From the NCBI GenBank assembly GCA_964526365.1, contig CAZGLB010000001.1:1-39550 (forward strand): a DNA stretch of 39,550 bases. The letters run 5' to 3'. Position 1 is the first letter of the stretch; the number at the start of each line of letters is the position of its first letter. The stretch is from an uncultured archaeon. Its GTDB lineage: Archaea; Iainarchaeota; Iainarchaeia; Iainarchaeales; CSSED10-239. The translations under genes were made by a program, and so were the position numbers. The notes under the pieces were generated by a model. That model worked only from the letters and a program-made list of their open reading frames with translations. It made no database searches and had not been told where the DNA came from. Below, piece after piece: positions 1 through 39,550 of this stretch.

Positions 1-73
1 TAACCCCTTCATTTATAAAAGTGAGTTGTGCTCTAACAAACCTATTATATAGGTTTTTAACATATATTTTATT

Positions 74-1357
74 ATGAAATATAATATTGACTTACATATC
101 CATTCTCCTTACGCTTCTGGAGTATCCAAAAATATGGCAATACCTATACTTGCAAAAGAAGCAAAACTTAAAGGGCTAAATATTCTTGCAACTGGAGACA
201 TCTTACATCCTAAATGGTTTGAACATGTTAAAGAAAATCTTATAGAAGAACGAGGAAACTATTTTTACAAAGAAGACAAAATTGAAGAACCAAACAAAAG
301 AACATATTTTATATTATCTACAGAAGTAGAAACAAAAGGCCGCGCACATCATCTTCTTTACTTTAAAGACTTTAAGCAAGTTTTAGATTTTAGAAAAGAA
401 ATAGAAAAATTCTCAAGCGACATGAACGTTTATGGTGGAGGAAGACCACGACTTTCTATTGACCCTAGTGCGCTTTTAGATATTTGTATTAAACACGACG
501 TATTGATTGGCCCTGCACATGCGTTTACACCTTATTTTGGAATATATTCTGGAAATAATTCTTTAAAGGAAGCATATGGCAATAACTTTAAAGAAATAAG
601 ATTTATTGAACTTGGACTTTCTGCAGATACTTTGAGTGCAAATGTTATACCTGAACTAAAAGAAATTAAATTTTTCTCTTTTTCAGATGCACACTCTCCA
701 AACAGCTATAGAATTGGAAGAGAATATGTTTGCGCAGAACTGGAAAAGCCAAACTTTGAATCGCTTAAAAATTTATTATATAATCTTGGAGATAACAAAA
801 TTGTATTTAATGTTGGATTTAATCCAGAAGAAGGAAAATATAATAGAACTGCTTGTAGAGACTGTAAAAAGATACACTCGCTTGTTGATGCAGAAAAAAA
901 CCAGTGGAGATGCTTGAAGTGCAGAGGAATATTAAAGAAAGGAGTATCTGATAGAATAAAAGAAATTGCTAAGCTTCAAGAAAATTTAGAACTTAAACAA
1001 ATTGCAACAAGACCAGAATATAAATATCTTATACCACTTGCACAAATTATTCAATTTAAGATTGGAAAAGGAGAGTTGTATAATAAAAGAGTTTTAGAGA
1101 AATATACAAAATTGATTACAAAATATAAAGAAATAGAAATCATGCTTGAACTGCCAGAAGACAAACTAAAAGAACTAGACGAAGATATCGCAAAATTAGT
1201 CATGGCTTTTAGAAATGGCTTAGTGGTTTTTAGACCAGGCGGTGGCGGACACTATGGCGTGCCGTTTATTTGCTTTAGCCAAGACGAAAAACAAAAAAAA
1301 TTAGAAGAAATATTAAAAGAGCAAGAAATTCCTTTTGTTCAAAAGACTTTATTTTGA
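74..1357 (+). CDS. PHP-domain endonuclease Q-like protein (TIGR00375-type)
   Basis: N-terminal PHP metal motif DLHIHSPYASG and TGDILHP. Internal four-Cys ribbon CRDC..x16..CLKC. Length of about 425 aa fits archaeal EndoQ. ATG start. Confidence 0.5.
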   Translation: MKYNIDLHIHSPYASGVSKNMAIPILAKEAKLKGLNILATGDILHPKWFEHVKENLIEERGNYFYKEDKIEEPNKRTYFILSTEVETKGRAHHLLYFKDFKQVLDFRKEIEKFSSDMNVYGGGRPRLSIDPSALLDICIKHDVLIGPAHAFTPYFGIYSGNNSLKEAYGNNFKEIRFIELGLSADTLSANVIPELKEIKFFSFSDAHSPNSYRIGREYVCAELEKPNFESLKNLLYNLGDNKIVFNVGFNPEEGKYNRTACRDCKKIHSLVDAEKNQWRCLKCRGILKKGVSDRIKEIAKLQENLELKQIATRPEYKYLIPLAQIIQFKIGKGELYNKRVLEKYTKLITKYKEIEIMLELPEDKLKELDEDIAKLVMAFRNGLVVFRPGGGGHYGVPFICFSQDEKQKKLEEILKEQEIPFVQKTLF

Positions 1358-1909
1358 ACCGTGAAGTCTTGCATTATAGTCGCCTTTGCCGGAACTGCTA
1401 GGGGCCTTTTCTGTAGATTTTGGCAATAAAGAGGTTTTTATTCCTGTTGCGTCTCTAACAAAGCTTTTTGCAGAAATTTCTAGTTCTGAAAATCTAACTA
1501 GATTTATTTCTGAAGAATTAATAAAAGTATTAAATTCTGAAAAAAATCTTTCCTTTCTGCCATTTAGATGGTTAATAAGGGCGTGAGCTTCAGAATTGTT
1601 TTTTGCTAACGTGCGCAATCTAGAAATTTCTATTTCTGCATTTAAAAATACAGAAGATATTTTTTCAAAATCTTTTTTTAATCCTTCTTTTATGTCTGGA
1701 TATTTCTTAGTAAATTGAGACAATCTATTTCTAAGCTTAAGTACAGCCATTTTCTTATCAATTATTGCTTTATGAACAACAGCTTGTTTTTTGATTTTTG
1801 GTGCTGCTTTTCTTGCAACGATTTTTTTTGGTTTTAAATTTCTTAAAATAATTCTTGGCATTTTTATAATCACATTTATCTTTATAACATAATAAATAAA
1901 ACAAAGCAT
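1349..1909 (-). CDS. hypothetical basic, coiled-coil protein
   Basis: ORF only. Lys/Arg-rich N-terminus (PRIILRNLKPKKIVARKAAPKIKK). An alternative ATG at 1861 is more plausible than 1909. Overlaps the end of the upstream convergent gene by 9 nt. No family recognised. Confidence 0.4.
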   Translation of the reverse strand: MLCFIYYVIKINVIIKMPRIILRNLKPKKIVARKAAPKIKKQAVVHKAIIDKKMAVLKLRNRLSQFTKKYPDIKEGLKKDFEKISSVFLNAEIEISRLRTLAKNNSEAHALINHLNGRKERFFSEFNTFINSSEINLVRFSELEISAKSFVRDATGIKTSLLPKSTEKAPSSSGKGDYNARLHGSK

Positions 1910-1924
1910 TTAAAAAATAGAAAG

Positions 1925-2287
1925 TTACTGTTTTTTGCTATATAGCTTTTCTGTCCGCTTATAGATTTTCTCTGTCTTTTTTGACATGTCTTGAATAACG
2001 AGCTTGACCTTCTCTAGATCTTTTGCCATATCTGTTTTCTGATGAGAGACGTGAAGAGCAGAGATTCTTGAAAATTGAATATCTAGTTTATTATATTTGT
2101 CTTCTATGTCTTTTAGCCTGTCGTTTGTGTCCTCTAGTTGCTCTTTAAACTTATTTACTACAAACCTAATCATGACTATAAATATAACAATTAGAAGAAT
2201 TGAGTTTAAAACTAAAATAATTAATATTGCTGTAGATTCCATAAATTTACAAATTTCTATTTTTAATAAAAAGAAACAACAAATCAT
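1925..2287 (-). CDS. hypothetical membrane-anchored coiled-coil protein
   Basis: One N-terminal TM helix (AILIILVLNSILLIVIFIVMI) followed by a charged helical region. The likely true start is the ATG at 2242. Confidence 0.4.
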   Translation of the reverse strand: MICCFFLLKIEICKFMESTAILIILVLNSILLIVIFIVMIRFVVNKFKEQLEDTNDRLKDIEDKYNKLDIQFSRISALHVSHQKTDMAKDLEKVKLVIQDMSKKTEKIYKRTEKLYSKKQ

Positions 2288-2329
2288 TTATAAATATATT
2301 AGAAACAGTTGGGTAAAAGGGTTTTATAA

Positions 2330-2662
2330 TTAGTAATCAAACTTAATCTTAAGCCCTCTAGGTTCTGCAAGAATACTAACTTTTTTGCCTTTTTTAATTT
2401 TATAGTGCGTAACTATGTCTGCAGGGAGAGTTATTGCAAGACTTTTACCTGCAGCAATTACGCTTCTTTTAAAAGTAAATTGCTCATGAAGTCTTTTGTC
2501 TAAAGCAAACATTTGCTCGCTTGTACAAAATTCTTGTTTACATTTTTGACAAGAATAATAGGGCTCGTTTTTAATTGTAATCTTTCCATCATCTATCGTT
2601 ATATCTTCATACTTAATTATTGCAACCCCGCCACAAAAATGGCATTTTATTTTGTTTTCCAT
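2330..2662 (-). CDS. putative antitoxin: MqsA/YgiT-type zinc ribbon fused to SpoVT/AbrB domain
   Basis: CHFCGG..x26..CQKCKQEF matches the YgiT-type Zn-finger pattern. The C-terminus SLAITLPADIVTHYKIKKGKKVSI matches the AbrB/SpoVT swapped-hairpin pattern. The ATG at 2662 overlaps the toxin stop by 16 nt; an alternative GTG lies at 2692. Confidence 0.55.
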   Translation of the reverse strand: MENKIKCHFCGGVAIIKYEDITIDDGKITIKNEPYYSCQKCKQEFCTSEQMFALDKRLHEQFTFKRSVIAAGKSLAITLPADIVTHYKIKKGKKVSILAEPRGLKIKFDY

Positions 2663-2904
2663 ATTTTTGCCTCTTCTTCGCTTGATTCCCACAACATTAA
2701 AACTAAAATGTGGTCTTTTGTTTCTTTTTTAACAACTGTCATAAAAATGGAATTTGTTTTGAAAATGGTTTTTATTTTGTCTTCGTCTTTTATTTTTACT
2801 TTTTGACGTTTTACTTCAAACTCTATATCTCCATAATTAATGTTGTGCTTCGTTGCTCTTTCTGTAAACCTCACTCGTGCATGTCTAGTCCAACTTACAA
2901 TCAT
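2647..2904 (-). CDS. putative toxin, DUF4258-like
   Basis: 85 aa. N-terminal WTRHARVRFTER resembles the T-x-H-A-x-x-R-x-x-x-R signature of DUF4258. Sits directly upstream of, and overlaps, a DNA-binding partner gene. Confidence 0.4.
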   Translation of the reverse strand: MIVSWTRHARVRFTERATKHNINYGDIEFEVKRQKVKIKDEDKIKTIFKTNSIFMTVVKKETKDHILVLMLWESSEEEAKIWKTK

Positions 2905-2939
2905 ATGTATTTACTAAGTAGAAGTATTTAAATAAGCAC

Positions 2940-2964
2940 TAGATTATAATCAGATTATAATCTA
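2940..2964. promoter_or_regulatory. tandem or palindromic operator candidate for the toxin-antitoxin operon
   Basis: AGATTATAATC occurs twice in tandem (2941..2951 and 2952..2962). AGATTATAATCT (2952..2963) is a perfect 12-nt palindrome. It lies just upstream of the TATA-like TATTTAAATAA (2925..2935), which is centred about 26 nt from the ATG at 2904. Confidence 0.5.
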
Positions 2965-2967
2965 AAA

Positions 2968-3981
2968 TTAGTCTTTATCAAACAATTGATTTATGGATTT
3001 TTTAAAATGTATATTAAAAATTGCTTTTGCAAAATAATCACTTATTGGAATAATTTCTAACCAGGGGTGCTTTTCTACAAAATCTTTTTCAATATATGCT
3101 GCATCTGTTGCTAGAATTTTTTCCAAAAGACCAGCAGCGTATAGCTCGTCCATTTTTTCAACTGCGCTGCCGTTTAACAGGCAAAGAGAGCAGGCAAAAT
3201 AAACTTTATTTGCGCCCTTTTCTTTTAACACTTTTATTGCGTTATAGACTGTTCCACCAGTATCTAAAATATCATCAATTAAGAAAATATTCTTGTCTTT
3301 GACTTTACCTATTACTTCCATAGTCTCTACTTGATTAATCTTTGAATAATCTCTTTCTTTATAGATTGTAATTGCACCAACGCCTAATTTTGAAGCAAGA
3401 ACTGTTGCTCTTTTCATGCCCCCAACATCTGGAGAAGAAATCAAAAGATTATCTAGAGGAATATTTTCAATAATATATTTCTTTATTGCTTTTCTTGCAT
3501 AAAGATTTTCAAGAATTGCATATTTAAAAAAACCAGCAATTGCTGGATTATGAATATCTAGAGAAAGCACGGTTTTTGCACCAGCTAATTCCATTTCTCT
3601 TGCCACAAGCCTTGCTGTTAGACACTCTCTGCCCCAGATCTTGTCTTGGCGAGCATATGGAAAAACAGGAACTATCACCGTAATATTTTTAGCACTTGCA
3701 ACTCTTGAAGCATCAATTAAAGTAGTTAAAGCACGAAGATTGTCATCAACAGACATTGCATAGCTGTTGTTTGAAACATCTTGAACTATAAAAACATCGC
3801 AGCCCCTTATTGACTCTAGAATATTTGATTTTATTTCTGTGTTTGCAAATCTAATTTCTTGAACAGGAATCAAAGATATGGGTTCTTCATTAATTTCTGC
3901 TAACTGTTCATTTAAATATTTTAAAATTTGGTTTGCAAAATGCTCTCCTGACCTGCAAGAAAGAAGTTTTATGTCGTGCAT
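2968..3981 (-). CDS. prs: ribose-phosphate pyrophosphokinase (PRPP synthetase)
   Basis: PRPP-binding loop FLIDDILDTGGT, SLDIHNPAIAGFF, and the ARQDK flexible-loop motif. Confidence 0.9.
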   Translation of the reverse strand: MHDIKLLSCRSGEHFANQILKYLNEQLAEINEEPISLIPVQEIRFANTEIKSNILESIRGCDVFIVQDVSNNSYAMSVDDNLRALTTLIDASRVASAKNITVIVPVFPYARQDKIWGRECLTARLVAREMELAGAKTVLSLDIHNPAIAGFFKYAILENLYARKAIKKYIIENIPLDNLLISSPDVGGMKRATVLASKLGVGAITIYKERDYSKINQVETMEVIGKVKDKNIFLIDDILDTGGTVYNAIKVLKEKGANKVYFACSLCLLNGSAVEKMDELYAAGLLEKILATDAAYIEKDFVEKHPWLEIIPISDYFAKAIFNIHFKKSINQLFDKD

Positions 3982-3990
3982 GTTTTATCG

Positions 3991-5361
3991 CTAGCCAGTA
4001 ATTACAACTTTTGGTTTTAAACTAAAGGCCTTTTTACAAAGCCCTGCATCTACAATTGAATTCACAACCTCTTTAGAAGACTTATAAGCCCCTGGCTGCT
4101 CTTCTCTTAAAACATTTTCAGAATGACAAGAAAGATAAATGCCTTTTTTTAAAAGCTCTTCTTTTAGACCACTAGCAGAAACCTTTGACTTTGCTTCGGT
4201 TCTTGAAAGAACTCTGCCACAGCCGTGAGGAAGAGTTGAAAAAGTAACTTTGCGCATTTTTGTTTTTGGTAACACCACATAGCTATCATCAAGCATAGAC
4301 CCTGGAAGAATCACAGGCGTTCCAGTCTCTAAAAACTCAGAGCGCTCGGAAAGCCTTTCTGAGATTATGCCCCTAACCGCGCCTTTTCTTGTCACAAGAA
4401 ACCTTTTCTTATCTCGAGTTTCTAACTTTGCAAAATTGTGAGAGCAGTCGTAAAGAAGACGGGAGTTGATGTCGTCTTGTCCAAGATTTAGCGTGTTTTT
4501 TAAAGTTTCAATCACTCTGTCTGCAAGAACTGCTCTATTGACAAAGGCGTAATTGGATGCAGCGCACATGCTTTTATAATAATGCTGCCCAAGCTTTGTA
4601 TTAAAATATAAATATTCAAAAGGATCTTTATTTGTACATTTTTTTGTAAACTCTTCAGCAACAGCATAGCCTAGTCCTCGAGAACCGGTATGAATCATAA
4701 TCATAATCTGATCTTTTTCAATCTTATGCCTTTTACAAAATTGTTTATCAAATAATTTATCCACAATTAAAAGATCAATAAAATGATTGCCTTGCCCTAG
4801 CGTTCCAAGCTGCTTTAAACCTTTTTCAATTGCTGTTTTTGAAAGATATTTTGGACTTGCGTCATTAAAACAGCCAGAATTATAAACATAAAGCTTATCA
4901 AATTTATCAGCATAGCTGTTCTTTACAGCCCACTCTAAGCCTTCATAACAAATCGCTAACAGATCTTGCTTTGTAATCTTTATTCCGTCATTTGATAATC
5001 CAATTGGCAATTTTTCAAAAGCTTTAAGAATATCTTTGTATTGCTTGTCTGTTAGATTTTTAGATTTTAGATTCGTTCTAATCAAGCGAATTCCGCAATT
5101 GATGTCTGTACCAATTGCTTTTGGACTAATTACCGGGTCAGCATCTAAATCAACAGCAAAAGCAGAACCAATTGGAACTCCGCTTCCTACATGAAGATCT
5201 GGAAAGCCATAAACATAACCATAGATTCCTGGAAGTTTTGAAATAGAATAAAGCTGTGTAATTGAAAATTTATTCAGTTTAGAAAATAGAGTTTTATTAG
5301 AAATAATTTTTATTTTATTTTTTTCATCAATAAAAATGTTTTTTTGGGTGTTTTTTAGCAT
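3991..5361 (-). CDS. rtcB: RNA-splicing ligase RtcB
   Basis: Motifs GTDINCGIRL, QGNHF, HTGSRGLGY and CSHNF, with a C-terminal ...VVITG typical of RtcB. No intein. Confidence 0.92.
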   Translation of the reverse strand: MLKNTQKNIFIDEKNKIKIISNKTLFSKLNKFSITQLYSISKLPGIYGYVYGFPDLHVGSGVPIGSAFAVDLDADPVISPKAIGTDINCGIRLIRTNLKSKNLTDKQYKDILKAFEKLPIGLSNDGIKITKQDLLAICYEGLEWAVKNSYADKFDKLYVYNSGCFNDASPKYLSKTAIEKGLKQLGTLGQGNHFIDLLIVDKLFDKQFCKRHKIEKDQIMIMIHTGSRGLGYAVAEEFTKKCTNKDPFEYLYFNTKLGQHYYKSMCAASNYAFVNRAVLADRVIETLKNTLNLGQDDINSRLLYDCSHNFAKLETRDKKRFLVTRKGAVRGIISERLSERSEFLETGTPVILPGSMLDDSYVVLPKTKMRKVTFSTLPHGCGRVLSRTEAKSKVSASGLKEELLKKGIYLSCHSENVLREEQPGAYKSSKEVVNSIVDAGLCKKAFSLKPKVVITG

Positions 5362-5446
5362 ATTAATTGCAAAATTTGAATTTTAAAAAAACTAAAGATA
5401 AATATACTTTGCAAGTTTACTAAATTATGATGCTAACAAATTGGGT

Positions 5447-5755
5447 TTAGTTCTTTAATTCTATTCCAATTTGTAGATCTGCAGGTACATCGACTCTCAT
5501 TATTCTTCTAAGAATCTTGTCGTCTGCTTTAATATCAATTATTCTCTTATGGATTCGTAATTGATATTTCTCATAGGTTTCTGTTCCACCAGCAGAGACT
5601 CCTCTTCTTACTGGAACAACCAATTTTTTGGTCTTTAAAGGGATTATTCCTGTGTGCTTTACTCCACTTTTTGAGGCCACATCTAAAATTTCCTTGCAAA
5701 ATTCTGTAACTTTCTTGTAATCAGTTCCTGTTACTATTACTCTTGCTGTTTGCAT
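5447..5755 (-). CDS. rps10: 30S ribosomal protein S10 (uS10)
   Basis: 102 aa with ARV...TG and LRIHKRIIDI motifs. Lies immediately downstream of EF-1alpha, as in the conserved archaeal tuf-rps10 pair. Confidence 0.92.
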   Translation of the reverse strand: MQTARVIVTGTDYKKVTEFCKEILDVASKSGVKHTGIIPLKTKKLVVPVRRGVSAGGTETYEKYQLRIHKRIIDIKADDKILRRIMRVDVPADLQIGIELKN

Positions 5756-5798
5756 GTTTTTATCACTTTTAAAAAAAATTAAAGAAAAAAAGCAAAAT

Positions 5799-7055
5799 TT
5801 ATGCTCTCTTCTTTATCTCCTGTATAACTCCTGCAGCTACGGTTTTACCCATATCTCTTATAGCAAATCTACCAAGCTGTGGAAAGTCCTTGTATGTTTC
5901 ACACGCAAGTGGCTGTGTTGGTTTTATTCTTACAATTGCAGCATCTCCTGTTTTTAAGAACTTTGGTGCGTCCTCTGGAGTTGGTGCAATCTTCTTGATC
6001 AATTCTACAATTGAACAAGACATTTGTGCTGTGTGTATGTGAAATACTGGAGTGTAACCTGCAGTAATTGCTGTAGGGTGATTTAACACAATTATTTGAG
6101 CAGTAAACTCTTCAGCTACTGTTGGTGGGTTATTCTCTGGTCCAACAACAGAACCTCTTTTAATTGCGCCTTTATCAACATTTTTAATATTGAAACCAAT
6201 GTTATCTCCAGGTAATGCCTCTGGTAATTGTTCGTGATGTGCTTCAACAGTTTTAATTTGTGTTGCGATGTTTTCTGGCATTATGATAACTTTATCGTTT
6301 GGTCTAAGTATTCCGGTTTCAACTCTACCTACTGGAACCATACCAACGCCTTTTATAGAATAAACGTCTTGTATTGGAAGTCTTAGTGGCTTACCGGTCA
6401 ATCCTTCAGGAGCCTTAAAATTATTCATTGCTTCAAATAAGCTTGGACCTTTGTACCAAGGCGTTTTGTCTGAAGGCTTTGTAATGTTTTCTCCGTTCCA
6501 TGAAGATATTGGAATAACTACGTATTGGTCTTCTTTAAATTTTCCTTTAAATAATGCAACAACGTCTGCTTTAACTTTATTAAAGCCTTCTTCGCTATAG
6601 TTTAATTCATCCATTTTATTGATTGCAACAACTATTTGTTTAATACCCATAACTTGAGCAAGGAATGCGTGCTCTTTTGTTTGAGACATTACTCCATCTT
6701 TTGCTGCAACAACTAAAACTGCACCATCTGATTGAGCAGTTCCTGTAATCATGTTTTTAACATAGTCTTGGTGGCCAGGAGCATCAATTACTGTAAAACT
6801 ATATTTATCTGAATCTAGTTTCTTATAGTTAACATCAATTGTAATACCTCTGTCTCTTTCTTCTTTAGTTACATCCATCATGTATGCGAAAGCAAAGGTT
6901 CCTTTTCCTTTTTCTTCGGCCATTGCCTGTAACTTTCTATAATCTTGTTCACTTAAGTTTTTTGTGTCGTACATTAAACGACCAACAGTTGTTGATTTAC
7001 CGTGATCAATGTGACCAATAAAAACAACGTTTATTTTTGGTTTTGGTGCTGCCAT
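5799..7055 (-). CDS. tuf: translation elongation factor 1-alpha
   Basis: GTPase motifs GHIDHGKST, DAPGH and NKMD. A strong GGAGGA lies 7 nt upstream of the ATG. Confidence 0.95.
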   Translation of the reverse strand: MAAPKPKINVVFIGHIDHGKSTTVGRLMYDTKNLSEQDYRKLQAMAEEKGKGTFAFAYMMDVTKEERDRGITIDVNYKKLDSDKYSFTVIDAPGHQDYVKNMITGTAQSDGAVLVVAAKDGVMSQTKEHAFLAQVMGIKQIVVAINKMDELNYSEEGFNKVKADVVALFKGKFKEDQYVVIPISSWNGENITKPSDKTPWYKGPSLFEAMNNFKAPEGLTGKPLRLPIQDVYSIKGVGMVPVGRVETGILRPNDKVIIMPENIATQIKTVEAHHEQLPEALPGDNIGFNIKNVDKGAIKRGSVVGPENNPPTVAEEFTAQIIVLNHPTAITAGYTPVFHIHTAQMSCSIVELIKKIAPTPEDAPKFLKTGDAAIVRIKPTQPLACETYKDFPQLGRFAIRDMGKTVAAGVIQEIKKRA

Positions 7056-7314
7056 TTATATTCCTCCGTATATTTTTGATGCTTTTTTTAAAAATTATAA
7101 TCAAAAATCCCCTTACTATCATTTTAGGTCTATTAAAGGTAAGTGATTTTTATTGAATTATATATAATATAGAAGGTAAAACTTTATAAATGGATAATCT
7201 CTAATAAACCAAACTTTCTTTTAGGTTTTTATTTGGTTTACAGAAAAATCACAATATATATAAACTAAATTCTTCTAATATATAATAGATTATTCTATAA
7301 TAACGGACACTAAA

Positions 7315-7458
7315 ATGGAAAGAACACTAATACAAATTATTATTGTTATAGGAATTATGTTGTTTTTAGGCACCGCCATGGTCGCGATTAATTTAAGGAA
7401 ACGCACAGAACCTAAAAAAGAAGATACTTTTAAAAAAACCGAAGAAAAATGGAAATAG
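7315..7458 (+). CDS. small (47 aa) single-TM ORF, paralogous to the N-terminus of the next gene
   Basis: Not in the ORF track. Translates to MERTLIQIIIVIGIMLFLGTAMVAINLRKRTEPKKEDTFKKTEEKWK. About half of its first 30 residues match MEIEIIQIIIITGIMIMLGVTLTFINFKKK of ORF 7449. Overlaps that ORF by 10 nt in another frame. Confidence 0.3.
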   Translation: MERTLIQIIIVIGIMLFLGTAMVAINLRKRTEPKKEDTFKKTEEKWK

Positions 7459-8507
7459 AAATAATACAAATAATTATTATTACAGGCATCATGATAATGC
7501 TTGGTGTAACCTTAACTTTCATTAATTTTAAAAAAAAAATAATTACGCCAGTAAATAAAGAACAAAGCTCTTGGCAAAAAATAGAAAACCTTAATTCTCA
7601 AAAAAAAGAATTATTAAAAAAAAAGGAAGACCTATCTTTTAAATATAGCACTAAAAGCATTACTGATAGCGTATATGATTCTAATTTAAAGAACATTACA
7701 TCAGACATAGCAAAAATAGATAAAGACATAAATGACGAAGTTTCAAAACTAACAGAATTACAAAAAACACAAGACTCTGGTAGCGACATAAGATTTCAAA
7801 ATATCAAGCTTAAAGGCGAATTAAATGAAACAAAACTTGAAAGAGACAATCTTAAAGTTAGAGTAAAAGAATTAGAGGATTTTATAAAAAATCTTTCTGG
7901 AAATAAAAATCTGTCAACATCAATTAAGGATAATATTCAAAACAAATATTATGAGCAAATACTTGATAAGTATAAAGATTTGATTAATGAACAAGAAAGA
8001 AAGACTATTGCACAAATAAAAGCAACAGTTAATCCAACAGACCTTACAATTAAAAGTATAATTTCTAAATATAAGCCAATTGGATATGATTGTTCAAAAG
8101 ATTATATAGAAACTTTAAGAAAAATCTATGCATTTCTAAAAGCAGAAATTGAGGTTGTAAAGACTGATATAAAGATTCTTTATTGGTTGGATTCCACAAG
8201 CATTATAAAAAATAAAATGTGTGACGAGCAAGACGTCTCCTCTTTATTGTGCTCTATTATGCAAGGGTTAAATGATCATGAGGCGCAAGTTTTTGTGGTT
8301 ATTTTAGAAGACGATAAGACACACGCGTTTGTAAAAACCAAATATAAAAATTTATTTTATATATTTGATTTAACTCAGAAAGGGCCTTTTGAAATGTTTG
8401 TTAATTCTGATGAGAAAAAGCTTATGGATGATTATAGATTTAATGGACTTGCAATTAAAAAAGTAATATATAGATATAATCAAAATAACTATATAGACAA
8501 CAACTAA
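7449..8507 (+). CDS. membrane-anchored coiled-coil protein with possible transglutaminase-like Cys-His-Asp C-terminal domain
   Basis: N-terminal TM helix and a long heptad-like K/E/N region. The C-terminus KMCDEQDVSSLLCSIMQGL ... THAFVKTKYKNLFYIFDLT fits the G-x-C...H-A-W...D pattern of transglutaminase-like cores by eye only. Confidence 0.45.
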   Translation: MEIEIIQIIIITGIMIMLGVTLTFINFKKKIITPVNKEQSSWQKIENLNSQKKELLKKKEDLSFKYSTKSITDSVYDSNLKNITSDIAKIDKDINDEVSKLTELQKTQDSGSDIRFQNIKLKGELNETKLERDNLKVRVKELEDFIKNLSGNKNLSTSIKDNIQNKYYEQILDKYKDLINEQERKTIAQIKATVNPTDLTIKSIISKYKPIGYDCSKDYIETLRKIYAFLKAEIEVVKTDIKILYWLDSTSIIKNKMCDEQDVSSLLCSIMQGLNDHEAQVFVVILEDDKTHAFVKTKYKNLFYIFDLTQKGPFEMFVNSDEKKLMDDYRFNGLAIKKVIYRYNQNNYIDNN

Positions 8508-8522
8508 ATTTAAAAGAAAATT

Positions 8523-9596
8523 ATGAAAAAATTAGAAGTTACAAGCACTGCTTTTTTTTATATTGTAAATTTTTTAGAAAAAGAACTACTTGGCGGATAC
8601 ATTAATAATATTCAATTGATTAATTATGAATCAAACGATATTATAAAACTAAAAATACATAAGACCAAAACAAAAGAACTAATCGTTACTCCAAATGTGC
8701 TTTTTATTACAGATTTTGTTTTGCCAGTTAATCCTGAAAACGGGGGGCTACTTAAGTTCCTTAAAAAGAAATTGTATAATCAAAAAATACAAGAAATTAA
8801 ACAAGACAAAAACAACAGAGTTGTGTTTCTTAAATTAGATACTTATTATTTGATATTTGAATTTTTTAGTTCTTCAAATATTATTCTTACTGATTTGGAA
8901 TTTAATATTATTACTTCAAAACAAAAAGAAGAATGGAAAGATAGAACCATCAAAAAAGGCGAAAAATATCTTTTTCCAAAAGGCAAAGACCGCTATTTAA
9001 AAAAATCTAAAGAATTACTTTTAGAAATTGCAGACTTAAATCTTAAAGACACAATTAGTTATCTTGTTAAAGAATATAATGTGTCTCCTGCTTATATTTC
9101 AGAAATCAAAACTAAAGAAAAAATGGTTACTGAAATTGAAAGATTATACTCCTTGGAATATGCAAAATTGAAATTAGTTGAAGGAAAAACTAAAGAGGAT
9201 GTCTTGGTTTTAATTGAAGCTACTAAAGAACAACAAACTACGGCTGATTTCTTTAAAGGCATTGCAGAAAACTATATACAAAACATTCAAGCGCCAGAAA
9301 CCAAAATAGAAATAAAATCCAAAAACAAACAAACAAGCATACTTGACAGCCAGATAGAAAAAAGAAAAGAATATGAAAAAATTGCAAAAGATCTTGAAAT
9401 CGAAGCACAAAAAATTTATGAATATTTTACGGTGCTTGAAAAGATTAATGAGCAGATAAGGCTTGCAAGAGAAAAGAAGATACCAAATGAAGAGATATTA
9501 AAAAAACTAAATGCGTATTTTTCAAAGAACTATAAAGAACTAAACATAAAAAGTATAAATACTAAAGAACAAAGCTATATTCTAGAAATTAAATAG
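8523..9596 (+). CDS. NFACT-N domain protein (RqcH/FbpA-like), C-terminally short
   Basis: LLKFLKKKLYNQKIQEIKQDKNNRVVFLKL....LIFEFFSSSNIILTD....WKDRTIKKGEKYLFP parallels the F..LRK.L.g..I..I.Q...DRI ... E..G..sNIIL.d ... R.i..G..Y..P pattern of NFACT-N. A coiled coil follows. No NFACT-R/DUF814 part is present. Confidence 0.55.
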   Translation: MKKLEVTSTAFFYIVNFLEKELLGGYINNIQLINYESNDIIKLKIHKTKTKELIVTPNVLFITDFVLPVNPENGGLLKFLKKKLYNQKIQEIKQDKNNRVVFLKLDTYYLIFEFFSSSNIILTDLEFNIITSKQKEEWKDRTIKKGEKYLFPKGKDRYLKKSKELLLEIADLNLKDTISYLVKEYNVSPAYISEIKTKEKMVTEIERLYSLEYAKLKLVEGKTKEDVLVLIEATKEQQTTADFFKGIAENYIQNIQAPETKIEIKSKNKQTSILDSQIEKRKEYEKIAKDLEIEAQKIYEYFTVLEKINEQIRLAREKKIPNEEILKKLNAYFSKNYKELNIKSINTKEQSYILEIK

Positions 9597-9653
9597 CCAG
9601 TAATTCGTGGTTTAAAATTTAAAACAATAAAGAAATAGAAAATAAAAGAAACT

Positions 9654-9932
9654 TTAATTAAAAGTTCCTTCGTCTTTTGTTAATAAAGTCTTTTCATCAA
9701 TTACAAAAACATCAGAAACTGCTATTACGCTTCTGTATGGTATCTCTATTAGATTTCCTTGTACATCTAATTGTTTTACGACTTTTGAAGATGGGTCTAT
9801 TTCTACTAATAATGCTTCTATGTCCCCTGTTACTTCATTAATCATTAGATCAACAAGTCTTCCAATATTATCTCCTCTATTTGTTATTAATTTCTTTGTT
9901 GCAAGTTGTCTTGCTATTGCGTATTTGTACAT
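9654..9932 (-). CDS. PRC-barrel domain protein
   Basis: 92 aa. LITNRGDNIGRLVDLMINEVTGDIEALLVEI is typical of archaeal stand-alone PRC barrels. Confidence 0.7.
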   Translation of the reverse strand: MYKYAIARQLATKKLITNRGDNIGRLVDLMINEVTGDIEALLVEIDPSSKVVKQLDVQGNLIEIPYRSVIAVSDVFVIDEKTLLTKDEGTFN

Positions 9933-10070
9933 GTTGTAAAACCTCTCTTTTATTATTATTTTCTTAAAATATTATATATTTCATTTATATTGTTAGGCGA
10001 TTAATATATATATGTTTCGCTTTACAAAGACCAGAAAAAACGTTTAAAAAGGTTTGGAAAGCAAACCGGA

Positions 10071-11345
10071 TTATATTATGACTTGCCCATTTTGTATGAA
10101 AAAGTGCTTTTTTGATAATACGGTTATTACTCTTCCGTTTCTGCTCTTGTAGCTTATTGTTTGTTTTGTTTTATCAACAGCTGTGACTTCGCCTAGCCAC
10201 ACGCCATATTTAGAAACTACCGGTAACCCAACCAATAATTCTGTAATATCTCTAGTTATATCAAATATGCTTGTAATCTTATGTAAAACAAACAAAAATA
10301 AGGAAGAAAGTATTATTATTAGTATCAGGTTCTGGACAACTAATTCCCCAAGAATAAATTGTAAAGAAACATCTACTAAACCTAAAAACACAAATACAGC
10401 AATTAATGTAAATATTGAGTTTCCTAACTTGTATAACGCTCTTGTATAAAACAAATCAATTATTTCTCCTATAACATAAGCCATGATACAAAATACAATG
10501 TATAATAATATTGCTCTAAGGACATAGATGATCCTTTGCCAAAGAATGAATGTGTCGTTTGCTATAAACAAGTTTATTCCTGTAAATCCGGCATATATGA
10601 GAAAAAAAACACTTGCAACATAAAAAGGAAAACTTATTCGCGTTATTGAAAACTTTGAAAATAAATTTGTAAAAAAATGATTTATTTTTGATTCTAGATG
10701 AAAGCCTTTAATTAAGAAAAATGTTCCAAATAGCAAAGCCATAATCTGAAAGGCATATTCTTTAAAAAAGAAAAATAATAATAATATTATTGCAGGAATT
10801 CCAAAAATTATTCTAGAAAACGCAGGATCTTTTATTGCTTTTTTTATTGTATAATATATGCTCTCTATTGCTTGAGATTGTCTTACAACAACTACATCTT
10901 TTGAAATTATTGGCCCAAAGTTTTGAATGATTGGAATAACTTGTTCATCTTCTGCGCCGTCTGTAATTAAAACAAATGCACTTGCAGGAAATACTTCTAG
11001 AACGTCACGTAATTGTAAAGCAATATTTTTATCTGCAAAAAATAAGTTTTCTTTAGAATGCCCTGTTATTGTTGCAACTTCAACAACATAATCTTTTTTT
11101 AATTCCCCGTATTTTTTTAATGTTGCAAAGATTGCGTTTGCATCTGATTCTTCAGGATCTTTTAAAATTAAATCTGTTGCTAATTTAAGATTATTGTCAT
11201 AACCGATAATTGGGCCAGAGATTCCGAGTTTTTTTCCAATATCGTTATCTCTATCAACTGTAAGTACAAGTATGTGTTCTTGTGCTGGCTGAACTTTTTG
11301 TTCAGTAACTACTACTTCTTCTTTTTTTGGCTTTTCTTTAATCAA
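10071..11345 (-). CDS. DUF373-family integral membrane protein
   Basis: The soluble N-terminal domain VLTVDRDNDIGKKLGISGPIIGYDNNLKLATDLILKDPEESDANAIF matches the archaeal DUF373 signature. It is followed by about 7 TM helices. The start as drawn is TTG. Confidence 0.6.
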   Translation of the reverse strand: MIKEKPKKEEVVVTEQKVQPAQEHILVLTVDRDNDIGKKLGISGPIIGYDNNLKLATDLILKDPEESDANAIFATLKKYGELKKDYVVEVATITGHSKENLFFADKNIALQLRDVLEVFPASAFVLITDGAEDEQVIPIIQNFGPIISKDVVVVRQSQAIESIYYTIKKAIKDPAFSRIIFGIPAIILLLFFFFKEYAFQIMALLFGTFFLIKGFHLESKINHFFTNLFSKFSITRISFPFYVASVFFLIYAGFTGINLFIANDTFILWQRIIYVLRAILLYIVFCIMAYVIGEIIDLFYTRALYKLGNSIFTLIAVFVFLGLVDVSLQFILGELVVQNLILIIILSSLFLFVLHKITSIFDITRDITELLVGLPVVSKYGVWLGEVTAVDKTKQTISYKSRNGRVITVLSKKHFFIQNGQVII

Positions 11346-11463
11346 AATTGTTCCCCGAAGTTAATTTTACAAAGGTAAAAGATTAATAAATGTTCTTTAT
11401 ATAATATATATAGGATTTAGTATATAAAAGCATTTAAAAGAATATCTAAATTATAAAAAATAA

Positions 11464-12444
11464 ATGGTAATTGAAATGGGCGAACAAAAACTAAAAAATC
11501 TTTTTTTTGCAGCATTGGTTTTTGGGATATTGTTTATTATTGGTCTTTTTTTAATAGCAGATGAAACTATAAAACAAATAATTTTAATTGTTTTAATTAT
11601 TGCGGCTGCTGCTTATTTATTATTTATATCAAACACGATTTTACAATTAAAAGATTATGAAAGAGCAGTTGTTTTTAGATTTGGTAAAGTAAATAGAGTT
11701 GGTGGACCTGGCTGGACTTTTATTTTCCCATTTATTGAAAAATATACTTATGTTACATTAAGAACGCAAGTTGTAGATGTGCCTGTTCAACAAATCATTA
11801 CAAAAGACAATATTAAAGTTACAATTGATGCTATACTTTTCTTGTCAATTGAAAACAATAAAGAAAGCATTATTAATTCTGTAATAAAAGTTGAAGACTA
11901 TAAAAAAGCAGCATCCTTCTATGTGGTTGCAATGTTAAGAGACATACTTGGAGAATTTATGCTTACTGATGTTATTTCTAATACAGAAAGTATAAATAAG
12001 AAAATAACAGACGAAATGAAAGGCGTTGCTAAAGAGTGGGGAATAAAGGTTAATGCTGTAGAGATTAGAGACTTACAGATTCCTGAAGAGATTGTAGAAG
12101 CAATGCATAAACAAAAGGCAGCAGTTCAAAGAAAACTTGCAATCTTTGAAGAAGCAGAATCAGAGAAAGCAAAAATTAATGCAATTAGAGAAGCAACAGA
12201 ACAATTGTCTGATAAAACTATTTTGTATTACTATATTAAAGCATTAGAGAAAGTAGGAGAAGGACAATCATCAAAGATCATTTTCCCTATGGAATTAACA
12301 AGTTTATTAAACAGTATTTCTACAAAAATAAACTCCGGAAATACAAATATTAATCACACAGAGAAAAAGCAATTAGCAGAATATTTGCCAGTAATACAAG
12401 GCTATCTTGATAATAAAGGAACTAGAAAGAAAAAAAACAAATAA
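11464..12444 (+). CDS. SPFH/band-7 (stomatin-like) membrane protein
   Basis: Two N-terminal TM segments, then ERAVVFRFGKV..GPGWTFIFPFIE and an SPFH core with an Ala/Glu-rich coiled coil. Confidence 0.85.
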   Translation: MVIEMGEQKLKNLFFAALVFGILFIIGLFLIADETIKQIILIVLIIAAAAYLLFISNTILQLKDYERAVVFRFGKVNRVGGPGWTFIFPFIEKYTYVTLRTQVVDVPVQQIITKDNIKVTIDAILFLSIENNKESIINSVIKVEDYKKAASFYVVAMLRDILGEFMLTDVISNTESINKKITDEMKGVAKEWGIKVNAVEIRDLQIPEEIVEAMHKQKAAVQRKLAIFEEAESEKAKINAIREATEQLSDKTILYYYIKALEKVGEGQSSKIIFPMELTSLLNSISTKINSGNTNINHTEKKQLAEYLPVIQGYLDNKGTRKKKNK

Positions 12445-12445
12445 A

Positions 12446-13060
12446 TTATTTCTTTTCCTTATTATTAAATTTTTTTAGAAATGCGCCTTCAAATTCTTTT
12501 AGTTTTTTAAAATTGTGTTCTAATTTCTTGTTTGCGATATCTACAATTACTTTAAGGTAATCATCTGAAATAAGTTGGTTTTTATCAATCTTTATTAGTG
12601 TTGACATAAATACGGTGTGTGTTACTTCACAAGTAAACCGCCCTTCCTTTGCACTAATTATTCCTGCTTTTTTTAGTCCTTGCTCTCTGCAGAAATCTAA
12701 TATCTCTTTTGCTTTATCATAATCTTTTGTAGCAAAATGGAAAATAAAAGGCTCTACTTTTAACCACAGATAGCCTATATTAAAATTAGAAATATCTTTT
12801 TTTAGTTCTTCATAAGTTACTATTCGGTGATATCTGGAAACAAAACCAGACACTTTTTTGTTTTCATCTTCGTCTCCTCCAAGCAATAGCAATCTGCCTG
12901 AACAGCTGCTAGAAGTATAAATGTCCGGAATCTCTGTTACTTCTAAAAGAAAGGGGATGACTAGCGAATCAGCCAAGTCTTTTGAAATTGCGTCTTTTAG
13001 TGTTTGCGTGTGGTGTTTTTTTAACATTGCAAATTTAGAATCAACTAAACTTTTGTTCAT
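12446..13060 (-). CDS. taw3: tRNA wyosine-derivative methyltransferase Taw3/TYW3 family
   Basis: Hallmark YTSSSCSGR motif and the downstream W..VEPFI.H pattern. The start was moved to the ATG at 13060 because the track start at 13087 is TTG. Confidence 0.7.
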   Translation of the reverse strand: MNKSLVDSKFAMLKKHHTQTLKDAISKDLADSLVIPFLLEVTEIPDIYTSSSCSGRLLLLGGDEDENKKVSGFVSRYHRIVTYEELKKDISNFNIGYLWLKVEPFIFHFATKDYDKAKEILDFCREQGLKKAGIISAKEGRFTCEVTHTVFMSTLIKIDKNQLISDDYLKVIVDIANKKLEHNFKKLKEFEGAFLKKFNNKEKK

Positions 13061-13120
13061 GGTTTTGCCTCTTGAAATTTGACACAAAATTAGATTTGAT
13101 TAGGTTTATAAATAATTTAG

Positions 13121-13135
13121 TATATATTATATATA
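13121..13135. promoter_or_regulatory. TA-alternating promoter-region motif TATATATTATATATA
   Basis: The exact 15-mer is repeated at 19968..19982. It lies in the divergent intergenic region between taw3 and a secreted-protein gene. A second ATATATAT (13145..13152) lies about 27 nt upstream of the ATG at 13176. Confidence 0.35.
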
Positions 13136-13175
13136 GCAATAATAATATATATGTAACTTAAATTGTGAAAATTAT

Positions 13176-14033
13176 ATGTTTGATAAAAAAATATTTTTTG
13201 TAATCTGTGGAATATTACTACTATTACCTGGCGCACAGGCACTACAAATGCTTGAGCCAATTATGATTGAAACCACAGAAAATAAAGCAATAGAGATTGG
13301 AACTGTCGCTCCTGAAGAATATTTTTTGATAAGTTTCTTTTTAGAAGACATAAAAAAATATGATGTAATTACTACAGATAATTACGGTGCAAATTATTTA
13401 TTTTTTGAAAATACACAAAAGACAAAAGAAAGCATTTATACAGTCGTAAAAATTAAAGAGAATACAAGCGGAGAACAACAAGTAAAAATAATTTTAAAAA
13501 ATACAGAAACAGGAAAAACCGAAAGCGCATATCTTAAGATGACAATCTCTAGTAACGCGATTTCTGCTTTTGTAATGCCATATGCTAGTGAAAGTAAATT
13601 TGGCGTAAAAAAAGAAGTGACTGTTAAAGTTATTAATAAATCTATAACTACTAAAAAAATTACAGTATCTTCTAACTTGCCAAATACCTGGTTTGATTCA
13701 AAAGACACAGGAAAAATAAAGAAAGAAGTTGTTGTTGTATTACAGCCTAGCGCCTCTGTAGATGTTAATTATTCATATATACCAAAAGTCATTGGAGACA
13801 GAGATTTTGAATTATATGTGTATACTGAAGCAATACCACAAGCCGGAATATTTCACACAAGCGCGTTTTTTAACAAAGTACTGTTTGAAAGAAATACAGA
13901 AAAAATGCATATCTTTGTAAAGAAAGACCTTGCGGCACTATACGCGGCAAATCTTTATAATTTCCCTACCTTTGCGCTTAATTCTATTCCTGCATATTTC
14001 TTTAATAACATTATAAGAATTGTTGCAGAATAA
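13176..14033 (+). CDS. secreted beta-rich protein, unknown function
   Basis: Signal peptide MFDKKIFFVICGILLLLPGAQA. The repeated V/T/K-rich strands are reminiscent of CARDB or DUF11-type sandwiches. Confidence 0.5.
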   Translation: MFDKKIFFVICGILLLLPGAQALQMLEPIMIETTENKAIEIGTVAPEEYFLISFFLEDIKKYDVITTDNYGANYLFFENTQKTKESIYTVVKIKENTSGEQQVKIILKNTETGKTESAYLKMTISSNAISAFVMPYASESKFGVKKEVTVKVINKSITTKKITVSSNLPNTWFDSKDTGKIKKEVVVVLQPSASVDVNYSYIPKVIGDRDFELYVYTEAIPQAGIFHTSAFFNKVLFERNTEKMHIFVKKDLAALYAANLYNFPTFALNSIPAYFFNNIIRIVAE

Positions 14034-14041
14034 TTCTTTTT

Positions 14042-15592
14042 ATGGTATTTTTAAATATGGATGAGATATATAAAAAAAGAATTTCTAATTTTTTTAAAAA
14101 TTGCGAATCTTCTAAATTAACTAAACAACAGTTTGAAGCAAAGAAAGTTAAATTTGCAAAAAAATATGGACTTAAAAAAATTCCATTAACTTCTGATATT
14201 TTTTTAGCACTTAAAAATACTAAGCCACCTGAATTTCTTATAACAAAACCAGGAAGAACACAATCTGGTGTAACAATTGTTGCGATAATGACAAGGCCGG
14301 GGGACTGCCCAGGGAATTGTATTTATTGTCCTACTTGGAAGAACGCGCCAAAAAGTTACACTGGCTTTGAACCAGCAAGTATGCGCGCAAAAAGAAATGA
14401 TTTTGATCCAAGGTCGCAAATAAAAGATAGATTAAAGCAGCTAAAATCTACTGGACACCCAATAAATAAAATCGAATTAATTGTTATGGGCGGAACCTTT
14501 CCAGCAACGCCAAAAGACTATCAAGAATATTTTGTTAAATCCATTTTACAAGAAATTACAAATTCTAAAATTACAGACAATAATCTAAACGATTTAAAGA
14601 AAAAAGCAATGCGTTCTAAAAATAGAATTGTTGGAATTACTTTTGAAACACGCCCAGACTACTGTAATAAACAAACAATCAAAAGACTTCTAGATTATGG
14701 TGGCACAAGAGTTGAATTGGGTGCGCAGATTGCTGATGATGCTGTTTTAAATGCAGTTAATAGAGGACACGGGGTTAAAGAGATAATTAAAGCAACAAAA
14801 GAACTTAAAGATGCTGGCTTTAAGGTGCTATATCATATCATGCTTGGGCTTCCGGAAAGCGATTATAAAAAAGACCTAGAATCTTTTAAAAAGCTTTTTG
14901 AAAACCCGAATTTTAGACCAGACATGATTAAGATTTATCCTTGTCTTGTTATTTCTGGAACAAAACTAGAAAAAATGTATTATTCAAAAAAATACAATCC
15001 CTATTCTTTAGAAAAAACCATTGAATTAATTGCAGATATTAAAGAAATCGTGCCAAGATGGGTTAGAATAATGCGAATACAAAGAGATATACCAGCAACA
15101 AAGATTATTGCAGGAGTTAAGAAAAGCAATTTGCGACAGCTGGTGGAAAAAGAATTGCATAGTAGAGGTAAAGTCTGTAATTGTATTAGATGCAAAGAAC
15201 CAAAAGATCATTTAAAGGACATTTCAGGATATAAAATTAAAATTGAGGAATATCTTGCTTCTGGCGGAAAAGAAATATTTATTTATGCAGAAAAGAACTC
15301 TTATCTTCTTGGGTTTATTAGACTTAGATTTCCTAATAACCCATATATAAAACAAATTACTAAGAAAACTGCAATCATTAGAGAACTTCATGTGTATGGC
15401 CAAACCACAAACTTTGATGATAAGAATATTCAACACATGGGTGTTGGAAAAAAGCTATTAAAAGAAGCAGAAAAGATAACCAAAAAAGAGAAATATAATA
15501 GAATTGTTATAATTAGTGGAATTGGTGTAAGAGAGTACTATAAAAAACAAGGATATTTCTTATCAGAACCATATATGATTAAAAACCTTTAA
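14042..15592 (+). CDS. elp3: Elp3-type radical SAM / GNAT tRNA-modification enzyme
   Basis: Radical SAM cluster motif CPGNCIYCP, a TIM-like core, and a C-terminal GNAT motif (HVYGQ....QHMGVGKKLL). Confidence 0.9.
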   Translation: MVFLNMDEIYKKRISNFFKNCESSKLTKQQFEAKKVKFAKKYGLKKIPLTSDIFLALKNTKPPEFLITKPGRTQSGVTIVAIMTRPGDCPGNCIYCPTWKNAPKSYTGFEPASMRAKRNDFDPRSQIKDRLKQLKSTGHPINKIELIVMGGTFPATPKDYQEYFVKSILQEITNSKITDNNLNDLKKKAMRSKNRIVGITFETRPDYCNKQTIKRLLDYGGTRVELGAQIADDAVLNAVNRGHGVKEIIKATKELKDAGFKVLYHIMLGLPESDYKKDLESFKKLFENPNFRPDMIKIYPCLVISGTKLEKMYYSKKYNPYSLEKTIELIADIKEIVPRWVRIMRIQRDIPATKIIAGVKKSNLRQLVEKELHSRGKVCNCIRCKEPKDHLKDISGYKIKIEEYLASGGKEIFIYAEKNSYLLGFIRLRFPNNPYIKQITKKTAIIRELHVYGQTTNFDDKNIQHMGVGKKLLKEAEKITKKEKYNRIVIISGIGVREYYKKQGYFLSEPYMIKNL

Positions 15593-15606
15593 GATAACGA
15601 ATATTT

Positions 15607-15927
15607 ATGAGCGATAATAAAGACATATTAATTAAAATGCTTGCAGAAGAACCAAGATTAATGGACCTTATTAATTCAAAAGAACACTTATCGGTTTTAG
15701 AGTTTCTAGAAAAAGATAGTTGCGATTTTCTTAATCTAAAAAGCAATTTAATGAAATACATATATATTAAAAAAGATATTATATTATATAATATATTAGA
15801 GTCCCTTATTCAAAAGGAATTAATCAAGAAAATAAAGGCTAACGAAAATCAAGTTTATTTCATAACAGAAAAGGGCAAAAGGTTTATTGAACTATATAGA
15901 GAAACAAAAAAGGAATTTAATATATAA
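15607..15927 (+). CDS. small winged-helix DNA-binding protein (putative)
   Basis: 106 aa. ILESLIQKELIKKIKANENQVYFITEKGKRFIELY looks like a recognition helix plus wing. No specific family assigned. Confidence 0.4.
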   Translation: MSDNKDILIKMLAEEPRLMDLINSKEHLSVLEFLEKDSCDFLNLKSNLMKYIYIKKDIILYNILESLIQKELIKKIKANENQVYFITEKGKRFIELYRETKKEFNI

Positions 15928-15942
15928 TAAAAAGGTGATGAA

Positions 15943-16293
15943 ATGAAGGCTTTTTTAGGAATACTAAGTACAGGAAAAGGCACCTGGGGACAGGTTGCAC
16001 ATATCATAGATAATGTGGATTATGACAAGGTTTATTTAATCTCTAATGAATGGGCACAAGACAAATTCAATTGTACAAAACCTATCAACTGGATAATAAT
16101 TGATCCAAGAAAAGGGTTTAGTGAGATTATGGCAGATCTTGAAAAACAGATACCAACAGACGCTAAAGAAATTGATTTAAATATACATTCTGGTAGCGGT
16201 AAAGAACACAGTGTTGTTTTAGCTCTACTTTTGCAGAAAAAAATTAAATTTCAAATTATAACAATAAATGCACAAGGAATAATAAAATACTAA
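15943..16293 (+). CDS. small Rossmann-like protein, possibly CARF-like
   Basis: 116 aa. Alternating beta/alpha pattern with the N-terminal strand-loop FLGILSTGKGTW and a late loop NIHSGSGKEHSVVLALL that resembles the D-x-T-G-G-T-K loop of CARF domains. Weak, by eye only. Confidence 0.3.
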   Translation: MKAFLGILSTGKGTWGQVAHIIDNVDYDKVYLISNEWAQDKFNCTKPINWIIIDPRKGFSEIMADLEKQIPTDAKEIDLNIHSGSGKEHSVVLALLLQKKIKFQIITINAQGIIKY

Positions 16294-16392
16294 ATTCCTT
16301 TTGTATTTTTTCTTTTTTCTTATATCTTTTTATGATATTTACAAAAAAATCAGGCATGCTAATTTATATTGGTTCTAATTTCTATATGTTTT

Positions 16393-19300
16393 ATGAAGTG
16401 GCATATCTTTGTTTGCGTGCTTGTGCTTGTACTTTTTAGCGGTTGCCTTGACATAATTACAACAAAACAAAAACAGCTTTGTCTTTCTGCAACGGATTTT
16501 TCAAAAACTAGCATATATGATTGTAATGGTTTTTCTAATTGTTTTAAGAAAATAAATAATTCCGGGATAGTCGTTTTTGAGGATGTGCCTTTTGAAACTA
16601 AAAATAAGATTCTAACTTATAAAAATAATGTTTCAAGTAGCGTTTATTATTTTAACAAAGCAGAAACAGAAATACAAAAAATTTATAATTTTTGTTCAGG
16701 AGAGAAAGACCTAAAAATTATAGAAAATATAAATAAATTGACTTTTTATATCTCTAGAATATTTAATTATCAGGATCTTTCTTGGCAAAAAAGTATAGAG
16801 ATATTAAAAGATTACGCTATATATTTGAAAAATAACGGTATTGAAGAAATAACAGAAGAAGAGATATATAGCGACTTTATTTTGATAAATGAAAACCTTA
16901 ATGAACTTAGAAGCGAGACTGTCGAGAGTAAAACCTATATTGCGCTATTAAAAACAGAAGCAAAAAACGCAAAAGAATTAGCTAGCGATTTTGGGTTTTT
17001 GAAAAGTTATATGTCAAATATTAATTATGTTGATGTTTATGCATATTATTCTAATTATATTGAAAATCCAGAACAAGAATTAAAGATACCAGTAATCTCT
17101 AAATCTAGTGATTATGTGTTTTCTAAACTGTCCGCTTTTGAGAATTTTAGAAAAATAAATAAGAGTCTTTCAAGAACTGACAACTATAATCTGTATATTT
17201 TGTTTGACAAACATATTGGCACTAATGATTCTTTATTTACTAGGTTTGTTGCTTTAAATAATAAAATAAATTCCGATCTAAATCTGGTTTTTACAAAAAT
17301 TAATGAAAGCGAAAAAAACATAGAAAGTAATTTTGAGATTCTTGACAACGAAAAGATTCAAGAATATCAGAAATATAAACTAGAATATACAAAAAAAGAA
17401 ATTGGTTTTGGATATTATCTAGCTAAACTTAAAGCCCTCGAAGCAGAAATGGAAACCACGGGTGTTACGTTTTTAGAAAAAGAAAATTATCAAAACAAAC
17501 AACTAGAAGAATGCTTAGAAATTATAACTGCGGCAAACGGCTATAATAATAGATTTTTTAGTGACTTAGTATCTGAATTTAAATTCGAAGAAAATATAAA
17601 CGCGAAATTAAATATCTGCCAAAAATTAAAAACCGCAATAAATAACGAGAATTGTTTTTTAGATTTAGAAAAACTAATTACTGCTGGGGTTATAGAAAAC
17701 ACAAATATTAGCGCGCAAGAAGAGTGTATAGACTTATTAAATCAATTAAATTACAATCTTAAAAATTCGGAAAAAATCTTGTTGTATTTTGAAATATTAG
17801 AAGGGGCAGGAAATACATTAAAAAATTTAAAAAATATCGACATCGACCTTGAATTGCAAATACAGATTCTAGAATTTGAGGAAATGATAGAAAAATACAA
17901 AAACAAAAAAAACTACGAAATAATTTTAGAAATAAATAAATATCTTGCAGAGTTACAAAAAATAAATGCAGAATTAAATGCGCTTTGGAACACGAAACTG
18001 ATTGCACTTCTTTCTAAAAATTCTTTGATTGTTTATGATAACGGATTTTATTTTTTAGAGGTTTTTAATCCAGGAAACCCAGAAGAATATATTTGCTTTA
18101 GGCCAAGAGACATTAATTTGGCAACCTTGACAAGCAACACAGGAAATCTAAAAATTGCTTTTGCAGAGCTTTGTGTGGAGGGGCTGGGGCCAGGGAAAAA
18201 TCGCTTTAGTGTAGAATATAAGAACAATAGAAAAATAACAACTAAAATCATAACCTTAAGCACAGACCGCTCGTTATTAGAAACGGTAATCAAAAATGAA
18301 GTTATTGGAATAAAAGATTCACTAAATCTTGGACACGCCGAACTTGCAGTATCCCAAAACTATGTATTACTGCCAACAGGGGAAATATCTTATATTACTC
18401 AAAAAGAAAACAAAATCCTTTATTATTTAAAAATCTTGGAAAAAACAAATATTGAAAATCGCGCAGAGATTTTTGAAGGAGTTATAACGACAACTAAAAA
18501 ATTTAAATTAAAAAACACGTATTCTCAAAAAGCCTGCGGCGTTTTAGCCTTAGAGGCTTGTGAAGATTGTGCAGCTAAGCTTTTTATTAACGGGGTTACT
18601 ACAACCATTGATTTTTATAGTAACTTTGATTTTATTAGCACAAATCTTTGTTTTGAAGACGAAGAAGAAAAAGTTATAGAAATTAATTATTTGCAAGATC
18701 TAGAAACTATAAATTCGATAATTGACGATCTGCTTGTAAGAATCAATAAACTAAATAACTCTGATTTTGAAAAAATTTCTCAAAACAGCAAAACTGCATT
18801 TTCTGAGATTTATAGCAAGCTTATTGTAAAAGACTTTTTTGAATATGAAGACATCTTATTAGCGTTATCTCTAGAAGATAAAATTGAAGAGTTGGAAAAA
18901 GAACAAAAAAAATATCAAAACGCATTTGACAATACAAATTTGTTGCTTTCAAAAATTATAGATTCTAATTTGGGAAATATAGACCCCGAAGAACTAAAGA
19001 ATATCGAGAAAATAAATTTAACAAACCCCCTTGAAGCACTAAAATTAGCAACCGAGCTAAACAACAGATTGCAAAATAAACAGGAATTTTCTGTGCCTGA
19101 AAACATTAAACAAAAAATTGCAAATTTAACTGACATGGCAAAAATGGCAGGCCTTTATGATGATCGCTTACAACATAAATTTTCAGAAATTAGCTTAAAT
19201 GAAAACACAGATATTAACCTAGAGCTTATTGAAAACGAAATTACAGAAAAAATTAAACAAAAAACAAAAGAGGCCTATGATTTTGTGATATATTTTAAAG

Positions 19301-19911
19301 AAACAGATGTGCGAGAAGTTTATAGGCTTTTAGATGAGCTAACTTGGGTTTATTCTGATATAGAACTTAAAGAATTATATGCAGTAAAATACTACCCTTC
19401 AATTTCTTTAGATGACGGAATAAGGCTAAAGAAAAAATTAAGTTATATAGACACTATTGGATTTAAAGAAGCAAGTACTGGATTTTTAACAGCTTATAAT
19501 TCTTTAGATTACTATTCTGCTTTAAAAAAAATAGACATTACAGCCCTTGAAAGATTAAAAGATCTAAATACAGAAATTACGTTAGTTGAGAAGGGGCTTT
19601 TAAATTTTAGAAATGACGCAAACACAGATATCGCAAAACTTTTAAATTCCAAGATTTCAAAGAATTCCGAAAATAAAGTCAGGGTTGCGGCAATAAAAAA
19701 AGATTATGAAAATAAAAAATATCTTATAGTTATTAGGGATTCTAGAAAGCTATTAAGCAATACTACTAAAAACATAAAAATAAACTATCAAGTTATAGTA
19801 ATGTCTGGATTTTTCTTGATTGTGGGCGTCTTAGCGGTTGTATTTAAAACAAAGGCACCAAAAAAATTAAGTAAAGAAGAGAAAAAACAGAAGATTTTAA
19901 GACATTATTGA
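16393..19911 (+). CDS. giant (about 1170 aa) surface protein with a lipobox-like signal peptide and C-terminal TM anchor
   Basis: MKWHIFVCVLVLVLFSGC signal with Cys. A long N/K/E/I-rich helical ectodomain. C-terminal TM VIVMSGFFLIVGVLAVVF followed by the basic tail KTKAPKKLSKEEKKQK. The start was moved from TTG 16369 to ATG 16393. Confidence 0.6.
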   Translation: MKWHIFVCVLVLVLFSGCLDIITTKQKQLCLSATDFSKTSIYDCNGFSNCFKKINNSGIVVFEDVPFETKNKILTYKNNVSSSVYYFNKAETEIQKIYNFCSGEKDLKIIENINKLTFYISRIFNYQDLSWQKSIEILKDYAIYLKNNGIEEITEEEIYSDFILINENLNELRSETVESKTYIALLKTEAKNAKELASDFGFLKSYMSNINYVDVYAYYSNYIENPEQELKIPVISKSSDYVFSKLSAFENFRKINKSLSRTDNYNLYILFDKHIGTNDSLFTRFVALNNKINSDLNLVFTKINESEKNIESNFEILDNEKIQEYQKYKLEYTKKEIGFGYYLAKLKALEAEMETTGVTFLEKENYQNKQLEECLEIITAANGYNNRFFSDLVSEFKFEENINAKLNICQKLKTAINNENCFLDLEKLITAGVIENTNISAQEECIDLLNQLNYNLKNSEKILLYFEILEGAGNTLKNLKNIDIDLELQIQILEFEEMIEKYKNKKNYEIILEINKYLAELQKINAELNALWNTKLIALLSKNSLIVYDNGFYFLEVFNPGNPEEYICFRPRDINLATLTSNTGNLKIAFAELCVEGLGPGKNRFSVEYKNNRKITTKIITLSTDRSLLETVIKNEVIGIKDSLNLGHAELAVSQNYVLLPTGEISYITQKENKILYYLKILEKTNIENRAEIFEGVITTTKKFKLKNTYSQKACGVLALEACEDCAAKLFINGVTTTIDFYSNFDFISTNLCFEDEEEKVIEINYLQDLETINSIIDDLLVRINKLNNSDFEKISQNSKTAFSEIYSKLIVKDFFEYEDILLALSLEDKIEELEKEQKKYQNAFDNTNLLLSKIIDSNLGNIDPEELKNIEKINLTNPLEALKLATELNNRLQNKQEFSVPENIKQKIANLTDMAKMAGLYDDRLQHKFSEISLNENTDINLELIENEITEKIKQKTKEAYDFVIYFKETDVREVYRLLDELTWVYSDIELKELYAVKYYPSISLDDGIRLKKKLSYIDTIGFKEASTGFLTAYNSLDYYSALKKIDITALERLKDLNTEITLVEKGLLNFRNDANTDIAKLLNSKISKNSENKVRVAAIKKDYENKKYLIVIRDSRKLLSNTTKNIKINYQVIVMSGFFLIVGVLAVVFKTKAPKKLSKEEKKQKILRHY

Positions 19912-19967
19912 CTTTTTTTAAATGTTTTTTAGCTTTTTCTTAAAAGTAAGATATTTAAATAAAATGC

Positions 19968-19982
19968 TATATATTATATATA
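19968..19982. promoter_or_regulatory. TA-alternating promoter-region motif TATATATTATATATA
   Basis: Identical 15-mer to 13121..13135. It ends 13 nt before the ATG at 19995, so its 5' half sits near -27 of a leaderless start. Confidence 0.35.
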
Positions 19983-19994
19983 AATGTGATAAAT

Positions 19995-21161
19995 ATGTAT
20001 AAACGAATACTCTTAATTTTAATGGTTATTTTAACAGCTAGTTTTGTAAGCGCAGAAACGATTGCAGAATCTACTTTTGAAAATCTGGGTTATAGTAATT
20101 TTTCGGTTTTGGAAGGCACAGAATCTTGTAAGGTGCTTGATTTTGGATATCTAGAGCAAACCGCAGATAGTAGAACTTATCTTAATTTAATTATAGAAAA
20201 CTATATTCCTATTAAAGAAAATGTAACAATTAATGTTTTTTTAAATGACAAATTGAATAATAATATCTATGGGGCAGACATAAAAAAAGAAAATAGAATT
20301 GAACTTTCCGGAGTATTAAAAGAGAAAAATCAATTAAAGGTTTGCATAAATAATAAAAATTTACCAAATATCATTGTTTCAAATGCAAGCACTATTGGTA
20401 GTTATCTTTTAGGAGAGATAAGACCAGAAGATTTCTATATTAGAGTTTTAACAGAAAACACTTACAGTAACACTTTATTGCCTATAGATATTTATGCAGA
20501 AAACAATAGCCCAAAGGCTGTAAATGTTTCTATAAATTATGCTAATGAAACCTTTTTGAAAATCTCAAATCTTGAAACCGTTTCTGGAGAAACCAGCTAT
20601 ACTGGAGTAATTGAACCAGGGGAAATAAAGATATTAAAATATTATTTAAAAACTAATAAAAACATCAGCTTTGGCTCGCCTTTAGCAACTCTGACATATG
20701 TTACTAATTTTGGAGAAACAAAAACTTTAACTTCTGCTCAACAAGTAATAAATATGAAAGAAAATTTAGAAAAGTTAGAAGTGTATGTTGATATAGAAAG
20801 AAATGTTAATGTTGATGAACAGCAAGAAGGAAAAATAATTATTAGAAATGTATCAGAAGATGATTTAAAGAACCTAACTATAGAAACTAGTTTTGACAAT
20901 AAAGTGGTATTATCTAATAGACAAATAAACACATTAAAAAAATATGAAGTTTTAGAAATACCGTTTCAAACAACAATCGATTCTATAGGAGCGCACGTCT
21001 TTAATGCCAAGGTGTATTACAATATTGGCGGAATAGAAAACGGAGTTAGCGCAGAATCAACAACAATAACTGCAAGTCTTAAAACCGATCACGTAAAAGA
21101 AATAATTGGCGTATTTTTATTTATTACAATTATTGTATATATCTGGATTGTTAGATTTTAA
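19995..21161 (+). CDS. surface protein with signal peptide and C-terminal TM anchor
   Basis: Signal peptide MYKRILLILMVILTASFVSA, a beta-rich body with CARDB-like stretches, and a C-terminal TM IIGVFLFITIIVYIWIV. The start was moved from GTG 19986 to the ATG. Confidence 0.55.
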   Translation: MYKRILLILMVILTASFVSAETIAESTFENLGYSNFSVLEGTESCKVLDFGYLEQTADSRTYLNLIIENYIPIKENVTINVFLNDKLNNNIYGADIKKENRIELSGVLKEKNQLKVCINNKNLPNIIVSNASTIGSYLLGEIRPEDFYIRVLTENTYSNTLLPIDIYAENNSPKAVNVSINYANETFLKISNLETVSGETSYTGVIEPGEIKILKYYLKTNKNISFGSPLATLTYVTNFGETKTLTSAQQVINMKENLEKLEVYVDIERNVNVDEQQEGKIIIRNVSEDDLKNLTIETSFDNKVVLSNRQINTLKKYEVLEIPFQTTIDSIGAHVFNAKVYYNIGGIENGVSAESTTITASLKTDHVKEIIGVFLFITIIVYIWIVRF

Positions 21162-22858
21162 ACAATCCTTTTAAACATTTTTTCTAGTTCTTGTTTGTTT
21201 AGTAAAATATATGTTGGCCTGCCATGTGCACAAATTTTATTATCTTTGCATTTATTTAGCTCAGCTATTAATGAATTGATTTGAGAAATGCTTAAAGCCT
21301 CGTTTGCTTTTATTGATTCTTTACAGGATTTTAATTTTAAAATTTTATCTTTTATTCTTGCTATATTAAATTCTTCTGTTTCTTCAATCTCGTCTAACAT
21401 ATCTAAAAAGAATGAATAATCAAAATAATATTCTAAAAACTCAGGGATAGTCTCTAAAAATATTTCTCTATTGGAAATTTTTATTTTAAAACCTAAATTT
21501 TCCAATAACGTTTTATTTTTTGAAATAAACTCTTTTTGAGAATCGTTTATAAAATCTAGTTTCTTTGGAAAAACAAGTGTTTGAATCTTAAATTCGCTTT
21601 CATAAAGATGTCTGTTTTTTTCTAGATTTACTCTCTCTTCTGCTGCGTGTTGGTCTATCAGTAATAGCCCTTCTTGCGTTTTACATACTATAAAAGTATC
21701 AAATAATTGCCCTACAATTTCTCTAATCTCAAACTTATCTAAATAGATGTTTGTTAATTTTTTTTCTGCTAATGGGGTCTGGACACCTTTATCTGGAACG
21801 TAATCTACGACTTTTTTTGGTTCTTTAATGTTTGAGACAGAATTTTCAATCACTCCAAGAGTTTCATAAATACTTTTTGTTTGCGATACTGTCTTGTTGC
21901 TTTTTGGAAATAAAATTTCTTCAATTACTTGTTTTAATTGATTAAAAAACAACATTTCGTTTTGTATTTTTATTTGCCTTTTTTTGGGATGTATATTTAC
22001 ATCTATGGTTTTAGGATCTAAATCTATAAATAATACAAAAAACGGCCTTTGTTGTACCATTAAATAATCTTTATAACACTTAGATATGGCTTTTGTAATC
22101 TGTGTGCTATAGACTGGCCGCTTGTTAATGTAAATATAGTTGTTTGGATAAGAAAAATAACTATCTGGCCTTGTTATTATACCAGAAATATTAAAAAAAT
22201 CAGATTTGATATCAAAGGTTTTGGTTTTTGAAATAACCTCTTGGCCAAAAACTTGAAGATATCTGCTTTCTCTAGTTGCACTTGAAAATACTTCTGTTTT
22301 CTTTTCAGAAATAAACTGAAATCTAATTTCAGGATATTGTATAACAAATTCTAAGAAAGTATTATACAACTTAGAAAACTCTTGCGCCCGAGACTTTAGA
22401 AACTTTTTTCTAACTGGCACATTATAGAAAATATCATTAACGCTTATGGTTGTGCCTTTTTGGGAAGTAATTGGAGAAATAATGTTTTCTTTTAGAATAA
22501 AACCTTTGCCCTCTGTAGCGGTGTTTGTTTTTATTTCCATTTTAGAAATGGCATTTATGCTTGCTAAAGCTTCGCCTCTAAAACCAAAAGTATCTAAAGA
22601 AAAAAGATCATCAATTTCTTTCAATTTGCTGGTTGTGTGTCTTTGCGTACAAATTTCTAAATCTTCTTTTGAAATTCCTGTACCGTTATCTTTTATTTCT
22701 AATAATTCTATACCACTAGATTTTATTTTTAGCGTAATCTCTGTTGCGTCAGCATCAATTGCGTTTTCTAGTAGTTCCTTTAAAATATCGCTGGGAGATT
22801 CTATTACTTCTCCTGCACTTATCAAATTTATTGTTTCTTGACTTAATTTTTTTATCAT
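21158..22858 (-). CDS. mutL: DNA mismatch repair protein MutL (endonuclease-type)
   Basis: N-terminal GHKL ATPase (LISAGEVIESPSDILKELLENAIDA, DNGTGI, FGFRGEAL). C-terminal endonuclease motif DQHAAEERVNLE and CAHGRPT. Confidence 0.9.
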   Translation of the reverse strand: MIKKLSQETINLISAGEVIESPSDILKELLENAIDADATEITLKIKSSGIELLEIKDNGTGISKEDLEICTQRHTTSKLKEIDDLFSLDTFGFRGEALASINAISKMEIKTNTATEGKGFILKENIISPITSQKGTTISVNDIFYNVPVRKKFLKSRAQEFSKLYNTFLEFVIQYPEIRFQFISEKKTEVFSSATRESRYLQVFGQEVISKTKTFDIKSDFFNISGIITRPDSYFSYPNNYIYINKRPVYSTQITKAISKCYKDYLMVQQRPFFVLFIDLDPKTIDVNIHPKKRQIKIQNEMLFFNQLKQVIEEILFPKSNKTVSQTKSIYETLGVIENSVSNIKEPKKVVDYVPDKGVQTPLAEKKLTNIYLDKFEIREIVGQLFDTFIVCKTQEGLLLIDQHAAEERVNLEKNRHLYESEFKIQTLVFPKKLDFINDSQKEFISKNKTLLENLGFKIKISNREIFLETIPEFLEYYFDYSFFLDMLDEIEETEEFNIARIKDKILKLKSCKESIKANEALSISQINSLIAELNKCKDNKICAHGRPTYILLNKQELEKMFKRIV

Positions 22859-22873
22859 TTTTTTACCAGTTTA

Positions 22874-25270
22874 TTATTTAAGAAAAGAATCATTTTCTAA
22901 ATCTTTTTGAATGGATAGCGCTTTATCAATAATTTCTTTGTTTATTCCGGCTAACCTCGCAACTTGTATTCCGTAACTTTTATTTATTCCGCCTTTTTGT
23001 AGTTTGTGATAGAAATGAAGATTATCTCCCTCTTCTTTTGCAGTAACGTGATAATTGTTTATTCCTGAATATAGTGCTTCCATTTTGTTTAAGATGTGAT
23101 AATGGGTTGCAATAAGAGTTTTACATTTAATATTATTATTAAGATACTCTACTATTGACCAAGCAATACTAATACCATCAAATGTGCTTGTGCCTCTGCC
23201 AAGTTCATCTAAAATAACTACGCTGTATTTTGTTGCATTATTTAAAATATATGAAACTTCTGCCATCTCTACTAAAAAAGTACTTTGGCCGTGAATGATG
23301 TCGTCAGAGGCGCCAACTCTCGTAAAAATTGCATCGACTTTGCCTATTTTAATATAATCTGCTGGAACAAAACAACCGGTGTGTCCAAGAATTAGTGCAA
23401 GACACACGCTTCGCATATAGCTGCTTTTTCCTGCCATGTTCGGGCCGGTAATAATCATGGTTTTTGAATCTAAATTCAAAAGACAATCATTTGGAATAAA
23501 ATCTGTTTGTTGCTCTATTAACGGATGTCTTAAATTTTTTATATCAATGGTATCATTATCATCTAATTCTGGCATACTGTAATTATTTTTATTACTGGTG
23601 TATGCAAAACTATATAACTCGTCTAATTGCCCTATCGCTTTTGCGTTTTCTCTTATTTGCTCTTGATATTTTAGAATTTCTTTACAAACATCTAAAAATA
23701 AAGAATACTCTAATTCTTCTCTTCTTTCTTTTGCATGCATTACCAAAGATTCTTTTTCGCTTAGTTCTAGAGTGGTGTACCTTTCACAATTAACAAGCGT
23801 TTGTTTTCTTTCTAGATAATCAGGCAAATTATTAGTTTGCGCTTTTGGAATCTCTATGTAATAACCAAATATTTTATTAAACTTTAATTTTAAAGACTTT
23901 ATATTTGTTTTTTGTTTTAAATCTGCCTCATATTCTTGTAACCAAACATTTGTGGTTTTATTTATGTGCACAATATCGTATAGTTCTTTAGAATAATTCG
24001 ATTTAATAAAACCGCCTTCTCTTATGCTTAGTGGCGGAGAGTCGACAATTGCAGAAGATATTAAATCTACAATTTTATCTAAAGTCAAAAGCTCTTTTCT
24101 AATGTCTTGTAATTTTTCTGAATTGGTATCAAGAAGCGTGGTTTTAATTTGTGGTAAAATCTCAAGACTTTGTTTTAAAGAAATTAGATCTCGAGGATTA
24201 CAATTTCCAAAACCGATTTTACTAATTATTTTTTCTAAATCGCCTATATATGCTAATTTCTGATTCAATTCTTCTTGTAAAAATGGATTTTCTTTTATTT
24301 CTTTTACTGCCTTATTAAGTAAAACAATTTCTGCTTTGTCTTCTATGGGATGAAGTATATCAAAATATAATCTTCTATAGCCCTGCGCGGTTTTTGTGTT
24401 GTTTATGATTGAAAACAAACTATTTTCGGTAGTTCCATTTTTTAAATTATTAACCACTTCTAAATTTGCAGCAGTTTTTCTATCTATCTTAAGATATTTG
24501 CTTTGAGAATATTTTTTTATATTAGCGATATAGCTCAATTCTGTAAACTGCGTATCTTTTAGATATTTTAGAGCATTATAACTAGAAATAAAAGTTTCTT
24601 CTTTATCTATGCCAAAAGAAGAAAATGAAACTCCAAAATGAGTTAATAGTTTTTCTCTAGAAAGAATATAATCTAAATTGTCTGTATAATTAATTATGAC
24701 GTTAGGAATTGTCTTTTTTAATAAATTTATTTGATTTTTATCATCTAAGATGTTTTTTGTAATTATTAATTCTTTTGGCTTTATTAGAGATAATTCGTTA
24801 AGTAATTCATTAAATGTCTCAAACTCTCCTGCTTTAAATTCTCCTGTGGTTATATCAATAACAGAAAAGCCGTAATTGTCTTTTAATCTAGATAAAGAAC
24901 ACAAAAAATTATTATCATAGTTTTCTGAAAAAATTGTGCTTGGAGTAATAATTCTTGTAACTGCTCTTTTTACAAGTCCTTTAGCAAACTTTGGATCTTC
25001 TATCTGCTCACAAATAACTACTTTTTTTCCTGCTTTTATTAATTTAGAAACATAAGGATCTAGGGCATGATAAGGAATTCCTGCAAGAGGTGCTTCGGTC
25101 TCTCCTTTGCCTCTTTTTGTTAAAGTAATATTTAGTATTACTGAGGCAAGCTTTGCGTCATCATAGAACATTTCATAGAAATCTCCTGCCCTAAATAGCA
25201 ATATGCCATCAGGAAAAACTTTTTTTGTCTCCAGATATTGTTTCATCATTGGGGTTAGGATTCTATTCAT
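22874..25270 (-). CDS. mutS: DNA mismatch repair protein MutS (bacterial MutS1 type)
   Basis: TPMMKQY, mismatch-binding GDFYEMF, Walker A GPNMAGKSS, DELGRGTST and THYH. The start was set at ATG 25270 because the track extension to 25324 runs into tRNA-Phe. Confidence 0.93.
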   Translation of the reverse strand: MNRILTPMMKQYLETKKVFPDGILLFRAGDFYEMFYDDAKLASVILNITLTKRGKGETEAPLAGIPYHALDPYVSKLIKAGKKVVICEQIEDPKFAKGLVKRAVTRIITPSTIFSENYDNNFLCSLSRLKDNYGFSVIDITTGEFKAGEFETFNELLNELSLIKPKELIITKNILDDKNQINLLKKTIPNVIINYTDNLDYILSREKLLTHFGVSFSSFGIDKEETFISSYNALKYLKDTQFTELSYIANIKKYSQSKYLKIDRKTAANLEVVNNLKNGTTENSLFSIINNTKTAQGYRRLYFDILHPIEDKAEIVLLNKAVKEIKENPFLQEELNQKLAYIGDLEKIISKIGFGNCNPRDLISLKQSLEILPQIKTTLLDTNSEKLQDIRKELLTLDKIVDLISSAIVDSPPLSIREGGFIKSNYSKELYDIVHINKTTNVWLQEYEADLKQKTNIKSLKLKFNKIFGYYIEIPKAQTNNLPDYLERKQTLVNCERYTTLELSEKESLVMHAKERREELEYSLFLDVCKEILKYQEQIRENAKAIGQLDELYSFAYTSNKNNYSMPELDDNDTIDIKNLRHPLIEQQTDFIPNDCLLNLDSKTMIITGPNMAGKSSYMRSVCLALILGHTGCFVPADYIKIGKVDAIFTRVGASDDIIHGQSTFLVEMAEVSYILNNATKYSVVILDELGRGTSTFDGISIAWSIVEYLNNNIKCKTLIATHYHILNKMEALYSGINNYHVTAKEEGDNLHFYHKLQKGGINKSYGIQVARLAGINKEIIDKALSIQKDLENDSFLK

Positions 25271-25299
25271 AACTTCTGGGCCCTTAAAATTAGTAAATA

Positions 25300-25373
25300 T
25301 GGGACTGATGGGATTTGGACCCACGACACATAGGTCTTCAGCCTATTGCTCTCCCAGGCTGAGCTACGATCTC
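25300..25373 (-). tRNA. tRNA-Phe (GAA), atypical
   Basis: Cloverleaf read by hand: GAGAUCG UA GCUC AGCCUGGGA GAGC A AUAGG CUGAAGA CCUAU GUGUC GUGGG UCCAAAU CCCAU CAGUCCC A. Anticodon GAA. The acceptor stem has A2.C71 and C6.A67 mismatches, and the T-loop reads UCC instead of UUC. No encoded CCA. Confidence 0.7.
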
Positions 25374-25385
25374 ATAAGAGAAATT

Positions 25386-25459
25386 TGAGCCCGATGGGAT
25401 TTGAACCCACGACACCAAGATTAAGAGTCTTGTGCTCTACCAAGCTGAGCTACGAGCCC
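25386..25459 (-). tRNA. tRNA-Lys (CUU)
   Basis: GGGCUCG UA GCUC AGCUUGGUA GAGC A CAAGA CUCUUAA UCUUG GUGUC GUGGG UUCAAAU CCCAU CGGGCUC A. All stems pair (two G.U). No encoded CCA. Confidence 0.9.
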
Positions 25460-25473
25460 AAACTATATTATTT

Positions 25474-25547
25474 TGAACCTGGAGGGATTTGAACCCTCGA
25501 CACCGGGATTAAAAGTCCCGTGCTCTACCAAGCTGAGCTACAGATCC
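25474..25547 (-). tRNA. tRNA-Lys (UUU)
   Basis: GGAUCUG UA GCUC AGCUUGGUA GAGC A CGGGA CUUUUAA UCCCG GUGUC GAGGG UUCAAAU CCCUC CAGGUUC A. All stems pair. No encoded CCA. Confidence 0.9.
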
Positions 25548-25606
25548 ATTCACTAAAATTCTTACTGGTCGAAATATATATAATTAAATTAGTGTATATA
25601 ATATTT

Positions 25607-33706: not shown

Positions 33707-34375
33707 ATGGAACTAAGGATTGGTGCTTTTGAAAAACTCAGCACAATTGATTATCCAAACAAAGTTTCGTGTGTAATATTTTTTAAAGGCTGTAATTTTT
33801 GTTGTGGTTTTTGCTATAATAAACAATTAGTTATGCCAGAATTCTTTGATAAGAAAGACGACGTATTAGAAAGCGAAATACGGTATTTCTTGGACAGGCG
33901 AAAAGGGCTCTTAGAAGCAGTTGTTTTAAGCGGCGGAGAACCTACAATTTACGACGAAGAGTTAATTGATTTTATAAAAAAGATAAGAGAAAAAGGATAT
34001 TTAGTAAAACTAGACACCAATGGTTCTTGTCCTGAAGTTCTAGAAAAAATAATCTCCAAAAATCTAGTAGACTATATAGCAATGGATCTAAAAGATGAGT
34101 TTGAAAATTATTCGAACTACACAAATGTTCCAGTAGAAAAAATAAAAAAATCTTTTGAATTAGTAAAAAGCACAAAAATTCCTCACGAGTTTAGAATAAC
34201 CACGCATCCAGACCTTGATATTAAATCTTTTAATAAAATAATAGAAGAGACAAAAGGTCAACAGGTGTTTGTCCAGGATTTCATGAATAAAAACACTATT
34301 AAAGCATATAAAAGTTATAAAACAATATATGACAAACTACAACAGAAAGATTTGCGTTATATTTTAAGAGATTAA
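33707..34375 (+). CDS. nrdG: anaerobic ribonucleotide reductase activating protein (radical SAM)
   Basis: CNFCCGFCYN contains the CxxxCxxC cluster motif. VLSGGEPT is the SAM-binding motif. The size (222 aa) and position after nrdD also fit. Confidence 0.85.
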   Translation: MELRIGAFEKLSTIDYPNKVSCVIFFKGCNFCCGFCYNKQLVMPEFFDKKDDVLESEIRYFLDRRKGLLEAVVLSGGEPTIYDEELIDFIKKIREKGYLVKLDTNGSCPEVLEKIISKNLVDYIAMDLKDEFENYSNYTNVPVEKIKKSFELVKSTKIPHEFRITTHPDLDIKSFNKIIEETKGQQVFVQDFMNKNTIKAYKSYKTIYDKLQQKDLRYILRD

Positions 34376-34389
34376 AAACGGTAGAAAAT

Positions 34390-36441
34390 ATGGTTTTTGT
34401 TACAACGATCACACAAAAGAACGGAGAACCAGAAGAGTTCTCAAAAGAAAAAACAGCAATATTGCTATTTGAGATAATGTGTAATATCGGCGAACCAAAT
34501 CTTACTTTAGCAGAGAAATTAGCCTTTCTGATTTTTGATAAAGTTAATGCAAAATTCTCAAAAGAAATACCTGCAGAGAAACTAGAAGAAATAATAAAAG
34601 ATATTTTATTACAAGAAAATCAAACAGACTTGCTTCAGGCCTTTATTCTAAGAAAGAACAAACCCACAGCAACGCAAGCAGATAGCGAATTAAAAGACAA
34701 AATTCTAAAAGGGATATTAAATCTTGAAGACTCAGAGAATGTTTCTGCAAAATTAATATTTATTAATTCTCAAATAAACAAGTTACAGAACAATTCCTTT
34801 GAAAAACTAAATAAGAAGATATTTGAGCATATAAGAGAAGGAACGTTCTATCCAAGTTCTACTCTTTTAAGAGAAATTGCTTTAAACCAGCATATCTCGT
34901 CAAGCTATTGCTTTGAATTAGAAGATAATCTAGAAAGCATATTTGATACCTTGGCGCTAGCAAGCAAAGTTCAAAAATACGGTGCATCTATTTCCTTAGA
35001 TTTAAGTAAAGTCAGATCAGAAAAAGAAAAAGTAAAATCCATAAACCGAAATGCCTGTGGGCCAGTACGAATAATTAATCTTTTTGTTTCTGCTAAGTCT
35101 CTTGTTGGCTATAGTCTAAATAACGCAAATAATTTATTTTATATTTCTATAGAACATCCAGACATCGTTTCGTTTCTAAAATATTCAACAAGTAACCCTC
35201 AAGACAATTTTGCTATACTTGTGCCTGATAGATTTATGATGGCTTTAGAAAAAAATCAAGATTATAATTTAGAAATTGAAGATAAGGTGACAAGAAAGAT
35301 ACAGCCAAGCACCTTGTTTGATTTAATTTCGTCTAGAATCGTTACTGGCGAGAACATAAATTTGATTTTTTCTGATTCCATAAACAAGAAAAATCCGTTT
35401 ACTAATAATTATAAAAAATATCTATTATCTTCGATTGGCTTTCAACCATGCTTTGAAGACAGCACTTTTGTTAATGGTGTAATTGATGTTTCAAAGCTTG
35501 TTAATGTTGTAGGAAACACAAAAGTATTTGATTGGGCAAGACTAAAAACCATAATTTGGGATTCTTTAGAGTTTTTAGATAACTCTATTGATCTTTCTGC
35601 ACAGGTTAATGAAGAATATTCAAAAAATCTAAAAGAGACAAGGCAAGTTTATCTTTCGATAACTGGATTTGCAACTCTTCTTTTTAAACTAAATATTTCT
35701 TATGATAGTGATGATGCGATTTATTTTGCTGATTCCTTGTCTGATTATATTTCCTACTATACAAAATTAAGATCCACAGAGCTTGCTAAAGATCGCGGGC
35801 CATTTCTAAAATTTATAAAAAGCAAATACGAACTACCAAATTTCAATTTTGAGAAAACCGGAATTCAAAGAACTTTATTTTCCACAGATCTTACGCAATC
35901 TAAAAAACTAAATAAGAATATGCCAATGATTGATTGGACAGATTTAAGAAACAATATTAAGAAATACGGGTTAAGGAACTCAACGGCCTTTACAATTTCT
36001 TTTGCTGATTTTTATTCTGTAGCAAATGAATGTACTAATGGCATAGAGCCGTTATTAAGCTATAAGCCAATATATTGGATAAGCGGCTATAAATCAGAAA
36101 AGCTAAATAAAGATTTATTATTACAAGCACCAGACCTTAATTCTAACTGGACAGAACAAGAAATTGAAGAGGCCTTGCCTGATAATTTAAAAGTCAAATT
36201 TAAATTAGCAAAAGAGATTTCACCAAAGCATTTCTTAAGATTGCAATCAATCTTTGAAAGAAACACAGATGGCGTAGTAAATACAAAGATTTATTTTACA
36301 GAAAACACTACACTTTCAGAAATTAAAGACTTGATACGCGAAAGTCACAGGATTGGAAACACATGCTTCTTACCAGAGAAATTAAATCACAAAGCAAAAG
36401 AGTTTAATTCTGAAGAAAGAAAAAGTATAATGAGTTTATAA
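34390..36441 (+). CDS. divergent ribonucleotide reductase alpha-chain paralogue (class II-like)
   Basis: ATP-cone-like N-terminus. YPSSTLL...SYCFELEDNLESIF, GASISLDLSKVRSE....ACGPV....IEHPDIVSFLKY, GFQPCFE (in place of NPCGE) and TNGIEPLLS follow the RNR ten-stranded barrel motif order. Several catalytic positions are changed. Confidence 0.65.
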   Translation: MVFVTTITQKNGEPEEFSKEKTAILLFEIMCNIGEPNLTLAEKLAFLIFDKVNAKFSKEIPAEKLEEIIKDILLQENQTDLLQAFILRKNKPTATQADSELKDKILKGILNLEDSENVSAKLIFINSQINKLQNNSFEKLNKKIFEHIREGTFYPSSTLLREIALNQHISSSYCFELEDNLESIFDTLALASKVQKYGASISLDLSKVRSEKEKVKSINRNACGPVRIINLFVSAKSLVGYSLNNANNLFYISIEHPDIVSFLKYSTSNPQDNFAILVPDRFMMALEKNQDYNLEIEDKVTRKIQPSTLFDLISSRIVTGENINLIFSDSINKKNPFTNNYKKYLLSSIGFQPCFEDSTFVNGVIDVSKLVNVVGNTKVFDWARLKTIIWDSLEFLDNSIDLSAQVNEEYSKNLKETRQVYLSITGFATLLFKLNISYDSDDAIYFADSLSDYISYYTKLRSTELAKDRGPFLKFIKSKYELPNFNFEKTGIQRTLFSTDLTQSKKLNKNMPMIDWTDLRNNIKKYGLRNSTAFTISFADFYSVANECTNGIEPLLSYKPIYWISGYKSEKLNKDLLLQAPDLNSNWTEQEIEEALPDNLKVKFKLAKEISPKHFLRLQSIFERNTDGVVNTKIYFTENTTLSEIKDLIRESHRIGNTCFLPEKLNHKAKEFNSEERKSIMSL

Positions 36442-36462
36442 TTTTAAAAAAGGGGATAAATC

Positions 36463-36750
36463 ATGGATAAAATAATTGCATCAGAAACCACTGACGAAAA
36501 AATAAAAAGAATAAGGCCGTTCTTTGAGCAATTGACTTTCTTTTTTCTGTTTTTAATATTGTTTATAATTTACGACACAACAATTCACACAATCCCAATA
36601 ATCAAATACACAGTTACTGTCTTTTTCATGGGCTGGTCAATCTCTTTAATTATTCAAGAGTTGTATGTGTACAAAGTATTTAAACCAATAATTCTAGGAA
36701 AGAGATGGGAAACTTTTGTAAAAAATAGTACAAAAAGTAAAAATAAATGA
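36463..36750 (+). CDS. small two-TM membrane protein, unknown function
   Basis: 95 aa with two hydrophobic helices (LTFFFLFLILFIIY, VTVFFMGWSISLII). Last gene of the co-oriented nrd cluster. Confidence 0.4.
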   Translation: MDKIIASETTDEKIKRIRPFFEQLTFFFLFLILFIIYDTTIHTIPIIKYTVTVFFMGWSISLIIQELYVYKVFKPIILGKRWETFVKNSTKSKNK

Positions 36751-36756
36751 TGCAAT

Positions 36757-38961
36757 TTATCTAATTGCATAATCTTTTTCTTTTTCTTCTTTTTCTGGAT
36801 TTTCTTTCTTTGCCTTAAACTTTTCTATGGCTTTAATAAATGCGTCTTTTGTTACAATTGGCTTTGGGTTATCAAGCTTTTTGTCTTTTTCTATATCTTC
36901 AATAATTAATCTAATCTTTGTTAGTCCTGCTTCTCTACATACCGCTTCAATCTCTGCTCCAGAAAACCCGTCTGTAAGTTTTGCAAATTCTTTTGAGCTT
37001 GCCTTTTTATCTGCAGTCATTTTTCCTAGATACACGTCAAATATTTTTTCTCTTGTTAATTCGTCTGGTAAAGGAACTAAAAGAAGTTTTTCAAATCTGC
37101 CAGGTCTCAGGAATGCTGGATCAATAAGATCTGGGCGATTAGTTGCCCCAATAATAATTATGTCTTTAAGATTAGAAATTCCGTCAATTTCTGTTAATAA
37201 TTGAGCAATAACATTGTTCTTGGAATCGTTCGTTTCAAGTCCTGTTCTTCCAGAAGTAATTGAATCAATCTCATCAATAAAAACTATGCTTGGTGCAAGT
37301 TGTCTAGCTTTCTTAAAAATGTCTCTAATCTTTCTTTCTGATTCTCCAACCCATTTATTAAATATTTCTGGCCCTTTAATTGAAATAAAGTTTGCATTAG
37401 TTTCTGTAGCAATGGCTTTTGCAAGAAGGGTTTTACCAGTTCCTGGAGGTCCATATAACAAAACTCCGCGAGGTGCCGTGATTCCAATTTTTTCAAACAA
37501 GTCTTTATGTTTCATTGGCCACTCAATCATTTCTTTTAGTTCTTGTTTAACTGCTTCTAAACCGCCAACAGCATCCCACTTGGTGTTAGGTATTTGCACC
37601 ATGATTTCTCTAATAGCAGATGGTTCCACAACATTAAGAGCGTCCAAAAAATCCTGCTTTGTTATTACTAAAGCATCCATTATCTCTTTAGATAATTCTC
37701 CGCTTGTTTCTTTATTAATTTTTGGCATTAATCTTTTAAGTGCCTTAAGTGCTGCTTCTTTACATAATGAAGAGACATCTGCTCCTGAAAAACCATTAGT
37801 CAATTCTAAAAGGTCATCAATCTTTACGTTTTCAGTTAATGGCATTCCTCTTGTGTGTACCATAAATATTTCTTTTCTAGCGTCTTTAGATGGAATATTA
37901 ATTTCAATCTCTCTATCAAATCTTCCTGGCCTTCTTAGAGCAGGATCAACTGCGTCAGGAATGTTTGTTGCACCAATGACAACCACGTTTCCTCTAGTCT
38001 TTAGTCCATCCATCAAGGTTAGAAGCTGAGCAACAATCCTTTTTTCTGTTTCTCCATGTATATGTTCTCTTCTTGGAGCAATAGAATCAATTTCGTCAAT
38101 AAATATAATTGCGTTTTCTTGTTTTCCTGCTTCTTCAAAGATATTTCTTAAATTTTCTTCAGATTTACCATACACTCCACTAACAATCTCTGGTCCATTA
38201 ATTATAGAAAAGAAAGAGTCTGTTTCTGAAGCTACAGCTTTAGCTAAAAGCGTTTTACCAGTTCCTGGCGGCCCATAAAGAAGTATCCCTTTTGGTGGAG
38301 TTATTCCAAGTTTTTTAAAAATTTCTGGTCTTCTAATTGGTAGTTCAACCATTTCTCTAATACTTTCTATTTCTTTTTTTAAGCCACCAATATCATCATA
38401 AGTAATTCCGTACTTACTAGTCTCTATTGGTTTTTCAGAAATTGTAATTTTGGTGTTTGCAGTAATTTTTACTGCGCCTTTTGGTAATGCTTTTGTAATA
38501 GTTAAAGAAAGGTCTCTTGATTCTTCATTAATAAATATTTTAATGCCTCTAATAATAACTACATTTCCTTCTAGTATGTTTTTGTTTATTATTCTATCAT
38601 GAATATAACTAATAATGTCGTTTCTTTTAAGATCAGGAATCTCAACTGGCGGTGCAAGAGTTATAGATTGCGCAATCTGGCAGTTTATCTTTTCTATATA
38701 GATATCATCATCGATCTTAGAGTTAGAGTTTTGTCTTAAGTTTCCATCCATCTTTATGGTATTAAGTCCTGCATCAGTTACTTTTCCTCTAACTGCATAA
38801 GCAATAACTGATTTATCGTTTTTAAGATTACTAATTTTAATTGTGTCTCCAGTAGTTAGGCCCATTTTTTCAAAAACCACAGGATCAACTTTAGCTATGT
38901 CTTTACCCACATCATAAATTTCTGCTTCTCTAACAGTTAGTCTTGCTTTAAGTTCTGCCAT
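36757..38961 (-). CDS. cdc48: CDC48/VCP-type AAA+ ATPase
   Basis: N-terminal double-psi barrel-like domain and two AAA modules, each with GPPGTGKTLLAKA, Walker B IIFIDEIDS / IVFIDEIDS, and second-region-of-homology ATNRPD / ATNIPD. Confidence 0.93.
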   Translation of the reverse strand: MAELKARLTVREAEIYDVGKDIAKVDPVVFEKMGLTTGDTIKISNLKNDKSVIAYAVRGKVTDAGLNTIKMDGNLRQNSNSKIDDDIYIEKINCQIAQSITLAPPVEIPDLKRNDIISYIHDRIINKNILEGNVVIIRGIKIFINEESRDLSLTITKALPKGAVKITANTKITISEKPIETSKYGITYDDIGGLKKEIESIREMVELPIRRPEIFKKLGITPPKGILLYGPPGTGKTLLAKAVASETDSFFSIINGPEIVSGVYGKSEENLRNIFEEAGKQENAIIFIDEIDSIAPRREHIHGETEKRIVAQLLTLMDGLKTRGNVVVIGATNIPDAVDPALRRPGRFDREIEINIPSKDARKEIFMVHTRGMPLTENVKIDDLLELTNGFSGADVSSLCKEAALKALKRLMPKINKETSGELSKEIMDALVITKQDFLDALNVVEPSAIREIMVQIPNTKWDAVGGLEAVKQELKEMIEWPMKHKDLFEKIGITAPRGVLLYGPPGTGKTLLAKAIATETNANFISIKGPEIFNKWVGESERKIRDIFKKARQLAPSIVFIDEIDSITSGRTGLETNDSKNNVIAQLLTEIDGISNLKDIIIIGATNRPDLIDPAFLRPGRFEKLLLVPLPDELTREKIFDVYLGKMTADKKASSKEFAKLTDGFSGAEIEAVCREAGLTKIRLIIEDIEKDKKLDNPKPIVTKDAFIKAIEKFKAKKENPEKEEKEKDYAIR

Positions 38962-39029
38962 AGTTTATTCCCAATTATCAGTAATATTATACAAGAAATA
39001 GTTTAAAAAGCACTCTATTAAATTAGAAA

Positions 39030-39550
39030 TTATTCAATGGTATATATTTCAGTCATTACACCGCTACTTGTTTCGCCTAAAACCGCAATGGCTTTTAGGG
39101 TTGTGTTTTCAGAGAGAGGTATAGGGTTTTCATAAATTATAGAATCAATAGTTGGTGTACTTCCATTAGTAGTATAGAATATTTTTGCACCAGGTGTAGA
39201 ATTTAAGACAACGTTTATTGATTCAGGGTATTCTCCTGAATGTGGGTCTGCAGAAGGCACCGCTACTTCTTCACCAATTTTATATTCAGAAACAAGTATA
39301 TCGCTATATGCGCCGTCTAATTCTGCAACAGCAATTAGTTTTATATTTTCTGTAATTATTAGTGGTTCAGTATATTGCGCCCCTTCTTTTGGGTCGCCTT
39401 CATTTAAAACATAGAATATTTTTGCACCAGGAGTTGTTGTACTTAATGTAACTTGAGTGTGTGGAGAAACCACTCCTTGGCTAGGTTCAGCAATCGGCGT
39501 CGCTACATATCCTTCAACAGTATAGTTTGCGGATTGTACGCCACTATCTA
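39030..39550 (-). CDS. partial surface protein with tandem chitobiase/hexosaminidase-C-like (FN3-associated) repeats; 5' end outside the window
   Basis: Repeated ...TPGAKIFYTTNGSTPT / TTPGAKIFYVLNEGDP units. The frame stays open upstream of the track GTG start through to 39550. Confidence 0.5.
   Translation of the reverse strand, partial: DSGVQSANYTVEGYVATPIAEPSQGVVSPHTQVTLSTTTPGAKIFYVLNEGDPKEGAQYTEPLIITENIKLIAVAELDGAYSDILVSEYKIGEEVAVPSADPHSGEYPESINVVLNSTPGAKIFYTTNGSTPTIDSIIYENPIPLSENTTLKAIAVLGETSSGVMTEIYTIE

What the first reader, a model, noticed from the sequence alone, without database searches (positions are those of the whole stretch)
34390..36441. Divergent class I/II-type RNR alpha paralogue with altered active-site residues, co-oriented downstream of nrdD-nrdG
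The ORF follows the motif order of aerobic or B12-type RNR large subunits: an ATP-cone-like start, SYCFELEDNLESIF, GASISLDLSKVRSE, ACGPV, IEHPDIVSFLKY, and GIEP. Several key positions differ from the consensus in my by-eye alignment. The N-x-C-x-E catalytic string reads QPCFE (Asn to Gln, Gly to Phe). The segment where the second redox Cys is expected (CNLGSI in class II enzymes) reads FVNGVIDV, with no Cys. RRGA reads NNAN. APTG reads SFAD. There is no C-terminal Cys pair. It sits 15 nt after nrdG in the same orientation, so it is probably co-transcribed with an oxygen-sensitive class III system. It could be an unusual reductase using a different reductant, a pseudoenzyme with a regulatory or scaffolding role, or a partner for the split NrdD.
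Basis: partly seen in the sequence, partly recalled or inferred. Interest (0 to 1): 0.6.

Follow-up and report, generated by a model that had tools for sequence, protein, structure and literature searches.

The report
Dead B12-type reductase beside nrdDG
This archaeal gene is a full-length copy of a vitamin-B12-type ribonucleotide reductase that has lost every residue needed for its chemistry, yet selection keeps it directly behind the working anaerobic reductase genes, so it must do a different, probably nucleotide-binding, job.

Summary
The ORF at 34390..36441 (683 aa) is real and has the class II (NrdJ) ribonucleotide reductase fold with an ATP-cone-like N-terminus. The NPCGE finger loop corresponds to S347-S-I-G-F351, not to QPCFE. 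Asn, the thiyl-radical Cys and Glu are therefore all gone. Both redox Cys, the phosphate-binding APTG loop, loop 2, SKT and the C-terminal Cys tail are gone too.

It is not decaying. About 25 intact relatives (44-100% identity) exist, and dN/dS is 0.07 for the least saturated pair, as low as for neighbouring nrdG.

In its GTDB family, 11 of 12 genomes of two genera carry nrdD, a 48-aa glycyl-radical gene, nrdG and this dead gene together. None has a live NrdJ or a CobA adenosyltransferase. The three sister genera carry live nrdJ plus cobA in the same chromosomal slot and no nrdD.

The effector-site residues (D179, K196, R209), the dimer helices and the ATP-cone are among the best conserved parts. 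Best reading: a selected pseudoenzyme, probably a nucleotide-binding accessory of the class III system. Its function is untested.

This scan has already reported the same family in at least eight other genomes. I found no paper describing it.

The parts
34390..36441 (+). Catalytically dead class II RNR-alpha homologue ('RNR-X'), 683 aa
   Evidence: ORF. PF02867 194 bits. TIGR02504 NrdJ 212 bits against a cutoff of 400. AF2 model with pLDDT 86.4; best PDB fold match is T. maritima NrdJ, E 1e-35.
34405..34662 (+). ATP-cone-like N-terminal domain (residues 6-91)
   Evidence: PF03477 25.1 bits, just under the gathering score of 25.8. The AF2 model shows a beta-hairpin plus four helices. The canonical K-R-D of the hairpin is replaced by N/K/N, while Y85 and a basic residue at 89 are kept. 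24% of columns are invariant within the family.
34900..35109 (+). alphaA - loop 1 - alphaB region (residues 171-240): dimer helices and specificity (effector) site. It contains S172 at the position of redox Cys1.
   Evidence: D179, I184, F185, R209, G224 and P225 are invariant across the family and canonical NrdJs, and K196 is invariant in the family. They align with T. maritima D141, K158 and R171. Mean family identity is 0.71.
35110..35139 (+). Degenerate loop 2 (YSLNNANNLF in place of K-Q-G-x-R-R-G-A-N-M)
   Evidence: The AF2 model has pLDDT below 50 at residues 242-245.
35428..35442 (+). Former finger loop: S-S-I-G-F in place of N-P-C-G-E
   Evidence: Three concordant alignments. Coordinates were checked by translation.
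35443..35457 (+).
   Evidence: Cys354 is not conserved in the family.
35467..35469 (+). F360 at the position of redox Cys2 (canonical E-S-C-N-L-G)
   Evidence: canonical C in 100%, family F in 96%.
35830..35973 (+). Most conserved family segment (residues 481-528). The model is partly low-confidence here. The segment ends in the class I / long-NrdJ-like motif DW..L...IKKYGLRN.
   Evidence: Mean family identity 0.76 with 33% invariant columns. pLDDT is 53 at residues 491-500. The segment is absent from short ATP-cone NrdJs. It aligns with A. aeolicus class Ia R1.
35995..36009 (+). I-S-F-A-D in place of the substrate-phosphate loop I-A-P-T-G
30497..33490 (+). nrdD large part (class III RNR with an ATP-cone and an intein), first gene of the cluster
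   Evidence: PF13597 563 bits, NF006126 961 bits, ATP-cone 52 bits.
33542..33688 (+). 48-aa gene carrying the glycyl-radical motif (SRVVGF) of NrdD
   Evidence: A 47-48-aa ORF with PF13597 sits in the same place in relatives.
33707..34375 (+). nrdG activase (radical SAM)
   Evidence: TIGR02495 178 bits against a cutoff of 131.
36463..36750 (+). 95-aa 2TM-domain protein, last co-oriented gene. It is conserved in the same genus but not in the second genus.
   Evidence: PF13239 23.6 bits, which is below the gathering score. Present in L002 and L006, absent in L003.

Best explanation
The gene encodes a non-catalytic descendant of an adenosylcobalamin-dependent class II ribonucleotide reductase (NrdJ with an ATP-cone). 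It keeps the ten-stranded barrel fold. It has lost the thiyl-radical Cys, Asn, Glu, both redox Cys, the substrate-phosphate loop, loop 2 and the C-terminal Cys tail, so it cannot reduce nucleotides. This part is shown.

Selection maintains it as the fourth gene of an nrdD / nrdD' (glycyl-radical peptide) / nrdG cluster in two genera of small-genome archaea. These genera rely on the class III enzyme and have no B12 adenosyltransferase. This part is also shown.

The best-conserved parts are the alphaA/alphaB dimer helices with the effector-site Asp/Lys/Arg, the ATP-cone and a 48-residue surface segment. From this I infer that the protein still dimerises and binds a nucleotide effector, and that it acts as a nucleotide-sensing or scaffolding accessory for dNTP synthesis by the co-expressed class III RNR.
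For: Fold: PF02867 at E 4.5e-57. The best sequence match in the PDB is T. maritima NrdJ. The AF2 model has pLDDT 86.4 and pTM 0.81, and its top Foldseek hits are T. maritima NrdJ at E 1e-35 and TM 0.65-0.73.

Dead site: three alignments agree. Only 85 of 253 columns that are at least 90% conserved in 80 canonical ATP-cone NrdJs are kept. All catalytic columns are among those lost, with hydrophobic or aromatic replacements: C to I, E to F/L/Y, C to F, G421 to Y.

Selection: ORFs are intact in all 11 family-level genomes that have the gene. dN/dS is 0.07 for the pair with unsaturated dS (dS 0.80), against 0.105 for nrdG and 0.053 for CDC48.

Linkage: the order nrdD, 48-aa ORF, nrdG, X on the same strand is found in every relative, down to 44% identity.

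Phyletic pattern in 22 genomes of the GTDB family:
- g1 and g66: NrdD in 12 of 12, the dead gene in 11 of 12 (the one miss is at a contig end), CobA in 0 of 12, live NrdJ in 0 of 12.
- g2, g3, g4: NrdD in 0 of 10, live ~870-aa NrdJ in 10 of 10, CobA in 10 of 10.

In closed genome G002, cobA and nrdJ lie between the same Xer recombinase and CDC48 genes, in the same orientation.

Effector site: D179, K196 and R209, equivalent to T. maritima D141, K158 and R171, are invariant. Region 171-240 and the ATP-cone are among the most conserved segments. Independent degenerate NrdJ-like proteins also keep the Asp and Arg while losing catalytic residues.
Against: No binding, oligomerisation or interaction was measured. 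Assigning D179, K196 and R209 to effector binding rests on alignment to T. maritima NrdJ and on textbook knowledge of that structure, not on a test. These residues could also be kept for structural reasons.

The K-R dyad of the ATP-cone that binds the triphosphate in characterised cones (PMC11226230) is not conserved. Loop 2, which couples the effector site to the active site, is degenerate.

The class III NrdD here has its own ATP-cone and presumably its own specificity site, so it has no evident need for an extra sensor. Many order-mates and other organisms run NrdD, including split NrdD, without such a protein.

Co-transcription is inferred only from 14-51-nt gaps.
Confidence: 0.55

Rival explanations
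1. It is a structural relic with a moonlighting role unrelated to the class III RNR. The ancestral NrdJ had a second, non-catalytic interaction, for example within a replication or dNTP-channelling complex. That interaction forced the protein's retention after NrdD took over catalysis. Adjacency to nrdDG only reflects the fact that nrdDG was inserted next to nrdJ.
For: The gene sits in the same chromosomal slot and orientation as live nrdJ in sister genera. An AU test does not reject a clade of the dead family plus the sister-genus NrdJ (p 0.44). A long stem (2.1-2.8 substitutions per site) with a short crown fits a change of constraint followed by stabilisation. The highly conserved but low-pLDDT segment 485-515 looks like a partner-binding element.
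Against: In profile comparison the family is closer to short ATP-cone NrdJs of other families (hhalign score 292) than to the sister-genus NrdJ (147). The tight gene spacing, kept down to 44% identity, argues for co-expression with nrdDG.
Confidence: 0.22
2. It is a neofunctionalised enzyme. The barrel has been repurposed for a different, non-radical reaction or for binding a small molecule, using family-specific invariant polar residues.
For: About 100 positions are invariant in the family but differ from, or vary in, canonical NrdJ. They include polar residues near the former active site: S347, D366, Y421, S423, T425, D540, N546 and N550.
Against: The replacements at the catalytic positions are mostly hydrophobic or aromatic (I349, F/L/Y351, F360, Y421), which suggests the pocket is filled rather than rebuilt. 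There is no match to any other enzyme family and no new cofactor motif. The family-specific constraints concentrate in the ATP-cone and in residues 451-540, not in the barrel centre.
Confidence: 0.1
3. It is an active ribonucleotide reductase that uses Cys354 of QPCFE as the radical site together with an unusual external reductant.
For: Cys354 and Glu356 exist in this protein and its four closest relatives.
Against: QPCFE is not the finger-loop motif in any of the three alignments. Cys354 is Val or Ile in most family members. The phosphate-binding loop, loop 2, Asn and the redox pair are missing. No CobA was found in 12 of 12 genomes and no class I beta subunit was seen. The only PF02867 hit in the genome is this gene.
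Confidence: 0.02
4. It is a decaying gene: a recently inactivated nrdJ on its way to loss.
For: Isolated degenerate NrdJ-like singletons of this kind do exist elsewhere. One example is P0056, 40% identical to canonical NrdJ and with no close relatives.
Against: dN/dS is 0.07-0.19. There are no frameshifts or stops in any relative. Length is kept at 679-683 aa in the genus. Divergence within the family reaches 44% identity, so the dead state is old.
Confidence: 0.03

Closest known systems
[quoted passage not shown]
   Same: It has the same overall fold (Foldseek E 1e-35) and the same domain order: ATP-cone, N-helical region, barrel. It keeps the structural motifs HPD, NP, FLDN.ID, RN and Q...F.K..D, and the effector-site Asp/Lys/Arg.
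   Different: There is no thiyl Cys, Asn, Glu, redox Cys pair, APTG phosphate loop, RRGA loop 2, SKT or C-terminal Cys tail. It scores 212 bits against the 400-bit cutoff of TIGR02504. No adenosyltransferase was found in the host genomes. It lies in a class III operon.
Catalytically inactive R1 homologues of betaherpesviruses (M45 / UL45). From general knowledge; not retrieved here.
   Same: These are RNR large-subunit folds that lost their catalytic residues and were kept for a non-enzymatic role.
   Different: They derive from class Ia R1, occur in animal viruses, and act through added host-interaction motifs. There is no sequence relationship beyond the shared superfamily, and no operon link to a working RNR.
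NCBIfam NF005401 (PRK06948) 'ribonucleotide reductase-like protein'
   Same: It is another annotated family of RNR-like proteins outside the equivalog families.
   Different: The match is only 73 bits against a cutoff of 906, so this protein is not a member.
Other degenerate ATP-cone NrdJ-like proteins in metagenomes (P0055, P0056, P0092, P0155, P0179), and dead NrdJ lineages noted earlier by this scan in Micavibrio-like and Caulobacter-family bacteria
   Same: They have the same parent enzyme class. Their catalytic residues are replaced while the effector-site Asp and Arg are kept.
   Different: They are independent lineages. P0056 is an orphan, 40% identical to live NrdJ and not next to nrdD. 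They do not share the family's signature S-S/P-I/V-G-x-Q-P or the nrdDG linkage.

Membership tests
Class II RNR (NrdJ, TIGR02504) | Ten-stranded alpha/beta barrel RNR fold | tested here: met
   PF02867 194 bits. The top Foldseek hits of the AF2 model are T. maritima NrdJ, E 1e-35.
Class II RNR (NrdJ, TIGR02504) | Score above the curated equivalog cutoff | tested here: not met
   211.8 bits against a cutoff of 399.95. All other NrdJ, NrdA and NrdE models are also far below their cutoffs.
Class II RNR (NrdJ, TIGR02504) | Thiyl-radical Cys on the finger loop, flanked by Asn and Glu (N-x-C-x-E) | tested here: not met
   The position reads S347-S-I349-G-F351 in three alignments. The family consensus is S-(S/P)-(I/V)-G-x.
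Class II RNR (NrdJ, TIGR02504) | Redox-active Cys pair in the active site | tested here: not met
   Cys1 is replaced by S172 (S, G or T in the family). Cys2 is replaced by F360 (96% F in the family).
Class II RNR (NrdJ, TIGR02504) | Substrate phosphate-binding loop (A-P-T-G) and the loop 2 specificity relay | tested here: not met
   I-S-F-A-D replaces I-A-P-T-G, and N-N-A-N-N replaces R-R-G-A-N.
Class II RNR (NrdJ, TIGR02504) | C-terminal Cys pair or Zn-finger tail for re-reduction | tested here: not met
   The tail reads ...KEFNSEERKSIMSL with no Cys pair.
Class II RNR (NrdJ, TIGR02504) | AdoCbl cofactor supply and binding; nucleotide reduction | tested here: inconclusive
   CobA/BtuR (PF02572) was not found in G000 (80% complete) nor in any of the 12 g1 and g66 genomes, but it is present in 10 of 10 sister-genus genomes with live NrdJ. 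Binding and activity cannot be tested with these tools.
ATP-cone domain (PF03477) | Pfam gathering score and conserved triphosphate-binding basic residues (the K-R of the hairpin, and a basic residue plus an aromatic in the last helix) | tested here: inconclusive
   25.1 bits against a gathering score of 25.8. The fold is predicted. K-R-D is replaced by N/K/N, while Y85 and K89 are kept. The residue roles are taken from PMC11226230.
RNR specificity (effector) site at the alphaA/alphaB dimer interface | Conserved Asp (alphaA N-terminus), Lys (alphaA C-terminus) and Arg (start of loop 1) | tested here: met
   D179, K196 and R209 are invariant in the family and align with T. maritima D141, K158 and R171. 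The architecture is described in PMC9669993. Actual nucleotide binding was not tested.
NCBIfam NF005401 ribonucleotide reductase-like protein | Score above the cutoff | tested here: not met
   73.2 bits against a cutoff of 906.
Anti-phage defence systems (PADLOC) | Match to any defence-protein model | tested here: not met
   No families matched at E up to 0.01 for this protein or for the downstream 2TM protein.

The most novel reading that the evidence does not exclude
The dead class II paralogue is a trans-acting allosteric subunit of the class III reductase. It would be a dimeric dNTP/ATP sensor that docks on NrdD, on its detached glycyl-radical peptide, or on NrdG, and tunes activity or radical installation. 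This would be the first case of one RNR class being regulated by a pseudoenzyme derived from another class.
Probability: 0.2. Interest if true: 0.8.

Novelty: new variant of a known kind. Interest (0 to 1): 0.55.

Why it matters
Ribonucleotide reductases are among the best-studied radical enzymes, but prokaryotic RNR-derived pseudoenzymes are not described in the literature I could search.

This family gives a clean natural experiment. Within one archaeal family, some lineages carry live nrdJ plus cobA. Others carry nrdDG plus a dead NrdJ-like gene in the same chromosomal slot. This shows how a switch of RNR class can leave behind a selected, non-catalytic paralogue.

If the protein proves to be a nucleotide sensor or a partner of the class III enzyme, it would add a new layer to RNR regulation. 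It would also explain why genome-reduced archaea of about 0.7-0.9 Mb spend 2 kb on it.

For annotation, these genes should not be called ribonucleoside-diphosphate reductase or used as evidence of B12 dependence.

Tried and rejected
1. Reading QPCFE as the N-x-C-x-E motif. Rejected by three alignments and by the non-conservation of Cys354.

2. Decaying pseudogene. Rejected by dN/dS of 0.07-0.19 and by intact ORFs in all relatives.

3. Defence-system component. There are no PADLOC hits.

4. A common origin or shared context with the nearest other degenerate NrdJ-like protein, P0056. It is an orphan, 40% identical to live archaeal NrdJs, and is not next to nrdD. The variant P0025 (S-S-C-A-E) keeps Cys, Glu, APTG and SKT and sits beside cobA, thyA and dcd, so it is probably a working B12 enzyme and not a relative in function.

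5. Acquisition of an nrdDG-nrdJ operon as one block from order-mates. In 151 sampled genomes of the order, class II and class III are nearly mutually exclusive. In the few genomes with both, the genes lie on different contigs.

6. Replacement of a lost NrdR. No NrdR (TIGR00244) was found in any of the 22 genomes of the family, so there is no contrast to explain.

7. Phylogenetic placement. The family nests in class II but sits on a stem of 2.1-2.8 substitutions per site. Its sister group is unresolved, and descent from the sister-genus NrdJ is neither supported nor rejected (AU p 0.44). A CDC48 tree leaves g1, g66 and (g2, g3, g4) as a trichotomy.

8. Promoter and terminator scans gave nothing above chance. 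They do not model archaeal promoters.

10. Model coordinates are not exposed, so spatial clustering of the conserved residues could not be computed. No multimer prediction is available.
Full report
**Observation.** The ORF 34390..36441 (+) is open for 683 codons. It begins 14 nt after the stop of nrdG. The genome is a 0.68-Mb, about 80% complete, roughly 30% GC archaeal MAG. This ORF is its only PF02867 match.

**What it is by sequence and fold.**
- Pfam gives the RNR barrel domain over residues 170-656 (194 bits, E 4.5e-57), and an ATP-cone just under threshold (25.1 against 25.8 bits) at residues 6-91.
- The best NCBIfam model is NrdJ (TIGR02504), but at 212 bits against a 400-bit cutoff. 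Every NrdJ, NrdA and NrdE equivalog is far below its cutoff.
- The best solved relative by sequence is T. maritima NrdJ (E 1.5e-30).
- An AF2 model was built from a 40-sequence alignment. It models the cluster representative P0001, which differs from the window protein only at residue 502. It has pLDDT 86.4 and pTM 0.81, with an ATP-cone-like hairpin plus four helices in front of the barrel.
- Its top Foldseek hits in the PDB are all T. maritima NrdJ entries (E about 1e-35, TM 0.65-0.73), followed by class I R1 proteins.

**Active site.** Three independent alignments agree: phmmer against 1XJE, MAFFT with canonical NrdJs, and hhalign of the family profile against an order-mate's NrdJ. They map the canonical residues as follows.

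| Canonical element | In this protein |
|---|---|
| L-S-A-C-F (redox Cys1) | S-S-S172-Y-C-F; the Cys column is S, G or T in the family, and Cys174 two residues later is not conserved |
| N-P-C-G-E | S347-S-I349-G-F351 |
| E-S-C-N-L-G (redox Cys2) | S-T-F360-V-N-G |
| R-R-G-A-N (loop 2) | N-N-A-N-N |
| I-A-P-T-G (phosphate loop) | I-S-F-A-D |
| S-K-T | N-T-K |
| Cys-rich C-terminal tail | absent |

Its Cys is Val or Ile in most relatives.

I compared the family with 80 canonical ATP-cone NrdJs. Only 85 of the 253 columns that are at least 90% conserved in those enzymes are kept. The kept columns are structural motifs (HPD, NP, FLDN.ID, R418, G426, RN, Q619..F..K..D627) plus D179, I184, F185, R209, A222, G224 and P225. 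The replacements at catalytic positions are hydrophobic or aromatic (I349, F/L/Y351, F360, Y421). I read this as a filled pocket, which is an inference.

**Family and selection.**
- A search of 5.8 billion proteins found 24 clusters of 679-727 aa at 43-100% identity, all from uncultured archaea. The next hits drop to 27% identity or less.
- A profile search of 1.84 billion representatives found only three full-length clusters at the 50% level (P0020, P0024, P0044) plus fragments. All have the dead motif.
- For the only pair whose dS is not saturated (L002/L009, dS 0.80), dN/dS is 0.07. The same pair gives 0.105 for nrdG and 0.053 for CDC48. The other pairs give 0.09-0.32 with saturated dS.
- Within the family, the best-conserved segments are residues 481-528 (0.76 mean identity), 171-240 (alphaA, loop 1, alphaB; 0.71), 369-480 (0.71) and the ATP-cone (0.70). 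The linker, loop 2, residues 561-612 and the tail are the least conserved.

**Context.** In every relative with enough flanking DNA the order is the same: a Xer-type recombinase (-), then nrdD (+), a 47-48-aa PF13597 ORF (+), nrdG (+), the dead gene (+), a 2TM protein in this genus only, then CDC48 (-), topoisomerase (-) and AsnC (-). In the window, the 48-aa ORF (33542..33688) carries the glycyl-radical motif SRVVGF and has its own Shine-Dalgarno sequence. An earlier agent of this scan already followed this up. The gaps between the genes from nrdD through the 2TM gene are 14-51 nt, which suggests co-transcription.

**Phyletic pattern.** The table covers the 22 genomes of the GTDB family.

| Genera | NrdD | Dead gene | Live ~870-aa NrdJ | CobA/BtuR |
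|---|---|---|---|---|
| g1 and g66 | 12 of 12 | 11 of 12, always adjacent to nrdD (the miss, G108, has nrdD at a contig end) | 0 of 12 | 0 of 12 |
| g2, g3, g4 | 0 of 10 | 0 of 10 | 10 of 10 | 10 of 10 |

In the closed genome G002, cobA and nrdJ lie between the same Xer and CDC48 genes and in the same orientation as the dead gene here. In 151 sampled genomes of the order, the full-length family occurs only in genus g1, and class II and class III are almost mutually exclusive by family. Genus g66 was not in that sample. No NrdR was found anywhere in the family.

**Origin.** In trees rooted with class I sequences, the family nests inside class II. Its stem is 2.1-2.8 substitutions per site and its crown is short. 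This pattern fits a burst of change after loss of catalysis, followed by stable constraint.

The sister group is unresolved. Profile comparison favours the short ATP-cone NrdJs of other families in the order (hhalign score 292) over the sister-genus NrdJ (147). Two things point the other way. The family shares the 'W..L...IKKYG.RN' segment with long NrdJs and class I. An AU test does not reject a clade with the sister-genus NrdJ (p 0.44).

A CDC48 tree leaves g1, g66 and (g2, g3, g4) as a trichotomy. The dead gene therefore arose once. Whether it descends in place from the ancestral nrdJ remains open.

**How it most likely works.**
- Shown: it cannot perform radical nucleotide reduction, it is selected, and it is genetically tied to the class III system in lineages that lack an AdoCbl supply.
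- Inferred: it remains a dimer through alphaA and alphaB, and it still binds a nucleotide at the specificity site. The evidence is that D179, K196 and R209 are invariant. The site architecture follows PMC9669993.
- Possibly: it also binds a nucleotide at a modified ATP-cone. The K-R dyad is changed, while Y85 and K89 are kept. The roles of the cone residues follow PMC11226230.

It would then act as a sensor or scaffold for the co-expressed NrdD, NrdD' and NrdG. Independent degenerate NrdJ-like proteins also keep the effector-site Asp and Arg while losing catalytic residues. This is consistent with that site being the part worth keeping.

There is also evidence against this reading. NrdD has its own ATP-cone. 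Many organisms use NrdD, split or not, without such a partner. Loop 2, the normal relay from the effector site, is degenerate.

**Comparison with what is known.** The closest known family is dimeric NrdJ with an ATP-cone. The protein has that fold but fails every catalytic membership criterion. Functionally, the nearest precedent is the inactive R1 homologues of betaherpesviruses. That comparison comes from general knowledge and they are unrelated in origin. Full-text searches found no paper describing prokaryotic RNR pseudoenzymes. The large RNR phylogeny papers do not mention them in the passages I searched.

This scan has, however, already reported the same family in at least eight other genomes, with the same conclusion. 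It has also noted independent dead NrdJ lineages in bacteria. I recorded my own reading before seeing those notes.

**Verdict.** This is a real, conserved, catalytically dead class II RNR paralogue in the class III operon. The function remains an inference.

Noticed in passing
window 33421-33688: NrdD is split. The 997-aa ORF ends after the C-P-K-C half of the Zn site. A separate 48-aa gene with its own Shine-Dalgarno sequence carries the fourth Cys and the glycyl-radical motif (KCEVYSRVVGF). The same 47-48-aa ORF is present in all relatives, and many NrdDs of the order also stop at about profile position 525-531. An earlier agent of this scan (e1-3403120) has already followed this up.
   Followed up: partly
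window 31307-32269 (within nrdD): NrdD carries an intein of about 320 residues (CMSQDTEILTEDG ... VFITGN/T), with a weak TIGR01445 N-terminal splicing match. Some relatives, such as L002 with a 676-aa NrdD, lack it.
   Followed up: no
P0046 (1600 aa) and P0047 (1351 aa), from the representative search: Each of these single polypeptides contains two complete class II RNR modules in tandem. Both modules have N-(P/V)-C-G-E and C-N-L-G motifs, and there is one C-terminal Zn-finger tail. They look like fused double NrdJs.
   Followed up: no
P0025, P0026, P0053, P0072, P0077, P0091, P0142, P0177, P0182; L031 1602-3635: These ATP-cone NrdJ-like proteins have the catalytic Asn replaced by Ser, Asp or Thr. 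Some also lose one or both redox Cys. The thiyl Cys, Glu, APTG and SKT are kept. P0025 lies beside cobA/btuR, thyA, dcd and a 5'-nucleotidase next to a Bro-N gene, so it is probably a functional B12 enzyme with an unusual active site.
   Followed up: partly
P0055, P0056, P0092, P0101, P0155, P0179: These are further independent, mostly singleton, ATP-cone NrdJ-like proteins with degenerate finger loops and phosphate loops. P0056 is 40% identical to live archaeal NrdJs and is not next to nrdD (L033).
   Followed up: partly
L029 (G148:C3) 3923-6281, minus strand: A second class II RNR lies in a same-genus genome, on a contig with cysteine-rich orphan genes. The reading frame breaks exactly inside N-P-(C-G-E), giving ORFs of 237 and 483 aa. 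This could be an intron, an intein, a frameshift, or a foreign or viral contig.
   Followed up: no
L022 620-1063: An NrdR-like gene (Zn ribbon plus ATP-cone, 147 aa) lies directly upstream of, and overlaps, a live ATP-cone nrdJ in another family of this archaeal order. NrdR is usually regarded as bacterial. TIGR00244 found none in the window's own family.
   Followed up: partly
order-level census: Across 151 small archaeal genomes of the order, families use either class III (for example f20 16/16, f27 12/13, f2 9/9) or class II (f30 15/15), and almost never both.
   Followed up: partly
window 36463-36750: A 95-aa protein with a sub-threshold 2TM-domain match and a strong Shine-Dalgarno sequence follows the dead RNR gene by 21 nt. 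It is conserved, and sometimes duplicated, in the same genus but absent in the second genus.
   Followed up: no
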